From IMG/VR virus record IMGVR_UViG_3300021399_000125, positions 1-64,000 of that record: a stretch of DNA of 64,000 nt. One strand, given 5' to 3'. Both the position numbers and the translations under genes were made by a program. This stretch comes from a virus. Its lineage: Duplodnaviria > Caudoviricetes. Positions within the stretch are counted from its first letter, which is position 1, and every line of letters begins with the position of its first letter. Below are positions 1-64,000 of the stretch, piece after piece. Under the pieces are notes generated by a model. The model was not told the origin of the DNA. It did no database searches and saw only the letters and a list, made by a program, of their open reading frames with translations.

Positions 1-206
1 CCGCCGGCCATGTTGTACAGCAGCATCTGCAGCTTCGTCTTCGGCTTCGCCCCGGCGGAACGGCCTGCAAGCTTGGCAAGCAGGTGCTGAAGTTTGGTTA
101 CAGGCTTAGTACCGGGGGGGGTGACAGGACCGTCGTCTGGGATAAGCGGGATACCTGGGTCGATACCGGTAGTGGGACCCTTAGTGTTAACTGTTTGTTC
201 TTTCAT
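1..206 (-). CDS. 5' part of a paralog of the 2774..3700 protein (runs off window); putative structural/fibre protein
   Basis: ATG at 206 with GGAGG RBS; reads MKEQTVNTKGPTTGIDPG...TKPVTKLQHLLAKLAGRSAGAKPKTKLQMLLYNMAG; nt 1-125 nearly identical to 3495-3619. Confidence 0.8.
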   Translation of the reverse strand, partial: MKEQTVNTKGPTTGIDPGIPLIPDDGPVTPPGTKPVTKLQHLLAKLAGRSAGAKPKTKLQMLLYNMAG

Positions 207-365
207 ATATCCTCCGTTGTGTAAGTGCAAGATCCATGTGTTGACTCTGTTCTGCTGTTTTCCAGACTATAATCTTCTGCGGCCATATGCTATTCTATCT
301 GCTATTTATGTTGCAGAGGGATCAGTGACAGCAGCATGACAGCAAATTACAGAATCACCCTCAAA

Positions 366-1337
366 TCATTCCTTGTCAGATTTAGAGGCCACGTAGTCTG
401 TGTAACGCTTAGACATCACCAGCGCCCGCACAATGTTATACGGAAGATGGATATCGTCCGGGTCAACGCTGGCGTCGGTGCCGCCGTTGATGGCTCCGCA
501 GTCCATCAGCTGGCGGACCTCCGGCCGCACGTTGGCGTGGGGGATATCTCCAATATGGTCGACTTCAACGCCAAGGCGCTGGAGCAGCAGCTCATTAAGC
601 GCTTGCTTATGCAGCTCCAGCTGCTTATCGCTTGCCTTCTGAATCTCTTTTACGGCAGCAGTCAGCTTGGCGGCATACTGCTCGGTCAGCTTCTTTTCCT
701 GTGCAGCGAGCATCTGGTTCAGCTCGTCCTTCGTCACGTTGACTTCCTCCTCTTCTTTTAATTTAAGCCCGTAATACCGGGCAATCGTTTCCACCTCTGC
801 CTTGGCAAGCTTCCGCAGATTTGCGCTGGATTGCAGCCATTTCGTAGAGGTGTTGTTGCTGTGGAAGCTGTGCTCTAAGATGAGACCAGGCACGCCGACA
901 GCGGCAGCGCCGCGGATAACCCCGTAATAGTCCGCGTTCTTAGAGGAGTTCCACTTATAAAAAATCTGAGGCTTGCCATTAAGCCCCATAGTCTTGGTGA
1001 TAGTTTCCGCGAGATTTTGGGCGAGATCCTTGCACCGCCCATTGACGGGATAGATTACAACCGCCCGGTCGACAGACGGCGTCTCACACCAGTTGCTGTG
1101 GTCGCTGATAAACAGATTGCAGCCCTTGGCAGTTCTGCCTCTGGCCATCAGATCCAGGTCAGCCTCCTCCGTCTTCCTCGTAGTCACCACCGTGACGTCT
1201 TTGTACCGTTTAAACTCCTCAACCTGATAGAGGTGCAGTTCCCAGGCCATAAGAGATTCCCAGTAGGTCGGCGTCACATGTTTATTTGCGTTGTAATGGC
1301 CATAATGGCCTGCGTCGATACAGATTTTAAAAGCCAT
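366..1337 (-). CDS. N-acetylmuramoyl-L-alanine amidase (Amidase_3-type endolysin)
   Basis: ICIDAGH, E, ISDHSN and LILEHSFH zinc-amidase motifs; C-terminal coiled and cell-wall-binding-like region. Confidence 0.9.
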   Translation of the reverse strand: MAFKICIDAGHYGHYNANKHVTPTYWESLMAWELHLYQVEEFKRYKDVTVVTTRKTEEADLDLMARGRTAKGCNLFISDHSNWCETPSVDRAVVIYPVNGRCKDLAQNLAETITKTMGLNGKPQIFYKWNSSKNADYYGVIRGAAAVGVPGLILEHSFHSNNTSTKWLQSSANLRKLAKAEVETIARYYGLKLKEEEEVNVTKDELNQMLAAQEKKLTEQYAAKLTAAVKEIQKASDKQLELHKQALNELLLQRLGVEVDHIGDIPHANVRPEVRQLMDCGAINGGTDASVDPDDIHLPYNIVRALVMSKRYTDYVASKSDKE

Positions 1338-1470
1338 CTGGCATCTCCTTTGTGCTTGTCTGCTAATGATTGTGCTTGTTCTGGATTATCCTGATGTATA
1401 ATCGCAGGCACCTTTGATATGTTGTTCATGTTTTATCTCCTTTCGGAGATTTCATTTGCCTTACATACGG

Positions 1471-2634
1471 TTAGTAAATGTAAGTCGAAACCGCAACTTT
1501 ATACGCTTTTCTTGTGACCGCACTTCCAACAGCGTCTCCGAAACCATAATATGTAAGGAAAACTAAATAATTTGTGCCGTCGATCTGTTCACAATCTACT
1601 ACAAACACATACGGATAATTCGTTTGCGTCCACTTCATATAACCTTCAACGAAGTATCTATTGCTATTGTTTCCGGCATGTCTCTGTACTGCTACCTCAA
1701 TAATATTTCCAGCGTTATGAGCCGCTTTAATTTCTGCCAGTGTATGATTAGCAGTGCAAGTATTATCTGACTCGTCCTTTTTATCTGTGATTGCAAGTCT
1801 AAATACGTCAGCTCCACCGCTCGGGGCGTCAACCTTGTCCCATACACCGTTTGATACACCAAGCACCATTCCATCATCGTCAGCGGTTACCTCCGGGAGA
1901 AACTGACCAGCAATCATATCAGGAGAGATCAGGCGTTCCTCACCCGGCATCGAGATGCTGAAGACAGGCAGACTCTTCTGCCCTGTTTTACCTGCCATTT
2001 TCTCACAATAGAATCCGTTGCTAGTCCCGAAGGTAGTAACCGACACAACGATGGCGTACTCGCTGGATTCGCCCTCGTTGTACAGCTTCTCGACATACCA
2101 ATTATGTAGCTGTCCTATCTTGGCGGTCATATCCTCGTCAATTCCAAGCTCCGGGATGCTGACGTGCAGTGTAAGATTCTCATTGGGCACGAGCGTAATC
2201 ACAGCAGGGGAGACGTAGACAGGGCCTTCCTCTGTACATTGTGCGTTCTCGATCAGTGCTTCACCGGGAGCCACATATCCGATGCCGCTGTTCTTGATTG
2301 CGCTCTTGAGTACGTCACCGGACGCCGCGCCGCTCTCGATCTTGTCCAGCCTGGAGGAGATTCGCTCCAACAGCCGCTCGATCTTTGTCTTCGGCGTTAC
2401 TTTGGAGTTTCCGCCGGCAATTTTGTCGATCAGCCGCTCCAGCTTTGTTCTTGGTCTGATCTCATTTTTGACCTCTGTGTTTGTGCCGACATTTTGAGTC
2501 TGCTCATCGGTATTGCCTTTGCCAGGCTCTTTGCTATGCCCATCATCAACAGTCTTTCCCCCAATGGGCGTGTGGATATTTTCTGTTTCCGGCAAGCCAG
2601 ACCACGTGCCTTCATGATATTCCTCGGTAGGCAT
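1471..2634 (-). CDS. hypothetical, probable virion/fibre-like protein
   Basis: 387 aa; twin TKLERL motifs resemble the TKLQHLL/TKLQMLL motifs of its neighbours; LPEVTADDDGMVLGVSNGVW fibre-type linker; AT-rich C-terminal module. Confidence 0.55.
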   Translation of the reverse strand: MPTEEYHEGTWSGLPETENIHTPIGGKTVDDGHSKEPGKGNTDEQTQNVGTNTEVKNEIRPRTKLERLIDKIAGGNSKVTPKTKIERLLERISSRLDKIESGAASGDVLKSAIKNSGIGYVAPGEALIENAQCTEEGPVYVSPAVITLVPNENLTLHVSIPELGIDEDMTAKIGQLHNWYVEKLYNEGESSEYAIVVSVTTFGTSNGFYCEKMAGKTGQKSLPVFSISMPGEERLISPDMIAGQFLPEVTADDDGMVLGVSNGVWDKVDAPSGGADVFRLAITDKKDESDNTCTANHTLAEIKAAHNAGNIIEVAVQRHAGNNSNRYFVEGYMKWTQTNYPYVFVVDCEQIDGTNYLVFLTYYGFGDAVGSAVTRKAYKVAVSTYIY

Positions 2635-2773
2635 TGTTCCCTCCTATAAAAATAAAAGTATCGCCAGGCACATGCCGGCGTATGATGTTTTGCCGTTATA
2701 GGCTCCCGTGATACCCAATGCAGTTTTCACATTTTCAAGCATTGCCAATGATTTCCTTTTCGTACCTCGCTTT

Positions 2774-3700
2774 TTATGATGTTCTGGAAATGGTAATTGT
2801 AGCCGTGTTATGTACGCCTGTGCTGATGCCCTCATCTATCGCAAGATACCTAAGATTTGTATTTTCAGCGTTATAAATACGTGTTGCCTTTAAGCCACCT
2901 TCATTTAGCGTTGCCGTAAATGTTCCTTCGAGTCCAAATCCTTCCATTCTGAAATATTGGTTTGAAAGATTACTGCTTAGGATTGTCCCGTCTTTTGCTT
3001 TTATGATAGTTAGCGGTACTTTAATATCTGTACTTTTGCCACCCAGTAGTGGTGTGGCAGTTGTAGCAGTAAAATACGTTTGTCCGTTGATTTCAGCTTC
3101 ATATAAACAACCGTCTAATATGTTAAGATTAAGCCCGGAATTATTTACTATCGTAAGTGTTCCAAGCGGATATTGAGGTATTTCAACTTCTACGCTTGCC
3201 TTTTCCGTAACGTCATAAGTTCCGTTTTCGGTAATAGTGATGCTTCCGCTTGATGGGTTCGGAACATTTACTTCAGCACTTGCCTTTTCCGTAACGTTGT
3301 AAGTACCGTTTTCGGTAATTGTAATACTGCCGCTTGAAGGATTCGGGACGTTTACCTTAGCGTTTGCAAATTTCGCAACGTTATATGTTCCGTTCTTAGT
3401 AATCGTCTTCGTTCCGCCGGGGACAGTGATGCCGGCGTCAATGACGTCCATGATCAGCTGCTCGTCCTTTGTCGCCGGCTTCACGTCCAGGTCTCCGCCG
3501 GCCATGTTGTACAGCAGCATCTGCAGCTTCGTCTTCGGCTTCGCCCCGGCGGAACGGCCTGCAAGCTTGGCAAGCAGGTGCTGAAGCTTGGTTACAGGCT
3601 TAGTACCGGGGGGGGTGACGGGATCGTCGTCAATGGGGTGAAACGGGACGGCCGGGACGCCTGGGTCGAAAGCCGTTGTGTTAACTGTTTGTTCTTTCAT
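2774..3700 (-). CDS. putative tail fibre/virion decoration protein with internal repeats
   Basis: 308 aa; three ~28-aa repeats (ITENGTYNVTEKASAEVNVPNPSSGS); AT-rich C-terminal half. Confidence 0.6.
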   Translation of the reverse strand: MKEQTVNTTAFDPGVPAVPFHPIDDDPVTPPGTKPVTKLQHLLAKLAGRSAGAKPKTKLQMLLYNMAGGDLDVKPATKDEQLIMDVIDAGITVPGGTKTITKNGTYNVAKFANAKVNVPNPSSGSITITENGTYNVTEKASAEVNVPNPSSGSITITENGTYDVTEKASVEVEIPQYPLGTLTIVNNSGLNLNILDGCLYEAEINGQTYFTATTATPLLGGKSTDIKVPLTIIKAKDGTILSSNLSNQYFRMEGFGLEGTFTATLNEGGLKATRIYNAENTNLRYLAIDEGISTGVHNTATITISRTS

Positions 3701-3745
3701 ATATCCTCCATTTGATAAGCACTTATAATCTGCAAAAAGTAGAGT

Positions 3746-3985
3746 TCAGCAGGTCGCAAGAGTCGCTGCGCCAAGTTCACATTCCAAAAAGGATAAATTG
3801 TTTGTCGTGGCATACCCTGCCTTCCGCAGGTACCCGCAGATGTCCTCCGTCAGCAGCTCTCTCTGCAAAATGAAGACGTAGATGCCCGCAGAATCCATTT
3901 TGCCGACCTGAACGAATCCGTGTTCAGACAGATAATCGCTGTCTTTTTCTGAAAAGACATACAGGAATTTCTTGTACTGCATCAT
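3746..3985 (-). CDS. small hypothetical protein downstream of portal
   Basis: 79-aa ORF starting immediately after the portal stop. Confidence 0.6.
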   Translation of the reverse strand: MMQYKKFLYVFSEKDSDYLSEHGFVQVGKMDSAGIYVFILQRELLTEDICGYLRKAGYATTNNLSFLECELGAATLATC

Positions 3986-3986
3986 A

Positions 3987-5507
3987 TCAGCCCCAATCGT
4001 CTCCGTCTTCAGCCGTCTGCTCTCCGGAGTCTGTCAGCTCGCTGATATCCTTCTTCGGGGCGCCGCCCTCGTCTGTGGCAGCCTCGGACTCCAGATCTGC
4101 AGAGCTCATCTGTGTAGAGCTTTGCAGCGGCCTGAACATATCCTGCAGCCCAAGCACATTTGTTTCCAGGAAGCTCATGCAATCCAGCTCCGCCTGGCCG
4201 AGACCCTGAGATGCGGAGTACAAGCTGATCGTCGGAAGTCCATAGGTAGCAGCCTTCAGATAAGCGTCCCCGAGCTCCTTCCGATTGAACGGGCTGCAGT
4301 CAAGGAACGTTACCTTGAAATACTTCCCGTAGCTGAAGCTCTGGATATATCTGTTCACCATGTCCTCAATGCTCTTTACGATGCCGAATGTGATACTCTG
4401 GTCAACCTTGATGGAAAGCAGCAATGCGTTTGCAGAGGCCTTCGCGTTGTTGAACAGCAGCGAAGACACGCCAGCTGCCGTGAACAGATTCTGTTCTGCC
4501 TCGGTCACGGTGTCATTGTCGTTTGCGCTGGACTTCTCAAAGCTGATCTTGTTGATGTCCATCGGGGTCAGAACAGATCCAACCTCGTCAGGCATCACAC
4601 TGTCAAGATTCCGCCAGAAATCAACTGCCTTCGGATAGTCTATAATCCAGTCCCCGTCGTCGGTCATCGGCAGCTTCATTGCCAGCAACGCGTAGTTCTC
4701 GATCTGCTCCTTCGTCAGCTTTAACTCTTTGTAGTCCTCAATGTCGTAAATCTCCCGCAGAATGCCGGAGAATGGAGGGATCGCATATTCCAGAATATCC
4801 GTGTTTGCCTTGATCGCAAACGAAGTAGGGGAGTCCAATTCAATCCACTGCTGCTTGATCTTCCCCTCCTTGTACAGCTGATACTTCTTCTGGAACTCCT
4901 GTGGGTAGAGGGGAAGCAGATGCGGACGGATGGAGAAGTACTGGAAGTCAAAGGCCACGTTGAATACGTTGCCCTCAATAGAACAGATCTTGCAGTAGTC
5001 ACTCGGCAGCTGCTGAATGGTGATCCCGTCCTTGCTCCTCCAAATAGTGCCATAGAATACGTCCTCTCGCAGGCACACAGTCAGGATCTTCGGGAACTGC
5101 GTCCGCACGCTCATAATAGACATCGTGTCCAGAACCTTGCGATAATTCAGGTTGGTAGTCCTCTGATTTGCGGTCTTCGGGTCGATCCGATAGGGGGAGA
5201 CAATATACGACAGGTCAGACAGGCCGACGAAATAATTGATCAGACGCCTGAAGTGCGGGCTTGCCCCATACAGATATCGCACAGCGTTGCGGAGCTGCTT
5301 CTCGTTTCTGTATGGATCATTGAGGAACTCCGCAATTTCAGACTTGGAGTAGCGATAAAAGGACGGCGCGTCCCGCCGGCTGTTTGGATCTCTTGTTATC
5401 AGCTTGTTCAGAATCGCAAACCGACTTGTAATTGCAATTCCGTTTTCAAAATTCACAGGCTTCGCATCTGCCTGCTTACCAGTGACGGGTGTCTTTTCTT
5501 CTTCCAG
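3987..5507 (-). CDS. phage portal protein (SPbeta-like)
   Basis: ~506 aa directly downstream of terminase; acidic C-terminal GGAP..D tail typical of portals; AAAGGAGG RBS points to a CTG start at 5507. Confidence 0.75.
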   Translation of the reverse strand: MEEEKTPVTGKQADAKPVNFENGIAITSRFAILNKLITRDPNSRRDAPSFYRYSKSEIAEFLNDPYRNEKQLRNAVRYLYGASPHFRRLINYFVGLSDLSYIVSPYRIDPKTANQRTTNLNYRKVLDTMSIMSVRTQFPKILTVCLREDVFYGTIWRSKDGITIQQLPSDYCKICSIEGNVFNVAFDFQYFSIRPHLLPLYPQEFQKKYQLYKEGKIKQQWIELDSPTSFAIKANTDILEYAIPPFSGILREIYDIEDYKELKLTKEQIENYALLAMKLPMTDDGDWIIDYPKAVDFWRNLDSVMPDEVGSVLTPMDINKISFEKSSANDNDTVTEAEQNLFTAAGVSSLLFNNAKASANALLLSIKVDQSITFGIVKSIEDMVNRYIQSFSYGKYFKVTFLDCSPFNRKELGDAYLKAATYGLPTISLYSASQGLGQAELDCMSFLETNVLGLQDMFRPLQSSTQMSSADLESEAATDEGGAPKKDISELTDSGEQTAEDGDDWG

Positions 5508-6155
5508 ACAAACTCGCCTCCTTTCCACTGTTAATCTTCGGTGCTCTGAAAACAAAGCTTTCCCGCTGGTTCCGGTCTCGGATCGGACGTCGGTTCAGCC
5601 TCGCCTCCAGTTGTGTTGCTACGTAGTAGCTGTAACTAAGGCTGGAATAGCGGTCCTTCCGCATACCTGCCCGTTCGTGAATCTTGATCTTGCCGCCGGA
5701 CTCCTCGTGCTTCAGCCGCACCAGCTCGTCGATCAAGAGCGTTGTGTTGACGTATGGGAGAAGTACCTTTGTCTTCTCCAAATCAGAGAGCTTCCCAAAC
5801 GCAGGACACTCCTCGTTCAAGATCCTCTCCGCGTCATACTCGTTTACAAGTAAGCGGATCTTCCCGGATCGGAACCCCTCCCGCAGCAGCACCGCGCAGT
5901 CAGAGTTCATCTGGGCACTGGCCTTCACCGACCAGATTGCCTTCTCAGCCCCTTGTGATTTGCATCTTGCAGCCATCTCACTGTCGTTGCAGCAAGACAA
6001 CGCAGGATAAATTTCTCCGGTTTCCGGATCGGAGATATCTCTAGCCAAGCAATCAAACACACCAAGACCTATACCATTCGAGTCCAGCACGATGTAATCA
6101 CACCGGAACTCGTCGTATAACTTGCGTATTAAAAGAGCTTCATCCTCCGTGTGGA
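5476..6155 (-). CDS. terL: terminase large subunit, exon 3 (nuclease domain)
   Basis: DYIVLDSNGIG and KDRYSS RNase-H-like motifs; joins exon 2 in frame as N-E-G-F-H-T-E-D. Confidence 0.85.
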
Positions 6156-6278
6156 CCGTTCTGTTTGACAATCAAACTTACTGATTCTTCGCGCCCCGTT
6201 TCGTCGAAACTACTCCGGTTTGTATGGCGCTCCACAGCTTCATGGCGGAACGACGCCCTAAGACCGCAGTCTCTCAAA
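6156..6278 (-). ncRNA. putative omega-RNA scaffold of TnpB at the IStron 3' end
   Basis: Non-coding segment between the tnpB stop and the element end/3' splice site, the established position of omega-RNA; boundaries inferred. Confidence 0.5.
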
Positions 6279-7418
6279 TCAGGCTGCGTATCTCATCAGG
6301 TTAATTGCGGCGTTGTAATCGCGGTCGATTGTGAGCCCGCATTCCTGGCAGTGATAAACCCGGTCGCTGAGCTTCAGATCGCGCTTGACACAGCCGCAGC
6401 AGGAACAGGTTTTACTGCTTGGATAAAACCGATCTGCGGTAACGAGTCTGATTCCATTCCACTCAGCCTTGTACTGGATCTGTCGCAGGAATTCACCGAA
6501 GCACTGCTCCTGAACCGCCTTTGCCAGATGATGATTTGACATCATGCCGGTGACGTTCAGATCCTCGACCGTAATACTGCATGGGAGCCTGGAAATCAGC
6601 TCGTGTGTAACCTGATGTAAATAGTTATTGCGAATACCGCGTTGGCGACGGAAGAGCGCTCGAAGTTTCTCTTCTTTGCGCTCGATGTTGTTGGTCTTTA
6701 CATAACAGACTCCGCGCTTATTCGCCTCGTATTTCCGGGAGATCGTGCGCTGGGTGTGCTTAATCTTCCGTTCAAGCTTGCGCATCTTTGCGGACTTGTT
6801 GATGTTATGATAGACCAGCCCCTCGCTGCCGAATGCAACGGTCGCCAGCTCTTTTACCCCAAGATCGATGCCCATTGGGATGTCTGTCAATTCGGGTGCT
6901 TGGCTCTCACACTCCATATTGAATGACAAAAACCACTTGGGTGCGTCGTAGGAGATCCGAACATTGTAGTACTTGCTACGCTCGTCGGATTTCTCTGGGA
7001 AGGTAAAGTCGGATTTGAATTTGACCTTCCCGAGCTTTTGGATTTGGCAGGTGGAACCTGAAAAGTAAAATCGGTCGGTGCGTACCGGATAATTCGACTT
7101 ACTTCTCTTCCTGCTTTTAAATTTTGGATGTTTGGAAGTTCCATTGAAAAAGCGCTTATACGCCTTATCGAGGTCCCGGCAGACGATTTGCAGACTTGTA
7201 CTCGAAACTTCATATAACCAACCATGTTCGCCGTCATTCTTCAGCGGTTTTAACATGTTGATCATGTCAAAAGCGCCAAGATATTTGCCGCCCGCTTCGT
7301 AGTTCTTCTGCTGATAATCCAGCATCCAGTTCCACACATACCGGCAAGCGCCGATATGCTGCCAAATCTTTTGCTCCTGTTCTTTCGTGGGATAAATTCG
7401 GATTCGATAACCTCTCAT
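6279..7418 (-). CDS. tnpB: RNA-guided endonuclease TnpB
   Basis: N-terminal YRIRIYPTKEQ; RuvC GIDLG, VEDL, DRDYNAAINL all intact; zinc finger CSCCG...CQECG. Confidence 0.95.
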   Translation of the reverse strand: MRGYRIRIYPTKEQEQKIWQHIGACRYVWNWMLDYQQKNYEAGGKYLGAFDMINMLKPLKNDGEHGWLYEVSSTSLQIVCRDLDKAYKRFFNGTSKHPKFKSRKRSKSNYPVRTDRFYFSGSTCQIQKLGKVKFKSDFTFPEKSDERSKYYNVRISYDAPKWFLSFNMECESQAPELTDIPMGIDLGVKELATVAFGSEGLVYHNINKSAKMRKLERKIKHTQRTISRKYEANKRGVCYVKTNNIERKEEKLRALFRRQRGIRNNYLHQVTHELISRLPCSITVEDLNVTGMMSNHHLAKAVQEQCFGEFLRQIQYKAEWNGIRLVTADRFYPSSKTCSCCGCVKRDLKLSDRVYHCQECGLTIDRDYNAAINLMRYAA

Positions 7419-7859
7419 CGCTGTGATACCTCCTTTCTCAAGGAGGCGTTATTCAGTAAGTTTCAGGACGCTACTCCTTGTCAGTACATTTGTACTCTCT
7501 GCCTTTCGACAGAAGCGCAGACTATATCTTCATCCCGTAGGATGCCTACCACTTCGGATTGCCAATCGCTTGCAATCCTACTCCCTTGAGGGATAGTCGT
7601 TGAACCTTCCGCTGTTCGCGGCTTGGCTGCTGATTGCCCGTTGAAAAGTGTTTAGGATTTAACCATGCACCATCTCACAGCTTCTTTCTGCTTTCGCCGC
7701 CGTCGCACTTGCCCGTATTTCATGGCTATGCTGTGGCGCTGTGAGCTTTGGGGTGTTCCAGCAATTCAGTAGGTTGTTTTTCGAACACCTTTCGGTGAAC
7801 GGGGACCAGTAGATGATGCTTCTAATCATCTGCCCTTGGCAAGATTTGCATCATGACTA

Positions 7860-8167
7860 ATCCCTCGTTTGCCTCGCAGTATATAATATTGTTTGTGTAC
7901 CGGCCTGACTTGGTCGGCATCAGCTGGTTGACAAAAATAGACGTCGCGTCGTTCTTGTTCTTCTTGCTGGACATCAGCGCAATATCCGCAGAAAGGATCC
8001 TGATCTCTCCGTTTTGTTTCGGAGTGATCTGTACTAGCTTGCTGTTCCCAAGCTTTGCCGCCAGCTCTGCCGGCATCATCGGGAATCGAATATGTCTATT
8101 TTTTGCTACAGTAGAATACTCAAAGAACGATCCTGAGCCGACGCCCCAGAAGAGCGCTCCCATTTCC
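7860..8167 (-). CDS. terL: terminase large subunit, exon 2
   Basis: EMGALFWG...RILSADIA...YCEANEG between the two introns; the three exons total 1794 nt (597 aa). Confidence 0.8.
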
Positions 8168-8468
8168 TAATTGATACCCCTGCTTTCGCAGAACTTTATT
8201 GGGTTTAGACTATATCATGACGGCCGAAGCCGCCCCCACTGCTTCCACCGGTGCTTATCTCCGGTGTACTCTACTCGGTTCACAATCGTGCCTTTCGATA
8301 GTCGTTGCACCTTATTGATCAGTTGTGTATTTGAAATGTTCAGCTGATCAATCTTGGCACAGGGTTGTCTTATGTAGATACACTTAGAGTTTCCCTGTTA
8401 GCACTGCATTACGCAGTACCCCCTGTAAGCAACAAGGTTCAATGGGTTTAAGGAGCACAGAAATGTTT
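8168..8468 (-). ncRNA. ORF-less group I intron in terL
   Basis: P1 GGAGCAU/GUGCUCC with U.G at the 5' splice site; CTAACAGGGAA, AACCCTGTGCC, GCAACGACTA, ATGATATAGTCT core elements; P9 CTGC-GAAA-GCAG. Confidence 0.85.
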
Positions 8469-9274
8469 ATGCTCCACTTGATTTCCGTGAAGTCAGACCC
8501 TGACTTCTGTTCCTGGACCGTCTCTTCACTGAGCAGCCCTTCCTTTAAAGCCAGCTGATAGGGGAGACCGCATATAAACGATTTTCCCCCGGCAAGCATC
8601 GACTTGCATGCATCTGTACACTTTTCATACAACCAGTGATCCTGGAAATAAGCAGAACTGAGCCAAAGCATCTTGTTCAGCTCTTTCTTGCGCTGCGCAG
8701 ACTTCTCCTCGTCGTTCAACTCAGAATAGTCCGGAGACCGTTCCTGCGACAGGAAATATTTCAAGATCGTATCAATGGTGTCTTTATTCACAAGCCGTGC
8801 CTCATCGATAATTAAGATGTTGGCACGGTTGCCTCTCGCTGACTCACCGGCCGTAACAACCTTGATGGTGGACCCGTTCTTGAAAGCGATCCATGCCTCT
8901 GTCCCGTTCATTTTAGAAGCCTTATCGTCAATCTCGCAAGCAAGCTCCGGAGATCTAGGGCGCAGCTCCAGCGTAATCTTTTGCAGGATGTTGAGCGCCT
9001 GTCCTCGCGTTGACGACACCACAACGATCTTGGACCCCGGGTATAAAATCGCCCGCATACAGCAGAACACAGACGTCAGAAACGACTTGCCCTGGCCTCG
9101 CGAGGCGATATAGACAAAGGTCATGCTGATGTTCATCATCACGATCAGCAGCTTCTGGAACAGGCGCAGATGGATGTGCAGATAGTCCTCTACAAACCGG
9201 TGAGGATTTGCCCTGTAGAATCCGGCCCATACAGCGGCGCCGGTCAATATCTTGTCATATCTGGCCTGCGTCAT
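8469..9274 (-). CDS. terL: terminase large subunit, exon 1 (ATPase domain)
   Basis: Walker A ASRGQGKS, ARGNRAN, Walker B ILIIDE. Confidence 0.9.
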
Positions 9275-10320
9275 AGCGGGTCACCCGCAGTGTTACCAAA
9301 GATATCGTTAAACATATCCTCATCTACGACTGCATCCTCATCCAGACCGAACTCTTCTTTCTTCTCTGCCATGGCGTCCTCATACATCTTGCAGTATGTA
9401 TTCCGGATGCCAAGCATCTTGCACAGGTGGCCGAGGAACCAGGTGGTGATATACTTTACAACGCCGTCGAAATCCTGCAGCTCAGGGTCCGGTTCCGGGA
9501 CAGGCCTCTTTTCCTCCCATCTGGCGACCCATACGCCCATAGGCGTGCGTTCTGCTTCAGACTCGCCGATATCCTTCTGCTGGTCAGGTTTCAGCTTTAA
9601 TGAACCTAGTACCGTGTTCAGGGCAGAGACACTCTTTTCAATACTCTTGCCGGCAAGCCGGTCGCGGTTGATATCCAGCTCCAGGCAGCAGCCGTTGCGG
9701 ATCAAAATCTCCATGCCCATGTCCACGTTGGTGCCGTCCGGCAGCCGGCTCATCCAGTAGTGCCGGCGCTGCTCCAGCTCCCGGTACATCGCAGGTGTGT
9801 AGCCCGGACCCCAGAAGGCAACAATTTCAGGATCCACCGGCTCCTCGTCTTCTTCCGGCGCTGCGCTCTCAGTCTGTGGCAGCGCTCGTGCTACCTCGCC
9901 GCGCTTGCCTGCCTTATTCTCTTCGTCAATCGTGTCGTCGAAAGACTTGTCGATGTAGCGGATCAGATTTGCCTTGCCAACGTATGTCCGCACTCTTGAG
10001 TGCTTGACTGAGGTCTTCTCCACCATGTCGTAGATGCTGTCCGACCAATAGAGATCCATCTTCATACAGATTCTCCGCATGGCCTCGCGCTCGCTGCCGA
10101 GCGATTCTACATATTGGTCAAACATCGTGTCCACGCACTTGTTACACATGGGCACATGGCCAATGCCTCTGTACATCGCGCTGTGTGAAGTTGAGAAGTT
10201 GCCCTTCCACGTCCCATATGCCGTGCCGCATCTGGAGCAGATGGTCTTCTCCGGCGCCACAAAAACCGGAGTCTCCTCCGGTTTCTTTTCAAGGCGCTTG
10301 CGTTTCGGCAATGAGGACAT
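9271..10320 (-). CDS. putative terminase small subunit / Zn-finger protein
   Basis: 349 aa, CSRC and CNKC motifs; overlaps the terL start; call rests mainly on position. Confidence 0.55.
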   Translation of the reverse strand: MSSLPKRKRLEKKPEETPVFVAPEKTICSRCGTAYGTWKGNFSTSHSAMYRGIGHVPMCNKCVDTMFDQYVESLGSEREAMRRICMKMDLYWSDSIYDMVEKTSVKHSRVRTYVGKANLIRYIDKSFDDTIDEENKAGKRGEVARALPQTESAAPEEDEEPVDPEIVAFWGPGYTPAMYRELEQRRHYWMSRLPDGTNVDMGMEILIRNGCCLELDINRDRLAGKSIEKSVSALNTVLGSLKLKPDQQKDIGESEAERTPMGVWVARWEEKRPVPEPDPELQDFDGVVKYITTWFLGHLCKMLGIRNTYCKMYEDAMAEKKEEFGLDEDAVVDEDMFNDIFGNTAGDPL

Positions 10321-10667
10321 TATTCAGTAATCCCTCTTCGCTGCGAGTCCTCCCACATTCTTACCAACAGCCGCATCTGCTTCGCGGGGTAGAATCTGGG
10401 GATCCAGCAGGTAGGCACGGTAGTCATCTCGCTGGTGCCCTTCACAGGGACAAGTCTCGGTTTGCGCTCCAGAACATCAAAGGTGCCGAATTTTCGGATG
10501 GTCACCATATTGCCCTGGGCAAGGTTGTCCAGAATAATGCCGGTAAAATCGTCAACAACTGCAGTCGCAGCCTTCTTTGTATAATTGTGCTTGTCAATCA
10601 GCTGCTGAATCAGATCAGCACGCTTTACCTCTTTGCTCATTTTATTCATCCTTTCGTTCATGCGCAT
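10320..10667 (-). CDS. HU/IHF-family DNA-binding protein
   Basis: KRADLIQQL...VTIRKFGTFDVLERKPR...PRFYPAK HU pattern. Confidence 0.85.
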   Translation of the reverse strand: MRMNERMNKMSKEVKRADLIQQLIDKHNYTKKAATAVVDDFTGIILDNLAQGNMVTIRKFGTFDVLERKPRLVPVKGTSEMTTVPTCWIPRFYPAKQMRLLVRMWEDSQRRGITE

Positions 10668-10677
10668 TCCGGCAGGC

Positions 10678-11709
10678 TCAAAGGTCAGACAGCGTCGCGT
10701 GCGTCTGCTGCCCTATAATTTCTCCATCCCGGAAATACTTTGCAAAATCGTCTTCGTCGTCAGTGTCGTTATATATCGCCAGCATCGCGTCGCCGGACGC
10801 CTTTTCCCACTGCATAATAGAGATCACAACCTGGCTTGGCAGTCCAAGCTTCATCAGGTAGGTCACAAACGCATGGCGGAAACTGTGCGCGTATACGTCC
10901 ACACCCAAAATATTGCTGGCTGTTCTCGCCCAGCTGTTCATGATAATATGGTTACGCGCTTTTTTCGGATCGTCCCTGTCAGGGAACAACCACTCACTCT
11001 TGATGCCGAGCCGCTCCCGTTCTGCCATCCAGTCCTCAAAGTATGGCAAGAACTGCTTGCGCAGCACATAGCACGGAACCTTTTTGCCGCCGGACTTGCC
11101 CTTCGTGTTAATCGGCGCAGACTTAAACAGCGTCCCGTAAACCACCTTGTCGTCAGAAAAATCGCTGACCTTAAACCGGAACAGCTCTGCCTTTCTTCGC
11201 CCGGAATACGCGGCTAGCGCAAAGCAGCACGCCTTCTCGTATTCCTTCCTGTCGCGCAGCGTGTTCAGCAGCAGCTCGATTTGCTCCTGCGTCAGAATCG
11301 TCTTCTCTCTCACAGGCGTGTTGGTAGGGCTCTCCACCTTCTTGATCAGATTTCGGAACATCGGGTACTCATCTGCGTACAGAAGCTCAATTGCGTTTGA
11401 AAAGCTGCTGATGCTGGCCTTCACCCGCCTGATCCTGGCAGGGGAGTTCTCGTTGTCCTCCAGCATATGCCCTTGAAAATTCACGTAATCTCTTATCGTA
11501 CATTGGATGATCGATTTGTTATCGCATTCCTGCAGCAGGAATACAAAGAACGTATCCAGGTCATGGCTGTACCCGTCAATTGTCCCGGCCGAGCGCTTCA
11601 TAGATTTCAAATACCGGAGGAAATCCTTTTTCAGCTTCAGATTCTCCGGATTGATCTGCGCCAGCAGCTCCGGACTCGTGAGCTGATTCATTTTTGTCTT
11701 TCTTGCCAT
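10678..11709 (-). CDS. tyrosine recombinase/integrase
   Basis: SGRRKAEL, TKGK, HSFRH, terminal Y; N-terminal SAM-like domain. Confidence 0.9.
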   Translation of the reverse strand: MARKTKMNQLTSPELLAQINPENLKLKKDFLRYLKSMKRSAGTIDGYSHDLDTFFVFLLQECDNKSIIQCTIRDYVNFQGHMLEDNENSPARIRRVKASISSFSNAIELLYADEYPMFRNLIKKVESPTNTPVREKTILTQEQIELLLNTLRDRKEYEKACCFALAAYSGRRKAELFRFKVSDFSDDKVVYGTLFKSAPINTKGKSGGKKVPCYVLRKQFLPYFEDWMAERERLGIKSEWLFPDRDDPKKARNHIIMNSWARTASNILGVDVYAHSFRHAFVTYLMKLGLPSQVVISIMQWEKASGDAMLAIYNDTDDEDDFAKYFRDGEIIGQQTHATLSDL

Positions 11710-11733
11710 TGCTCCCTCCGATTTACGTATATG

Positions 11734-12948
11734 TCACTTACAGCGCAGCACACACTCCGTGTCGATACCGTCCTGCTCAGACACAATCAACATCATCTGG
11801 GACGGGGTAGAGTAGAGCCGCTTGCTGTTTGCGTAATCGTCCACACCGCACAGACCGCCGCAAATAATTGCGTCCACGCCAAGCTCCTCAAAGCTCTCTC
11901 TGTGGTGCTTATCGCCAAGCAGAATGCACTCCACGTCCTCGTCATACCGCTTGTGCGCCAAAGTACCGTAAAGTCTTGGCGCGGATCTCACGCTGTCAAG
12001 GTCTCCGTGCGTCGCCCAAATCCAGTGGCCGAGCACATTGAACTTCAAAATCTCGCTGCCGTCGTCCTGAGCGATTTCAATATTGTCCATCCCGTAGAAC
12101 CTCTGCGCCAACCACCATGGGATAACCCGTTCCATATTGTCTCTGTGGATGCTGTCCAGTTTGTCCTGCACGGTCCTTCCATGATTCCCGTAGGTCATGT
12201 GTACCACAATATGGGGCACGCACTCGCTCAGGGCGTTAATTGCCTGCGCCAGGAGCTCTGCGGACTGCATCAGCTGGTCGCACACAAGCTCCTCAGACGC
12301 CACTCTGGCTGACGTGTGGATTGCGCCGTGGAACAAGTCACCAAGCACAACCAGATGCAGAACGCTGCAGTGATAGAATTTAAGCTTCGCCTTTGCCTGC
12401 TTCACAACGTTCCTTACCCGGTTGACGCATTTCTCCTTGTTGTATGTATTGTAGATATTGGACGCGACCATCCCGTAGTGCCAGTCGCTGAAAACCAGAA
12501 CTGCTTCTGTCTCGCCTTGGCGATCCTCCGCAGGCTGCGCCGGCTGAAACACAATGCCAAGCTCGTCTCTAAGCTTGGCGGCAGACTCGGTAAGAACCTG
12601 CTCCAGGTGTTCTCTTCGCCCCTCTGCAGCGATCAGCTTCTTGTACTCTCTGCGCTGATCAAAAAACCTCTGCCGCTCCTGCTCCAGCTCTGCCTTCTTC
12701 GCGTCAAGCGCCGCAAGGATCCCGTTGTCCTGGATCTGTGTCTCACGCTCTGCATCCAGCAGCTCAAGTGTATTCTTGGAGCCGTAGAACATCCTTCGTG
12801 CAACGTCGCTGGAATATGGCTGCCCGTAAACTAACTCGGCGAGCTCCGAGTAATCGCAGTCCGCCAAAGTCTTATCTACAAGCTTCCCATAGATCAGGCG
12901 CTTGTGATAGTCAAGGGCGGATTCACCGTGCAGTCTTTCTGTTGTCAT
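11734..12948 (-). CDS. calcineurin-like metallophosphoesterase
   Basis: SDWH, LGD, GNHG, HGD, GDKHH motifs. Confidence 0.85.
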   Translation of the reverse strand: MTTERLHGESALDYHKRLIYGKLVDKTLADCDYSELAELVYGQPYSSDVARRMFYGSKNTLELLDAERETQIQDNGILAALDAKKAELEQERQRFFDQRREYKKLIAAEGRREHLEQVLTESAAKLRDELGIVFQPAQPAEDRQGETEAVLVFSDWHYGMVASNIYNTYNKEKCVNRVRNVVKQAKAKLKFYHCSVLHLVVLGDLFHGAIHTSARVASEELVCDQLMQSAELLAQAINALSECVPHIVVHMTYGNHGRTVQDKLDSIHRDNMERVIPWWLAQRFYGMDNIEIAQDDGSEILKFNVLGHWIWATHGDLDSVRSAPRLYGTLAHKRYDEDVECILLGDKHHRESFEELGVDAIICGGLCGVDDYANSKRLYSTPSQMMLIVSEQDGIDTECVLRCK

Positions 12949-13141
12949 ACCGATTTCGCCCTCTCTTTCTGGGAGCTTCCTCGATGCCGTAGCGCAGCTT
13001 CTTCAGCAGACGCATCGGGCCCGGCGCCTCTTCCATATAATAGTGGTGGCGCTTGGAGTCTGCACGCATGGTGCGAACCATATGGACGTTTGGATAGCGC
13101 TGGGAAATCTCGTCTTTTTCTTTTTTGTTGATTGCGATCAA
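12923..13141 (-). CDS. small basic hypothetical protein
   Basis: 72-aa ORF overlapping the next gene start. Confidence 0.6.
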   Translation of the reverse strand: MIAINKKEKDEISQRYPNVHMVRTMRADSKRHHYYMEEAPGPMRLLKKLRYGIEEAPRKRGRNRYDNRKTAR

Positions 13142-13222
13142 ATCATTTCATTCCTTTATTTCAAATTTGAAGGAAATACCCGAACATCGTGTCATATTAC
13201 CTTCATAAATAACAGGAGTGCA

Positions 13223-13272
13223 AAAGTCCCGAAACCCTTGGTATTCCAAGGGTTTCGGGACTTTATTTTTTC
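13223..13272. terminator. long hairpin, probable intrinsic terminator
   Basis: AAAGTCCCGAAACCCTTG-GTATTC-CAAGGGTTTCGGGACTTT followed by a T-run. Confidence 0.6.
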
Positions 13273-13287
13273 AAACAAATTCAGAAA

Positions 13288-14097
13288 TCATTTCTCTGCC
13301 ATTGCTCTTCTCCGCAGCACGGAATCGGCGCTCTGACGGATCTTTACTTCCTCTGCACACTTCTCGCAATATTTCTGCCGGCGGCCCGTGGTAGACCTGA
13401 CCTTGCAGGTGATCCCGCAGCAGGCACATTCAAAGAACGGCTCCCCGCAGAATCTGAGATACTGATACCCGAGATTTCTGTAGTCGCGGATCTCCAGAGC
13501 CGTATCCCCGTCCTGGATAAAGCAGACCTGTACGTTCAGGCTGTCCACCCTGGCCGAGAAGCGGATCAGTCCCAGATCCCTGAGCTGGGAGTAGAGTGAG
13601 GTGTATCTCCGTACCGAAGTTTTGATGTTCGCCATATGCCCGATGTCAGAGTCCGGGGTGTTGACCCAGTGCTGATTGGATGGGTTCAGGATGTCCCAAT
13701 ACTTCGCAAGGCAGAGGAGGGTAAAGGCCAGCCTCTGCAGCTGCTTGCTTTTAATCCCGCGGATCGTATGTATCTCAGGCTCTGTGATTTTCACAGAGTC
13801 AATGTTGATGATTGGATATTTCACTGCCGTCTTCACTGCCCGCTCCAATCGGTCAGACCACGCCACCGTAGAGGCGGACGGGTCGCACTGGAGTAGGAAG
13901 GTCGCAAGTCTGCGCTTCGTCTCCGCCTTCCCGCACCCTTCTGCAAGGTAATACTTTGCCAGCCGCAGCAGCGTCTCAGAGGGCTTCTTTCCAAGTTGAT
14001 GAGACGTCAGTGCCTGCTGCGCCCATGCCTTTTCGTTTAATACAATCATTCTTCCTCCAATACATTCACCGTTTGCATATGGAACGTCATCCCGCAA
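13288..14097 (-). CDS. hypothetical protein adjacent to RNA polymerase (C-terminal Zn ribbon)
   Basis: CACC...YCEKC; the real start is probably MIVLNE at 14049, overlapping the polymerase stop. Confidence 0.65.
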   Translation of the reverse strand: MRDDVPYANGECIGGRMIVLNEKAWAQQALTSHQLGKKPSETLLRLAKYYLAEGCGKAETKRRLATFLLQCDPSASTVAWSDRLERAVKTAVKYPIINIDSVKITEPEIHTIRGIKSKQLQRLAFTLLCLAKYWDILNPSNQHWVNTPDSDIGHMANIKTSVRRYTSLYSQLRDLGLIRFSARVDSLNVQVCFIQDGDTALEIRDYRNLGYQYLRFCGEPFFECACCGITCKVRSTTGRRQKYCEKCAEEVKIRQSADSVLRRRAMAEK

Positions 14098-16781
14098 TAT
14101 TCAAAGGAGTCCTCGCCGTCTCCCAAAACCGGGAAGGACAGCACCCATCCGTTTTTCTGCAGCAGATTCTGCACGATAATCGATCCGCACAGCGGCATCA
14201 CAAACTTCCAGTTCGAGGACTTCTCGTAGAAGATATCCAGGAAGATATCACACAGCACTGCTTCGTTGGAGCATACGTCGTAGCAGCTCCTCATAAAGTC
14301 CTCTCTGATCTCGTTCAAATCCATCCGCATCTCGTAATTGTTGACCCTCTCATAGGACGCCGCAACCTTGTAGTCGTGAAGCCGGCGGATGAAAACCGAG
14401 AACAGCTTCTTGATTCTGCCGTACTGAGACTTTGTGTATTCCGCCCCGCTCTTCATGATCGTATAGTCAAACGGCTCGTCAGATGCGAACCTGAATTGGC
14501 CGTGGTCAAACTCCCGCTCAAAGATCCTGCAGATCCTGTTCATCACGCAGTCTCCGGTCCCTACCGGCATCAGGTTGTGGTAGCTTCGCAGGAAGTCCCT
14601 CTGCTGCTGGCTTAAGTCACAATAGGGGAGAGCCAGCATCTCGTCCACCGTCATCTGGAACGCTCTCAGGGCGTTTCTCTCTGTGTTCCTCTGATATGTA
14701 TTGTACTGCTTCTGCAGCGCAGGGTAGATGTACCGCATGAAGTACGGCTTCTTCTCGGCCAGGATCCCTTTGTAGAATCTCTGCTTGTCCGGGTCCTCGA
14801 TCTCCGCGGCCGCATGCCAGTCATACCAGCTCTTCGGCATAGGCTTTGCAATGATCCCCTTTGCCTTGTCGATAGAATTCTGCTGGTACAGCTGCCCGCT
14901 CTTGATTCTGTAGTCCAGCACCTGATACTCCTCGCTGCCAGTATCATAGTGGGAGCGGACCTCATACATAGACGTAATTCTGTTCGTCGTCTGTCCGATG
15001 TCGCTGCCGAAGCTGTCAATGTTTGCCTGGATCAGCAGCGGCTCATCAATCAGATGCTTGTCCGCCTTCCGCTGGACGCACATCAGCGCCGGCTCATCCG
15101 GCAGCCTCCTGACAATCACAGGATTGTCGGTTAACATAATTATGTCACCGTCATAATCCAAACCGTTCAGTGCAATCATCGCAGTGTCCCATGCGTTGAA
15201 CACCGTGCTGGTATGGAGGTGCCTGTACCAGTACCTCGCCTCCTCGCTTCTGCTCGGAGTCACCCGCCGGATATTATTGGAGCACGACATCGGGGCGCGG
15301 AAGCATGCCAGACTCTCCGCCTCAGTATTAGCCCAATATTCGTTGTAGATTTCTCCGGCCCCAAGCAGCCCGGTTGCCGGCAGTCCGAAAATACTCTGGC
15401 ACAGGGCATAGGGGTCTCCGGACACGATGGAATAATTTCCATGCACCCGCAGCACACCTGTCTTTGCGCGGTCGATCCTGTTCCGGATCAGCTGGTAGAT
15501 GCTGTTCTTTACGTGGGGGTCGTTGAAAATCCTCGGGTCGGCCATGATCGCCTTGATGTAGTTATCCTCCATGCCGACCACATTGGCCTCGTTCATCCCG
15601 ATGCCTCGCAGATAAACCAGGGCCTTCCGCCAGTCGCCTCCAAGCACGTCCTTGAACTCTGCAATGGTCGGCGCCACCAATTCATCGATATCGGCAGGGG
15701 AGAGGTCCAATGGCTGTATGAACTGATAGTTCAGGCTCCTCTGATTCTCCAGCTCCTTTGGACAGCTCTTAGCCACGCCAAAGGTATACCCGTTGGCGAC
15801 AGACTTCTCCAGGTAGTCCGCGCAGCTCTCATAGCTATCCCACAGCTTCAGCATACTGGTCGTCAGAATCAGCTCTGTCTCTCGCACGTCCACCTCATTG
15901 CCCCAGGCGTCCTTTACCAGATACGAGCCGGCAATGTTCTCGGCAAAGTCCAGATAGTCAAAGGCGAAGACCATACCCTTCTCCCAGCTCATTCTGGTGT
16001 TGAATCCGCTGGAGGTATAGTCAAGTCCAAGCTCCTCACTCCACCGTTCGGCAAGGGAGGGCAGCATCAGCCCATACCCGTCAGAGGCGTTCAGATGGAT
16101 CTCCACGTTGCTTCTCGTCTCCATCATCGGTTCTGCGCAGCCTTCATCGTCCAGATAGATTACGTCAGACACAAACTCCGTCTCGCAGTCAGGGACGACC
16201 AGAATCCCATGCGGCATAGATACCGGCAAAATAGCGCTGCAAGTCAGAGCTTGATAGGCCTCAAACTTTGCCGGTACCAGACTATGTGTCGTGTCTCGTC
16301 CGTTATCGATTCTGCGCTTCAGCTCTCCGGCAAGCCTCTCACTCACAAACACGATGGTGCTGTTCTTAATACCTCCGGTCGTTCCGAGCAGGCGGCAGTA
16401 CTTGATGCCGTTGATCGTAAACCCCTTGCAGGCTCTGTGGTAGTCCTTGTTCTTGTCGATCACCAGGCACATATAGTCCGGCTTAAATTGCAGAACATCC
16501 AGCGCCTCATAGAGTTTCCTGATCTCCCGACGATTTGCAAGGCTGTTTGGATCTTTCCGCAAGAACCGGATCTGACGCTTGATTTCCTTTGCTTTCGCAT
16601 CTGCGTCGGTCACGCCGTTCAGCTCATCGATCCAGCGCAGAACCTGGCTGTCGGCCAGTGCAACCACCTCGTCATTTTTCCGCGCCTCCGAGATCGGCAG
16701 CGTCAGCCTCCATCCGGCAGACCGCAGACGTCCGCTGTGGATCTTAAATATGTATCTTTGGCAAACCAATTGCTTCCCGAT
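14046..16781 (-). CDS. YonO-like single-subunit (RdRP-fold, two-barrel) phage RNA polymerase
   Basis: ~910 aa; SDGYG, KG, FRAP and catalytic NGLDYDGD motif; IDKAKG; start at TTG 16769 or ATC 16781. Confidence 0.85.
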   Translation of the reverse strand: MGKQLVCQRYIFKIHSGRLRSAGWRLTLPISEARKNDEVVALADSQVLRWIDELNGVTDADAKAKEIKRQIRFLRKDPNSLANRREIRKLYEALDVLQFKPDYMCLVIDKNKDYHRACKGFTINGIKYCRLLGTTGGIKNSTIVFVSERLAGELKRRIDNGRDTTHSLVPAKFEAYQALTCSAILPVSMPHGILVVPDCETEFVSDVIYLDDEGCAEPMMETRSNVEIHLNASDGYGLMLPSLAERWSEELGLDYTSSGFNTRMSWEKGMVFAFDYLDFAENIAGSYLVKDAWGNEVDVRETELILTTSMLKLWDSYESCADYLEKSVANGYTFGVAKSCPKELENQRSLNYQFIQPLDLSPADIDELVAPTIAEFKDVLGGDWRKALVYLRGIGMNEANVVGMEDNYIKAIMADPRIFNDPHVKNSIYQLIRNRIDRAKTGVLRVHGNYSIVSGDPYALCQSIFGLPATGLLGAGEIYNEYWANTEAESLACFRAPMSCSNNIRRVTPSRSEEARYWYRHLHTSTVFNAWDTAMIALNGLDYDGDIIMLTDNPVIVRRLPDEPALMCVQRKADKHLIDEPLLIQANIDSFGSDIGQTTNRITSMYEVRSHYDTGSEEYQVLDYRIKSGQLYQQNSIDKAKGIIAKPMPKSWYDWHAAAEIEDPDKQRFYKGILAEKKPYFMRYIYPALQKQYNTYQRNTERNALRAFQMTVDEMLALPYCDLSQQQRDFLRSYHNLMPVGTGDCVMNRICRIFEREFDHGQFRFASDEPFDYTIMKSGAEYTKSQYGRIKKLFSVFIRRLHDYKVAASYERVNNYEMRMDLNEIREDFMRSCYDVCSNEAVLCDIFLDIFYEKSSNWKFVMPLCGSIIVQNLLQKNGWVLSFPVLGDGEDSFEYCGMTFHMQTVNVLEEE

Positions 16782-16816
16782 AGTGCATCACCCCAATCTG
16801 TATCTGTTCCTGTGCC

Positions 16817-16990
16817 TCAACCTTCATATTCCAAAGCATAGATCGGCCACACTGCCAAAAACTCCTGCCTGCCCAGCTCTATCAGCTCATCGATCAGCAG
16901 ATCCTCACTCATCGGCGTGTAGTAATCGCACCCACACTCAGATCTGCATTGTGTGCTGTAATAGCAGCCGTCGCATCCGCATTCTGTCAT
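16817..16990 (-). CDS. small Cys-rich hypothetical protein
   Basis: MTECGCDGCYYSTQC... ATG overlaps the upstream stop. Confidence 0.5.
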   Translation of the reverse strand: MTECGCDGCYYSTQCRSECGCDYYTPMSEDLLIDELIELGRQEFLAVWPIYALEYEG

Positions 16991-18258
16991 CTTCCGGAAC
17001 CTCCTTCCAAAGTAATCTCTCTGCCAGGCGCCGCAACCGCTTCCATCCAACGAATCAGCAGCTCCCGCATCCTCCGGCTTGGTATGTATATTGTAATCGG
17101 CTTCCCGTCGCGGACAGCACTCCTCCAAATCCACTGCAGCATCTCAGACAGCGCATAGTAGTCCTGGTTCAGTTCCACGCCGATGGTGTGCAGAAAGTTC
17201 TTCGTGCAGGTGTTCGGATAGATGTTGATCAGATAGGCAAGGTACTGTTTGTGCCTGTAGGAGTTCGTTCCTCTGGCGGTGCATTGGAGGAAGCCCTTCA
17301 TATAGCCGTTCCCGCCAAGGATCCTTTTCCAGTCAACCCCCGCCTCCTCATCCATCAGATAGGTCGTCCAGAGGTTCAATCTGGAGGGGCTCGCAGCGAC
17401 GTTCTTGAAGAAGTTGGAGACGTTGTTCCGCAGCTTCTTCATCTCGTCAGTCATGTATGTCTTTCTTGAGTTCCTCACATACCACGATTTGGACAGGCTG
17501 CCGCGCTCATCGCCGATGGCGTTCATACGCTTATTGTCAACGATGTGAATCAGATTTCTGAAGTCCACCGGAGGAGTAGGCTCAAATGTGTCTGAAAGCC
17601 GGTACGTCTCCGGTGAATCCCCGGCAATGTACTTTCGCGTGTATGGCATCTTCATCAGATCAAAGTAGCACCGCACAAACTGATGCCGGAACATATAGGT
17701 CATCACATATACGTCCTTGTAGCTGGTGTACAGACTTGGCGGCATCATCGCCAGCCAGAAGGTATCGCTGTATTGATAGGTGAACCCGTTCTTAATCAGC
17801 TCACGGTACTGGTCATACTTCCCGGTGTAGTCATCGGCGATCCATCTGAGCTTCCCATCTGAGAGTGTTTCCACCAACTTCTCGTCGGTGATGATCTTCG
17901 CGTCGTGGGTTGAGATACTGACTTGCGTGATTGCAGCCGGCACCTCATCCATAATCAGAGTGTACTGTGCCTCTTTGACCATCTGGATTGCCTCTTCGTC
18001 AAACCTCATGAACAGCGCGTGCGTCGAGACGATGTTGTGCCTCTCGTGGATCAGCTTCTTAATATTATTGAGCTTCCCTCCCTCAGCATCCGGGGCTTGG
18101 AAGTTCCTTCCGCTGCAGGCGTCTCTGACCCGGTCCACCTCAGTGAGGTAAGGGGTAATAAACATGAATCTGTCATCCAGAGAGGATTGATTGATGTAGT
18201 TGATCATTGCAGAAGTCTTTCCCCGGCCCATGATCTCATCGATATAGTAGATTGACAT
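16987..18258 (-). CDS. SF2 helicase-like P-loop protein
   Basis: MGRGKTS, ITPYL, STH, LIMDE, QWIWRSAVR motifs. Confidence 0.75.
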   Translation of the reverse strand: MSIYYIDEIMGRGKTSAMINYINQSSLDDRFMFITPYLTEVDRVRDACSGRNFQAPDAEGGKLNNIKKLIHERHNIVSTHALFMRFDEEAIQMVKEAQYTLIMDEVPAAITQVSISTHDAKIITDEKLVETLSDGKLRWIADDYTGKYDQYRELIKNGFTYQYSDTFWLAMMPPSLYTSYKDVYVMTYMFRHQFVRCYFDLMKMPYTRKYIAGDSPETYRLSDTFEPTPPVDFRNLIHIVDNKRMNAIGDERGSLSKSWYVRNSRKTYMTDEMKKLRNNVSNFFKNVAASPSRLNLWTTYLMDEEAGVDWKRILGGNGYMKGFLQCTARGTNSYRHKQYLAYLINIYPNTCTKNFLHTIGVELNQDYYALSEMLQWIWRSAVRDGKPITIYIPSRRMRELLIRWMEAVAAPGREITLEGGSGR

Positions 18259-18832
18259 GATAAATAACTAACATTCCTCCAATCTAAAAAATATTTAGGC
18301 TGCCTAACAGAAATTTTAGGAGGTTTTTGGCGCAATCTTCGGATGCTGTCGCATCTCTAGTCTGCCTTGCAGGTAAATGACAGTCAGGAAGTATCACTGG
18401 AAACCATAGTAGGTAGTATAGTAAGTGTCAACAACCTATAAATATATATATAATAAAAAAGCCTGGAAACCGTTGGTACATAAGGGATTGCGGGTTTGCT
18501 TAGGAAGAAAAAAATCTCCTATTATTGTTGTAAAACAGCTCCATCTGACCACTATCAGACTACCGTCTGGCAACCATCCGACCATTCCTTCCAACACATT
18601 TTAATCCAGAAGAAAAAAGTAGTACAAGCCTTTGGAAGAGCCTTTGCGGTATCGTTGACCGCTTGCATTTACAAGTCCTATATGAGTCTCCCGTTGCCGA
18701 CAGACTGTTTGTCAAGGTACAATGCAGGAAGTCTCCTGCGCCAAGGCTATCAATTCTCTGACCAGGCAAATTCCTGATCTGTAAACAGCCCTCCCTTCTC
18801 TGAGCTGGAATTAGAGACTTCCGGACGTGAGA

Positions 18833-19735
18833 TCAGGCCAGAAGCGTTTCAGATTCTACGATCCCGCTATCGATCAGATAGTTATGGTTCAGACTTCCGA
18901 GATTCAGATTCCGATAAGCTTCGTCAATCTCGTCAGCAGTAATCCCGATATAATCCAGAGTCTGAGCAGAGGTACTGTGACCAAGCATCTTCTGGAGAAG
19001 AAGCAGCTTCCTTGGATCGTTCCTGCTCATCACCATCTGGTGGAAGCAGAAGGTCTTTCTCAAGGAATGGGTTGCAAGCCGGATACCGAGTCCAAGATCA
19101 GAGCCGATACCCTTCATGATACGGTCTACCGATACTCTGGAGATTGGCTGTCCCTTATTCAATCCGTTTGTGGACTGAGACTGGAACATGTAGTCACTCA
19201 GCTTTACGTTTGGAGTATTCTCCAGGTACAGAGTCACAGCTTCGATCACAGCTGTATTGACGGTGACGTATCGGTTCTTCTTTTTCTTCCTGGTGTTCCT
19301 CGTCTTCTGTTCAAACACGGGGAAGCGTTCCTTGAACGTACAGTCTGCGTTGATCAGATCGCTGAACCGGAGAACCCGGAGATCGCTGACGCGAAGTCCA
19401 AAGTTGATTCCGGTGATAAACAGCATGTTGTCTCTGTACCTTTCATTGGAGATCAGGTACTGCGAGATCCGTAGGATGTCTTCCATACTCTTGATCGGTT
19501 CAGCAGCGTGTTCAGGAGCCAGTACCTTTTCGGTATCCTCATCAGCAGGGAGGATCAGATTCGGATTCAGCTTTCTGCTATTGGATTTGAGAGCAGCCAG
19601 ATCGATCACACCGTCTTCCACGATTCTGGACGATGGGAACTTGATGACGTTAGATACAGCACCATCTGCAGAGAGTCCAGAAGAGGGAAGACCTTCGGTG
19701 GTTGGCAGATTGTGCAGCTTTGTGATATTGGACAT
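18833..19735 (-). CDS. tyrosine recombinase (catalytic domain)
   Basis: GLRVSDL, EQKT, HSLRKT, LGHS, TLDY. Confidence 0.9.
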   Translation of the reverse strand: MSNITKLHNLPTTEGLPSSGLSADGAVSNVIKFPSSRIVEDGVIDLAALKSNSRKLNPNLILPADEDTEKVLAPEHAAEPIKSMEDILRISQYLISNERYRDNMLFITGINFGLRVSDLRVLRFSDLINADCTFKERFPVFEQKTRNTRKKKKNRYVTVNTAVIEAVTLYLENTPNVKLSDYMFQSQSTNGLNKGQPISRVSVDRIMKGIGSDLGLGIRLATHSLRKTFCFHQMVMSRNDPRKLLLLQKMLGHSTSAQTLDYIGITADEIDEAYRNLNLGSLNHNYLIDSGIVESETLLA

Positions 19736-20317
19736 ATTCTTGAGTAAACCTCCTTAATTCCTTCTTTGATTGTCTATATTATACCACCAGTTCTGGAAAT
19801 AATGGAGTGGTTACGAAGCAAGCGTGAAGAAAAAATAATACCAATTCATATATACACACCACACCGGTAGGTTAAACCGAGTGACGGAGCAAGCTTGAAG
19901 CAAGCATAGAGAGTTATCGTAACAGTGTTACGGTAGGTCAAAACGATTCCGGGTTCCATTTCTGGACGTTTAAATAAGCTTCGACAGAAGCTGACCCCCA
20001 CGATTTCAACGAAAAAGTAACGTCAAATTCAGTGAATTCAGGACACAGAAGTGACTAATATAAGGCAGGGAGGAGGCTGGGAATGTAAAAGGGAGAGCGT
20101 GGGAGAAGAAAGACCATATATGATTCAGGAACATATAAACGGCAAAAATACCGGAATGGGGGGCGGATGTTACATAGCGTTAAAATGTAACGTGCCCCGG
20201 GGCTGGGCCCTATGACCGCCGGGCAGCCTGGACGCCGCCCCGGGCCCCGGCCCCGGACGCCTTGACGCCGCCCCGGTGGGTAGAGCAAGCCCCGAAAAAA
20301 TTTTTTTCAAAAAGGGC

Positions 20318-20346
20318 TTGACATATCAAAAAATTTATGGTACCAT
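20318..20346 (+). promoter_or_regulatory. sigma-A/70 promoter at the start of the rightward arm
   Basis: TTGACA-17 nt-TACCAT with extended TG and an upstream A/T tract. Confidence 0.7.
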
Positions 20347-20418
20347 TATGCCAAGCTCAGCGGAGCAAGCCCCACCGGCCAAGCTCCCCGGCCATTGAAC
20401 CTTGACAAGTGAATCAGA

Positions 20419-20487
20419 AAGCCCACCGGCCCCGAATTGCAGTAAGGGCCCAGGCAAGCCCACCGGCCCCGAATCGCAGTACGGGCC
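20419..20487 (+). repeat. 32-bp direct repeat, two copies
   Basis: AAGCCCACCGGCCCCGAAT(T/C)GCAGTA(A/C)GGGCC at 20419 and 20456; partial copy near 20367. Confidence 0.85.
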
Positions 20488-20661
20488 GGGACAATGAGCA
20501 AGCCCCGGGCAGTCTGATTTGAATATCGAACAGCACCAAAAATGGTGCAAAGCTTTTCAAAGGTATGCACCGGATTCCACGGGGATAGTCTACCCTCTCG
20601 CAGGGAACGCCCCGGGACCGTGTAGATAAAACATTTTGCCCGCATGGGGGCATGAAATACC

Positions 20662-21342
20662 ATGCGCATAGAAAGGAATACCATGGAAAAGAATACCACC
20701 ACCACCGTCAAGACCGTTGCAGAGATTCTCATGAGCAACACGGGCCTGACCAAAGCCGACGACGGCACCACCCGCGGCCGCTTCGCTGCCCTGACCGAAA
20801 AGGTCATGGATAGCAAGCCGGAATGGGACGCATATAAGCTGCACCTTGCGTCCGCCACACTGTACATCGGCAAGGCCCTTGCCGCTGATTCTGAGGACGC
20901 GGCGGCGCAGGAACGCAACAAAGCCGCGGATGAATTGTCCGCTTGCTATGCTATCCTCTCCGCCCAAAAATCCGTCAAGGCAATCTGCCCGGCCGGCGTG
21001 AAAATTCAGAAAAAGCACATCCGTGCGTGGATTGTCGCCGGCGTTTTCGCCCGGTTCAAGGTCAACTATGAGACGTGCGAAAAATCCGTCAACGTCAAAT
21101 CGTGGCGCTCCGTCCAGCGCGTGGTTGAGATGGATTTCAGCGACGCCCTCAACGGCCGCGAGAGACTGACCCGTGTAGTGCAGAATGCCGCTTCCTGCAA
21201 GGTTATCACCGACGCGGCCCAGCGCGCCGCGGACGCGGCCAAGAAACCCCAGCCCGAGCCCGCCCCGGCAAAGTCCAAGGGCAAGTCTGCCAAGGCCGCC
21301 AAGGACCCCCAGCCCCAGCCTGAGACCCAGCCCGCCAAGTAA
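20662..21342 (+). CDS. hypothetical early protein with Lys/Ala/Pro-rich tail
   Basis: First rightward ORF, RBS before MEKN (20683); histone-like C-terminus; followed by hairpin terminator. Confidence 0.7.
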   Translation: MRIERNTMEKNTTTTVKTVAEILMSNTGLTKADDGTTRGRFAALTEKVMDSKPEWDAYKLHLASATLYIGKALAADSEDAAAQERNKAADELSACYAILSAQKSVKAICPAGVKIQKKHIRAWIVAGVFARFKVNYETCEKSVNVKSWRSVQRVVEMDFSDALNGRERLTRVVQNAASCKVITDAAQRAADAAKKPQPEPAPAKSKGKSAKAAKDPQPQPETQPAK

Positions 21343-21356
21343 CCCCACCACCCCCA

Positions 21357-21388
21357 GACCCCGGGAGAATTCTCCCGGGGTCCCTTTT
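21357..21388 (+). terminator. intrinsic terminator
   Basis: GACCCCGGGAGAATTCTCCCGGGGTC followed by CCTTTT. Confidence 0.6.
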
Positions 21389-21484
21389 GCGTCCACGTAC
21401 GCCAAACCCATAGACCCAACCGGGTCTATTTTTTGTACCGTCTTCCGACCACGGGAGAACTATACCTAGAAGGAGGAATGCAAA

Positions 21485-22006
21485 ATGGCAAGCAAGCTCG
21501 CCCAGGCTATCGCCTGCAAACAGTACTACGTTACGATCAACAGTGCATACAACAAGCAGTGGAGAGACTTCACCCTGCAGAGAGGTCACGTCTTCGGCTA
21601 TAGCCCTGAGCTTGCTGCCGAAGGACACACCGGCCTGTTCGTTGTCCACCGGGAGATGAAGAACAGCATTCTGCTCTACGTTGCCCATCAGACAAGGGAC
21701 TGCTATATCTGGACAAAGCATGCAATCGAGAAGGACTCCGGCACCGGCACGGCCGTTCTGGCCGTCCTGAAGCGCCGCAGGGGAGGCGTGGAGTTCATCC
21801 CGCTGGAGCAGCAGAGCATCGATCCCCTGTACCATCCGCCGCTGACGAAGTGCAGGTACACCCCTATGCCCAACATGAGGATCCCCGGGGGCTCCTACGC
21901 AACCCCCACCATGGAGTTCCACGACTACGAGGGCACGCACGCCCACACCGATCCCCTGGAGATCGCCCTGACATACAAGAATAACAAGAGACGCAGAACT
22001 GCGTGA
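21485..22006 (+). CDS. hypothetical protein
   Basis: 173 aa, AGGAGG RBS. Confidence 0.65.
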   Translation: MASKLAQAIACKQYYVTINSAYNKQWRDFTLQRGHVFGYSPELAAEGHTGLFVVHREMKNSILLYVAHQTRDCYIWTKHAIEKDSGTGTAVLAVLKRRRGGVEFIPLEQQSIDPLYHPPLTKCRYTPMPNMRIPGGSYATPTMEFHDYEGTHAHTDPLEIALTYKNNKRRRTA

Positions 22007-22016
22007 AAGGAGAAAC

Positions 22017-22208
22017 ATGGAAAATCTGGTTGACAACGTCGAGAACGTAATGGACGAGCTCGACGATCTGGAGGCTCGCGTAAACGGGCTTTTGGAATCC
22101 TATCCCGAGCACGAGGACACTTTGTCCTATGTTCTTGAGCTTATCTCTGACGCAAAGGAGGCGGTAAATGAGATAAACGACATAGTCTGCGAAGCGGCAG
22201 ACGAATAA
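22017..22208 (+). CDS. small acidic helical protein
   Basis: 63 aa, AAAGGAG RBS. Confidence 0.65.
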   Translation: MENLVDNVENVMDELDDLEARVNGLLESYPEHEDTLSYVLELISDAKEAVNEINDIVCEAADE

Positions 22209-22224
22209 GCATGGAAATCCCCTC

Positions 22225-22253
22225 TTGGCAAGCCCGGCAAATTGTGGTATAAT
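22225..22253 (+). promoter_or_regulatory. sigma-A promoter of a moron-like gene
   Basis: TTGGCA-17 nt-TATAAT with extended TG. Confidence 0.65.
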
Positions 22254-22281
22254 TGTCGGGAAGTCAGGAGGGGATTGCTTT

Positions 22282-22941
22282 ATGGAAAACAAGAAACTCT
22301 ACATCCCGAAGGAGGTTTATGAAAAGGATGTAAACCTTGGTCGCAAGCTGTATGCGCTTGGTAAGGCCTGCGATTTAATCTCTGCGAACATGGTTCAGAA
22401 GATTATTTCCGTGCCGGCATTTCTGGCGGAAATTAAAGATTATCGCGGCGAATTTACGAACGAGGATGTATTCCAGCTTCTTTCGCGTGCTCTGGATTCC
22501 ATAGACCAGGAGGACGAAAGCTACGCTCTCGCAAACAAGATTGTTTCTCACCTTGATGAAAGGATCCACGGAATCAGAATTCCGGACGGGTACGAAGACT
22601 GCGACTACTTGCACGGGATTCTTTCGCCTCTAAAAAAATCATCGCAAAGAAGGATTCTCACGAATGTGGATTTTTTGGACGCAGCCCTGGAAAACGGGCC
22701 GCTTCTTTCGCTAAAGGATGTCTACGACGTTTATTCGGTTATTGCTTTTTCGGTCATTGCAGATTTGCTAAAACAGCCTAGGAATGATCGTAATAAGCCC
22801 AGCTATTATATGATTCGTTCGGCAATAACCGATTTGTCGTCTTTGGTTTTTGGTAATCCAGATCAATGGCGCATCGACTATGCCGCGCACTTTGGTTTTA
22901 AATATAGACCGCCCTTGGTTTCAAAGAATCAATCAGAGTGA
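22282..22941 (+). CDS. hypothetical protein (AT-richer, moron-like)
   Basis: MENKK start after AGGAGG; own promoter and downstream terminator. Confidence 0.7.
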   Translation: MENKKLYIPKEVYEKDVNLGRKLYALGKACDLISANMVQKIISVPAFLAEIKDYRGEFTNEDVFQLLSRALDSIDQEDESYALANKIVSHLDERIHGIRIPDGYEDCDYLHGILSPLKKSSQRRILTNVDFLDAALENGPLLSLKDVYDVYSVIAFSVIADLLKQPRNDRNKPSYYMIRSAITDLSSLVFGNPDQWRIDYAAHFGFKYRPPLVSKNQSE

Positions 22942-22974
22942 TCAAACCGCCCTTCATGGGCGGTTTGGTTTTTT
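22941..22974 (+). terminator. intrinsic terminator
   Basis: ATCAAACCGCCC-TTCAT-GGGCGGTTTGGT followed by a T-run. Confidence 0.7.
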
Positions 22975-23160
22975 AATCCGATGTATACCTTTGGAAAGCT
23001 GAAATAAATTTGGTTTCACAGAATCGGTCTGTCAAGATTCAGTTTGGTTTTTCACTCTGACCGAGCTTGGTTTCGCAGATTGGTTTCCCATATCCATACA
23101 CACACCAGGCACACGCCTGGATTTTTTATGCTCAAAAAGTATCTTGAAAGGAGAATTCTC

Positions 23161-23361
23161 ATGAGCTTTTCATCTTTCCAGGACAAGGTTTCGTCCTACA
23201 CCAGACCCCTGAAGATCGGGGTAGAGTTTCGCGCAGACAATGGGAGATACTACGCGAACCTCTCCAACGGAGACGTAATCATCGGCAACTCCATTGCCCC
23301 GTCTCTGACCTATCGCCGGTTTCACGGTTCCGGCCACACAGACTATCGGTTTTCCGCGTAA
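23161..23361 (+). CDS. hypothetical protein
   Basis: ATG after GAAAGGAG. Confidence 0.55.
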   Translation: MSFSSFQDKVSSYTRPLKIGVEFRADNGRYYANLSNGDVIIGNSIAPSLTYRRFHGSGHTDYRFSA

Positions 23362-23374
23362 AGGAGGGCGCACT

Positions 23375-23563
23375 ATGAGATCCAATACAACCACAGCCCG
23401 GCGGCTTCTCATGCAGAAGCTGGCAGGGATTCTTCTGCTTCTGGTCTGCCTGGTTTTCACCCTGGTGCTCCGGCACTCTGCAGATCATGACGGCACCGCG
23501 CTGCTGCTTCTGGCGCCGCTTGGTCTGTTCCTGGTATTCACCCGCAGGGTTTATCTGGTATAA
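23375..23563 (+). CDS. small two-TM membrane protein
   Basis: Two hydrophobic stretches, RBS. Confidence 0.6.
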   Translation: MRSNTTTARRLLMQKLAGILLLLVCLVFTLVLRHSADHDGTALLLLAPLGLFLVFTRRVYLV

Positions 23564-23566
23564 GCC

Positions 23567-23689
23567 ATGGAATTCCGCAACGTCAACGGCCACATCGAGG
23601 TCTATCTGGACGGGGAATTTCAGTTCTCCGCCGACACAAAAAGCGAGGCGCTTTCAGAGCTCGCAAAAGAGGAGGGTTTCACATTCTGA
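23567..23689 (+). CDS. small hypothetical protein
   Basis: MEFRNVNGHIEVYLDGEFQFSADT..., 40 aa, below the ORF-track cutoff. Confidence 0.5.
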   Translation: MEFRNVNGHIEVYLDGEFQFSADTKSEALSELAKEEGFTF

Positions 23690-23841
23690 TCGCTCTGGTT
23701 TTACTGATCGTCGTCGCAGCGATTGCCTGGTTCATCCGGTTTTATCTCCGCTGCGCCGCGCTGGCGGCCATTGAGAGCATGGGCTGCGACAAGGTTCACC
23801 ACTGGACGGAATACGTCCACGACTACTAAGGAGGGTTTCGT

Positions 23842-24033
23842 ATGTTCGTGGTTTCGGTTTACGATCTCTGCGACGGCGACCTGATCGCCAGCAAGACCTA
23901 CGAGGGTTTTGCGGAAGCACTGCGCGGGTTTTCCAGGGCAAAGCACGACTGGGAGGAGCCCGTGGTTGACGACCTGGCAATCTTCAGCGTGATGCTTTAC
24001 ACCGGCAACGGCAACATCATCGAGGGTTTTTGA
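23842..24033 (+). CDS. hypothetical protein
   Basis: AAGGAGG RBS, 63 aa. Confidence 0.55.
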   Translation: MFVVSVYDLCDGDLIASKTYEGFAEALRGFSRAKHDWEEPVVDDLAIFSVMLYTGNGNIIEGF

Positions 24034-24034
24034 T

Positions 24035-24319
24035 TTGCTGGTTATCGTCGCGTTCACACTGGTTTTTGTGCTCGGTCTGGTATTCGGACTGGAGCAAAAG
24101 CTGTTCGGCAAGAGGGAATCTGATCGGTCTCTGAAACGGGAGAACGAGCGTCTGCGCCGCCGTCTGGCCCACGCAGATGCGTCCAGACGCATGATGACGG
24201 ACTACAGGTCTCTGGTTTTGGAGCAGGAAATCGAGCGGCTGCAGCGCCGCATAGGCATCAAGGATCAAATCATAGCAGGTTTATTGCGCACACCACGTCC
24301 CAGATTGGGGCGGCAATAG
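24035..24319 (+). CDS. membrane-anchored coiled-coil protein
   Basis: N-terminal TM plus coiled coil. Confidence 0.5.
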   Translation: MLVIVAFTLVFVLGLVFGLEQKLFGKRESDRSLKRENERLRRRLAHADASRRMMTDYRSLVLEQEIERLQRRIGIKDQIIAGLLRTPRPRLGRQ

Positions 24320-24333
24320 CTGCCCCAGGATAC

Positions 24334-24409
24334 GCCGCGTTGGCTCAGTTGGCAGAGCAGGGGTTTTGTAAGCTCCAGGTCGAGGGTTCGAGTCCCTCAC
24401 GCGGCTCCA
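24334..24409 (+). tRNA. tRNA-Thr(TGT)
   Basis: Cloverleaf GCCGCGT/ACGCGGC, anticodon TGT, TTCGAGT loop, CCA end. Confidence 0.9.
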
Positions 24410-24751
24410 TCACTCTGAACACGGAGGTGGTTTTCTGGCACGCAAGTAATCAAAATCGAAGGAAGGAGGTAGGAAATGAAGCTCACGTTTGATATGCAAA
24501 AGCTCAACCGCATGGTTGCTCCGGCGGCCCCTGTGGTCTGGCCGGTAAACAAGGCCGGCTCTCACGGGAATGCCACGATCCCCACGTACATGTGGCGCCG
24601 CGAGCTCAACGAGCAGCCTGCACCCACTCAGAAGTAATTACCGCGCTGCGGTTTTTGCGCCCACACTACGGCTCCGACCACTGGTGTGTGGGGCCTGGTT
24701 TCCAGGCAGACAGGGGACTACTACATAAAACAAACTATGGAGGTAACACAA

Positions 24752-25144
24752 ATGAAGGTAAAGGTTCTCGGCAATGCTATGGTCATCACCAGCGAGGTTC
24801 GTCTGTCCGACATCATCGCTCTCGCGAAGTCCAACCCCGACGCCCTGGTGCTGTACGAGGGTGAGGGCGAGAAGCGCCATCAGGTTTTCCGCGTCGGTCT
24901 GTGCATCGGCGGCGAGGCCAAGATCAGCGACAAGGGTGTGGTTTTCAACGGCAAGACCGGCCCGGAGGAGCACGTCACGGTTTCTCTGATCCTGCCCGGC
25001 AATCCGGCCAACCCCCGTGAGTACGTCGCGGATACCTACGGCATCGCGCTGAAGCGCCTGAAGGCCTGGGAAGAGACCGTCCCCGGCATCATGGCCGCAG
25101 CCAAGGCGGAGAAGGACGCCATCCTCGCTCTGATCGAGGACTGA
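24752..25144 (+). CDS. hypothetical protein upstream of the Ubl gene
   Basis: 130 aa, GGAGG RBS. Confidence 0.7.
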   Translation: MKVKVLGNAMVITSEVRLSDIIALAKSNPDALVLYEGEGEKRHQVFRVGLCIGGEAKISDKGVVFNGKTGPEEHVTVSLILPGNPANPREYVADTYGIALKRLKAWEETVPGIMAAAKAEKDAILALIED

Positions 25145-25272
25145 TTTCTGCCGGCGGTCTTCCGCCTGCAGCCGCGAACGCGCCGTCTGGGTTTTCGGGC
25201 GGCGCGTTCTTCCACAATACATCACAACCATCCAAAACAATTCACATTCTTATATCTTGAAAGGAGATAATT

Positions 25273-25515
25273 ATGGTTAGCATCACTGTTTCCAAGACCA
25301 CCGGTATGGGCACCACCGTCATTATGGACGAGGCCTACGAAACCCCCAACGACGCCGTCGAGTCTGCCGGCCGCGCCGGTCTGAACGGTCTGTGGTTCCT
25401 CAACGGCCGCAAGCTCAGCAGCGACGACATGGACCGCCCCCTGTCCGAGTTCGGTCTGGCGGACGGCGCCAACGCCACTCTGACCAACGTGGTCAAGGCC
25501 GACAGCGCGGCCTGA
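25273..25515 (+). CDS. ubiquitin-like (beta-grasp) small protein
   Basis: 80 aa; beta-beta-alpha-(LNGRKL..D.DRPLSEFGL)-beta pattern as in Ub/YukD-like folds; upstream of E2-like/JAB/E1 genes. Confidence 0.65.
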   Translation: MVSITVSKTTGMGTTVIMDEAYETPNDAVESAGRAGLNGLWFLNGRKLSSDDMDRPLSEFGLADGANATLTNVVKADSAA

Positions 25516-25548
25516 TTCCCAAGCCCCGCTCCGGCGGGGCTTTTCTAC

Positions 25549-25635
25549 GGGGAATTGGCGGAACAGGCAGACGCAACGGATTTAAAATCCGTTGTCCCTT
25601 TGGACGTACCGGTTCGAGTCCGGTATTCCCCACCA
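25549..25635 (+). tRNA. tRNA-Leu(TAA)
   Basis: GGGGAAT/ATTCCCC, long variable arm, anticodon TAA, CCA. Confidence 0.9.
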
Positions 25636-25677
25636 CGCAGAACACTGCAACAAAGGAGAATTTAAAAGGAGGGTATT

Positions 25678-27114
25678 ATGTTTCTCGACTCAATCGGAAG
25701 AACCGCCTTTACCACGCCGGAGGCGGAAGCGTTCTTCAAAAACAAGATCGTCAGCAACACCGGCCCGGTGGGCGACGCGGCAATGATCTCCATGCTCCGC
25801 GCCATGCTGGGCAAGCGTATGCCGGCGGGCGACGTGGTCACCTATAACACAGGCAGGCTCTACGGTCCCAGGGAATTCCAGACCGCGGCCGCCGTGGCAA
25901 GCGACATCTCCGAAAACGTCTCCAACGGATCTGATGGCACCGGGTGTCTTACCGTGGTTTCCGTCGGTTATCCGGAGGACGCCCGTAAGCAGTTTTTCAG
26001 CCTTGTGGGCGAGGCCATGAAAACCCTTGGGAACTGGGAAGAGGTCCAAAAGTACGAGTACTGGTTCAAGAAGTCCTTCCAGACGAAGTGCTTCATCCAT
26101 CGCGGCAACAAGAGCACCATGGTTTTTGTGGAGCGTGCCACGTCCAGAAAGAACCATCTGCTCATGGCTGCGGTTCCCGTGATGTTTCCGTGGTATTTCC
26201 CAGAGAACACGGTTTACCGGCCTCTGGAGATAGATCTGTGCAAGTCCTGTAAAGAGGAATCTCCTGCCAAGTTTCTCGATCTTCTGCAGCAGGCGGCAGG
26301 GGAGTACAACTTCCGGGACGCCTTTGTCAGATCTGCGCTGACCGGGTTTGAGAGCGGCTATGAGCGCCGCGCCATGGAACATGCCGCCGCTGACATCCGC
26401 CGGTTCAACAGCCAGATCGACAACTACTTCCGGGAAATCGAGAATCTGCGCCGGAGACTGCTGGAAAAGCAGATCATTGTCTCCGGCTGTAAGGAGCGCA
26501 TGAAGTCCAGGGACCCTGCCGAGGAAACTCCTCTGGTCCGGTATTTCCTGAGCTCCGAAGCCGCACATCTGGTTTCTGCGGACGAAAGCTCCGTGGAATT
26601 CATCGCCACCGGGTATCTGGATCTCTTCGACGAGGACGAGGCGGAAAAGGTCATCGAAAACGAGTACAGCGCCCTGTACGAAAGCGTCTCCACGTCGCGT
26701 CAGGCGGATTACAAGCTGCTCCTGCGCGGTCTGTTTGTGGAGCAGCAGATCCGGCTTCGCACCTGTGCGGCTTTCAGGCTCTACGCCGAGTCGGAGGCCT
26801 GCGGTTTGGAGGACTATGAGTTTGACGGCCGCCTGCCCAACGCAGAAACCTATTTCCCGAACCCCCATATCCAGGGCTATCACTGCCTGGGCGACAACCG
26901 CGGTCCTGCGGAACGTGCGATCCTGGACGGCAATTATCCCGCTGCTGTGGATCAGCTCATCGCGGCCTGCCACAACCTGAACTGGCGCGACGGCACGGTC
27001 GTCGAGTATTTCTCCGGCCAGCTGCTTGACGAGGAGAACCCGGTGATCGAGCTTCCTACAGGCGAGCTGGTTTCCCCGGCAGAAGCGATCCAGTGGTTGA
27101 AGGACGATCGATGA
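25678..27114 (+). CDS. coiled-coil protein with C-terminal prokaryotic E2-like domain
   Basis: PNPHIQGYHCLG resembles the HPH/N...C E2 active-site motif; context next to JAB and E1. Confidence 0.55.
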   Translation: MFLDSIGRTAFTTPEAEAFFKNKIVSNTGPVGDAAMISMLRAMLGKRMPAGDVVTYNTGRLYGPREFQTAAAVASDISENVSNGSDGTGCLTVVSVGYPEDARKQFFSLVGEAMKTLGNWEEVQKYEYWFKKSFQTKCFIHRGNKSTMVFVERATSRKNHLLMAAVPVMFPWYFPENTVYRPLEIDLCKSCKEESPAKFLDLLQQAAGEYNFRDAFVRSALTGFESGYERRAMEHAAADIRRFNSQIDNYFREIENLRRRLLEKQIIVSGCKERMKSRDPAEETPLVRYFLSSEAAHLVSADESSVEFIATGYLDLFDEDEAEKVIENEYSALYESVSTSRQADYKLLLRGLFVEQQIRLRTCAAFRLYAESEACGLEDYEFDGRLPNAETYFPNPHIQGYHCLGDNRGPAERAILDGNYPAAVDQLIAACHNLNWRDGTVVEYFSGQLLDEENPVIELPTGELVSPAEAIQWLKDDR

Positions 27115-27134
27115 GAAGAAGGAGGAGACGAAAA

Positions 27135-28022
27135 ATGGCAAAGGTAATCCGCATCACCCCCGATATGCATGACCAGCTGCGCCAGGATTTTGAGGCATAT
27201 CTGGCATCCGGCAAATGCCAGGACGGCACGTTCACCTTCCACAAGAAGCTGGGCAACGTATCCGGCCGCCGGGCAAAGCTCCACATCCAGCCCGCTGCCT
27301 GGAGCAAGATGCTCCTGCTGCTTCTCACCAACGACAAGGAGGTGGGTTGGCACGGTTTGGCGTCCCGCTGTGACGCCCCGGATGAGTATTCCATCCATGA
27401 CATTGCGGTTTTTCCGCAGCAGGTCACCGGCACCACCGTGGAGCCGGACGAGGAGGAGTATCACAGCTGGCTTTTCAGCCATGACCCCGCGATCCGGGCC
27501 AAGATCTGTATGCACGGCCACAGCCATGTCAACATGAGCGTCGGCCCCAGCGCCACAGACCTGGAATATCAGCGGGATATTCTCCAGCAGCTGGACGAGG
27601 ATGAGTTTTACATTTTCATGATCTGGAATAAGCGGCTGGACTGCTCTGTGAAGGTCTACGACGTGAAGAACAACATCTTCTTCGAGACCGCAGACTGTGA
27701 CATTGTCCTGGATCAGCAGGGTTATGACTATCACGAGTTCCTCAAGTCCGCCAAGGCCATGGTCAAGTCCGCTCCGGTTTACGCCTCCGGCTACGGCTCC
27801 TACCAGTACGGCACCTATAAGGGCGGCTCCGGGTATCCCTACTACCCCGCGGGTTCCCACAACTGGGATGATGACGACGAGGACGACGACGACGAGGATC
27901 TGCCGGTTCCGAAGCCCGCACCCGCCGCCCCGATCAGCGTCGCCAAGGGACGCAAGACCAAGCGCGGTTCCAAGCCCCGGGTTCCCGTCCAGAACAGCAA
28001 GTACGACATCTACGATGACTGA
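27135..28022 (+). CDS. JAB/MPN+ (JAMM) metallo-isopeptidase
   Basis: EVGW and HGHSHVNMSVGPSATD match the E...HxH-x7-S-xx-D JAMM motif; Tyr/Gly-rich and acidic tail. Confidence 0.85.
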   Translation: MAKVIRITPDMHDQLRQDFEAYLASGKCQDGTFTFHKKLGNVSGRRAKLHIQPAAWSKMLLLLLTNDKEVGWHGLASRCDAPDEYSIHDIAVFPQQVTGTTVEPDEEEYHSWLFSHDPAIRAKICMHGHSHVNMSVGPSATDLEYQRDILQQLDEDEFYIFMIWNKRLDCSVKVYDVKNNIFFETADCDIVLDQQGYDYHEFLKSAKAMVKSAPVYASGYGSYQYGTYKGGSGYPYYPAGSHNWDDDDEDDDDEDLPVPKPAPAAPISVAKGRKTKRGSKPRVPVQNSKYDIYDD

Positions 28023-28036
28023 AAGGAGACAGGCGT

Positions 28037-28711
28037 ATGAATCTTTCCAAGAGCCTTGAGTATTTCAACCCCGCCGCGGTTTCCGGCCGCGTCCACATTC
28101 TGGGCTGTGGGTCTGTTGGCTCCACCATCGCCGAAAACCTGGTCCGCTGCGGTCTCACCAAGTTCACCCTTTGGGATTTTGACCTGGTCGAGCCCCACAA
28201 CCTGGTCAATCAGATGTTCCGCGCCCAGGACGTAGGCCGGAACAAGGCGGAGGCGCTGTTGGATCTGCTCTGTGAGATCAACCCGGAGGTCCGGGAGAAC
28301 ACCAAGCTCAAGCCAAAGGGCTGGAACGGGGAGAACCTGAACGGTTTTGTGTTCCTCTGCGTAGACAACATCGATCTGCGCCGCAAAATCGTCCAGCAGC
28401 ACATGAGTAATCTCAATGTAAAAGCTGTGTTTGACGTCCGTACCCGGCTTGAGGACGCCCAGCATTACGCGGCGGACTGGTCTCATCAGACCGACCGGGA
28501 GGCGCTGCTTGCCACCATGGATTTCTCCCATGACGAGGCGGTTTCCGAGACGCCCACCTCTGCCTGCGGCGTCACCCTGGGTGTCTGTCCCACGGTGCGG
28601 ATCATCTGTGCCTATGCGGTTTCAAACTTCATGAACCACATCAATGGCAAGCCCCTGCAAAAGGTGGTTCTCGCGGACGCATTCCAGTTTGGTTTGTGTC
28701 ATTTCGAGTAA
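28037..28711 (+). CDS. ThiF/E1-like adenylyltransferase
   Basis: ILGCGSVGS, DFDLVEPHNL.NQ, DVG..KA, CVDN..R; candidate catalytic Cys in SACG. Confidence 0.9.
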   Translation: MNLSKSLEYFNPAAVSGRVHILGCGSVGSTIAENLVRCGLTKFTLWDFDLVEPHNLVNQMFRAQDVGRNKAEALLDLLCEINPEVRENTKLKPKGWNGENLNGFVFLCVDNIDLRRKIVQQHMSNLNVKAVFDVRTRLEDAQHYAADWSHQTDREALLATMDFSHDEAVSETPTSACGVTLGVCPTVRIICAYAVSNFMNHINGKPLQKVVLADAFQFGLCHFE

Positions 28712-28746
28712 ACGTCAGCGCCGGCGCTGATGATATAAATTAAAAT

Positions 28747-29073
28747 TGCTGTAACGCATTTCTCAGTAAGCTTGAGAACATCTGCCTATGGCGGATGTAA
28801 CGTAACGTGAGGTAAAGGGGTGGCAGCCACCTGCAGCAGCTGAAGGCGCCATAGAACTCCAGTTGGCCTGGTCTGATCGCTAAAGCAAGATCTCGTGTGC
28901 CAAAACGGCCGACAACCACCGGTTACTTCACAATTACGCGGCGTAATCAAACGCAATATTATTTAAAAGGCAAAAAGGACTTGACAAATTCAGATCCTCA
29001 CGCCAATCCGCGCAAGGATTGCACGAGTCAGCTCCTGGTCGTCTTTACGTCATACCCAATACAGGTTACAGCA
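28747..29073 (+). ncRNA. retron msr/msd-like RNA, copy 1
   Basis: Terminal inverted repeat TGCTGTAAC/GTTACAGCA, then G-CATT, hairpin, CATCTGCC-TAT-GGCGGATG hairpin, structured cargo. Confidence 0.7.
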
Positions 29074-29142
29074 GAAAGGAATTGTTTTATGAATGTCGAT
29101 CCTTCTGAGCAATACGAAGGATCTTAATCGGAGGAGTCACAT

Positions 29143-29712
29143 ATGGACTTATACGCCTACGCACAAATCGAAACCCTGTCAGAGCTTGCGAAAGCCAACG
29201 GTATCGAGGTTCCGCGGCTTCGCGGTTATCGCCTCATGGCACAGGAGCCACCCATTACACCGGAGGAAAGGAAGGAAAGTGAGACCAGCGCTATCCGCCA
29301 TCTTTACGAAGAAGCCTGCGAATACGATGTCGCGTTTTCCCTCCATCCTGCGTGGGTTGAATACTCTTCGAGAACCGATCTGACCAAGAAACGGTTTTTG
29401 ACCAAGGACGGAGAGCTCCGCTGGGATTTGCTTCACGGCAAGCGCCGCAAGAATATGAAGTATCTGATCAAGCTGATCCGTCGCCGGATGCGTGCTGATT
29501 ACGACATGTGGAACAAGTATGCCGGTAAGGACGGGGTTTTGTACATTCATACACGCTGCGGCGGCAACAAATGGGAATACTACGGTTGCAAAGCGCTGGA
29601 AAAAGAACCCTGGTATCTTGACCGTGTCGACGACTGGTTTGACGGCAGCTACTGCAGCATCTATGCCAAGGTTCAGCCTCCTGAAGCAAAAGAGTCGGAG
29701 AATCAAAACTAA
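29143..29712 (+). CDS. hypothetical protein
   Basis: 189 aa, GGAGGAG RBS. Confidence 0.7.
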   Translation: MDLYAYAQIETLSELAKANGIEVPRLRGYRLMAQEPPITPEERKESETSAIRHLYEEACEYDVAFSLHPAWVEYSSRTDLTKKRFLTKDGELRWDLLHGKRRKNMKYLIKLIRRRMRADYDMWNKYAGKDGVLYIHTRCGGNKWEYYGCKALEKEPWYLDRVDDWFDGSYCSIYAKVQPPEAKESENQN

Positions 29713-29964
29713 CATTTGTGAGGTTTCAAGATGATGGTTTATCTGATAACTGACGATTGCGGAATGAACGTCTTTGCAATTTTCTCATCAAAGCAGAAGG
29801 CAATAGACTGGCTTGAAAACAAGGCTGTCCAGGAATATGGATGGACTCCAGGCGAGGTTGGCTCGGCTCAGATAAAGCCGTGGCCGGTTGATGCCGAATA
29901 AAACTTAACTTTAATGGATGTTGCGCTGAAAGGGGTGACCAGAATGTTCAAAAAGGAATTCATC

Positions 29965-30216
29965 ATGAAAAGAGTATTAGCAGTTTTTCTTGTTGTCCTG
30001 CTTTTTGCGGCGATTCTTTCCGGATGCAAAGTGTATGTGCCGGGAGATTGTGACACAAGGTTCAACATCATCTCCGAATCTTTGACCGGCGACGGCGGTT
30101 TCGTGGTTTTCGAGGACACAGAGACCGGTGTCATGTACGTTTTCTACAAAGCGCATTCCGGCGGCGGTCTTTCGGTTCTCTACAATCCGGACGGAACAAT
30201 CATGACAAGGAATTAA
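29965..30216 (+). CDS. putative lipoprotein
   Basis: MKRVLAVFLVVLLFAAILSGC lipobox. Confidence 0.65.
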   Translation: MKRVLAVFLVVLLFAAILSGCKVYVPGDCDTRFNIISESLTGDGGFVVFEDTETGVMYVFYKAHSGGGLSVLYNPDGTIMTRN

Positions 30217-30269
30217 CCATTTATCGGAACACGAAGGATAACCATGACAATCGAGAAAGGAATGGTTTT

Positions 30270-31424
30270 ATGTACTACGTTGTCACAAAGCTGAGTTCCT
30301 ATACCCACCAGATGACCTTTGAAGAGTTTCTCGGCCTGCCCATGGACGCCTCCTTTGCGCTCTACGACGGCAGCAGGCAGAGCACCTCCACCAGAACCTT
30401 TGAGGTCCCGCAGATCCCCGCCCGCCTCAGAGGCGCAGCCTATACCGAGGCGGCCATCGACGCCATGGCCTCATTTTGTATCGAGCACAGCGCTCTGTAT
30501 GCCGTCCCCCGGCACGAGCTGTACCACGAGTTCCGCATCCCGAAGCGGTCCGGCGGGTTTCGCAAAATCAGAGCCCCGCATCCCGAGCTCAAGGCGGCGC
30601 TGTATCAGCTGGGCGGTTTGCTGAACCAGTACTTCGGCGCCAACCGGATCTATCACACCTCTGCATACGCCTTTATCAAAGGCCGGTCTCACATCGACTC
30701 TGTCCGCGTCCACCAGCAGAACGAGAGCTGGTGGTTTGCCAAGCTGGATCTGAAGGATTTCTTCGGCTCCGTCACCAAGGAATTTGCCATCCGGATGCTC
30801 TCCATGCTTCACCCATTTGCCGAGGTGCTGGAGCGTCAGGACGGCCGCGAAGTGTTTGAGAACGCCCTGGAGCTCGCCTTTCTGGATGGGGTTTTGCCCC
30901 AGGGCTCTCCGCTCTCTCCGCTTCTCACCAATCTCATCATGGTCCCCATTGACTTCACCCTCTCCCGGGCGTTTCGTCAGTTTGCCGGCGGCCGTGCGGT
31001 TTACACCAGGTACGTAGACGATATGCTCATCTCCTCCCGGCTCCAGTTCAACGTCCGTGACGTGGAAGCCCTGCTTCAGAACACCTTCTCCTCCTTTGGG
31101 GCGCCCCTGCGTCTCAATCCAGAAAAGACGCGCTATGGCTCAAGGTCCGGCAGCAACTGGAATTTGGGAGTGGTGCTGAACAAGGACAACAATATCACCG
31201 TTGGGTATAAGAACCTGCGCCGGTTTAAGTCCATGCTGTACAACTTCCGTCGGGATAATCTCCTGGGGGTTTCCTGGGAGATCGGCGATATCCAGCACGC
31301 CCTGGGCTTGTACGCCTACTACCGCATGGTAGACGCTGCCACGGTGGACAACATCCTCAATGAATTCAAAAGCAAATATGGATTTGATGTCATTCAATCC
31401 ATGAAGCAGGCGCTCAGCCTGTAA
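30270..31424 (+). CDS. retron-type reverse transcriptase
   Basis: IPKRSGGFRKIRAP, SAYAF..GRS, KLDLKDFF, LPQGSPLSP, YTRYVDD, KTR, NLG; 384 aa without maturase/endonuclease extension. Confidence 0.9.
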   Translation: MYYVVTKLSSYTHQMTFEEFLGLPMDASFALYDGSRQSTSTRTFEVPQIPARLRGAAYTEAAIDAMASFCIEHSALYAVPRHELYHEFRIPKRSGGFRKIRAPHPELKAALYQLGGLLNQYFGANRIYHTSAYAFIKGRSHIDSVRVHQQNESWWFAKLDLKDFFGSVTKEFAIRMLSMLHPFAEVLERQDGREVFENALELAFLDGVLPQGSPLSPLLTNLIMVPIDFTLSRAFRQFAGGRAVYTRYVDDMLISSRLQFNVRDVEALLQNTFSSFGAPLRLNPEKTRYGSRSGSNWNLGVVLNKDNNITVGYKNLRRFKSMLYNFRRDNLLGVSWEIGDIQHALGLYAYYRMVDAATVDNILNEFKSKYGFDVIQSMKQALSL

Positions 31425-31426
31425 CC

Positions 31427-31745
31427 GTTCTGCAAACGCATTTTCCCCTCCGGGAAGCATCTGCCTATGGCGGATGTATTGTACTGCCTGGATAAAAACC
31501 ACGGCAGGAAGGAACCCAGTAAAGTCGCGATTCATGTCTCGAACTGTTTCGCAAATTTTCGCGACGCTGTACAATGCGAAACGCCCGCCGTCTCACGGCT
31601 TAAACCCCAAGATCCACACGGGTTTATCCGCATCGACACGAAAATAAATTTACGGTCGAAGATCAGGGAGCGAGCCATCTGAGTGGCTCCAGACGGCCGC
31701 AGCCCGGCATCGCGGCCGCGCACACTCTCTTAAGGTTTGCAGAAC
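31427..31745 (+). ncRNA. retron msr/msd-like RNA, copy 2
   Basis: Inverted repeat GTTCTGCAAAC/GTTTGCAGAAC, then G-CATT, hairpin, and 21 nt identical to copy 1 (CATCTGCCTATGGCGGATGTA). Confidence 0.7.
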
Positions 31746-31919
31746 CAAAACAAAAATATGCGATCCGGCCTCCTCGCGATAATTATCTCCTTTCTCCCTT
31801 CTCCTTTCAACACTCCTTTCTTTTCCATGTTTCATACTTCGCCGGTCGCATTTCGTTTACATTGCCCTTAAAGCCTGGCTGAACAGGCGCCGGGTTTTTC
31901 AAACCCGGTGGGCATATTT

Positions 31920-31995
31920 CCAGGTGTAGCTCAGTCGGAAGAGCGCGTGATTTGGGATCACGAGGCCGCAGGTTCGAGCCCTGTCACTTGGACCA
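31920..31995 (+). tRNA. tRNA-Pro(TGG)
   Basis: CCAGGTG/CACTTGG, anticodon TGG, CCA. Confidence 0.9.
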
Positions 31996-32013
31996 CCCGG
32001 GTTTCCGGGTACC

Positions 32014-32236
32014 ACCCACCCCATTGCGAACATTGGTAAGCTCCGGCAAGCCGCTTCTGCCCATGGCGGAAGCCTCGCAAAAAGAAAGCGTCCCCGCTCC
32101 CTATCTTTGTTCCGCCGCGTGAAAAGCGCCTGACGGCGCTTTCTTGCGCCGGAACAAAGATAATACGCGGCGAGGGAAATTCAATCGTTCAAGACGCAGC
32201 TTGTCTTAAACGATTGAATTTGGCAATGGGGTGGGT
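32014..32236 (+). ncRNA. retron msr/msd-like RNA, divergent copy 3
   Basis: 14-bp inverted repeat ACCCACCCCATTGC/GCAATGGGGTGGGT; variant hairpin GCTTCTGCC-CAT-GGCGGAAGC; two long hairpins as cargo. Confidence 0.55.
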
Positions 32237-32326
32237 TTTTCGTCCACAATACTGTCAGTCTTGCGGTTTCGCAAGACTGCGGTCAAATCTTAAAACAGAA
32301 AACAGAAAGGAAAGTGAGGGAATCAA

Positions 32327-32626
32327 ATGGGTAAATTTGCAGTAGGCGACGTGCTCCGCGTCCGGGATTTTGAGGATATGGCCTCGGAATTCGGCGAGAC
32401 AAACGGAGAAATAATTCACAGTCCAAATTTTGCAAGGGGGATGCGTCCTCTGTGCGGGCAGCTCTTCACCGTGCGCAGCATTCGCGGAGACAATATCTTC
32501 GCGCAGGAGCCTCAGTTCAAGTCCTGGTCGTGGGCCGAATGGATGCTGGAATTCGCCGATGACGACCGCGAAACGACCTATGAGGTCGGAAGCTTCGCGG
32601 ATCTGTTCGGAGGTGTGTCTGTGTGA
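32327..32626 (+). CDS. hypothetical protein (SH3-like, KF.VGD.LRVR start)
   Basis: 99 aa, first of four translationally coupled genes. Confidence 0.65.
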   Translation: MGKFAVGDVLRVRDFEDMASEFGETNGEIIHSPNFARGMRPLCGQLFTVRSIRGDNIFAQEPQFKSWSWAEWMLEFADDDRETTYEVGSFADLFGGVSV

Positions 32627-32997
32627 GCGAAGAGATTTTGTGCCTTTTGCGCGAATACGCCGACAATCGGATCCGGATCCGGTGCGGTACTCCGGAAATG
32701 CGTGCGCGTGTGTTGACGGTTTTGTCTGACACCCTCGGCGTGGATATTGATCACAATTTTCCCCGTTCCACGAGATATCTGCATCCGCCGTATGCCTGTC
32801 CGCAGTTCCTGGAAATCGAGATCGTCCGCGTCGCAAGAATCGGGCATGAAGACGCCTATCGTGTCAGTTGCTGCATGTATACCAGATCTGCGAAAACCGT
32901 TCCCGGGGAAGAGTTTCTCGCCCTGGTTTCAGAGCTTGAGCCCGACCGTTTTGAAATCGGAGATCTCTCCGAGCTCTTAGGAGGTGTCTGTGTATGA
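32623..32997 (+). CDS. hypothetical protein, paralog A
   Basis: RA..L..L...LGVDI...R..YL.PPY motif shared with the next two ORFs. Confidence 0.7.
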   Translation: MSEEILCLLREYADNRIRIRCGTPEMRARVLTVLSDTLGVDIDHNFPRSTRYLHPPYACPQFLEIEIVRVARIGHEDAYRVSCCMYTRSAKTVPGEEFLALVSELEPDRFEIGDLSELLGGVCV

Positions 32998-33335
32998 GCA
33001 TGGTTCATGAGGTATTATCCCAACTGATTCAGTCCGACACGTCAATCCAATGCGATACGCCGGAAGAGCGTGCCGATCTGCTCCGCGATCTGGCTGCGCT
33101 CGGCGTGAATATACACGCCGGCGCTGATCGCAGTGCGTATCTGGGGCCTCCCTATGACGGCACAGAGTTCATGTATGTCCGTCTTGAGCATCTTCCGAGA
33201 AATCGCTTTGGCATCGTCTGCTCGGCCTTTTCTAATCGCAGTATTTCTCCGGATGAGTTCCGCGCCATGATCGACGATTGTGATTTTGCGGCATTCGACG
33301 GGGACATCGCAGAGCTGTTTGGAGGTGTGTCATGA
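32994..33335 (+). CDS. hypothetical protein, paralog B
   Basis: CDTPEERADLLRDLAALGVNIH..DRSAYLGPPY. Confidence 0.7.
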   Translation: MSMVHEVLSQLIQSDTSIQCDTPEERADLLRDLAALGVNIHAGADRSAYLGPPYDGTEFMYVRLEHLPRNRFGIVCSAFSNRSISPDEFRAMIDDCDFAAFDGDIAELFGGVS

Positions 33336-33697
33336 TAGAGGAGATTCTGGATCTTATCCAATCCATGTGGAATTCCTATGAGGAAATCGAAACCAGCTCT
33401 CTGGCCCAGCGGGCCGAGGCGCTGCGGCTTTTGGAGTCTCTCGGCGTAGATATCCACCACGGGCAAGACCGCACCGGGTATCTGGAGCCTCCCTATGCCG
33501 GCGGTGAGTTTCCGCACATCCGCTTTGAAAAAATCGGCCTTACCGGCAAAAGGTTTGGCGTCAGCTGCCGGCGGAGCTGTAAAAACCCGGTTCCGTATAC
33601 GAAATTCCTCAACCAGGTTTCGTCCTTTATCGATCCCGTGGAGGCGCCGGATCAATCCATGTTCGACGAAATGTTTTCCGGCCCGGAACAAACTTGA
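33332..33697 (+). CDS. hypothetical protein, paralog C
   Basis: RAEALRLLESLGVDIH..DRTGYLEPPY. Confidence 0.7.
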   Translation: MIEEILDLIQSMWNSYEEIETSSLAQRAEALRLLESLGVDIHHGQDRTGYLEPPYAGGEFPHIRFEKIGLTGKRFGVSCRRSCKNPVPYTKFLNQVSSFIDPVEAPDQSMFDEMFSGPEQT

Positions 33698-33711
33698 AAG
33701 GAGTATCTGTC

Positions 33712-34407
33712 ATGTCAACCTTCTATCTCAGGGTGTTTTTGACTAATCTTCCCGCGTATAACAGCGGGCTGCTCCGCGGCGCCTGGGTGGAGCTTCCCGC
33801 AAAGCAGGAGGAGCTTCTCCGGGTGTTCGAGTCTCTCGGCATCACCCTTCCAGAGCAGGTGTTTGTGAGCGACTATGACACCGACCTCAACGACGCGCCA
33901 GAAATCCTGGGCGAGCACGCCAATCTTGAAAAGCTCAACTATCTTGCGGAGCTTCTGGATGATCTGGACAAGTACGACTATGAAAAGTATCAGGCCGTCC
34001 TGGAAAGCGGCGATTTCCCATCCAAATCCGTGGACGATCTCATCAATCTGACCTTCAATCTGGACAATTACATCCTGTATCCGGACGTCCCAGACGACGA
34101 TGACCTCGGCCGGTATTATATCGAGGATTCTGGATGTTATGACCTGTCCTCCATGGGCAACCTGGCGAACTATCTGGATTACGAGTCCTTCGGCCGGGAC
34201 GTCCGCTATGAAGAGGGCGGCTGCTTTACGTCCTACGGCTATGTCTTCAGCGACTGCAGAAGCTGGGACGAGGAATTTGACGGCGACCCTGACAGCATCC
34301 CGGACCGTCTCCGGGTTTTTGATCTGCTCCGCGATCTGGCGGAGGAGGAAGACGAGTTTGAGTTCTCGTTTTCCTGTCTGCCAATGGAAGTCTGCGTAAA
34401 CGACTGA
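33712..34407 (+). CDS. ardA: antirestriction protein ArdA (DNA mimic)
   Basis: TNL..YN.G.L.G.WVELP, DYD, YLDYESFGRD...GCFTSYGYV; very acidic. Confidence 0.9.
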   Translation: MSTFYLRVFLTNLPAYNSGLLRGAWVELPAKQEELLRVFESLGITLPEQVFVSDYDTDLNDAPEILGEHANLEKLNYLAELLDDLDKYDYEKYQAVLESGDFPSKSVDDLINLTFNLDNYILYPDVPDDDDLGRYYIEDSGCYDLSSMGNLANYLDYESFGRDVRYEEGGCFTSYGYVFSDCRSWDEEFDGDPDSIPDRLRVFDLLRDLAEEEDEFEFSFSCLPMEVCVND

Positions 34408-34427
34408 ACAAAAGGAGGAAATCTGCC

Positions 34428-35117
34428 ATGCGGTTTCAAAAGCTTGTATCGTTCGTTCTTGCCATTGTTCTGGTTCTCTGCTGTCTGCCCTCTGCCTTTG
34501 CAGATCCCCGCGAGCAAAATCCCAACGCCTGGTCTGCCGGCTACTCTCCCGTAGTCGTGGAGCAGCAGGAGGTCCCAGCCGGCGGTGTGGTCCACGTCTC
34601 ACGGGACTACGTTGTCACCTACGGCGCCACGGGTCTTGCGGCCCGGTTCCAAAGCACTCCATGCTTTTTTCTCACCGTCTCCCTGTATGACCTGGCCACC
34701 GGTTGTCCCATGTATATGAACGACGTGGAGCGCAGTGTGACCACTCAGGTCTATGCGGATCTCTCTGTAAACCGGACCTATATCCATGTGGAATTTGACT
34801 TCAATACCGTGTGTCTGGAATACAAGACCATTCTGCTGGAGTCCGAGCTTTGGATCAGCGGCTCTGAGGAAGACCCCATTAAATGCCTCGGCGTGATCCG
34901 CAAAGAGAGCAACGCCATCCGGATTGTTCCTGCTCCTGAGCCGGAGGATCCGCAGCCTGCCGTTCAGCTCTTGCCCAGGGCGGCCATTGATATCACCGCA
35001 GACGTGGCGTTTCCCGGCTCCAAAACCATCGGTTCCACACCGGAGCCTGCAGCCGACGCCGAAGCCTCTGTGGTTTCCGAGTCCGATCTTTGTGCGATTT
35101 CCAATGGAAGGAGGTAA
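34428..35117 (+). CDS. secreted/surface protein
   Basis: Signal peptide ending AFA; beta-rich domain and Pro-rich tail. Confidence 0.6.
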   Translation: MRFQKLVSFVLAIVLVLCCLPSAFADPREQNPNAWSAGYSPVVVEQQEVPAGGVVHVSRDYVVTYGATGLAARFQSTPCFFLTVSLYDLATGCPMYMNDVERSVTTQVYADLSVNRTYIHVEFDFNTVCLEYKTILLESELWISGSEEDPIKCLGVIRKESNAIRIVPAPEPEDPQPAVQLLPRAAIDITADVAFPGSKTIGSTPEPAADAEASVVSESDLCAISNGRR

Positions 35118-35123
35118 TCTGTC

Positions 35124-35396
35124 ATGGATCTCGTGTTTGAACAGCAGTGCAATTCCATCTGGCCCCTCACCATCGTGCGTGACCGGTACAGCGGTACCTA
35201 TTCCGGCGGGAATTACACCGCCTGGAATCTGGAGGCGGACTGCGTCCCATGGGAAATCAACGCCGGGGACGCAGACTGTGCCGGCTTCTGGTGGGACAGG
35301 GGCGATAGCTTCAAGTCCTGGCTTATTTCTGTCTGCGGCAAGGGCGATACCGCCGCTGCCGCCGTTGCGGATCTTTACAGTAAGCTCAACAAATAA
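35124..35396 (+). CDS. hypothetical protein
   Basis: 90 aa, AGGAGG RBS. Confidence 0.65.
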   Translation: MDLVFEQQCNSIWPLTIVRDRYSGTYSGGNYTAWNLEADCVPWEINAGDADCAGFWWDRGDSFKSWLISVCGKGDTAAAAVADLYSKLNK

Positions 35397-35421
35397 CATC
35401 GGCGGCCTTTGCCGCCCATAC

Positions 35422-35497
35422 GGTCCCTTAGTTCAATTGGCAGAGCTGCCGGCTCATAACCGGTTGGTTGCAGGTTCGAGTCCTGCAGGGACCACCA
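35422..35497 (+). tRNA. tRNA with CAT anticodon (Ile2 or elongator Met)
   Basis: GGTCCCT/AGGGACC, anticodon CAT, CCA; paired 1:72, so not initiator. Confidence 0.85.
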
Positions 35498-35524
35498 AAA
35501 ATAATCAAAAGGAGTGTGCGGTAT

Positions 35525-36007
35525 ATGGAAAAAATTGTCTCCGGCAACATTTTGGAATCCAGATGTGACGTAATCCTGCACCAGGTAAACTGCCGCGGCG
35601 TCATGGGCGCAGGGCTGGCAAAGCAGATCCGGCAAAAATACCCCGGGGTTTTCCAGGCGTATTACAGCCGCTGTAAAGCCGTGGCGAACAGCGGACGTCC
35701 GTCCTCATCCCTTCTCGGGGAAATTCAGCCTGTCCGCGTCCGCCCCATGTGGGCTATGCTGAACACAGACACCCAAATCATTATCAATCTGTTTGCCCAG
35801 GACGGATACGGCACCGGGCGCTGCTTCACAGACTACGACGCCCTGCAAAGCTGTCTTCGCAAAGTCAACGCCGCCTTTGGCGGTGGTTCTGTTGCGCTGC
35901 CGTACAAAATGTCCTGCGGTCTTGCCGGCGGCGACTGGGATACTGTGCTGTCTCTCATCAGTCGCGAGCTGCGCAGTTGTGACATCTGGATTTACCATCG
36001 GTCTTGA
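35525..36007 (+). CDS. macrodomain (ADP-ribose processing) protein
   Basis: HQVNC.GVMGAGLAKQI, NLFAQ, P.KMSCGLAGGDW. Confidence 0.9.
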   Translation: MEKIVSGNILESRCDVILHQVNCRGVMGAGLAKQIRQKYPGVFQAYYSRCKAVANSGRPSSSLLGEIQPVRVRPMWAMLNTDTQIIINLFAQDGYGTGRCFTDYDALQSCLRKVNAAFGGGSVALPYKMSCGLAGGDWDTVLSLISRELRSCDIWIYHRS

Positions 36008-36025
36008 AAGTGAGGGGATGTAAAT

Positions 36026-36940
36026 ATGAATATCCAAAGCCTGAGCATCGTAGTCCCAAACAAGGACTGCGTCAACAAATGTCCGTTTTGTGTATCCCGC
36101 ATGCATTGTGAGGAATACAGAAATCAACTGAACGAGAACCTGCCGTTTTTCGATCTGTATCTGAATGATTATCTGAAACGGCTGCAGTTCGCAAGAGACA
36201 ACGGCTGTAACACCGTTATGCTGACCGGTACGTCAGAGCCTCAGCAAAACAAGCAGTTTCTCACCTGGTTTGGGATGTTCCAGCGCATGCTGAAAAGCCC
36301 CTTCCAGTGGGTGGAAATGCAGACAACCGGCGTCATCCTGGACGAGGCGTACCTTCGCTTTCTCCGCAATCATGTCGGCGTCAACCTGATTTCCCTGTCT
36401 CTGTCGTCACTGCGTTCAAAAGAGAATTGCGACATCATCGGCTGCCCCGACAAGCTCCGCTTTGATCTTGATGCGCTCTGTGCGCTCATCAAGCGCTACG
36501 ATTTCTCACTGCGGCTGAGCATCAATCTGACCAACGTTTTTGACGGCCTGTGTCAGCCCGACGAAAACGGATGTATCAATCCTGACGCAGCGCGGGCTAT
36601 CTTCAACAGATGTGAAGCACTCGGTGCTGACCAAGTAACATTCCGTGTGTTGTACAGTGATAGGACAAGCGACACGCCACAAAGTCATTGGATTGCTAAA
36701 CATGCGGCCAACGCCGAGACTGTCACACATCTCAAGCTCTACGTACAGCGAGAGGGCACCAAGCTTGGACAATTGCCTTTCGGCGCCGCCAAATACAGTA
36801 TCCATGGTATGAGCACCATCATCGATGATGACTGTATGGCAAAGAACGTCAAGTCTGATGAAACCTACAAGTATCTGATTCTGCGACCCAATTGTAAGCT
36901 CTATTCCAGCTGGGACGATAAGGCAAGTCTGATTTTTTAA
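36026..36940 (+). CDS. radical SAM protein
   Basis: CVNKCPFC motif, LTG.SEP. Confidence 0.85.
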   Translation: MNIQSLSIVVPNKDCVNKCPFCVSRMHCEEYRNQLNENLPFFDLYLNDYLKRLQFARDNGCNTVMLTGTSEPQQNKQFLTWFGMFQRMLKSPFQWVEMQTTGVILDEAYLRFLRNHVGVNLISLSLSSLRSKENCDIIGCPDKLRFDLDALCALIKRYDFSLRLSINLTNVFDGLCQPDENGCINPDAARAIFNRCEALGADQVTFRVLYSDRTSDTPQSHWIAKHAANAETVTHLKLYVQREGTKLGQLPFGAAKYSIHGMSTIIDDDCMAKNVKSDETYKYLILRPNCKLYSSWDDKASLIF

Positions 36941-37151
36941 ACTAACATTTCATTTGGGGGTGATAATCAATGACTGTCAAGGAATTAAAAGAGGAACTTG
37001 GGAATTACAACGACGATGCGGAAGTCGTCGTTGTAAACTGGAGTACCGGTTCGGAATATGATCCTACCATCGGCGGCGACGATCCTGATGAGGGGACGAG
37101 GTACTGCAGAATCGGGTTTTGAATAAAACCAACCTTTTATGAGGTAAAGCG

Positions 37152-37472
37152 ATGCAATACTGTAATCTTGCTACAGTCAATGATATGGAGAAACAAGAGC
37201 TGCTTAATATGATTCATGAAATCAAAAAGCACCAAGAGCCTCCTTACAGAGAAGACGACCCATACAACCATCGGTATCCGTGGCAGAAGCTGGGTGCGGT
37301 TTCGTCCGGTATCTGTATGGCGTGGGGATGGTATTGGGATACTGTCATTCTCGAAAATGCAACGAAAGATGATCTGCTTGCAGCTCTTACAGAATATGAA
37401 GCCATCGTTGGCAACAACGAGTGCCGTGATGAGCAAAAGTATCATCCCGGTGATCATGTATGCGGTATGTGA
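37152..37472 (+). CDS. hypothetical protein
   Basis: 106 aa, GAGG RBS. Confidence 0.55.
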   Translation: MQYCNLATVNDMEKQELLNMIHEIKKHQEPPYREDDPYNHRYPWQKLGAVSSGICMAWGWYWDTVILENATKDDLLAALTEYEAIVGNNECRDEQKYHPGDHVCGM

Positions 37473-37543
37473 TCGTAATCTCCCAGGATGGCTCTCGTGA
37501 GAGAATCGACTGTAAAAACACTCTTTGATTAGGAGGTTATCCT

Positions 37544-37753
37544 ATGGTTCGCGGTGTTTTAGCTATCCGAATTTACTACGATCCGATTTGCATGACTCCG
37601 ATGGCGGATCTGCGGATGAACGACGGAGTAATTGAGCACATTTGCTGGACAAACATCAAGGAGCGAAAACAGTTTGAACCCGGCATCAACGGATATACGC
37701 TTATCTATGACGAGCGTCCGAAATGCCAGTGGAATGAATGGGTGCCAACATAA
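37544..37753 (+). CDS. hypothetical protein
   Basis: 69 aa, AGGAGG RBS. Confidence 0.55.
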   Translation: MVRGVLAIRIYYDPICMTPMADLRMNDGVIEHICWTNIKERKQFEPGINGYTLIYDERPKCQWNEWVPT

Positions 37754-37782
37754 AACCCAACTTTTGTGAAAGGTTTGTTTAT

Positions 37783-38118
37783 ATGAGAATCACAAACATC
37801 ATCTGGGATACCGACGGGATTTCAGTGGATGATCTCCCATGGGAAGTCACGCTGGAGGATAACATCCCCGTTGATGGGGTTGCGGATTGTCTGTCTGATA
37901 TGTATGGTTGGTGCGTGTCCAGCTTCCTGGCGTATCACGACGCGGTAATCAAGCTGTACCCCGGCTCCTCCGTGATCCCAATTAAAATGACAATTCCAGT
38001 CCCGGTTAATCGGGACACAGAGGAATATATCGACGAGTATCTGGACGGGCTTCTGAGCGATTTCGTCCGGTACAACTGTGAATGGGAATTCCTGGTGAAC
38101 CCGGAATCCCGTTTTTAA
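37783..38118 (+). CDS. hypothetical acidic protein
   Basis: MRITNIIWDTDG start. Confidence 0.6.
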   Translation: MRITNIIWDTDGISVDDLPWEVTLEDNIPVDGVADCLSDMYGWCVSSFLAYHDAVIKLYPGSSVIPIKMTIPVPVNRDTEEYIDEYLDGLLSDFVRYNCEWEFLVNPESRF

Positions 38119-38169
38119 TTTCAGGAACCCGGCACGAAGGCTGAACTTTTCATGCGATTCACCTCCGGC

Positions 38170-38917
38170 CTTGAGCGGACCGCGCCTGGTTATACCGCAG
38201 AGTGGATGATGCGGGATAAAAATATCGACCATCCTTCATGGGTGCGGAAGCTGAAATGCTGTCGGCCACATGGAGTGAGACCAAAAGCCCATGGCTCTAA
38301 CGGACGATGCGTGAATGGGGATCTGTCAAAATATCGGAGCTCGTTTCTTCACAGCCCTCTCCGAGGCACAACAACCCTAAAAAGAGCCTGAAACGCTTGG
38401 CATAACGGGTGCCGCGAAGCGGTCGCCGGATGGGTAACCTGCTAAGAGTTAGAATTCAAACATTCGGACAGGAAGGCCGGCACGATTCAGGAGCTGCGGT
38501 AAATGGAGTGAGATGAACAGCCCGTTATAAATTGCCCTGTACCCTTGGAAAACTCGTATCAGGCTTTAAGCAGTGGATAAGCAGGGCTGCGCCGAAATAA
38601 AAGGGTAAGAGAATCAGGCGCACATCAGAAAACCGGAGCCGGCAGCAGTCGAGCGGCTGCCTCTCCCGTCCGGTAGGACCGGCCAACGAGAGATCGTCCA
38701 GCGGTGAAGGACGCCGGTTTTCTGAAATGCGGTGGCGGAATAGACATACCGAGTAGGGTTCTGCAGATCACACGAAAGGTATGGTAAAGCGCCGGTAATC
38801 TTCGGAGCCGTCGCAATTGTAGACGCTAAAAAGTAAGGTGGCTGGAGTCGTCGCTGAAATAGAGCTGGCACTTCGGAAACAGCGCCATGTTGGGTGCAAA
38901 TCCCAACCCGCATTCCA
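38170..38917 (+). ncRNA. candidate large structured ncRNA ending in a tRNA-like domain
   Basis: Gene-poor ~750 nt with nested helices and a terminal T-arm/acceptor/CCA; 5' boundary uncertain. Confidence 0.5.
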
Positions 38918-38987
38918 TCTATCATAGTTTACCCATGAGGTAATCATTGTGATCTTTTGTAAAACCAAAGCAAGGAGGTATCAACGC

Positions 38988-39344
38988 ATGCTTTTACAGC
39001 TCAAAGACGGCGGCATTGAGGATATCCGCACAGACGAGACGTGCCATCCAGGCTGTCCAACCTGTGACTACGGCAGTCAGTATATCAACGATATCAAGAT
39101 TGTTCTCACCCGCCATATCGTCCGCGCCACGGTGACGCAGATGTATGAATACCTGCTTACCTCCGGCGCGTTTATGAAGCTCTTGCTGCAAAACTACGAT
39201 CTGGTCCGCGGCATGACGGAGGACGAATTTATTGCGTGGTTCCGCGCCGGCCTGGAGTCTTGCTGCTCGGATCCTTGTAATCTCAGCCATACCCGGTTTG
39301 ACTACCGGGTTTCTGACAGAAAGGAGACTGAAAATGGAGGATAA
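38988..39344 (+). CDS. hypothetical protein
   Basis: AGGAGG RBS, GCPTCDYG motif. Confidence 0.6.
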   Translation: MLLQLKDGGIEDIRTDETCHPGCPTCDYGSQYINDIKIVLTRHIVRATVTQMYEYLLTSGAFMKLLLQNYDLVRGMTEDEFIAWFRAGLESCCSDPCNLSHTRFDYRVSDRKETENGG

Positions 39345-39591
39345 TGGCAGACTGATGGTTCACCTGAAGGATGACTTCGGCAACAGCGGGACCATCGAGG
39401 AGAAGATGATCCTTCCTTACAAGGGATCTCCCGTCAGGGAGCCCGCGTACATCCTGACGCTGAATGCAGACTATGAGGATGGCCTGGTATACCACGTTTC
39501 CGTGCATCCGAGCTTCGGCGACGCCATCGAAACGGTGAAGCCGTTTAGCTGCGGGACGTTTCGGGTCGTTTCCGGGGAGGCTGTGGCATGA
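39334..39591 (+). CDS. hypothetical protein
   Basis: MEDNG start after AAGGAG. Confidence 0.55.
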   Translation: MEDNGRLMVHLKDDFGNSGTIEEKMILPYKGSPVREPAYILTLNADYEDGLVYHVSVHPSFGDAIETVKPFSCGTFRVVSGEAVA

Positions 39592-39821
39592 TTACCCTGA
39601 CGCAGGCCTTTCGCCTTTGTAACATTCAAGACTGCGAGGTTGTGTATCTCCGCCGTGGCCGCCGACACAACAGCTATGAAGTTCCAATCACAGGCAGAAC
39701 TGTTCGGGAAAAATATGATATGAAGCACGAGCGTGTTGTCGAGATCGGCCCAAGGTTTTGCTTCGGCACGTATGAGGGCTTGATGTTTACTTTACAAGAC
39801 AGAGAGGAGAGTCGATCATGA
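39588..39821 (+). CDS. hypothetical protein
   Basis: ATGA overlap coupling. Confidence 0.55.
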   Translation: MITLTQAFRLCNIQDCEVVYLRRGRRHNSYEVPITGRTVREKYDMKHERVVEIGPRFCFGTYEGLMFTLQDREESRS

Positions 39822-40429
39822 GCACCCGCGGCGTATACGGGTTCCGGAAAAACGGGATCGACAAAATCACCTATAACTATTCCGACAGCTACCCGGCCTA
39901 TCTCGGGCGGCATGTTGCGGAATTCTGCAGCTCCACCCCGATTCCTGAGCTGAATTACATTTATGACTGCATCGAGCTGGTGACGTCCGGGTCCATCCCC
40001 ACCGACGAGCAGATTGAGTTCTGCAAATCAAACGGGCTTTTCGATCAAAACGTCGGCAACCGAACTGATAACGACTGGTATTGTCTTCTGCGCAAAATGC
40101 AGGGAGACTTCGCCAAGCTGAAACAGCTGGTACGCACCTACGGCAAGGCCTATATGCTGGACGATTCGGAGTTTATCAAAAACTCTCTGTGGTGCGAGTA
40201 TGCATACGTCGTAAACCTGGACGACAACACCCTGGAATTTTATGAGGGCGCCCAGCTGCACCCTCAAGAGGGCAACCGGTATGGCTGCTATGCCTATACC
40301 GACGTGTATTATCCCTGCCGGCTTGTCTGCGCAATCCCGTTTTCCGAAATTACAGATGCCGAACAGACGGCGCTGGAAATGTACCTCACCATCCATGAAA
40401 ACGAACTTGGCGAACAGGAGGGTTTATGA
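39818..40429 (+). CDS. phage hypothetical protein
   Basis: MSTRG..G....YN..DSYP..LG and EYAYVVNLD motifs. Confidence 0.7.
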   Translation: MSTRGVYGFRKNGIDKITYNYSDSYPAYLGRHVAEFCSSTPIPELNYIYDCIELVTSGSIPTDEQIEFCKSNGLFDQNVGNRTDNDWYCLLRKMQGDFAKLKQLVRTYGKAYMLDDSEFIKNSLWCEYAYVVNLDDNTLEFYEGAQLHPQEGNRYGCYAYTDVYYPCRLVCAIPFSEITDAEQTALEMYLTIHENELGEQEGL

Positions 40430-40899
40430 GCACGTTTTACAATAACGGGTCCGTCATTTTCTGTCGGCTCCTGACGTCCGAAGAGTCCGAGGTGATCCTC
40501 GCGCCATTCCGCCGGGGGTTTGGTCTGCAGGATCGAGGGGTCCGGTTGGGGCAGTGGCATGATACCAGCGGGACCCCGTGCTCGTGCATTGAGTTTTCCG
40601 ACTACTGCACCGGCTACTGGTTTTATGATGTGCTGTCCGACCTGGTATCCTACTGCAAAGAACACTCCATCGGCATTCACGACGATTCTTTTGTTCAGTT
40701 TTACGGGGATGACGACGGGGCTTACAGCTTCTCCAATCAAGAGCTGATTTACCTTGACCGGGATTCCCTCGGCGTCCACAACGCCTCTGTTCATGTCCTG
40801 GTGGATGAGCTCCGGCAAAGGGGCGTTCTCAAGGAGCTTCTTGCCCTGTTTTCTGCGGCGGAGCTCAAGGCAGAGCTGGCATCCAGAGATGCTGGATAA
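40426..40899 (+). CDS. hypothetical protein
   Basis: ATGA overlap, RBS. Confidence 0.6.
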   Translation: MSTFYNNGSVIFCRLLTSEESEVILAPFRRGFGLQDRGVRLGQWHDTSGTPCSCIEFSDYCTGYWFYDVLSDLVSYCKEHSIGIHDDSFVQFYGDDDGAYSFSNQELIYLDRDSLGVHNASVHVLVDELRQRGVLKELLALFSAAELKAELASRDAG

Positions 40900-41329
40900 A
40901 CCTCCCTGCGCCGAGATCCCGCGCCATCGCAAAAAGTCCGGCCGCAAGCCCGCCAAAAAGGCAAATCACAGGCACGTGTACACGCCTTGCGTGTTTTCGT
41001 ACGGTCTTCCGTCCTTTGACACCGCCCACGGCATTGTGGAAAACGGGAAACGCGCCCAAAGCATCGGCTCCTTTTGCCCGGTCTGTGGCAAAATCGGCAC
41101 CCTGGTCAATCCTCTTTACCGGCAATCCGTATCCGCCGGCGGGTTGTTTGTCTCCGGCGGCTGGTCTTCCGCCGCCCATAGAGAATTCGATCCCGCCACC
41201 CGCACACTCCCTGCGTTTTCCCTGCAGGACATGTTCCAAAAGTACGTCGATCCGAAAGACATGAACAATGCGCTCTTTGCGCAAGAGACACAACAAGACA
41301 AGGAGGTTTCACAGCATGAGAACGAATGA
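40889..41329 (+). CDS. hypothetical Zn-binding protein
   Basis: HRHVY..C and CPVCGK motifs. Confidence 0.55.
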   Translation: MLDKPPCAEIPRHRKKSGRKPAKKANHRHVYTPCVFSYGLPSFDTAHGIVENGKRAQSIGSFCPVCGKIGTLVNPLYRQSVSAGGLFVSGGWSSAAHREFDPATRTLPAFSLQDMFQKYVDPKDMNNALFAQETQQDKEVSQHENE

Positions 41330-41350
41330 AAAAATCGAGACGGTAAAATC

Positions 41351-41605
41351 ATGACCCTGTTTTTTCAAAGCGCAGACGGCACCCTGCGGAAGCTCTCTGA
41401 GCTTGATCTCTCCGGTCCCCGGGATGAAATCACCCGCTCCGTCTTCTCCTGTATTCTGGATTTTTGTAACAAGCACCGCTACAAAATCCCGTACACCAGG
41501 TGCTGGAATGACGAGCTGGACGGCCGGCCGGTTACCTTTATTGACGTCGGCAGCCATACAGAGTTTTTCATTCTGGATCCGGTCTGTCCCTATCTGATCA
41601 ACTGA
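41351..41605 (+). CDS. hypothetical protein
   Basis: 84 aa, DVGSHTEFF motif. Confidence 0.55.
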   Translation: MTLFFQSADGTLRKLSELDLSGPRDEITRSVFSCILDFCNKHRYKIPYTRCWNDELDGRPVTFIDVGSHTEFFILDPVCPYLIN

Positions 41606-42376
41606 AATGAGGTGATTTAATGCAGGAAATTGCTAAATATGTTTACATAATCACAATGTCCCTTATGCTGATCTTCCACTGGTTCGGCATTGTTCTCTCC
41701 GATTCCTTTCAGGACGCCAAGCACAGCATCTCCGGCGGTATTGTCTGTGTGCTTGCGCTCTGTATCGCAATAAAACTATGGTTTTAGGCCTTGATGTTTC
41801 GGCATACGCCTCGCTCCAGCGTATGCTTGGTGTTCTGGAAACTGCGGCGTGCTCCATTCCGGATGTAAGCGTCCGCGATCTGGCCTTTACCACCATCGAT
41901 TCGATTGACGATCTTCTTGATCGGTATACGCAGGACGCTCCCGTCACCTTCGGCGACAGCATCCGCAGCAAAACCGACGAAGAGCTGGCCGACTGGATTA
42001 TTTCCCACGATGCAAAGTGTCTCACGAACGGGTATTTGACCCGGGATGAGTATCTCTCTCTGATAAAACGGGAGGTGTCCAAATGACCAACGCAGACAAA
42101 ATCCGCGCCATGACGGACGAGGATGAAATGACACGGTTTTTCTTTTTCCTTTATCGAAAGGCTTGCGGATATTCCGACACAAGACTTGCGTTTACCGCAT
42201 TGCTGAAACAGGAGGTGTCTGAATGAGCGTCCTCTACGAAATCCGCATTATCGATCATGTTACGGCTGGTTTTGGCACGATCAGTGTCAAAATGCCGGAC
42301 AGGTCAGACCCGGTGTTTTTCAAACCGGAGAGGCCGGAGGAGGCTGTGTTGAAACTGAAACAGGAGGTGTCCGACA

Positions 42377-42682
42377 ATGGCTGATCTGGTTATCCGTGGC
42401 ATGGAACTGCCGAAGGAGCGAAGCCTGTGGCTCTGCATTAAGACAGACGGAACTGTGTACAACATTAAGCCGGGCGGAATTAGGACGGCGCAAGCAGTTG
42501 GAACTGTAATCCCCCTCCCCGAAGGGCATGGGAAGCTGGGCGATCTGGATAAGTTATACGCAATTGCAAATGAGAGGTCGATGGGAATATACGGCCCTGT
42601 GAATTATATGTGCGTTATTACCGGAGATGATATCTTAAAAGCTCCCACCATTATTCCAGCGGAAGGAGGACCGGACGAATGA
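42377..42682 (+). CDS. hypothetical protein
   Basis: AGGAGG RBS; HGKLGD...APTII motif of phage early genes. Confidence 0.6.
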   Translation: MADLVIRGMELPKERSLWLCIKTDGTVYNIKPGGIRTAQAVGTVIPLPEGHGKLGDLDKLYAIANERSMGIYGPVNYMCVITGDDILKAPTIIPAEGGPDE

Positions 42683-42882
42683 AATACACCGTGACTTTTA
42701 TTCAACATTGGAGCTACGAAGTAGAGGCTAAAACGACAGAAGAAGCCGAAACTGTTGCTTACGAAAAATTCAGAGCCGATATGCATTATCCTGTCGCTTA
42801 CACTTGCTATGATGAAGTGGAGTTTGATCCGGACATGGACGAAGACGAATACATGGAAACAGACATGGATGGAGAATCATGA
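42679..42882 (+). CDS. small acidic hypothetical protein
   Basis: Translationally coupled ORF. Confidence 0.55.
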   Translation: MKYTVTFIQHWSYEVEAKTTEEAETVAYEKFRADMHYPVAYTCYDEVEFDPDMDEDEYMETDMDGES

Positions 42883-43085
42883 TGGCTGAACTGAAGCCGT
42901 GTATAAAATGTGGCAAACGGAGGCTGTTTGAATCCAATGAAAAATGGGGGCTCCTGTATTGGTATGGGATCGGCTGTCTGAATCCTGAGTGCCGTCACGA
43001 GCTGATCGTCGGGTACGGTTTTTCCGTCCGCAGTGCACGAGACCGCGCCGTGAGAAACTGGAACAGGAGGTTTTCCCATGCCTGA
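42879..43085 (+). CDS. Lar-like restriction alleviation Zn-ribbon protein
   Basis: AELKPC..CG...C....C...A...WNRR pattern. Confidence 0.6.
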   Translation: MMAELKPCIKCGKRRLFESNEKWGLLYWYGIGCLNPECRHELIVGYGFSVRSARDRAVRNWNRRFSHA

Positions 43086-43287
43086 TTGTCCGTATTGTCT
43101 GGAAACTGGAAACTCATTCCGCGTAATTAAACTTGACCCGGATAATCAAGTTGAAGTTGAGATCGTTGCCTGCAAAGAGCCGTATCTGATGGTTCGTTAT
43201 TTTAACGATGGATGGCTTGCCAATTGGAGTATCGGGATGCAAATCAAATATTGCCCAATGTGTGGAAGGAGGCTTGACAATGGATGA
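43078..43287 (+). CDS. small Zn-ribbon protein
   Basis: CPYC...YCPMCGRRL. Confidence 0.6.
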   Translation: MPDCPYCLETGNSFRVIKLDPDNQVEVEIVACKEPYLMVRYFNDGWLANWSIGMQIKYCPMCGRRLDNG

Positions 43288-43558
43288 AACCTATGTAAAT
43301 CTGGCCGATATCCTGAAAAAGAAGCAGTTTTCCTACGATTTGAAGCAGTACGCAATCACAGAAAAAGATGTTCGGTCTGCGAGGAAGATTGAAATTGTTC
43401 CCGATGAAGATGTTGGAGACATGGAATCTGCAATCACAGCCCTCGCAAACCGATGCGCTGTTTTGAGCCGTGGCACCATGTGTGCATGGTGTGGTGATCC
43501 GGCGAAAAGCCTCTGCGAAAAGCACAGAACTGTATTCAGGAGGGCTAACAATGGCTGA
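43280..43558 (+). CDS. hypothetical protein
   Basis: MDETY start after AGGAGG. Confidence 0.5.
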   Translation: MDETYVNLADILKKKQFSYDLKQYAITEKDVRSARKIEIVPDEDVGDMESAITALANRCAVLSRGTMCAWCGDPAKSLCEKHRTVFRRANNG

Positions 43559-43877
43559 CAAGGACACAAATGTCCCCAACAAAACGGACTTCATCACCCG
43601 GGATGCGGCGATAGAACAAACATGCTTCAACTGTGCTGAAAGAGAAAGATGCAACGGCATTTGTGACGACACCGACAGAATCCGGGCTATTCCCGCCGCA
43701 GATGTGAGGCCGGTGGTGCGGGGTCGGTGGCATGACGTTTATACAAGCTACCGATCTATCGTGTCGCAGACTTGCTCCGTTTGCGGGAAAAGACACGACA
43801 CGACGGTGGAATGTGCAATGCCGGACTACTGCCCCAACTGCGAAGCTGATATGAGGGATGTAAAATCCGATGGCTAA
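43551..43877 (+). CDS. Zn-ribbon phage protein
   Basis: PAADVRPVVRGRW...CSVCG...YCPNC motif. Confidence 0.65.
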   Translation: MADKDTNVPNKTDFITRDAAIEQTCFNCAERERCNGICDDTDRIRAIPAADVRPVVRGRWHDVYTSYRSIVSQTCSVCGKRHDTTVECAMPDYCPNCEADMRDVKSDG

Positions 43878-43967
43878 AATACCAGAATACTTTCATTTCC
43901 GTATAGTTTTTAAACGAAAAGGAACGGAAGTTGAATTGCATGATGTATCACAGAAAGAGGGCTGACA

Positions 43968-44258
43968 ATGCATGAGTTTTTGATCCCCTGTCTCATCCTC
44001 TCCGTGTTCGCCCTTGCGGTCGTCTATGTGCTGCATACCGTGCAGCTCGCAAGGCTTCGCTCGGCGGTTTTGCGCCTCGGCGCCCTCCCGGATTCCTATG
44101 TCAGGGTCGTCCGCTGCCGTGACTGTAAGCACCGCGGCACAGACGACTGCCCCATGCACATCAAGGGCATGCCGCCTGACGAATGGTTTCTCAAGTCCGT
44201 AGACAATGACTATTGCAGCCACGGCGAAAGGAAGGATACCTATGCACAAACATTATAA
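43968..44258 (+). CDS. membrane-anchored Cys-rich protein
   Basis: TM plus VVRCRDCKH...DYCSHGE. Confidence 0.55.
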   Translation: MHEFLIPCLILSVFALAVVYVLHTVQLARLRSAVLRLGALPDSYVRVVRCRDCKHRGTDDCPMHIKGMPPDEWFLKSVDNDYCSHGERKDTYAQTL

Positions 44259-44267
44259 GGAGGGAAA

Positions 44268-44456
44268 ATGATGAACAACAACAACAACACGTCTCGCCCA
44301 GGGGTCGGCTTTGTCGGCCTTCTCACCGTCGCCTTTATCGTTCTCAAGCTTACCGGCTTCATCACCTGGAGCTGGTGGTGGGTGGTTTCTCCCATCTGGA
44401 TCTTCTGCGCACTGGTGTGTGTACTGGCTTTGATTTTCGGCCTTGCGTCTGAGTAA
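44268..44456 (+). CDS. small membrane protein
   Basis: LTVAFIVLKLTGFITWSWWWVVSPIW motif, frequent in phages. Confidence 0.7.
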   Translation: MMNNNNNTSRPGVGFVGLLTVAFIVLKLTGFITWSWWWVVSPIWIFCALVCVLALIFGLASE

Positions 44457-44680
44457 AGGAGGTTCTATGAAAAAAGAAACGGTTCCCGATTCCGAGCTTG
44501 CAGCGCTCCGCGCCCAAAACGAAGAGCTTCTGCGTCTTGCCCGTAAAATGCACACCTGGATTTTCCTGAACACCTGCGACGAGCAGAAGGCCTACGATGA
44601 AATCGGCCTCACTGGCGAGCAGAACGCAATGCTGGGGTATCTCGGTTCCTATGAACTGGCAGGGGAGGAGGTGCCCGCCG

Positions 44681-45166
44681 ATGCCTGAAGCCCAATGGCT
44701 GGAGCGTGACGCCGGGCGCGGCGACACTGTGGAGTGTACCGCCTGCGGCGCGGTGTTTGACGCTGTGGCGCTTATGGCCTGCACCGTGCATCCCACTTCC
44801 CAATATCCGGTCTACTGTCCCGCCTGCGGCCATCGCATGCGCATTGGCAAAAAGATTCTCCCGGACTTCTGTATTGAGCGCGACGGCATCACATACACCC
44901 TGACCGATGACGAACTCATTCAAGCCTATTTCACCCAGTCAGAGCGGTTTGACTATGAAGAGATCGAGTCCGAGCTTGACGAAATGGTCAAAGACAAAAC
45001 GCCGAAGCAGATCCTGGAGCAGTACGGCCGCTCCGAGACCATGCTCCGCGCCATGATCCCGCAGATTGCAGAGGCTTATCGCGACCGCCGCGACAGTGAC
45101 AGCGCCTATTTGGAGGCCATCTATCAGTGCCGCGTTGCCGCCGTGGAGGAGGTGCTTGGCGCATGA
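44681..45166 (+). CDS. Zn-ribbon hypothetical protein
   Basis: CTACG...YCPACG. Confidence 0.55.
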   Translation: MPEAQWLERDAGRGDTVECTACGAVFDAVALMACTVHPTSQYPVYCPACGHRMRIGKKILPDFCIERDGITYTLTDDELIQAYFTQSERFDYEEIESELDEMVKDKTPKQILEQYGRSETMLRAMIPQIAEAYRDRRDSDSAYLEAIYQCRVAAVEEVLGA

Positions 45167-45338
45167 TGCCGCATTACGCCCGTGTGGCCATTGGGATTCT
45201 GTGTGCCCTGTTTGCCTGCGTTTTCGCGGCCATGGATACGGTCCATAAGGAGCCCGATCCCCTCTATACGCCTTACGCGGTCATCGTTCTGGCCTTCTAC
45301 TGTCTGGCCGTCAATTTGTAAATAAGGAGTGTGGTTTT

Positions 45339-45689
45339 TTGGAATGGAACGTTCTGATCGGAGATTTTAACTCCGGTGAAATCGAGTCCTATAACGTCTT
45401 TCGCCACTCCGGGTTTGTGCGTGACGTTGCTCAAACCCTCCGTAAGTTCTCCGCGTCCACGCCCTGGGATGCTGAAGGTCTTGAAAATGAACTCAACAGG
45501 ATCCTCCGGTATTATTTTTGGAGCAAGTGCGAGTGGGAAATCGTGGTCTCCCACTGGCCGCCGTGCCCGAAGAACAAAAAGCTTCGCAGCGAAAAGGTGG
45601 ACGTCTATAGTCAGGTCATGCTGAACTGGGACGTGTTTTATCAGTATCTGCTTCAGCACAGAGACGCGCTTTTGGAGGCGGCAACATGA
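45339..45689 (+). CDS. phage hypothetical protein
   Basis: TTG start after AAGGAG; YYFWSKCEWEI...KVDVYSQV. Confidence 0.65.
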   Translation: MEWNVLIGDFNSGEIESYNVFRHSGFVRDVAQTLRKFSASTPWDAEGLENELNRILRYYFWSKCEWEIVVSHWPPCPKNKKLRSEKVDVYSQVMLNWDVFYQYLLQHRDALLEAAT

Positions 45690-45869
45690 GCGCCCCCGTG
45701 CCGTCCTCCAGTTCTGAGCCTGTGATTACAAAGGTCACCACGCTCTTTTCCTGGTATGACCGCGAGGAGATCATTGAAAACTGCACCGTCCAGATTCTGA
45801 CCAATTCCAAAACCGGGGAGGTCAGCATCGGCTGGTGGCGGAACGACACCCCGCCCGTGGAGGTGTCCG

Positions 45870-46142
45870 ATGAGTGACACCCAAGCCCTGTACTACTCGG
45901 TTTACCTGCGCAAGACGGACGAGCTGGTGGCCTTCGGCCCCGCCGCCAACTGCGCAAAAATGCTGGGTCTCAAAAACGTGGACGTCTTCTACCGTACCAT
46001 GAACGCCGTCCGAAAAGGGCGTAATAAGAAATACGAATTTTATAGCGAACCTTTGTACTCTGAGGAGTACGATCCGGCCGAGCTCACGGCCTTCGGTCTT
46101 TCGCCCGGTTCCGGGAAGGAGGGGAGAGAAACTGTTCACTAG
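45870..46142 (+). CDS. hypothetical DNA-binding protein
   Basis: G.A..CAKMLG HTH-like pattern. Confidence 0.5.
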   Translation: MSDTQALYYSVYLRKTDELVAFGPAANCAKMLGLKNVDVFYRTMNAVRKGRNKKYEFYSEPLYSEEYDPAELTAFGLSPGSGKEGRETVH

Positions 46143-46389
46143 CCAGGTTTTTGCGGTTTTTGTGCTGATCCTGTACGGTTTTTCGGTGCTGCTCTGCGCT
46201 GCCGCCTTCGTGCTGGATATGCACGCAGACTACAGGGCGCAAACTCTCATGCAGGCCGCCTTTATTCTGGGCTTCCTGCTCATGAACATTGCCGCCGCCC
46301 ACGCCCTGTCCGTCCTCATCATACAAGCCATCCATACATAACCACCCGGCCCACCAGGCCGGGTTTTTCCATCCCCGCAACAGACCCCC

Positions 46390-46610
46390 GTAGGGGCGGA
46401 TGTGGGCATCCGCCCGCATCGTAGGGACAAGCCTTGCTTGTCCGGCATTCGGAACGAATGCATTTGCCGCAGGCAAATCCCGCATGGCAACCGGGCGAAT
46501 TGCCCTCCGGGCAATGGTTTGCTGCGCAAACCCGGACGAGCAATGCTCGTCCATACGTCCATGTTCGCGATCTGCACAAACCCCGTAGGGGCGGATGCCC
46601 ACATCCGCCC
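46390..46610. repeat. REP/BIME-like cluster of GTAG-led palindromes
   Basis: GTAGGGGCGGATGTGGGCATCCGCCC (46390), GTAGGGACAAGCCTTGCTTGTCC (46421), inverted GGACGAGCAATGCTCGTCCATAC (46534), GTAGGGGCGGATGCCCACATCCGCCC (46585). Confidence 0.8.
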
Positions 46611-46664
46611 TGAAGGTCGCCACCCACCGTTTCACACATTACAAAGGAAAAGAAAGGAGAACTT

Positions 46665-47267
46665 ATGCAGGTTAAAATTTCCAAAGGCAATACCAAAATG
46701 GGCAGCATTCCAAGCGTCTCTCTTCCTTCGGTGGTCACCTGCCGGCAAGACTGTGAATGTTGCATCAAATGTTACGCAAGAAAGCTGGAGCGCATTCGCC
46801 CCACGGTGCGCAATGCGTATCGCAGTAACCTGGATCTGCTTCTGAAGGATCCGGATACATATTGGCGCGAGGTGGAAACCGCGGTTTCGCTATCCAGGTT
46901 CTTCCGCTTCCACGTCAGCGGCGACATCCCGTCGCCAGAATATCTCTCCCATATGGTTTCCGTGGCAAGCCGCAATCCCTCCTGTGAAATCCTGTGCTTC
47001 ACCAAGCGGTATGACTTTGTCAACCGGTATTTGGATACCGGCGCCAAGCTGCCTGCAAATCTTCATCTCATCTTCAGCGGCTGGCGCGGCCTGCCGATGG
47101 TCAACCCCTATCGTCTGCCGGAGGCCCATGTGGTTTACCGGGACGGCACCACCACTGCCTCCTCCAAGGCGCGGTTTTGCGGCGGCAACTGCACCCAATG
47201 TGCCGCAACGTCGGAGGGTTGCTGGACTCTGGGCAAGGGAGACCAGATCAAGTTCCGCGAGCACTGA
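46665..47267 (+). CDS. Gp88-like phage protein (Cys-rich)
   Basis: GNTKMG..SLP...C...C..CYA...FRFHVSGDI...CGGNCTQC. Confidence 0.65.
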   Translation: MQVKISKGNTKMGSIPSVSLPSVVTCRQDCECCIKCYARKLERIRPTVRNAYRSNLDLLLKDPDTYWREVETAVSLSRFFRFHVSGDIPSPEYLSHMVSVASRNPSCEILCFTKRYDFVNRYLDTGAKLPANLHLIFSGWRGLPMVNPYRLPEAHVVYRDGTTTASSKARFCGGNCTQCAATSEGCWTLGKGDQIKFREH

Positions 47268-47375
47268 TGTTGGAAAAAACGGCGCCCGGAAACCCGTTGT
47301 TTTCCAAGGGATTCCGGCACTTATGCACCTGGATTATATATGCAAGATAATCACTTGAAACCGGAGGAAACAACC

Positions 47376-48533
47376 ATGATTTACTTTGATAACGCAGCCA
47401 CCACCAAGCCCCTGCGTGAGGTGCTGGACGCCATGCGATACGCCTATGAGGAGTACGGCAATCCCGGCTCCAGGCATATCGCCGGCGCGTCGGCCAGGTC
47501 CGCCATGGATCACGCAAGATCAGCCATCGCATCCAGACTCCACGCCGGCGATGATCAGATTCTCTTCACCGCCGGCGCATCAGAATCCAATACCATGGTT
47601 TTCCGCGGTCTGGCAAAGCATCTGCTGAAGGCCGGGAAAACCAATCTCATCGTCTCTCAAATCGAGCATGACTCTGTCATCAACGCCGCAAGATCACTGG
47701 TCAAGGACTTCGGATTTTCCGTCACCTGGCTTTTGCCGGATGAAACCGGCAGGATCAGCGAGGAGCAGGTCTCCGCTGCCATCCTCCCGGAAACCGGGCT
47801 CTGCTCCGTGATGTACGTCAACAACGAACTTGGCACCGTCAACCCCGTCAGCAAGATCGGGGCGCTCTGTCATGAGCACGGTGTTCTGTTCCATACCGAC
47901 GTCACCCAGGCACTCAGCGCCTACCCCATAGATGTCGGATATCTGAACTGCGATTTCCTGTCCGCATCCGCCCATAAGATTCACGGACCCATGGGGGTCG
48001 GGCTTCTGTACGCCAAGGATACGTCCCTTCTGACACCGCAAATCTACGGCGGTGAGGATCAGGAGCTCGGCCTCCGCGGCGGCACCGAAAACGTCCCTGG
48101 CATTGCCGGGTTCGCCTCTGCGGTTTCCGCTCTGGATCTTTGGCGTGTCTCCTGGCAGCAGGATATCCGCGCCGTCAGAGAGCGGTTCCTCCAGGCGCTT
48201 GAATACTCCCTGAAATCCAAGGGGATTCCGGATTCCATGGTTTACACCGTTGACCCCGCGCACACCGTGCCAAATATTCTCAGCCTGCGGTTTCCCGGCA
48301 TCGACTCCGAAACCATGATGGCCATGCTCTCCCAGGTGGGGGTGTGCGTCTCCTCGGGTTCTGCCTGCCGTGCCCACTCCTCAGACCCCAGCCTGGTCCT
48401 GCTTTCCCTTGGCCTGTCCGCAGACGAAGCCCGCAGTACCCTTCGGGTTTCCTTCTCCCATTTTAACACCCAGGACGAGGCCGCCGTGGCGGCCTTCCGG
48501 TTTGCGGACGTAGCCTCCATGCTTTTGCAGTAG
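47376..48533 (+). CDS. iscS: cysteine desulfurase (IscS/NifS family)
   Basis: IYFDNAATT, YGNPGS.H, EHDSV, VNNELG, SAHKIHGP (PLP Lys), RGGTEN, SSGSAC. Confidence 0.95.
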   Translation: MIYFDNAATTKPLREVLDAMRYAYEEYGNPGSRHIAGASARSAMDHARSAIASRLHAGDDQILFTAGASESNTMVFRGLAKHLLKAGKTNLIVSQIEHDSVINAARSLVKDFGFSVTWLLPDETGRISEEQVSAAILPETGLCSVMYVNNELGTVNPVSKIGALCHEHGVLFHTDVTQALSAYPIDVGYLNCDFLSASAHKIHGPMGVGLLYAKDTSLLTPQIYGGEDQELGLRGGTENVPGIAGFASAVSALDLWRVSWQQDIRAVRERFLQALEYSLKSKGIPDSMVYTVDPAHTVPNILSLRFPGIDSETMMAMLSQVGVCVSSGSACRAHSSDPSLVLLSLGLSADEARSTLRVSFSHFNTQDEAAVAAFRFADVASMLLQ

Positions 48534-48535
48534 CC

Positions 48536-48754
48536 ATGGCAATCCCCTCACAGCTTCCCAGGCGGGAGCTTCCCCTTGTGGATTACTTTGACCGGTCCGG
48601 GCAGCTCCTGTTCACGGTTTCCTGCAACGAGCGCCGCGACCAATATTTCCTGTACGATATGGCAGGGGAGAAGCCCTCCAGACTTGCGAAGGGCGTCTCT
48701 CCCGCCGCTCTTGAAGAAAAATACAACCTTGCCGGAAGGATCGGTGTGAAATGA
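48536..48754 (+). CDS. hypothetical protein
   Basis: 72-aa coupled ORF. Confidence 0.55.
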   Translation: MAIPSQLPRRELPLVDYFDRSGQLLFTVSCNERRDQYFLYDMAGEKPSRLAKGVSPAALEEKYNLAGRIGVK

Positions 48755-49422
48755 CAGATTACGAGTACGAAATTTTGCAAAAGAAGAGAACCGCCTCCGG
48801 CGCCAGACACAAAAAGGGCGGCAGCCGCAGTAAAAAGTGTGTGCTGCCCTCTGATTATTTTTCCAAAAAACAAATCAAACAACTCAGCGGAGAGGTAAAA
48901 CAGATGAATATCAATCAAAAGATGACCTGGCGGGAATTCAAGCTGCTGCCGTTGGATCTCCGGGAGGAGCACCTCCACTGGATCCTGGAGCAGTTCGGTG
49001 TCACCGCCACGCAGATCTCGTCCATGTTTGAGATCTCGCCGACCTACTTCAGCCACTATCTCCGGCAGGCTGGCATCCGCGTGGTTTTTCCGCGTAAAAA
49101 GAAAAAGCCTACCCCCGCCCAGGAGTTTGCGTGGCTCCGGTTTTGCGGCGTCAGCGAAGAGCCGCCCGTCAAACCCCTGCCTGCCGAGACGCTTCCCGTG
49201 CAGCCCCATGTGCCAACGCCCGGCCGGCCATGTCCCGTGCTCAGCTTTGACGGGTTTTCTCTGCGGTTTTCCGGGCAGATCGACATAGACGCCGTCACAA
49301 ATTCCCTGCGCATGATCCTCGGCGGGCCAACCGGCAGAGGCAAGCTTACCCTTACCTTTGAGGCCGAGGAGAAGCTTCAGAAGGCGGAGCGTGACGTGGT
49401 CGGATTCTGTGCCGGCGCTTGA
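48751..49422 (+). CDS. basic hypothetical protein, possible HTH
   Basis: Lys-rich N-terminus; TATQISSMFEISP HTH-like segment. Confidence 0.6.
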   Translation: MTDYEYEILQKKRTASGARHKKGGSRSKKCVLPSDYFSKKQIKQLSGEVKQMNINQKMTWREFKLLPLDLREEHLHWILEQFGVTATQISSMFEISPTYFSHYLRQAGIRVVFPRKKKKPTPAQEFAWLRFCGVSEEPPVKPLPAETLPVQPHVPTPGRPCPVLSFDGFSLRFSGQIDIDAVTNSLRMILGGPTGRGKLTLTFEAEEKLQKAERDVVGFCAGA

Positions 49423-49479
49423 TTTTCCGGCTTCCATATGATATAATACTACCACAATCAAAGGAGAGGAGGGTTCCCG

Positions 49480-50025
49480 GTGTTTGAGTTCTTTATTCTG
49501 ATGTTCGGCAGCCTGTTTCTGGCCGGCGGCGTAGCCCTGGATAAGATGGATCAAATCGCCGCCAAGCAGCGGCAAAAGGAGGCGAGCGCCCGCTATGAAG
49601 AGCAGAGGCGTCTGGCCAAAGAACAGTCCAAAAAGGACGAAGAAATCGTCCGGTCTCTGGTTTTAAATGACAGGAGCGCCACATTTTACCGCATCTGCCA
49701 TAATAAAGAAGACACCCTCAAACAGGTCAACGCGGTTTTGCACACCATTGCCGGGTTTGAAGACTACACCGAAACCAATGTCACCTCGCAGCTCAGCGTC
49801 TGCACCATGTATGCCCTCATGGGAAAGCTCAGATACGAAACCATACACTTCTATTCCTACTACGGGAAGTTTACCATAGACCAGGAGCTTTCGTATCTGC
49901 GCTGGTTCCGTCAGACAATCTATGAGCGCTCCGGCGTCTGGCTCCCCATCTACATTACCGACTCTCCTCACCACTACGAATTTGTAAAGGTTCTTCCGAG
50001 ATATAAACTCATTGACGAGCCATAA
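49480..50025 (+). CDS. membrane-anchored hypothetical protein with own promoter
   Basis: TTGATT-17-TATAAT at 49419-49447; N-terminal TM. Confidence 0.6.
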   Translation: MFEFFILMFGSLFLAGGVALDKMDQIAAKQRQKEASARYEEQRRLAKEQSKKDEEIVRSLVLNDRSATFYRICHNKEDTLKQVNAVLHTIAGFEDYTETNVTSQLSVCTMYALMGKLRYETIHFYSYYGKFTIDQELSYLRWFRQTIYERSGVWLPIYITDSPHHYEFVKVLPRYKLIDEP

Positions 50026-50061
50026 CACACCATACGCCACACACAAAAAAGGAGGAATGCA

Positions 50062-50415
50062 ATGAGAATCCCCACGCGCACCCTTGCCGACTGGCTGGTT
50101 GACGAAGCGAACGACCAATTCAAACGCAGCCACTATGATACCGTCTTGCGGTTTTCCGCCGCCGGACTGGAGCGCCTGCACACACTGTGCGACCGCATCG
50201 ATCAGCTGGCGGACGAGCTGGATGAGACCGAAATCAACGTCGACCAGGATCCAGACAGCCTGAACTTCACCGTCCGGGTTTCCTGTGATCCGGAGCACCC
50301 CTCCGATGCTGCCTGCCGTCTGTTCTGGCAGCTGGTCACCGCCGGTGCGGATGCTCATGCAGAACCAGGCGCCCTCTGCTTCCTGCTTCCCGGCCCGTGG
50401 GAGAGCGCCACATGA
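50062..50415 (+). CDS. hypothetical protein
   Basis: AAGGAGG RBS. Confidence 0.6.
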   Translation: MRIPTRTLADWLVDEANDQFKRSHYDTVLRFSAAGLERLHTLCDRIDQLADELDETEINVDQDPDSLNFTVRVSCDPEHPSDAACRLFWQLVTAGADAHAEPGALCFLLPGPWESAT

Positions 50416-50651
50416 GACGCTCCACACAATCTGCGGTTCGCGGCGCCCAAAAGGCGATCACTGAGGCCCGCGACCGGCTTCTTGAGACCATGGACAACGA
50501 GCAGATCGCCTACGAATCCCTCTCCGAGCGCGCCCAGGACGGCCCTCCCGGCGAGCGTATCGAGCAGATCATTGACGATCTCAGCATCGTCTGCTCCGAT
50601 CTGGACAGCGCCATCGATAAGCTGGAGGAAATGCTTCCGTCCACACGTTAA
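50412..50651 (+). CDS. small helical hypothetical protein
   Basis: EQIAYESLSE..QDG..GE motif; followed by hairpin 50672-50691. Confidence 0.6.
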   Translation: MRRSTQSAVRGAQKAITEARDRLLETMDNEQIAYESLSERAQDGPPGERIEQIIDDLSIVCSDLDSAIDKLEEMLPSTR

Positions 50652-50877
50652 TTCGCCTTTGATAGAGACATGCCCGGGCGATAAGCCCGGGCTTCTCTCA
50701 TTGTGCAAATCAAACAAAAATTCAAAAATTGCTCCAAGTGTCCGATAAATCGTACAGTTTCAGTGCTATCATGGCACCGTAAAGAAAACCCGCGGTCCAC
50801 TCCATCGGGAATTCTGTGTACACCTTTCTGAAACTGCCCAACGTAGCAACATGGTATTTGGAGGACGCATAGAGAAG

Positions 50878-51207
50878 ATGAAAAAATTGATGAATATTAT
50901 GGAGTTTCGGAGATATACCAAAACCGCAAACCTCGGTCCGGTCATGTACCGCTCAGACAACCAGGAATGGTTTCGCGATACTGACCCGATCCGGTTCAAA
51001 GTCACATGTACCATTCGTGAAATCCGTCCTGAGCTTGGCTTAATTGTGCTGTCCTCCAGGGACGGCAGCGAAATCTGCTTCAGCCGCGTCGTACATATCG
51101 GCATAGACACCGAGTGCTCTGTCCTCGGGACGGTCATCACCCTGATCTGTAAAAACGGAACCTGTCGCAATTCTCAAATTGCATACAAGCTGATTGCCTT
51201 GGCATAA
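50878..51207 (+). CDS. hypothetical protein
   Basis: ~109-aa ORF; start uncertain. Confidence 0.5.
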   Translation: MKKLMNIMEFRRYTKTANLGPVMYRSDNQEWFRDTDPIRFKVTCTIREIRPELGLIVLSSRDGSEICFSRVVHIGIDTECSVLGTVITLICKNGTCRNSQIAYKLIALA

Positions 51208-51231
51208 CCCTGGCATTCCCTCTGTGGGAAC

Positions 51232-51261
51232 TTGACATTTTCCCGGCGGATATGGTATAAT
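51232..51261 (+). promoter_or_regulatory. sigma-A promoter
   Basis: TTGACA-18 nt-TATAAT with extended TG. Confidence 0.75.
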
Positions 51262-51292
51262 CTCAGAGACCGGAAATCGAAAGGAGACCCAT

Positions 51293-51778
51293 ATCCACAC
51301 CAAAAATTATCCCTGCACCCATCGTTCTCCGGTCATCGGAGATATTTATCTCGTCCAATTCGGGCGGGCAAAACATGGTAATGAGCAAAGCGGTATCCGC
51401 CCCGGCGTGGTATTCCAAAACAACGTGGGCAATCTGCACAGCCCAAACGTCATCATGCTCCCGCTCACAACCAATCTGAAGCGCAGTGGCCAGCCCACCC
51501 ACGTTCTGCTTCACCCGCATGACACAGGCCTTGCCAAAAGCAGCATGGTTTTGTGCGAAAACCCGGAGTGCGTCTCCAAAGAGCGCCTCGGCCGGTATCT
51601 CACGTCTCTGCCTCTGCACTATATGCGGCAGATTGCAGAGGCCAATCTCCTCGCCACGTCCGCCGCCTCCTTTCTGGATGTCGAGCGGTTTTGTGAAATC
51701 CGGGCGCAATCCATCGGTATGAATCTGTCTGCCGGGCATCCCCGTTTTGCGGCAGAGACGGAGGTAGCATATGTATAA
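51293..51778 (+). CDS. MazF/PemK-family endoribonuclease-like protein
   Basis: GDIYLVQF...GNEQSGIRPGVVFQNNVGN..SP.VI.LPLTT; the frame extends upstream of the ORF-track start to an ATC after AAAGGAG. Confidence 0.8.
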   Translation: MHTKNYPCTHRSPVIGDIYLVQFGRAKHGNEQSGIRPGVVFQNNVGNLHSPNVIMLPLTTNLKRSGQPTHVLLHPHDTGLAKSSMVLCENPECVSKERLGRYLTSLPLHYMRQIAEANLLATSAASFLDVERFCEIRAQSIGMNLSAGHPRFAAETEVAYV

Positions 51779-52724
51779 CAAAATACAGAAAATTCCATTC
51801 GTCCGGCAGTTTGCAGACGGAAGCACCAAGCTGGAAAAGTCCTTCGTACGCTCGTTTCGTGTCTCTTCAAAATTTGAAGCTGCGCTCAACAAGGATATCT
51901 CCGCTTTTACCCAGCAGGAGCTGACCGATATGCTGGATAAGGTCAAGCAGAACGGAACAGGTGGCACCCAGGGGTTTTACACCTTTGTAGAAAACCTCCG
52001 TCTGTACGGCAGCTGGTGCCTTCGCGAAAAGCTGCCAGGGGCGGCTGTGCCCATCACAAAGTGTAATCTTTACATCGGTGCGCCAGAAGAAACCCAGTTC
52101 GTCCGCAATGCCTACGAGCTCGAAAGATATCTCTCTGTCGTCTTTCCGTCCGGGCAAGGCTGCTCTAACAGCCAGTGTGATTATAACTCTGTCACCTGTG
52201 CGTATTTCTGGCTCGCCTTCATCGGCGTTCCCCAGGATCAGCTCGCAGACATCAAGACCTCAGACGTCGATTTTGAAACCTGGTACGTCCACGCAGGGGA
52301 TATGTACTATCCATTCGGTCACGCTGCCCATGAGATCTTCCTGCGCCTGGTTCGTTCCGACACCCTCGTCATTTCCCGCAAAGACGGCAAATCCATTTCC
52401 GCTCCACGGGAACACAGCGACCAGCTTCTTCGCACCACAACGCCGTATCAACGTGGCACCATCGGCCCAAACACCTCCAGAAAGATGCGTGCAGCCGTAC
52501 AGGACGGCATTGTAAACAAGACCATCAGTTATAAATCGGTTTACAAGTCCGGCCTCTGCGCCAGGATTTATGAGCGTGAGAGCGTAGACGGCGGAGACGT
52601 CGTGCTGGACTATGTCAAAACGTTCATTTACAACAATGCCGACGGCACAGCCAGCATGGCGATCAGCAGAGCTGCGTATCTGCATGAGACCTACGGCGCC
52701 TGGAAGCTTGCCTTCCATATCTGA
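51771..52724 (+). CDS. MrpR/YopR-like repressor (degenerate tyrosine recombinase fold)
   Basis: FE....KDI..F...EL SAM-like N-terminus, WLAFIG, lacks the RHR catalytic set; SPbeta-like context. Confidence 0.55.
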   Translation: MYNKIQKIPFVRQFADGSTKLEKSFVRSFRVSSKFEAALNKDISAFTQQELTDMLDKVKQNGTGGTQGFYTFVENLRLYGSWCLREKLPGAAVPITKCNLYIGAPEETQFVRNAYELERYLSVVFPSGQGCSNSQCDYNSVTCAYFWLAFIGVPQDQLADIKTSDVDFETWYVHAGDMYYPFGHAAHEIFLRLVRSDTLVISRKDGKSISAPREHSDQLLRTTTPYQRGTIGPNTSRKMRAAVQDGIVNKTISYKSVYKSGLCARIYERESVDGGDVVLDYVKTFIYNNADGTASMAISRAAYLHETYGAWKLAFHI

Positions 52725-52729
52725 TCCGA

Positions 52730-52755
52730 AAACTCGCCTTCCGGGGCGGGTTTTT
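52730..52755 (+). terminator. intrinsic terminator
   Basis: AAACTCGCC-TTCCGG-GGCGGGTTT followed by a T-run. Confidence 0.65.
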
Positions 52756-52884
52756 CATACATAACTTTATACAAACCCACAGAGCTTTCGAGGAGCGACC
52801 GTGACCCGGCCGCCGCTCGAAGGCTCTTTTCGTTTGCTTTCAAGCCTTCGTTCCGCAAAAAAATTGAATCAAAGGAGGAACCCA

Positions 52885-53577
52885 ATGGCAGAAGAACCAC
52901 TGAACATCTACCAAAAGCTGGCCAAGGTCCGCAAACAGGTAGAGGTCATCCAGCGCAACAAAAAGGGGTATGGATATTCTTATGTCTCGGAGGACGAGAT
53001 CATGTCCAAAATCTCCGTTTTTCTGGATAAGTTAAACCTCTCTCTCATCCCGTCCATTGTGGGCGACAGCACAAAGGTAGAACCGTATCACTACACCAAG
53101 ACAAAGTCCACCAAGGAAGGCAAAATCTACGAGGAACAGGTCAATGAGCTCCTGGTACACTCCGACATGGAGTACACCTGGGTAAACAACGACAATCCGG
53201 AGGAGCAGATCAAGGTCGGCTGGGCAATGGTCGGCCAGCAGGCGGATGCGTCTCAGGCATTCGGCTCCGGGCTGAGCTATGCGGCCAGGTATTTCCTGCT
53301 CAAGTACTTCAACGTCGCCACACCCAATGACGACCCGGACGAATTCCGACGCAAGCAGAAGGAGGCCGAGGCCGCCGAGGAGAAGCAGCTCATCTCCGAG
53401 CTGATCTCCGCCATTGACGCATACACCAACCAGTACCTGGAGCGGAACCCGGGTGAGGCAAAGCAAATCAAACAATTTTTCGCGCAGTATGTTGCCGGCG
53501 GCAACTATTTCAAGCTGAAGGACTCCAAGCAGGCGGCCGAGGTGCTGTCCAAGCTGGAAGAGACCTTCAAGAACTAA
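52885..53577 (+). CDS. ERF-family single-strand annealing protein
   Basis: NIYQKL, GYGYSYV, QAFGSGLSYAARY...DDPD. Confidence 0.85.
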   Translation: MAEEPLNIYQKLAKVRKQVEVIQRNKKGYGYSYVSEDEIMSKISVFLDKLNLSLIPSIVGDSTKVEPYHYTKTKSTKEGKIYEEQVNELLVHSDMEYTWVNNDNPEEQIKVGWAMVGQQADASQAFGSGLSYAARYFLLKYFNVATPNDDPDEFRRKQKEAEAAEEKQLISELISAIDAYTNQYLERNPGEAKQIKQFFAQYVAGGNYFKLKDSKQAAEVLSKLEETFKN

Positions 53578-53591
53578 AGGAGGCAATACAT

Positions 53592-53954
53592 ATGGGTTTT
53601 CGTAACGGCGCCTATGCAAAGGTCTGGTCGGTAGAACCGATGTCCGAGGCCTGCACCAAGCTGCGGCTGTCCACCAGCCACAAGAACAGGGAAGGGGAGT
53701 ACGAGCAGGACTTCTCCGGCTACGTTCTGGTCTGCGGCTCCGCCCCGGCGGCCATGGCCGCCCACCTGCAGGAGGGGTCCCGGGTCCGTCTCGGGGAGAC
53801 GGAGGTCACCACCACCTACGACAAGGCAAGCAAGCGCCAATATACCAACTTCAAGGTTTTCTCGCTGGAGTCTGCAGACGGCGGCGCCAATCAGACGGAG
53901 CCCCGTAAAGAGGTGGACGCCGGCGAGCCGGACGACCGGAAACTTCCCTTCTAA
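53592..53954 (+). CDS. ssb: single-stranded DNA-binding protein
   Basis: OB-fold size, acidic tail ending LPF, next to ERF. Confidence 0.75.
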   Translation: MGFRNGAYAKVWSVEPMSEACTKLRLSTSHKNREGEYEQDFSGYVLVCGSAPAAMAAHLQEGSRVRLGETEVTTTYDKASKRQYTNFKVFSLESADGGANQTEPRKEVDAGEPDDRKLPF

Positions 53955-53966
53955 GAGGCTGCTCCT

Positions 53967-54779
53967 ATGAGCAGCCCTTACTTAAAGTCCATTGTGGACG
54001 ACATGGTCTGGAGCTATTCCCGTGTAAACTCCTTCCGTGACTGTCCATATCAGTGGTTTTTGAAGTACGTCCGCCAGCTTCCACGGGGCAGCGCCAAGTT
54101 CTTCTCCTCCTACGGCAGCTTCATGCACGAGCTGCTGCAGCAGTATCACGCAGACACCCTTCCAAGGCACAAGCTTGCCCTGCGATATCTCACGGGCTTT
54201 CAGTCTGCCGTTCAGGGTCCGCCGCCCTCAGAAAAGGTCTTCGTCAACTATTTCTCAGACGGTCTCGGCTATCTGAAGACCGCCGCCCCTGTGGTAGACA
54301 AGACCATTGCCACAGAAAAGAAGTACCGCTTCAAGCTCGGCGGCAGAAGCTTCGTCGGTGTGGTGGATCTCATCGGCATCACCGACGGAAAGCTGGAAAT
54401 TGTCGATCACAAATCCAAAGCCCTCAAGCCATACTCCGGTCGGGAAAAGCCCACCTCCACAGACCGTGAGCTGGACGAATATTATCGTCAATTATACCTG
54501 TATTCCATCCCTGTTGCGGCAGAATTTGGCAAATATCCAGATAAATTGTGCTTCAATTGCTTCAGAACCGGCGCAATAATCAAATCAGACTTTGATTCTC
54601 AGAAGCTGGAGCAGGCCAAAACCTGGGCCCTGCAGGAGATCGATCGGATTTCCGCCGCGGATAGCTTCCCGCCGTCCGTGGACTATTTCAAGTGCCATTA
54701 TCTGTGTGACATGTGCCAGCACTGCGAGTATTACGAGATGAATTTTTTTGATAAACCGAAAGGGAGTGGTACAGCGTGA
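53967..54779 (+). CDS. PD-(D/E)XK exonuclease (Cas4/RecB-like)
   Basis: WSYSR...CP, GS.MH, G.VD, IVDHKS, QLYLY, C-terminal Cys cluster. Confidence 0.85.
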   Translation: MSSPYLKSIVDDMVWSYSRVNSFRDCPYQWFLKYVRQLPRGSAKFFSSYGSFMHELLQQYHADTLPRHKLALRYLTGFQSAVQGPPPSEKVFVNYFSDGLGYLKTAAPVVDKTIATEKKYRFKLGGRSFVGVVDLIGITDGKLEIVDHKSKALKPYSGREKPTSTDRELDEYYRQLYLYSIPVAAEFGKYPDKLCFNCFRTGAIIKSDFDSQKLEQAKTWALQEIDRISAADSFPPSVDYFKCHYLCDMCQHCEYYEMNFFDKPKGSGTA

Positions 54780-56107
54780 GAGCAGAGGATATCTGCAGTC
54801 TGGAATCCGAGTCCGGCATCATCGCCTCTCTGATCCACCACCCGGAGTTCGTGTTCTTCTCCGGGAATCTTCTCCCCGGGCACTTTACCAACAAAGAAAA
54901 CCGGTGCCTCTATACTGCGATCACCTCCCTGGTCAACCAGGGCATCGAGACCATCGATGCCTTCAATATTATGGAGGTCTTGAACGCCTCCGAGGCCACC
55001 CGGAAGTATGCAGACCAGCTCACCGTGGAGCGGGTCCATGATTTTATCGACGTCAGCGATATTCTCGCCCGCAGCACGGTAGAGGAGTACAAGCTCCTGG
55101 TCGGCAACGTTCTGGACGCTGCCTTTCGCCGGGACACTTTCCAAAAGCTCAAGGAGTGCCAGGAGCTATGCCTCGATCTGGAAGCGGAGAACATCGAGCA
55201 GAAGATCTACCGCATGATCGACGACGTCATGACGGAGTTTTCCGCCGCCGACGACATCCCGGAGTTCTCCGACGTGGCGGACGATCTCTGGGCGGACATC
55301 GTCGCCCACCAGGACGGACACCTGGCCGGCGCCACCTTTAAATTTCCCTCCCTCAACGAGTATGTCACCATCGAGCCCGGCGAGCTGGTGGTGGTCGGCG
55401 CCCCGGCCAAGGGCGCAAAATCCATGTTCATGTTGAACACCGCCGTGGACCTGCTTCGGCAGGGGAAGACCGTCATGTATATCGATTCCGAGCTTTCCAG
55501 CCGGCTTTTCTTCTGCCGTCTTCTCTCCAACCTCACCGGCATCGAATTCTCCCGGGTCCGCCACGGGCGCTACACCCAGGAGGAGGAGAATAGGATCCAG
55601 CAGGCCATTCGCTGGGTCAAAACACGGCGGTTTGTCCACATCTATATGCCGATCTTTGACCGGCAGACCATCTACACCTCTGTCAAAAAGGTCCACCACC
55701 GCTACGGCAAGCTGGATGTGCTGATTGTGGACTATCTCAAGTCCACCGGCGACAACGACGCCTATGCCACCTATGCCGAGCTTGGCAAGCTGACCGACAC
55801 CATCAAAAACGATCTCTCCGGCGCCATGGGCATTGCCTCCGTGGCCGCCGCCCAGCTCACCTCTGCCGGCCGCCTGGCCGACAGCGCCAAAATCGAGCGC
55901 AACGCCTCCACCATCCTGCTTCTGCTGGATAAAACCCAGGAGGAGATCGCCGACCAGGGCGAGCAGTGCGGCAACAAAAAGCTCATCGTGTCCCGCAACC
56001 GAAACGGGATGCAGCATGTGGACGGGGAGTGGATCGACATCAATTTTAACGGCAATATCTGCCTGCTGACGGAGGCGCAGCAGCACGTTCCCAACAATCC
56101 CTACTAA
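54776..56107 (+). CDS. dnaB: replicative DnaB-like helicase
   Basis: APAKGAKS Walker A variant, IDSE, IVDYLK, AQL, RNRNG. Confidence 0.85.
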   Translation: MRAEDICSLESESGIIASLIHHPEFVFFSGNLLPGHFTNKENRCLYTAITSLVNQGIETIDAFNIMEVLNASEATRKYADQLTVERVHDFIDVSDILARSTVEEYKLLVGNVLDAAFRRDTFQKLKECQELCLDLEAENIEQKIYRMIDDVMTEFSAADDIPEFSDVADDLWADIVAHQDGHLAGATFKFPSLNEYVTIEPGELVVVGAPAKGAKSMFMLNTAVDLLRQGKTVMYIDSELSSRLFFCRLLSNLTGIEFSRVRHGRYTQEEENRIQQAIRWVKTRRFVHIYMPIFDRQTIYTSVKKVHHRYGKLDVLIVDYLKSTGDNDAYATYAELGKLTDTIKNDLSGAMGIASVAAAQLTSAGRLADSAKIERNASTILLLLDKTQEEIADQGEQCGNKKLIVSRNRNGMQHVDGEWIDINFNGNICLLTEAQQHVPNNPY

Positions 56108-56120
56108 AGGAGGCGGTTTT

Positions 56121-56309
56121 TTGGACACCAGAGCCCTGATTGAAGCCGTCAAGACCAGAGCCAGCTGCAACGACGGCAACCCCACCAAGCACAGCCTGCT
56201 TTATGAGCTGACAAAGGCGCTCGAACGGCTGGAGCAGTACGAAAAAGCGGGAATTCCGCCGGAAATCGACACCATTCTCTGCTCCCTGGATGACGATGCT
56301 GACGATTGA
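56121..56309 (+). CDS. small hypothetical protein
   Basis: TTG start after AAGGAGG; LEQYEKAGIPPE motif. Confidence 0.55.
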   Translation: MDTRALIEAVKTRASCNDGNPTKHSLLYELTKALERLEQYEKAGIPPEIDTILCSLDDDADD

Positions 56310-57291
56310 GGACTTGCTCTCCAAAATCGACATTGTCGAGTTCCTCTCCCAGTACGTCGACCTGGTCCAAAAGGACGGGGAGTGGTGGGGGCTGAGCCCC
56401 CTGGCCGATCCGCCGGAAAAAACCCCGTCCTTTTCCGTCCGCAGAGAGACCGGCCGCTTCTATTGCTTCTCCACCGGAATCGGCGGCACCCTCATCACAT
56501 TTTTAAAGTACTATTACCACATTTCCTCCCGCAAGGCCATCGAACTTCTGCGGCAGTACGCCGGTTTGGAGGGCGAGCAGGTGTCTATCGGCCGAAAAAT
56601 GGCCGCCACGGACGTCTGTCAGCGGTTTTCGCCCAAAAAAGCGAAGCAAAAGCCCTCTTCTCCCAAAATTTTACCCCAAAACTGCATGGAGCGGTACGAA
56701 AATAACCCCTCCGCCCTCCAAATCTGGCAGGATGAGGGCATTTCGGCCGCCTCCATGGCCAGGTTTCAGGTCCGCTACGACCCCTTCTCCAACAGAATCG
56801 TCTACCCGATCCGGAATCTGTCAGGCGATATCGTAAATATCGGCGGCCGTACCCTTGACCCTGACTTCAAGGCAAAAAACCTGCGGAAATACTGCTACTT
56901 TTACGGCTGGGGCGGCGGGATGGACGTAATTTTCGGGGTTTTCGAGAATCTGCAGGCCATCCGGGAGAAAAAGGAGATCATTCTCTTCGAGGGCGCCAAA
57001 AGCGTCCTCCTGGCGGACACTTTTCACGTGCAAAACACCGGCGCAATCCTCACCTCACACCTGTCCCCGGCACAGCTGCGTATCCTCCTGCGTCTTGGCT
57101 GCCGTGTGGTCTTTGCCCTGGATAAGGACGTGAATATCCTCGCCGATCATAACATCAAACAGTTAAAGCGCTACCTCCCGGTCGAGTATCTCTTTGACCG
57201 GGAGGGGCTCCTTGGCCCAAAGGATGCCCCCGTAGACCGCGGAAAGGAGGTTTTTCAGTCCCTCTATGCCAACCGATACAAATACAGATAA
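56290..57291 (+). CDS. dnaG: DnaG-type DNA primase
   Basis: EKTPSF, RIVYPI, GGR, TOPRIM FEG and LDKD. Confidence 0.85.
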   Translation: MTMLTIEDLLSKIDIVEFLSQYVDLVQKDGEWWGLSPLADPPEKTPSFSVRRETGRFYCFSTGIGGTLITFLKYYYHISSRKAIELLRQYAGLEGEQVSIGRKMAATDVCQRFSPKKAKQKPSSPKILPQNCMERYENNPSALQIWQDEGISAASMARFQVRYDPFSNRIVYPIRNLSGDIVNIGGRTLDPDFKAKNLRKYCYFYGWGGGMDVIFGVFENLQAIREKKEIILFEGAKSVLLADTFHVQNTGAILTSHLSPAQLRILLRLGCRVVFALDKDVNILADHNIKQLKRYLPVEYLFDREGLLGPKDAPVDRGKEVFQSLYANRYKYR

Positions 57292-57853
57292 CCCGATGGT
57301 TCTTTACACAAGCACAGCAAACAGCCCCGTCCGGGCATACATAGACACGCCTGTCACATTCCAATGCGATGTAGACAGCGTCCCCACCGCCCAATTCGTC
57401 TTTGACCCGCAGCCTTATACGGTGCAATATACTCCAGACCCTCCGCAACTCAACGTCGGCAGCTCTGTGCAGGTGGTTCCCACCTCCACCGAGCTGCGGG
57501 AGATGCTTCTTGAGCTCAACCGCAACGGCGTTTCTGTTGTGGATGATCGTGGGAATATCCGCCCTCTCTTGGATGTCCTCAATGATTACGCCAGGGCCAT
57601 TGCCCTGCCGAATGTTATCACGCGGGTAGAAGAGCCCTTCTCATCCAGGGTTAACAGGATGAGCGGGCTGCTGTCCACGCACATTCCCACGCTGGAGAAA
57701 ATCGTGGCAGACCTGGACGATCAAATCGCCGCCGCCATCCAAAAGCTTCTGGATCCGGTTTCCGAGTCCGCTGACACAGCTTCTCCGCCGGAGGAATTAC
57801 TCTCCTGGCTGGACTCCCTGCCTGTTGCTCCGGTTTCGGAGATCGAGGCATGA
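57266..57853 (+). CDS. hypothetical protein
   Basis: AAGGAGG upstream; C-terminus shared with the next ORF. Confidence 0.55.
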   Translation: MPTDTNTDNPMVLYTSTANSPVRAYIDTPVTFQCDVDSVPTAQFVFDPQPYTVQYTPDPPQLNVGSSVQVVPTSTELREMLLELNRNGVSVVDDRGNIRPLLDVLNDYARAIALPNVITRVEEPFSSRVNRMSGLLSTHIPTLEKIVADLDDQIAAAIQKLLDPVSESADTASPPEELLSWLDSLPVAPVSEIEA

Positions 57854-58194
57854 AGATGCCCGCTACGATGGAGGAGTATGTCCTGTACGGAAACATGGTC
57901 AGTGAGCTTACACTGTACAACGTCCTCTGTTACGATTACAAGGCCGGCGCAAGACCAGTTCATGAAATCCTTTGTGAGTACGCAGACAAGCTGACCAACT
58001 CCGCCAGGGGCAAGCGCCTCACGCTGAGTGAGTATGCCGAGCGCCTGCATAATATGCGCAGGTTTTTGGAGTGGATCCAACCGGATCTGGCGGCCGTCAG
58101 ATTCCCGGCTTCGGAGGAGGCGCCGGCCTCTCCGCCGGCAGAGCTGCTCGCCTGGCTGGACTCCCTGCCCATACAGAAAGAAGGTGATCACTGA
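57850..58194 (+). CDS. hypothetical protein
   Basis: ATGA overlap. Confidence 0.55.
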   Translation: MKMPATMEEYVLYGNMVSELTLYNVLCYDYKAGARPVHEILCEYADKLTNSARGKRLTLSEYAERLHNMRRFLEWIQPDLAAVRFPASEEAPASPPAELLAWLDSLPIQKEGDH

Positions 58195-58787
58195 TGGGCA
58201 AACTATTTTATATCGCCGATACCCACTTCGGCCACGGCAACATTCTCCGCTTTGACGGCCGGCCGTTTTCCTCCGTTGCGCAGATGGAAGACGTCATTGT
58301 CCAAAACTGGAACCGTACGGTCACCGACAAGGACGACGTCTATATCCTGGGCGATTTCTGCTGGGGCAAGGCGGATGACTGGCTGCGGCTTCTCAAACTG
58401 CTCCGCGGCCGCAAGACGCTGATCACCGGCAATCACGATCTCAAGCGCTTTCCAACCGAGGTCCGCAACCGTCTCTGTGACGTCAAGGATTATAAAGAAA
58501 TCATAGACGATGGCCGCAAAATCATCCTCTGCCACTATCCGATTCTGTTCTACCGCCTGAGCTATGTCGAAAACGTCTGGCACTTCCACGGCCACACCCA
58601 CGCCGTCACCCAGGAAGAGGCGGACCGCCTCCGGTTTGTCCGCGCCCTGGTTTCTGAGCATCAGGAGGCGCACACGTTAAACCGCGGCCAGATCGTCAAC
58701 GTGGGCTGCATGATGCCGTATATGGACTACACGCCCCGCACAGCAGACGAGCTCATCGCCTGGTGGAAGGGGGAGTACGGTGCCTAA
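58194..58787 (+). CDS. calcineurin-like metallophosphoesterase
   Basis: ADTHFGH, LGD, GNHD, CHYP, HGHTH. Confidence 0.9.
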   Translation: MGKLFYIADTHFGHGNILRFDGRPFSSVAQMEDVIVQNWNRTVTDKDDVYILGDFCWGKADDWLRLLKLLRGRKTLITGNHDLKRFPTEVRNRLCDVKDYKEIIDDGRKIILCHYPILFYRLSYVENVWHFHGHTHAVTQEEADRLRFVRALVSEHQEAHTLNRGQIVNVGCMMPYMDYTPRTADELIAWWKGEYGA

Positions 58788-61700
58788 TTATATCCCGTAC
58801 CACCTTCACTCCGATTACAGTCTTCTTGATAGCTGCACCAAGTTCCAGGACTATATCGATCTCGCAGTCCAAAACGGGCAAAAGGCCATCTCCTTTTCAG
58901 AGCACGGCAAGCCCTTAAACTGGGTGGAAAAGTGGGCCGCCTGCAAAAAGGCCGGCATCCGCTTCATCCACTCTGTGGAAATTTATCTCACCGAGTCTCT
59001 GGAACCAAAGGTGCGTGACAACTACCACACCGTGCTCATGGCGCGGAACCCCGCCGGGGTTCTGGAGCTCAACGCCCTGGTTAGCAAGTCCTGTGATCCG
59101 GAACATTTTTACTACACCAACCGCATCTCCTTTGATGAGTTTCTTGCCATTTCCGACAACCTCATCTCCACCAGCGCCTGTCTGGCCTCTCCACTGAACA
59201 AGCTCCCGGCAAACCACCCACGGTATCTGGAGCTTGCGCGGAAGTACGATTTTCTGGAAATCCAGCCCCATAACCACCCGGATCAGATTGCGTTCAACAA
59301 GCGGCTGTTCGCCCTGTCCAAACAGCTGGGCAAGCCGCTGATCGCCGGCACAGACACCCACAGCTCTTCTCCTTATAAGGCGGAGTGCCGCGCAGTGCTG
59401 CTGTCCTCCAAGCACAAATCCTACGGTGACGAGGACGCCTTCGATCTCACCTATAAGACCTATGACGAGTTGGTTTCCGCCTTCCGTACCCAATCTGCCC
59501 TCCCTGAGGAGGTATATCTCCAGGCCATTGCAAACACAAACCTTCTGTATGACATGACAGAAGATCTGAATCTGGATCTCTCCGTCAAGTATCCGATCCT
59601 CTACGGTTCTGCAGAGGAGGACGACCGCCGCTTCACCGCCCTGGTGCACAAGAAGTACCGGGAAAAGCTGGAGCGGGGCGTCATCCCGCCGTCGCAAAAG
59701 CCTGCCTTTGACGCCGCCATCCAAGAGGAGCTGCGGGTTCTGCGCAAGCTGGGCATGACCGGGTTCTTGCTCAGCATGTCCGAAATCATCTCCTGGTGCC
59801 GTGACAGCGGCATGGCCGTTGGCACTGCCAGAGGCTCCGTCGGCGGCTGCCGTGTGGCCTATATCACGGATATCATTGATCTGAACCCGGAAACCTGGGG
59901 CACTCTGTTCTCCCGCTTTGCCAACGAGAACCGTGTCGAGCCCGGCGACATTGATACCGACGTGGTAGATACCGACCGGCCCGCAATTTTCCGGCACATC
60001 ATCCAAAAGTTCGGCGCCGATAAGACCGCCCGGGTGGCCTCCTTCGGCACCATGCAGGCCAAGGGCGCCATCGACGATATTGGACGGCACCTCTCCATTC
60101 AGTATGAAAAGGAGCATCCCGGCGCGGAAAACCCCTGGAGCCTGAAGAATATCGCCGCCATCAAGGACGAGTTTGAGGTCGACGAGGCCAAGGCCAGGAA
60201 GAAATATCCCCAGCTGTTCTACTATCTGGACGGGATGCTGGACACCAAGATTTCTCAGTCTGTCCATCCCGCCGGCATCGTGATCTCGCCGGTTACCCTG
60301 GCAGACCGCTACGGGGTTTTTGACAAGGACGGGGAGGCCTGTCTCTTTCTGGACATGGACAACGCCCACCTGGCCGGTCTCATCAAGTACGACATGCTGA
60401 TTCTGAAATCCGTCAAGGTGATCCGGGACGCCTGCAATTACATCGGTATCCCGTATCCAAAAACCTACCAGGTGGATTTCAATGACCCCGCCGTGTGGGA
60501 CAGCATGTGCAAAGACCAGTCCATGATCTTCCAGATGGAGTCCTCCTACGCCGCCCAGTGCTTCAAGCAGTTCAAGCCACGGAACATTTTCGATATGTCC
60601 CTGGTCACCGCCGCCATACGCCCCTCCGGCAGCTCCTACCGCGACGATCTTCTGAAGCGCAAGGTACACAAAAATCCAACAGACGAGCTGGACCGTCTTC
60701 TGCAAAACAACCACGGGTATCTGGTCTACCAGGAAGACGTTTCGAAATACCTGATGGAAATCTGCGGCCTGTCCGGCAGCGACGCCGACACGGTCCGCCG
60801 CGGCATTGCAAAGAAGAAGCTGGATGTGCTGGAGCAGATGATGCCAAAAATCATTGCCGGCTACTGCGCCCGCTCCCCCAAGCCCCGTGAGGTGGCCGAG
60901 CAGGAGGTCCGGCAGTATCTCAAGGTCATCGAGGACGCGTCGTCCTACATGTTCAATTATTCGCACAGCGTGGCCTACTGTCTTCTTGGGTATTACTACG
61001 GATATTTCCGCCATTATTACCCCCACGAGTTTATCACTGCCTATCTCAACAACGCGGCCAACGATGACGACATCCGCGTCGGCACCGCCTATGCAAACAG
61101 GGTCGGTATCCACGTCACCATGCCGAAATGGGGCATCTCCAGGGGCAATTACTTCTTTGATAAGGAGCGCAATCAGATCGCCAAGGGTATTTCCTCCATT
61201 AAATATATGAGTCCCGGCGTTGCGGAGGAATTATACCACCTCTCCACGCAAAAACACTACGCCAGGTTCATGGAGCTGCTCATTGACCTGGATCAGAAGA
61301 CCTCTTTGAACACCAGGCAGCTGGATATCCTGGTCAAGCTGGACTTTTTCTCCGATTTCGGCAACCAGAGGGAGCTTTTGCGCCTTGTGGAGCTGTTTTA
61401 CGAGGTGTTTCACAAGGGACAGGCCAAAAAACTCAGCAAAGAGAAGGTAGACGGCACCATTTTAGAGGCTCCGGTCAAAAAATATGCCGTCGGCACCACA
61501 AAATCCGGGGGAATCGCCAAGAGCTACACACTTTTGGATGTCCAATCCATCCTTTTTGAGGTGGAAGACCTGGTAAAAGGCCTGAAAATGGCCGATTTAA
61601 GCGATCTCAGCAAGGTTCGCAGCTTTGCAGAGGCCATGGGCTACGCCGGTTACGTCTCCGGCGAAGAAAAAGACCGCCGAAAGCTCTATATTATGGACAT

Positions 61701-61911
61701 TTTCCCTGTCAAACGCAAAAAAGACGGCAAACAATTCGGCTACACCGTCCACACCAAGTCCATCGGCAGCGGCAAAGAGGCAAAATTCACGCTTTTCAAC
61801 AAGCTTTACAACTTTTTGCCCATTGCAAAGGGCGATATCATCCTCTGCAAGGGCTTCACCCGGCAGGGGGAGTACTTCAACCTCACCGCATACGACAAAA
61901 TTGTAGAATAA
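58780..61911 (+). CDS. dnaE: DNA polymerase III alpha subunit (family C)
   Basis: PHP HLHSDYSLLD, RGS.GG, DIDTD, HPAG, KYDML, YQE, FN.SH. Confidence 0.95.
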   Translation: MPNYIPYHLHSDYSLLDSCTKFQDYIDLAVQNGQKAISFSEHGKPLNWVEKWAACKKAGIRFIHSVEIYLTESLEPKVRDNYHTVLMARNPAGVLELNALVSKSCDPEHFYYTNRISFDEFLAISDNLISTSACLASPLNKLPANHPRYLELARKYDFLEIQPHNHPDQIAFNKRLFALSKQLGKPLIAGTDTHSSSPYKAECRAVLLSSKHKSYGDEDAFDLTYKTYDELVSAFRTQSALPEEVYLQAIANTNLLYDMTEDLNLDLSVKYPILYGSAEEDDRRFTALVHKKYREKLERGVIPPSQKPAFDAAIQEELRVLRKLGMTGFLLSMSEIISWCRDSGMAVGTARGSVGGCRVAYITDIIDLNPETWGTLFSRFANENRVEPGDIDTDVVDTDRPAIFRHIIQKFGADKTARVASFGTMQAKGAIDDIGRHLSIQYEKEHPGAENPWSLKNIAAIKDEFEVDEAKARKKYPQLFYYLDGMLDTKISQSVHPAGIVISPVTLADRYGVFDKDGEACLFLDMDNAHLAGLIKYDMLILKSVKVIRDACNYIGIPYPKTYQVDFNDPAVWDSMCKDQSMIFQMESSYAAQCFKQFKPRNIFDMSLVTAAIRPSGSSYRDDLLKRKVHKNPTDELDRLLQNNHGYLVYQEDVSKYLMEICGLSGSDADTVRRGIAKKKLDVLEQMMPKIIAGYCARSPKPREVAEQEVRQYLKVIEDASSYMFNYSHSVAYCLLGYYYGYFRHYYPHEFITAYLNNAANDDDIRVGTAYANRVGIHVTMPKWGISRGNYFFDKERNQIAKGISSIKYMSPGVAEELYHLSTQKHYARFMELLIDLDQKTSLNTRQLDILVKLDFFSDFGNQRELLRLVELFYEVFHKGQAKKLSKEKVDGTILEAPVKKYAVGTTKSGGIAKSYTLLDVQSILFEVEDLVKGLKMADLSDLSKVRSFAEAMGYAGYVSGEEKDRRKLYIMDIFPVKRKKDGKQFGYTVHTKSIGSGKEAKFTLFNKLYNFLPIAKGDIILCKGFTRQGEYFNLTAYDKIVE

Positions 61912-61934
61912 AACTTCTGACAGGAGGCTTTCCA

Positions 61935-62162
61935 GTGTCAAAGGTCATTATTTACGCCATACATAGGCGGCCGGCAGCGGCAGTTTGCAACCTCTGCGGC
62001 CGGCCGCTCTCCGGGCAGGATCTTGCCCAACACATTTCCATCGACAAGCGGCTCGGTTACGGCTCCGTACACGATTTGGAGCACGTCCGCATCAAGCTCT
62101 GCTGTCAGTGCCTGGATACCATCATCGACGCCTGTGCCGTCGATCCCATTGTAGAGCCATGA
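61935..62162 (+). CDS. small Zn-binding protein
   Basis: CNLCG...GYGS.HD...LCCQC. Confidence 0.6.
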   Translation: MSKVIIYAIHRRPAAAVCNLCGRPLSGQDLAQHISIDKRLGYGSVHDLEHVRIKLCCQCLDTIIDACAVDPIVEP

Positions 62163-62359
62163 GTCATGACAGATTCCTATACTGTCGCCCGCAGCCTGTG
62201 GGTTCCCTGGTTTTCCGCCGGGGACCCAGGCCTGCCGGCCGATATCACAGGCGCCTATACCGTTCAAAATCCACCGTGTCAATCCCACGGCAGTGAATAC
62301 GTTCTCACGTACGCGCTGCCGGCGGTTTTCCCGAAAACATAGAAACAAAGGAGGTCGTT

Positions 62360-63013
62360 GTGTATTTGAAAAACTACTATGAGGTTCCATTCCAAAACGA
62401 TGTGCTGCAAAATATCAAGGTTTACGGGCTTGCAGACGCGGTTCGTCGGGCAAAGTACCCGATGTCCGCAGACGTGCAGGCACTGAACTCCGATCTCACC
62501 CCCGGGATCCAAAAGCTTGCCTGTGCCGAGCCCGGCGGCGGCCACGATCACTGGCTCTGCGGCGTCAACGTCCAGTTTGATCTCACCTTCACCGTCAAGG
62601 CCTGGACCGAGGCGGAGCGGTACAACTGGTTTGACATCGTCAGCTCCCAGTCCACCATGCACCGCATCACCCGGTTTGATCTGGATAAGGCCTACATCGG
62701 GTATGTAGATCCCCGCATCGTCGCCGTCATGAAGGAGAAGGTCGATGCCTATAACCGGCTGGTGGAAGACTTCAACAGCGGCCTTCTGCCAGATCCGGCG
62801 GAGGCAAAGCGCCGGCAGAACGATCTGTATCTGCAAATCCTGTACAGCAATCCCACCGGCTTCCGTCTCACCGCCGGCATGACCACCAATTATCTGCAGC
62901 TCAAAACCATTTACCGCCAGCGGGCGGGCCACCGCCTTCCGGAGTGGGCTGCGCTCCGTGATGGAATTCGCGCTCTGCCCCACAGCGAGCTGATCACCGC
63001 GGAGGCGCTATGA
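62360..63013 (+). CDS. ThyX-like protein
   Basis: GHD.WL, VSSQSTMH, NY.QLKTIY.QR..HRL.EW; nucleotide metabolism context. Confidence 0.6.
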   Translation: MYLKNYYEVPFQNDVLQNIKVYGLADAVRRAKYPMSADVQALNSDLTPGIQKLACAEPGGGHDHWLCGVNVQFDLTFTVKAWTEAERYNWFDIVSSQSTMHRITRFDLDKAYIGYVDPRIVAVMKEKVDAYNRLVEDFNSGLLPDPAEAKRRQNDLYLQILYSNPTGFRLTAGMTTNYLQLKTIYRQRAGHRLPEWAALRDGIRALPHSELITAEAL

Positions 63014-63543
63014 GAGTATTTCTGATCTCCGGGAAATCCGGCAGTGGTAAGGATACCCTCGCCTCCATGATGGAGCGGTCTCTGACCGAGGCAGGGGAGC
63101 GGGTTCTGATTATTCATTACGCAGACCTCTTAAAGTATGTGTGCCGGCAGTTCTTCGGCTGGGACGGCAATAAGGACCAGGCCGGCCGGAGTCTTCTCCA
63201 GTATGTGGGCACAGATGTGGTCCGCCGCCGGGACGAAAACTACTGGGTCAACTGGGTCTGCGGTTTTATAAAGCTCTTTGAGGTGGAGTGGGACTATGTT
63301 CTGATCCCGGATGCCAGATTCCCAAATGAGGTTTCCATCCCACAAAAGCTGTTCCATGCCACCCATATCCGGGTTTTTCGCCCCGGCTACAAAAACAAGC
63401 TCCTCGCGGAGCAAAAAGAGCACCCGTCCGAGTGTGCGCTGGACAACTGGGATCCTGATATCCCCGTCTGGAACTATACACTGGAGGAGCTGCAAATAGT
63501 AGCGAACGCCATCGTAGAGCTGGCGCTATCCAATCAAATTTAG
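63010..63543 (+). CDS. deoxynucleoside monophosphate kinase
   Basis: SGKSGSGKDT, R.LLQ..GT, DARFPNE, HPSE. Confidence 0.85.
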   Translation: MRVFLISGKSGSGKDTLASMMERSLTEAGERVLIIHYADLLKYVCRQFFGWDGNKDQAGRSLLQYVGTDVVRRRDENYWVNWVCGFIKLFEVEWDYVLIPDARFPNEVSIPQKLFHATHIRVFRPGYKNKLLAEQKEHPSECALDNWDPDIPVWNYTLEELQIVANAIVELALSNQI

Positions 63544-63552
63544 GAGGCCGAA

Positions 63553-63771
63553 ATGGTTACACTTTATTCCACCGGCTGCCCCAGGTGCAGAGTACTGAAG
63601 CAGAAGCTTGACGCAAAGCAGATTGCGTATGAGGTGGTAGACTCCATTGACAAAATGGAGTCCCTTGGCATTGAGTCCGTCCCCGTCCTCTCCGTAGACG
63701 GCGAGCTTCTGCAATTCATCCCCGCCGTCGAGTGGGTAAACGCCGCCCCGGAGGTGTCCCATGCAAATTGA
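63553..63771 (+). CDS. glutaredoxin/NrdH-like redoxin
   Basis: CPRC, SVP.L.VDG. Confidence 0.85.
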   Translation: MVTLYSTGCPRCRVLKQKLDAKQIAYEVVDSIDKMESLGIESVPVLSVDGELLQFIPAVEWVNAAPEVSHAN

Positions 63772-64000
63772 ACTGAATCTTGATCGGGACTTTGAGCGGT
63801 TTTTGAGCGCCCTTGGGGAGAAGTACGGCACCGATTTTGAAAAGCTCAACGGCGTCCATAAGTCTCAGCTGGACTACTCCGACTTTATGGACAGCTTCAT
63901 CGACAGCGAAACCGTTGCGGATGCCTCCGTAGACGGCAGCTCCAACGTACACAAAAAGGACATCGTGACTCTCCGCTCCGAGATGTCCAAACCCCACGAA
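63761..64000 (+). CDS. nrdD: anaerobic ribonucleotide reductase, N-terminus (runs off window)
   Basis: MQIELNL...ADASVDGSSNV...EMSKPH; follows glutaredoxin; only 80 codons visible. Confidence 0.6.
   Translation, partial: MQIELNLDRDFERFLSALGEKYGTDFEKLNGVHKSQLDYSDFMDSFIDSETVADASVDGSSNVHKKDIVTLRSEMSKPHE

What the first reader, a model, noticed from the sequence alone, without database searches (positions are those of the whole stretch)
24752..28711. Phage-encoded ubiquitin-like conjugation module (Ubl, E2-like, JAB, E1) directly upstream of the RT cassettes
Seen: an 80-aa beta-grasp-like ORF, a 478-aa protein with PNPH...CLG, a JAMM protease and a ThiF enzyme in one orientation, with tRNA-Leu between the Ubl and E2-like genes. 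Established: Ubl-E1-E2-JAB sets act as protein conjugation systems in bacterial anti-phage defence (Bil; CBASS Cap2/Cap3 uses E1-E2 and JAB). Here the set is in the early region of a phage. Inference: it modifies host or competitor-phage proteins. RNA copy 1 starts 35 nt after the E1 stop, so co-transcription and possibly a joint system with the RT are plausible.
Basis: partly seen in the sequence, partly recalled or inferred. Interest (0 to 1): 0.8.

Follow-up and report, generated by a model that had tools for sequence, protein, structure and literature searches.

The report
Phage ubiquitin-like kit locked to retron
A roughly 98-kb gut phage carries a small protein tag with its activating enzyme, a candidate transfer enzyme and a trimming protease, always placed directly in front of a retron-type reverse transcriptase, a pairing I found in no paper and whose target is unknown.

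Summary
On the + strand lie a 130-aa protein (24752-25144), an 80-aa Ubl (25273-25515), tRNA-Leu(UAA), a 478-aa protein (25678-27114), a JAMM/JAB protease (27135-28022) and a 224-aa ThiF-type E1 (28037-28711). RNA cassette 1 and a retron-type RT follow.

- **Ubl:** its Atlas model matches ubiquitin, UBX and ThiS folds (TM 0.61-0.70).
- **JAB and E1:** both keep invariant catalytic residues.
- **478-aa protein:** the C-terminal domain gives only weak structural matches (Z up to 4.5). By my reading, at least 46 of the 50 best are E2, RWD or UEV folds, and His397 and Cys403 are invariant. No sequence profile calls it an E2.

New here:
- The Ubl ends in an invariant Ala (usually ..KADNA). In 24 of 62 variants that Ala is followed by 1-18 residues or by the whole 130-aa protein, the pattern of a tag trimmed by its protease.
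- The 130-aa and Ubl genes carry their own GC hairpins and a higher GC3.

Linkage to the RT was complete in both directions: 80 of 80 loci found through the E1, and 7 of 7 through the RT.

The target and biological role are unknown. This scan has already reported the same cassette on other phage DNA, in at least 22 genomes. I found no paper on it.

The parts
24752..25144 (+). p130: a conserved 130-aa protein of unknown fold, the first gene of the block. It is a partner or possible target of the Ubl.
   Evidence: Present in every complete locus. It is fused behind the Ubl in 8 of 62 distinct Ubl variants. No Pfam, PHROG or PDB match, and the Atlas model is poor. GC3 is 0.85.
25176..25209 (+). 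GC-rich hairpin after p130.
   Evidence: Read from the sequence. A perfect stem with at least 6 G-C pairs follows p130 in 57 of 71 distinct loci, against 1 of 71 shuffles.
25273..25515 (+). Ubl: an 80-aa beta-grasp protein ending ..KADSAA. Ala79 is the invariant position and Ala80 is an overhang.
   Evidence: Atlas structural neighbours are ubiquitin, UBX, DDI1 and ThiS (TM 0.61-0.70). Lys75 and Ala79 are invariant. Weak PDB profile hits to SAMP2 and PF1061.
25523..25546 (+). Terminator-like hairpin with a T-run after the Ubl gene.
   Evidence: A GC hairpin follows the Ubl gene in 51 of 73 distinct loci, against 0 shuffles.
25549..25635 (+). tRNA-Leu(UAA) between the Ubl gene and the 478-aa gene.
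   Evidence: ARAGORN and Rfam. A tRNA sits at this spot in 59 of 95 distinct spacers, and in 49 of them it includes Leu-UAA.
25678..27114 (+). E2L: a 478-aa protein with an N-terminal alpha/beta domain (1-220), a long helix (224-277) and a C-terminal UBC/RWD-like domain (285-478) holding invariant His397 and Cys403.
   Evidence: AF2 pLDDT is 94 for the whole protein and 96 for the C-domain alone. The VIA-align list is dominated by E2 and RWD folds. The family has 2318 clusters at 50% identity.
27135..28022 (+). JAB/JAMM metalloprotease with a low-complexity C-terminal tail.
   Evidence: Invariant E69, H129, S130, H131, S139 and D142. PADLOC JAB E 1.8e-4. Prok-JAB is sub-threshold in 6 of 28 members. 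The start is supported by homologues and the ribosome-binding site.
28037..28711 (+). Minimal E1: a ThiF-type adenylyltransferase of 224 aa.
   Evidence: Pfam ThiF 6e-23. It matches the E1 domain of Cap2 models. Invariant G23-C-G25-x-x-G28, D47, D49, N55, Q59, K70, D110, R115 and C177.
28747..28960 (+). RNA cassette 1 of the retron-like unit (handle at 28779-28804), directly after the E1 gene. It is the subject of a separate finding.
   Evidence: Three handle copies lie at 28779, 31458 and 32054. Sequence. No terminator-like site lies between the E1 stop and this element.
30270..31424 (+). Retron-type reverse transcriptase, the last protein gene of the conserved block.
   Evidence: RVT_1 6e-23. 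NCBIfam retron St85 RT scores 162 bits, below its cut-off of 235. PADLOC RT_II-A 1e-43. It lies downstream of the E1 in 80 of 80 loci.

Best explanation
This is a phage-borne ubiquitin-type conjugation cassette. Its gene order matches BilABCD (Ubl, E2, JAB, E1), with a fifth conserved gene (p130) in front. It forms one genetic unit with a retron-type RT and that RT's non-coding RNAs.

Proposed chemistry, all inferred rather than shown:
1. The Ubl is made either ready or as a precursor. In this window it carries one extra Ala; elsewhere it carries 1-18 extra residues or the whole p130.
2. The JAB protease trims it to expose the invariant Ala79.
3. The minimal E1 adenylates that carboxylate and takes it onto Cys177.
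4. The Ubl passes to Cys403 of the UBC-like domain of the 478-aa protein. That protein's N-terminal domain and long helix would choose the target.
5. The Ubl is ligated to an amine on the target, and JAB can reverse the link.

p130 and the Ubl look like the abundant consumables, and the three enzymes like the catalysts. p130 is the best candidate for the first partner or target. By analogy with retrons, which pair an RT-RNA module with exchangeable effectors, the kit is most likely the effector or regulator arm of a phage retron. The phage would use it against host defences or rival phages.
For: **Parts**
- ThiF domain with a complete ATP site and invariant Cys177.
- JAMM motif invariant in 28 sequences.
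- Ubl model nearest to ubiquitin, UBX, DDI1 and ThiS.
- The C-domain of the 478-aa protein was modelled at pLDDT 96. Only 123 of 48,161 chains reach Z 2 or more. By my reading of the row titles, at least 46 of the 50 best are E2, RWD or UEV folds, including Cap2 (7to3_A) and BilB (8tyz_C).
- The invariant His397/Cys403 pair sits between the beta-meander and the next helix, where E2 enzymes carry their cysteine.

**Order and tail**
- Gene order Ubl-E2-DUB-E1 as in Bil and CEHH operons.
- Tail logic: of 62 distinct Ubls, 56 end DNA and all end in Ala. 38 stop exactly there, 16 run on for 1-18 residues and 8 are fused to p130.
- Bil DUBs pre-process their Ubl. Cap2 accepts a C-terminal Ala.

**Dosage signs**
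- GC hairpins follow p130 and the Ubl gene in 57 of 71 and 51 of 73 loci.
- GC3 is higher than in the enzymes in 69 of 78 loci.

**Linkage**
- The RT is present in 80 of 80 loci retrieved through the E1.
- All 7 RT relatives at 39% identity or more have the module, and 5 distant RTs do not.
- The flanking genes vary.
- One sub-lineage carries an RNase H1 gene inside the block.

**Phage-restricted:** 334 viral contigs, against 4 MAG contigs among 185,579 species genomes.
Against: - No sequence profile (Pfam, NCBIfam, PADLOC, PDB) recognises the 478-aa protein as an E2. Foldseek finds nothing.
- The structural Z-scores are low (4.5 at best), and the motif is N-P-H rather than H-P-N.
- The Ubl lacks the C-terminal Gly that is invariant in BilA.
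- The E1 has no separate Cys domain or E2-binding domain.
- p130 has no recognisable fold or catalytic residues.
- No conjugate, thioester, msDNA or phenotype has been observed.
- The only expression evidence is three short RNA-library contigs from the sample of origin.
- Many related loci come from one metagenome project.
Confidence: 0.6

Rival explanations
1. The Ubl, E1 and JAB work without an E2, as in archaeal SAMP, Thermus TtuB or Urm1 conjugation. The 478-aa protein is then something else: a scaffold, a sensor, or the retron's real effector, using its His/Cys pair for another reaction.
For: No sequence evidence supports an E2. Z-scores reach only 4.5. The UBC/RWD fold also occurs in non-catalytic adaptors, and RWD domains fill much of that list. 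The large N-terminal domain and the 55-residue helix are not E2 features.
Against: The invariant His397 and Cys403 lie at the E2-equivalent place. The gene sits in the E2 slot of the Bil gene order. RWD and UEV domains lack a conserved cysteine.
Confidence: 0.2
2. A Cap2/Cap3-like regulatory circuit. The kit does not tag foreign proteins. Instead it conjugates the Ubl to the system's own parts (p130 or the RT) to switch cDNA synthesis on or off, as type II CBASS primes its CD-NTase.
For: The E1 and JAB score best against the CBASS Cap2 E1 domain and the Cap3 JAB models. A C-terminal Ala is accepted by Cap2. The kit is strictly tied to a nucleotide polymerase. The Ubl-p130 fusions look like a built-in conjugate.
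Against: A separate Ubl exists here, whereas CBASS conjugates the polymerase itself. The matches cover only the generic ATP-binding part of the E1. Nothing links p130 to the RT physically.
Confidence: 0.12
3. A sulfur-carrier pathway of the ThiS/MoaD-ThiF type. It would make a thiocarboxylate for tRNA or DNA thiolation and draw sulfur from the phage's cysteine desulfurase.
For: The best NCBIfam hit of the E1 is ThiF. ThiS is among the structural neighbours of the Ubl. The phage encodes Aminotran_5 (47340-48533) and a radical-SAM protein. tRNA genes surround the block.
Against: There is no C-terminal Gly-Gly. A JAB protease, Ubl precursors and a Cys-bearing UBC-like protein are not needed for sulfur transfer. 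The desulfurase lies 19 kb away and is missing from a 92%-complete relative that has the block.
Confidence: 0.05
4. Two independent early-region modules, a Ubl kit and a retron, simply sit side by side in one phage lineage and are inherited together.
For: All the loci come from related large gut phages, so shared descent alone would give co-occurrence. No direct interaction has been shown. Genes are inserted between the E1 and the RT in some loci, including this window.
Against: The order is kept down to about 20% identity of the 478-aa protein, while both flanks change. No locus has one half alone.
Confidence: 0.1

Closest known systems
[quoted passage not shown]
   Same: Four roles in the same order, Ubl-E2-JAB-E1. 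The JAB pre-processes Ubl precursors that carry short overhangs. The Ubl is a beta-grasp.
   Different: This cassette is carried by phages, not by bacterial defence islands. The Ubl ends in Ala, not the invariant Gly. The E1 has 224 aa and a single domain, whereas the type II BilD E1 has inactive and active adenylation domains plus a Cys domain. The E2-like domain is buried in a 478-aa three-part protein with no sequence match. There is an extra p130 gene and an obligatory RT with RNAs.
Type II CBASS Cap2 (E2-E1 fusion) and Cap3 (JAB)
   Same: The best profile matches of the E1 and JAB. Cap2 accepts a C-terminal Ala. The kit is tied to a nucleotide-polymerising enzyme.
   Different: E1 and E2 are separate proteins here, and a dedicated Ubl is present. 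PADLOC reported no CD-NTase or cyclic-nucleotide effector family for the seven proteins scanned. The partner is an RT.
Retrons (RT + msr-msd RNA + effector; 13 types in Mestre et al. 2020, PMC7736814)
   Same: The RT is nearest to type II-A and I-A retron RTs. Structured RNA cassettes sit next to the RT. Effector modules are exchangeable in retrons.
   Different: That classification paper never mentions ThiF, JAB or ubiquitin. The RT scores below the NCBIfam retron cut-off. There are three RNA cassettes, and the system is in a phage.
Lambda and T1 tail assembly proteins I and K (Ubl fused to a second domain, JAB-NlpC peptidase; Iyer et al. 2006, PMC1779556)
   Same: A phage-encoded Ubl fused in front of another small domain, with a JAB predicted to release it.
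   Different: That pair has no E1 or E2, lies in the tail gene cluster and ends its Ubl in Gly. Here the block lies in the early/replication arm.
PRTRC cassette (ParB-related, ThiF-related; TIGR03735-03742)
   Same: A mobile-element cassette with ThiF-like, JAB-like, E2-like and small beta-grasp proteins.
   Different: Only the E1 touches a PRTRC model, at 31.9 bits against a cut-off of 144.75. No other PRTRC model matches.

Membership tests
BilABCD | Gene order Ubl-E2-DUB(JAB)-E1 | tested here: met
   Window order compared with the order stated in the Chambers et al. preprint.
BilABCD | Ubl with an invariant C-terminal Gly | tested here: not met
   All 62 distinct Ubls end their domain in Ala: DNA 56, DGA 3, DSA 2, VNA 1. 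BilA Gly is fully conserved.
BilABCD | E1 with an inactive adenylation domain, an active adenylation domain and an inserted Cys domain (type II BilD) | tested here: not met
   The E1 has 224 aa and one adenylation domain. Compare BilD.
BilABCD | E2 of UBC fold with a catalytic Cys | tested here: inconclusive
   The fold list is dominated by E2 and RWD chains, but Z is 4.5 at best. BilB (8tyz_C) gives Z 3.5 over 85 residues. Cys403 is invariant. No profile match.
Type II CBASS (Cap2/Cap3) | E2-E1 fusion protein and a CD-NTase in the operon | tested here: not met
   E1 and E2L are separate genes. PADLOC reported no CD-NTase family among the seven proteins scanned.
Type II CBASS (Cap2/Cap3) | Conjugated C-terminus is Gly or Ala | tested here: met
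   Invariant Ala. The rule is stated in PMC10097602.
JAMM/MPN+ metalloproteases | E ... HxH x7 S xx D zinc site | tested here: met
   E69, H129, H131, S139 and D142 are invariant in 28 sequences. Profile hits are weak.
ThiF/MoeB/E1 adenylyltransferases | Rossmann GxGxxG and ATP/Mg site residues | tested here: met
   Pfam ThiF at 81.6 bits against a cut-off of 28.1. Invariant residues.
ThiS/MoaD sulfur carriers | C-terminal Gly-Gly on a beta-grasp protein, with no E2 or protease partner | tested here: not met
   The tail is ..DNA or ..DSA. JAB and E2L are always present.
UBC/E2 superfamily | H-P-N motif upstream of the catalytic Cys, and a match to an E2 sequence profile | tested here: not met
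   The motif is P-N-P-H, with the Cys six residues later. No E2 family appears in Pfam scans of 27 members.
PRTRC cassette | Matches to PRTRC protein models above their cut-offs | tested here: not met
   Only TIGR03736 matches, at 31.9 bits against a cut-off of 144.75.
Retrons | RT of the retron clade with an adjacent msr-msd RNA | tested here: inconclusive
   NCBIfam retron St85 RT at 162 bits against a cut-off of 235. Three copies of a conserved handle. I tested neither the RNA fold nor msDNA.
Retrons | Effector belongs to one of the 13 described types | tested here: not met
   The text of Mestre et al. 2020 never mentions ThiF, JAB or ubiquitin.

The most novel reading that the evidence does not exclude
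This is a new retron type, found only in phages, whose effector arm is ubiquitin-like protein tagging. The RT-msDNA complex senses an event during infection, such as a host defence or a rival phage, and gates conjugation of the Ubl, alone or together with p130, onto host or competitor proteins. Phages would then be using a ubiquitin-style system offensively, the mirror image of bacterial Bil.
Probability: 0.3. Interest if true: 0.9.

Novelty: new variant of a known kind. Interest (0 to 1): 0.8.

Why it matters
Ubiquitin-like conjugation in prokaryotes has so far been described as a bacterial defence (Bil, CBASS, Bub). Here hundreds of uncultured gut phages carry their own complete-looking kit. 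It is built from protein families that have no Pfam entry, including one with 2318 clusters at 50% identity, and it is always tied to a retron-type RT.

If the chemistry is confirmed, three things follow:
- Viruses of bacteria would be shown to use ubiquitin-type tagging themselves.
- Retrons would gain a new effector class.
- The field would gain a compact E1/E2/protease/tag set that works through a C-terminal Ala.

The natural Ubl-p130 fusions and the overhangs give a direct, cheap first experiment.

Tried and rejected
- **blastn against GenBank phages:** no match. tblastn found one uncultured faecal phage record.
- **Word-based homologue searches** with the Ubl and p130 returned only the query itself. 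I took relatives from neighbouring loci instead.
- **A deep alignment (A4)** was too diverse for locus retrieval.
- **A mixed alignment** of Ubl-p130 fusions with separate Ubl and p130 rows was misaligned by MAFFT. I therefore did not fold p130, and its fold remains unknown. The Atlas model has pLDDT 0.51. hhalign of p130 against the Ubl gave 0.3% probability, and the PDB profile search gave nothing.
- **Foldseek against PDB** found nothing for the full 478-aa model or for its C-domain.
- **VIA-align on the full model** was swamped by matches to the long helix. The N-terminal domain is therefore effectively unsearched.
- **PDB profile searches** for E2L and JAB found nothing.
- **Pfam scan of 27 C-domains:** no E2 family.
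- **Attempt to gather Prok-E2_C sequences** for a profile-profile test: 0 of 401 Bacillota genomes scored above the cut-off. I dropped the test.
- **Sulfur-carrier idea:** Aminotran_5 occurs in only 2 of 5 related phages and is unlinked to the block.
- **Own promoter for RNA cassette 1:** the window has a TGnTATAAT-like site at 28731-28739, but such sites are no more frequent than in shuffles across 80 loci.
- **Expression:** only three short exact contigs, on p130 and E2L, in an RNA library of the source sample. DNA carry-over is not excluded.
- **ViennaRNA inside the script box** timed out twice. I replaced it with a simple stem finder.
- **RNase H:** none in this phage record.

Full report
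**Setting.** The window is part of an IMG/VR virus record of 98,174 bp, estimated 83% complete. The minus-strand arm encodes an endolysin, a portal protein, an exonuclease and a tyrosine integrase. The plus-strand arm, which starts near 22 kb, holds small genes and tRNAs, then the block studied here, then ArdA, a radical-SAM protein, a cysteine desulfurase, DnaB, a primase and a Pol III alpha subunit. So the block lies in the early/replication arm of a large tailed phage. Three of three near-complete relatives also carry tyrosine recombinases, so a temperate lifestyle is possible.

**Anatomy.** In order on the + strand:
- p130, 24752-25144, followed by a GC hairpin at 25176-25209.
- Ubl, 25273-25515, followed by a hairpin plus T-run at 25523-25546.
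- tRNA-Leu(UAA), 25549-25635.
- The 478-aa protein E2L, 25678-27114.
- JAB, 27135-28022. The listed ORF starts at a GTG at 27093, but all homologues begin at the Met-Ala/Ser-Lys that matches the ATG at 27135, which has an AAGGAGGAG site 8 nt upstream.
- E1, 28037-28711, with AAGGAG 8 nt upstream.
- A 16-nt palindrome at 28715-28730, then RNA cassette 1, two optional ORFs, and the RT at 30270-31424.

E2L, JAB and E1 are separated by only 20 and 14 nt.

**E1.** Pfam ThiF scores 81.6 bits. NCBIfam and PADLOC match ThiF/MoeB and the E1 half of CBASS Cap2 over the nucleotide-binding part. Across 16 diverse homologues the following are invariant:
- G23-C-G25-x-x-G28.
- D47, D49, N55, N58, Q59, K70, D110 and R115.
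- The stretch P173-x-S175-A176-C177.

This is an intact adenylation site plus a conserved cysteine. At 224 residues the protein has no second adenylation domain, no inserted Cys domain and no ubiquitin-fold domain.

**JAB.** The window protein alone gives only PADLOC JAB hits at E 1.8e-4. In 28 homologues E69, H129, S130, H131, S139 and D142 are invariant (numbered from Met 27135), which is the JAMM zinc site. Pfam Prok-JAB appears below threshold in 6 of 28 members. The C-terminal third is low-complexity: a Tyr/Gly-rich stretch, an acidic run, then a Lys/Arg-rich end.

**Ubl.** No profile library recognises it. The ESM Atlas holds this exact sequence with a model of pTM 0.65. Beyond three unnamed phage clusters, its structural neighbours are DDI1, ubiquilin, UBX, ubiquitin-L40 and ThiS clusters, at TM 0.61-0.70 over 69-74 of the 80 residues. 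The nearest named clusters by language-model features are ubiquitin/Rad60-SLD, TmoB and YukD, all beta-grasp families. A profile of 26 homologues gives sub-threshold PDB hits to SAMP2, PF1061 and another Ubl. I take the beta-grasp claim as supported.

**The tail of the Ubl.** Lys75 and Ala79 are invariant, and Asp77 and Asn78 nearly so. Counts over 62 distinct Ubl sequences:

| Feature | Count |
|---|---|
| Domain ends DNA | 56 |
| Domain ends DGA | 3 |
| Domain ends DSA | 2 |
| Domain ends VNA | 1 |
| Stops exactly at the Ala | 38 |
| 1-3 extra residues (this window: one Ala) | 15 |
| 18 extra residues | 1 |
| Continues directly into p130 | 8 |

A fixed reactive end with variable disposable overhangs is the signature of a Ubl that a cognate protease matures. 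Chambers et al. showed this for BilC acting on BilA. Alanine instead of glycine departs from Bil, where Gly is invariant. There is a precedent, however: CD-NTases conjugated by Cap2 end in Gly or Ala, and a natural Ala-ended one is conjugated.

**The 478-aa protein.** This is a large family without annotation: 2318 clusters at 50% identity with E up to 1e-3, nearly all about 480 aa long. Over 147 members D33, W172, H397 and C403 are invariant. H397 and C403 stay invariant when the most distant loci are added.

- **Whole-protein model.** AF2 gives pLDDT 94. It shows an alpha/beta domain (1-220), a 55-residue helix (224-277) and a C-terminal domain (285-478). Searches with the whole model were uninformative.
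- **C-domain alone.** Refolded on its own it reaches pLDDT 96.3 and pTM 0.90. Foldseek again finds nothing.
- **Exhaustive VIA-align search.** Only 123 of 48,161 chains reach Z 2 or more, and the best Z is 4.5.
- **What the hits are.** By my reading of the entry titles, at least 46 of the 50 listed rows are UBC, RWD or UEV folds. They include many E2 enzymes (1yrv, 3fn1, Ubc9, Ubc13, UbcH5, UbcH7, UbcH10, UBE2O, UFC1), Cap2 (7to3_A: Z 3.7, 92 residues, rmsd 4.0) and the bacterial BilB (8tyz_C: Z 3.5, 85 residues, rmsd 3.4).

The Z-scores are individually below the tool's noise guidance. The argument rests on the coherence of the list. Topology agrees: helix, two strands, an inserted helix pair, two strands, a loop carrying P-N-P-H, Cys six residues later, then three helices. 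Combined with the gene's position in the E2 slot of the Bil order, I rate 'E2-like transfer enzyme' at about 0.65-0.7. It is not a sequence member of any described E2 family.

**p130.** It is present in every complete locus. It has no conserved Cys or His, no known relatives and only a poor Atlas model.

Three observations tie it to the Ubl:
- The fusions described above.
- Both genes are followed by strong GC hairpins: 57 of 71 and 51 of 73 distinct loci, against 1 and 0 in shuffles, and against 13 of 76 after the E1 and 1 of 75 after the RT.
- Both have a higher GC3 than the four enzymes in 69 of 78 loci. The median difference is +0.10, and in this window GC3 is 0.85 against 0.73-0.82.

I read p130 and the Ubl as the abundant, stoichiometric pair, and E2L, JAB and E1 as the catalysts reached by read-through. 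This is inference.

**Linkage with the RT.**
- The four first-found homologues of E2L, at about 30% identity, all show the same order ending in an RT, amid different flanking genes.
- The 14 IMG/VR loci found through E2L, and the 31 found through the P-N-P-H..Y.C.G DNA pattern, show the same order wherever the locus reaches far enough.
- Searching by the RT instead, all 7 relatives at 39-44% identity have the full module upstream. Five distant RTs (24-26% identity) have none.
- Searching by the E1, 334 viral contigs encode a relative. Of the best 80, the RT follows in 80 and the full six-gene order is seen in 74. Four of the remaining six are cut by a contig end and two are arranged differently.
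- In 185,579 species genomes only four MAG contigs carry E2L.
- One sub-lineage has an RNase H1 gene, complete with its hybrid-binding domain, inserted between the Ubl and E2L genes. From general knowledge, retron msDNA maturation uses RNase H.
- The handle of RNA cassette 1 begins 68 nt after the E1 stop, and no terminator-like site lies between them.
- A -10-like site in this window is not conserved elsewhere. Co-transcription therefore stays plausible but unproven.

**Literature.** Six full-text searches found Bil, CBASS and Bub papers, but nothing that joins a retron or RT to E1, JAB or Ubl genes, and nothing on phage-encoded kits of this type. The retron classification paper never mentions ThiF, JAB or ubiquitin, and it stresses that RT-RNA modules swap effectors. 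Iyer et al. 2006 describe the lambda tail Ubl-JAB pair, the nearest phage precedent for a Ubl fused in front of another domain.

**Earlier notes of this scan.** The same kind of cassette was reported on other phage DNA: 33 notes in at least 22 genomes. I used those notes as leads only. The PRTRC lead fails for this lineage.

**Verdict.** The chemistry (trim, adenylate, thioester, transfer) is inferred from conserved residues, folds and precursor forms. The target, the role of p130 and the way the RT and its RNAs connect are all open.

Noticed in passing
window 25549-25635, and the same spot in L003, L004, L005, L011, L012, L014 and L016: A tRNA gene sits between the Ubl and E2L genes in 59 of 95 distinct spacers: Leu-UAA in 49, Met in 8 and a Tyr-like tRNA in 2. 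It may act as a processing point that separates the p130/Ubl transcript from the enzyme genes, or it may simply be a favoured insertion spot.
   Followed up: partly
L006:6115-6759 (also its relatives L007-L010 and L015): An RNase H1 gene with the N-terminal hybrid-binding domain (Cauli_VI 1e-21, RNase_H 3e-13) is inserted between the Ubl and E2L genes in one sub-lineage. The window's own record has no RNase H match.
   Followed up: partly
L003:3126-3575, L004:7549-8001 and L016:9496-10023 (absent from the window): About half of the related loci carry an extra, very acidic protein of 150-200 aa between JAB and E1. It starts Met-Thr-Arg and has a long Asp/Glu tail. It has no Pfam match.
   Followed up: partly
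window 29094-29720 and 29903-30254: Contigs of related strains skip exactly the 189-aa ORF (29143-29712) and the DUF6440 ORF (29914-30216). Both are therefore optional inserts in the E1-to-RT spacer.
   Followed up: partly
The site is not conserved in 80 related loci.
   Followed up: yes
L026:7870-7905: One Ubl variant has a 12-nt insertion carrying an in-frame TGA just before the Asn-Ala codons, so the called protein ends ..KAD. This could be an assembly error or a real truncated tail.
   Followed up: no
window 27800-28022 (JAB C-terminal third): The tail is low-complexity: a Tyr/Gly-rich stretch, a run of Asp/Glu, then a Lys/Arg-rich end. The pattern is conserved in kind but not in sequence. 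A nucleic-acid-binding tail would be one way to connect JAB to msDNA.
   Followed up: no
window 47340-48533 and 36026-36940: The phage encodes a class-V aminotransferase (cysteine desulfurase type, E 8e-76) and a radical-SAM protein. The desulfurase occurs in 2 of 5 related phages and is not linked to the block.
   Followed up: partly
window 6279-7418: A transposase gene (phrog_506, E 2e-119) sits among the structural genes of the phage.
   Followed up: no
window 25678-26340 (E2L residues 1-220): The weak Foldseek hits of the full model include MoaB, MogA and gephyrin (probability 0.25-0.47, E 0.17-0.64). This is too weak to use, but it is the only hint for the N-terminal domain, which keeps invariant D33 and W172 and nearly invariant R41, R47 and H160.
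   Followed up: no

Follow-up and report, generated by a model that had tools for sequence, protein, structure and literature searches.

Can a single phage reverse transcriptase (RT) serve several retron-type non-coding RNAs (ncRNAs), each with a template of its own? Retrons are usually described as systems of bacterial defence in which an RT works with a single ncRNA and a single effector. The locus analysed here departs from that scheme: its retron-family RT occurs in hundreds of large gut and rumen phages, is accompanied by several apparently cognate ncRNAs with fast-changing inserts, and has no toxin-type partner. It lies in a stretch of 64,000 nucleotides (the window), taken from a viral record of 98,174 bp. 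Judging from sequence, we consider it likely that the locus is a natural retron array, that is one phage RT of the retron family with three msr/msd-type ncRNAs, a number which goes from two to five in relatives.

Three RNA units around one reverse transcriptase gene

The RT gene is flanked by three units on the + strand (Table 1), and every unit is closed by an inverted repeat whose 5' arm is directly followed by an unpaired G and then by two hairpins, the first variable and the second conserved. Most of these elements had been proposed in a first-pass annotation of the window, and all its coordinates and motifs hold, including the compensatory variant of the conserved hairpin in the third copy, where one A-U pair of units 1 and 2 is replaced by U-A. 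The closing arms measure 9, 11 and 14 bp in units 1, 2 and 3, respectively, and the units fold with these arms as closing stem (z-scores of -4.25, -3.92 and -9.78); none of the shuffles of each unit folded equally well. Exact matches to the pattern CWTCTGCCNNNGGCGGAWG number three in the window and are confined to the + strand, and when up to two mismatches are allowed on both strands, 7 matches are found against 0.19 expected. No copy of the conserved hairpin beyond the three was found in the whole record. The length of the interiors, annotated as about 150-265 nt, is corrected to a range from about 140 nt (unit 3) to about 260 nt (unit 1), and the interiors are indeed unrelated, similarity being absent both among units and with the rest of the genome. 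No Rfam family, retron msr included, matched the units at the gathering score or at E≤10. A MITE-like mobile element was ruled out because arms and interiors differ between the copies, which have only the 5' handle in common.

Table 1. Positions of the RT gene, the three ncRNA units with their parts, and neighbouring features in the window
Feature	Position	Strand	Remarks
Conserved upstream neighbours	25678-28711	+	478-aa, 309-aa and 224-aa proteins
ncRNA unit 1	28747-29073	+	orthologous to the upstream unit nearest the RT in relatives
Unit 1, arm a1	28747-28755		TGCTGTAAC; pairs with a2 GTTACAGCA, 29065-29073
Unit 1, predicted priming G	28756		followed by CATT
Unit 1, hairpin 1	28760-28778		
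Unit 1, conserved hairpin 2	28779-28797		CATCTGCC-TAT-GGCGGATG; UAAC box next
Unit 1, insert	about 28802-29062		
Unit 1, AG before a2	29063-29064		
Three small ORFs	29143-30216	+	189, 56 and 100 aa, the last DUF6440; between unit 1 and RT
Retron-type RT	30270-31424	+	384 aa; YVDD active site
ncRNA unit 2	31427-31745	+	begins 3 nt past the RT stop codon
Unit 2, arm a1	31427-31437		GTTCTGCAAAC; pairs with a2 GTTTGCAGAAC, 31735-31745
Unit 2, predicted priming G	31438		followed by CATT
Unit 2, hairpin 1	31443-31456		
Unit 2, hairpin 2	31458-31476		21-mer from 31458 identical to unit 1
Unit 2, insert	about 31481-31732		
Unit 2, AG before a2	31733-31734		
tRNA-Pro(UGG)	31920-31995	+	between units 2 and 3
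ncRNA unit 3	32014-32236	+	
Unit 3, arm a1	32014-32027		14 bp; pairs with a2, 32223-32236
Unit 3, predicted priming G	32028		
Unit 3, linker hairpin	about 32035-32052		
Unit 3, hairpin 2	32054-32072		CTTCTGCC-CAT-GGCGGAAG
Unit 3, two long hairpins	32091-32173 and 32177-32221		

The reverse transcriptase

The retron-type assignment of the RT was supported by profile searches, PDB sequence matches and the predicted fold. PADLOC assigned the protein to RT_II-A (1.2e-43), and among the NCBIfam models it matched retron_St85_RT at 1.5e-47 against 1.8e-9 for Drt2. The best PDB sequence match was the RT of retron Ec83 (1.3e-24), and the top 10 PDB matches of the predicted fold (pLDDT 81) were all retron RTs. 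The score of 162 bits lies below the curated NCBIfam cut-off for St85 (235 bits), which argues for a separate subfamily; on sequence comparison and the structural model, the RT is thus placed in the retron clade, as a subfamily of its own. Mestre and colleagues are said to have described in 2020 the motifs NAxxH and VTG as typical of retron RTs. Aligned with the Ec83 RT, the phage protein has SVRVH in place of NAKIH and NLG in place of VTG, so that the H and the G alone are retained. A family alignment of 7 sequences shows NWNLG to be invariant and Y[AV]DD to be present in all 7; an N-terminal extension of about 80 residues is also conserved in the family.

Conservation of the arrays in related phages

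Relatives of the RT were found 115 times in IMG/VR and 39 times in metagenome-assembled genomes (MAGs), and homologous RTs (36-55% identity) are common on gut and rumen phage contigs of 50-140 kb. The first-pass annotation had suggested scanning related phages with a covariance model of the units, and had stated that absence of the shared hairpin near homologous RTs, or its occurrence in unrelated contexts, would speak against its reading. The outcome favoured that reading: on dozens of contigs, the model of the conserved hairpin located 2-5 copies around homologous RTs, nearly all on the RT strand (61/61 matches at E≤0.005, and 37/37 and 49/49 in two further scans). Among the loci with at least one match, 33 of 35 have at least two units and 15 at least three. 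Dozens of related phages present the same layout, in which one match precedes the RT by about 300 nt and others lie just past its stop codon and farther downstream, and tRNA genes are interleaved with the units in many of them. The description as a dispersed set of cassettes fits the window, while most relatives have one unit directly upstream of the RT, about 25 nt before its start, and the others after it. In three of them (L019, L054 and L074), the end of a1 and the linker of this upstream unit, CTGTAAC-GCATTT, are identical to those of unit 1.

The comparison of relatives also showed which parts of the units are maintained. In hairpin 2, 7 of 8 pairs present compensatory changes on both sides and 99.3% of the cells are paired, a value favoured by the fact that the alignment was fitted to the model; the many G-U pairs are consistent with an RNA of the + strand. 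Among short linkers of 44 distinct sequences, 98% form hairpin 1, each time with another sequence. The G directly after a1 is present in 67 of 88 units (24% at control positions) and the AG directly before a2 in 48 of 88 (7% in controls), the 3' ends reading YATRTAG beside a2 when inspected by eye. A perfect stem of at least 8 bp followed by G was found in 65 of the 88 units, with a different stem sequence every time, and the median unit length is 306 nt. All relatives come from one phage lineage, so the linkage between units, RT and the neighbouring E1 module could partly reflect shared descent.

Structure and divergence of the inserts

The classical msd is a single long stable hairpin. Units 1 and 2 instead carry long (about 250 nt), A-rich inserts that fold into branched structures, and unit 3 has two long hairpins; strong discrete hairpins are likewise present in distal units similar to unit 3. 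Across 65 units the structure of the inserts is moderate, with a median z of -1.4. Apart from near-identical phages, no similarity between inserts was found within or between loci.

Inserts diverge about 5-10 times more than the RT gene in close phage pairs. Between close relatives the handle is 100% conserved, the RT gene is 6% diverged and the inserts 15-37%; within the units, the handle and the last 40-70 nt before a2 are conserved and the interior drifts. The substitutions in the inserts (AG 63, CT 58, AC 35, CG 19, AT 18, GT 14) are mostly transitions of both kinds, without adenine-specific bias. One locus (L021) combines an RT of the type of L022 with an upstream-unit insert of the type of L020, which shows recombination: inserts are sometimes swapped between phages. 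Pure hypermutation is therefore not required as the cause of the divergence. In several close pairs, the inserts change faster than neutral.

Several origins or functions of the inserts were rejected. The longest match elsewhere in the 98-kb genome does not exceed 13 nt, which speaks against a recombination donor or a self-target. An origin from host genes, or an antisense action on them, was searched for with units 1 and 2 in 301 genomes of a single order, to which a Clostridia MAG with a relative belongs, and only matches of 20-37 nt, at chance level, were obtained. A hidden ORF of the Neo kind is not enriched, a stop-free frame existing in 17 of 65 inserts against 17% expected and on inconsistent strands.

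Comparison with known systems

The retrons Ec78, Ec83 and St85 (types I-A and II-A), together with Ec86, are the nearest to the phage RT in sequence and predicted fold. The phage ncRNAs share with theirs the a1/a2 stem, the unpaired G that follows a1 and the msr-like stem-loops preceding the putative template, and most phage relatives have a unit immediately upstream of the RT. Unlike these retrons, the phage has several ncRNAs per RT, located on both sides of the gene with tRNAs in between, and in place of one msd hairpin it has long, weakly structured inserts. It also differs by an RT with altered NAxxH and VTG motifs and the N-terminal extension, by the lack of PtuAB, NDT or any other known effector, by the lack of an Rfam msr match at E≤10, and by being carried by a 100-kb phage. 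Our literature search found no report on natural retrons with several ncRNAs or on phage retrons.

The closest published analogue is the ncRNA array of UG27, which belongs to a different RT group: a preprint of September 2026 describes arrays of ncRNAs served by one phage RT, the units of which template short ssDNAs (10.64898/2026.09.22.753630). The idea of one phage RT with several RNAs, supported here by the anatomy of the locus, is with these arrays no longer unprecedented. Both systems associate a gut-phage RT with a variable number of structurally conserved but sequence-diverse ncRNA units. UG27 is distinguished by a class 2 UG/Abi RT with YSDD, two accessory proteins (sORF and bORF) which are needed, and tandem units of about 150 nt with a pseudoknot and the motifs AUC-N7-UANAG and UUYA, whereas the phage studied here has a retron-like RT with Y[AV]DD and units of about 300 nt with a1/a2 and the G. 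The UG27 partners have no known domains (10.1101/2021.12.02.470933), while a ThiF/E1 protein is recognisable among the conserved neighbours of the phage RT. Membership in UG27 was ruled out by the active-site motif, the HMM affinities and the unit anatomy, UG27 being compared by its description. Engineered "multitrons", in which an msr-msd array functions with a single retron RT (10.1101/2023.07.17.549397), similarly combine one retron RT with several msr-msd units bearing different templates; they are man-made with identical msr repeats, whereas the phage array is natural and the sequences of the closing stem and of hairpin 1 differ from unit to unit. The vicinity of an RT and fast-varying sequence also recalls diversity-generating retroelements, which were ruled out: the inserts occur only once in the genome, so that a TR/VR pair is lacking, the substitutions lack an adenine-specific bias and the variable sequence is non-coding. 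Rolling-circle synthesis of the DRT2 kind was rejected too, as stop-free frames are not enriched in the inserts and the Drt2 model reached only 1.8e-9.

Neighbouring genes and alternative explanations

Three conserved genes precede unit 1. The 224-aa protein has a clear ThiF/E1 adenylation domain, the 309-aa protein a weak JAB match, and the 478-aa protein, earlier called E2-like, had no counterpart in Pfam, in PADLOC or, by sequence, in the PDB. ArdA adjoins the array, which is located in the early arm of the phage. Homologues of the three ORFs between unit 1 and the RT are absent from 80 related loci, which places them outside the conserved system. Three paralogous small downstream proteins were discarded as partners of the three units for their poor conservation across the same loci: no homologue exists there for three of the four small ORFs downstream, and the remaining ORF is represented at only 7 loci. 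PADLOC and Pfam detected no known retron effector (PtuAB, NDT or other) among the tested neighbours. A conserved effector of the toxin type is absent; the conserved neighbours are the E2-like, JAB and E1 proteins only.

Retrons normally work with adjacent effectors, and these neighbours suggest an alternative that concerns the role of the RNAs and not their nature: RT and ncRNAs could be the sensor arm of a new phage-borne system of defence or superinfection exclusion, a new retron type whose effector is the upstream Ubl/E2-like/JAB/E1 module. Homologues of the E2-like, JAB and E1 proteins occur within 5 kb of the RT at 66 of 67 viral and 17 of 19 MAG loci, 77 of 79 E1-anchored loci have the RT downstream of E1, and with three tyrosine recombinase genes in its genome the phage may be temperate. 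This synteny is nevertheless not independent evidence, since the loci come from a single lineage, and two of them (L177 and L185) lack an E1 gene within 6 kb and still have 3-5 units. With three unrelated ORFs between unit 1 and the RT, no database support for the E2-like protein and no account of why several RNAs are needed, we regard this alternative as unlikely.

Two other explanations concern the RNAs themselves. The units could be RT templates used by a mechanism like that of UG27, giving short unbranched cDNA hairpins from a defined portion of every unit, or cDNA only upon a trigger, with the remaining insert as a spacer. UG27 phage systems make cDNAs of 50-100 nt from diverse ncRNA arrays (10.64898/2026.09.22.753630), and both the conserved segment before a2 and the discrete hairpins of the distal units would fit such products. 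The RT, on the other hand, has Y[AV]DD in place of YSDD and resembles retron RTs far more than class 2 UG RTs such as Drt2, the units are twice as long and dispersed instead of tandem, AUC-N7-UANAG was not seen by eye in the listed 3' ends, and the strongly conserved G after a1 is what retron-type priming needs; we judge this mechanism improbable. We give still less credit, to the point of judging it highly improbable, to the view that the units are structured phage RNAs independent of the RT, such as processed sRNAs co-transcribed with tRNAs, kept together by inherited synteny. The interleaved tRNA genes and the single lineage behind all the evidence would agree with it; the retron-specific geometry (a1/a2, G, stem-loops, template) beside a retron-family RT, the placement just upstream of the RT start in most relatives and a fully conserved handle beside a diverging RT gene and inserts argue against it.

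Proposed mechanism and significance

For the natural retron array that we favour, each RNA would be closed by its own a1/a2 stem, and the unpaired G 3' of a1 (28756, 31438 and 32028) is predicted to provide the priming 2'-OH. The spacer of 4-5 nt after this G, the variable hairpin and the conserved hairpin 2 with its GUAAC box would form the handle recognized by the RT, and the region from the handle to a2 the template. The conserved AG beside a2, which reads YAURUAG in relatives, would be the point where synthesis begins, and the product would be a branched cDNA. With several such templates and one RT, a phage may therefore produce several different multicopy ssDNAs, a mechanism shown to be feasible by the engineered msr-msd arrays that work with one retron RT.

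What these ssDNAs might do is a matter of speculation. The position in the early arm by ArdA, the shuffled inserts, which evolve much faster than the genes nearby, the lack of a conserved toxin-type effector and the nearly constant presence of the E2-like/JAB/E1 genes upstream lead us to imagine a role in conflict, with decoy or sensor ssDNAs in warfare between phage and host or between phages. A more specific version, to which we assign a low probability, is a natural multitron: a panel of ssDNAs, each of which would neutralise or probe another DNA-sensing defence of the host or of a rival phage, with inserts under diversifying selection and exchanged by co-infecting phages; this estimate covers a possible joint action with the adjacent ubiquitin-like conjugation module. 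If it were true, a retron, otherwise an element of bacterial defence, would have become a weapon of the phage.

If the RNAs are reverse transcribed, the locus would provide a natural precedent for the multiplexed ssDNA production of engineered multitrons, another RT lineage, in addition to UG27, with arrays of template RNAs maintained by phages, and a tractable entry to the role of phage-made ssDNA during infection. Finally, the handle is compact and well defined, and could serve as a scaffold for the production of long ssDNAs of about 250 nt.

The reverse transcriptase

The RT encoded between the RNA units is retron-like by several measures. All of the top RT models in PADLOC were retron RTs, led by RT_II-A (1.2e-43), and the top NCBIfam RT model was retron_St85_RT (1.5e-47; its 162 bits fall under the 235-bit family cut-off), with the group II intron RT at 2.8e-17 and Drt2 at 1.8e-9. 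By sequence, its nearest solved relatives are the RTs of retrons Ec83 and Ec78, and the ten best PDB matches of the predicted model (pLDDT 81) were retron RTs, with group II intron RTs, DRT9 and Abi polymerases ranking behind. Throughout its family, some 80 aa of conserved sequence extend the N-terminus, and the retron-typical NAxxH and VTG are replaced by [SA]VxxH and an invariant NWNLG, respectively; we read this family as a distinct subfamily within the retron clade. It comprises at least 2,706 protein clusters at E<=1e-10, nearly all of them unnamed metagenomic proteins, one member bearing the IMG name 'retron-type reverse transcriptase'. A profile scan found 115 relatives on IMG/VR contigs 50-140 kb long and 39 in MAGs; the latter are chiefly Clostridia bins of gut and rumen origin and probably represent mis-binned phage contigs.

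Three RNA units around the RT

The first-pass annotation had described three msr/msd-like cassettes next to this RT, and a re-check of the sequence found the positions of all three exact (see table). In each, the 5' arm (a1) of the terminal inverted repeat is followed by a G, the predicted primer, then by a short spacer, a small unit-specific hairpin (hairpin 1) and a conserved hairpin (hairpin 2), which units 1 and 2 share without change and unit 3 carries with one compensatory pair change. The exact hairpin pattern occurs three times in the window, always on the + strand; a search of both strands that tolerated as many as 2 mismatches gave 7 matches against 0.19 expected, and the rest of the 98,174-bp genome holds no copies. 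The arms form the closing stem in the predicted fold of each unit, with z-scores of -4.25, -3.92 and -9.78 for units 1, 2 and 3, and none of the shuffles folded as well. A TATAAAT box (window 28724-28746) ends about 9 nt ahead of the first base of a1 in unit 1, so transcription could begin on or close to the closing stem; a simple promoter scan did not call this box.

Coordinates of the RT, the RNA units and other features
Feature	Sequence	Positions	Strand	Remarks
Unit 1	window	28747-29073	+	arms TGCTGTAAC and GTTACAGCA
Unit 2	window	31427-31745	+	11-bp arms; starts 3 nt past RT stop codon
Unit 3	window	32014-32236	+	14-bp arms; starts 18 nt past tRNA-Pro
RT	window	30270-31424	+	384 aa, YVDD; Pfam RVT_1 match
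Upstream trio	window	25678-28711	+	E2-like, 478 aa; JAB-like, 309 aa (weak match); ThiF/E1, 224 aa (clear)
Four small downstream ORFs	window	32327-33697		three paralogous; the fourth at 32327-32626
ArdA antirestriction gene	window	33694-34407		1.3e-29; 1.5 kb downstream of unit 3
Second-class distal unit	L042	10343-10568
Second-class distal unit	L090	10946-11262
Second-class distal unit	L033	9528-9761
Second-class distal unit	L077	7531-7734
Second-class distal unit	L031	8458-8692
Group I intron	window	7497-7825	-	73 bits
TnpB-type transposase ORF	window	6279-7418	-	phrog_506
RAGATH-18 RNA	window	6178-6238	-
Tyrosine recombinase	window	10756-11295	-
Tyrosine recombinase	window	18947-19486	-
Tyrosine recombinase	whole phage record (G000)	69055-69606	+

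Conservation of the units among relatives

Similar hairpins surround the RT in related phage loci, with 4 copies in L001 and 3 in L004. At E<=1, a covariance model built from hairpin 2 gave 105 matches in 57 sources, the four on the minus strand each overlapping a plus-strand match; at E<=0.005, all matches (61/61) lay on the RT strand. Once rebuilt, the model yielded 37 further matches in other viral loci and 49 in MAG loci, on the RT strand throughout. Positions cluster about 300 nt ahead of the RT start and directly past its stop, while the remaining matches are either another 0.3-0.9 kb along or several kb downstream, often adjoining tRNA genes. At least two units are present in 33 of the 35 loci with a match, at least three in 15 and four in 5. 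In the hairpin 2 alignment 99.3% of cells are paired, a value favoured by the fitting of this alignment to the covariance model; both sides changed in 7 of the 8 pairs, and the pairing signal was lost in a control where the partners were slid. Its numerous G-U pairs are consistent with RNA read from the + strand. The RT with its set of several units, first noticed from the sequence alone, is real and conserved across relatives.

For each covariance match, we looked for the best enclosing inverted repeat (88 units, median length 306 nt). A G directly follows a1 in 67/88 units (24% in controls) and AG directly precedes the 3' arm, a2, in 48/88 (7% in controls). Most units have 19-28 nt between the end of a1 and hairpin 2. 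This linker starts with the G and 4-5 unpaired bases, followed by a hairpin whose sequence changes in nearly every unit; of 44 distinct short linkers, 98% nevertheless form the hairpin. The insert, lying between the conserved 5' part (the handle) and a2, has conserved flanks: GUAACAAYUUGA after hairpin 2 and YAURUAG before a2. This layout of a1, branching G, stem-loops, template and a2 is the retron msr/msd plan.

The canonical position of a retron ncRNA is directly upstream of the RT, as in most relatives, where one unit ends about 25 nt ahead of the RT start codon. Unit 1 of the window shares CTGTAAC-GCATTT (a1 end and linker) with the RT-proximal upstream units of L019, L054 and L074 and is therefore that unit, displaced by the insertion of three ORFs that are without counterpart in relatives.

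Some distal units form a second class of shorter length (204-317 nt), with a linker of 38-57 nt starting GUAGAU or GCAGAU and, in most, CGG before a2; some adjoin tRNA genes. Unit 3 of the window, likewise short and behind a tRNA, differs in its short linker. In more divergent RT relatives (36-41% identity; L003, L005, L007 and L013), non-coding gaps of 270-1000 nt flank the RT on both sides. Those of L005 (3570-3990 and 5150-6000) contain a GC-rich insert within AT-rich DNA, together with a hairpin that has diverged, CATTTAAT-GTT-ATTAGATG. None of this is picked up by the covariance models.

Divergence of the inserts

Inserts of the same locus show no similarity to one another, and between loci they are alignable in near-identical phages only. 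They had no match in the rest of the phage genome, and those of units 1 and 2 gave nothing convincing against 301 Clostridia-order genomes. As RNA they are A-rich (A 0.31, T 0.21) and moderately structured (median z -1.4; 31% below -2), the unit 3 insert being the structural exception (z -12.75), with no clear enrichment of stop-free frames.

Over 48 close locus pairs, mean divergence was 1.8% for the RT gene and 3.7% for the E1 gene, and reached 14.5%, 9.8% and 15.6% in the interiors of the upstream, first downstream and second downstream units. All differences fall within the interior, whereas neither the handle nor the final 40-70 nt ahead of a2 has changed; indels are few, transitions predominate and no adenine-specific bias was seen among interior substitutions. 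Interior divergence is about the synonymous-site level in more distant pairs and clearly higher in several very close ones; between L027 and L028, for instance, the upstream-unit interior differs by 7.5% and the RT by 0.4%. The RT of L021 is of the L022 type (3 differences) and its upstream-unit insert is near that of L020 (4.5% versus 22.5% divergence), so insert alleles were exchanged by recombination: at least one case of fast divergence is such an allele swap. We conclude that constraint acts on the length and composition of the interior, not on its sequence, and that the interior turns over quickly; selection, recombination or RT-linked mutagenesis may drive this turnover.

In close phage pairs, the rate of divergence of the interiors is 5-10 times that of the RT and E1 genes beside them, and the fast region is sharply bounded by the handle on one side and a point some 40-70 nt ahead of a2 on the other; the loci showing this are L021/L022/L024/L020, L027/L028 and L033/L036, around 4720-4920, 6240-6380 and 6520-6680.

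Neighbouring genes

The array sits where the rightward early arm begins, with the E2-like, JAB-like and E1 trio upstream and tRNA-Pro, small ORFs and ArdA downstream. The E2-like protein had no match in Pfam, PADLOC or PDB sequences. Homologues of all three accompany the RT at 66/67 viral loci (L017-L096, L097-L175) and 17/19 MAG loci; in E1-anchored loci the RT is directly downstream in 77 of 79, and two loci without a nearby E1 retain 3-5 units. No known retron effector was found among the neighbours in the locus. The E1 gene (50-68% identity) is more conserved than the RT (36-48%).

The small downstream ORFs do not belong to the conserved RT system: among 80 related loci, homologues of the three paralogous ones are absent, and only 7 loci have a homologue of the fourth. 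An ArdA homologue occurs in the flank of only 1 of these 80.

Comparison with known systems

The literature that was searched describes neither a natural retron served by several ncRNAs nor an array of retron units in a phage. Arrayed msr-msd units are usable by one retron RT in the engineered 'multitrons' (10.1101/2023.07.17.549397). The closest published analogue of the concept is UG27 (for background, 10.1101/2021.12.02.470933), RT systems of gut prophages with variable tandem arrays of ~150-nt ncRNAs, each templating a cDNA hairpin of 50-100 nt, and with two accessory proteins required (10.64898/2026.09.22.753630, September 2026 preprint). Identity with UG27 is rejected, since the RT is retron-like here whereas that of UG27 is class 2 UG/Abi, the active site is Y[AV]DD instead of YSDD, and unit size, unit anatomy and neighbouring genes differ.

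Both the anatomy and the comparison among relatives give good support to reading the locus as a putative retron array, and we class the system as a phage-borne retron-family RT with a multi-ncRNA array, without a classical effector. We infer that the units would be reverse-transcribed, that the products would be branched and that the array would serve a biological role.

The phage genome

The source record, an IMG/VR virus of which the window is the first 64 kb, is a phage; it encodes a portal protein, an exonuclease, a DnaB-like helicase and a large DNA polymerase, and it carries four tRNAs and a group I intron. The same genome has three tyrosine recombinase (Phage_integrase) genes, which would allow a temperate lifestyle. 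In the structural arm (window 6178-7825, - strand) the intron, the transposase ORF and the RAGATH-18 RNA adjoin one another.
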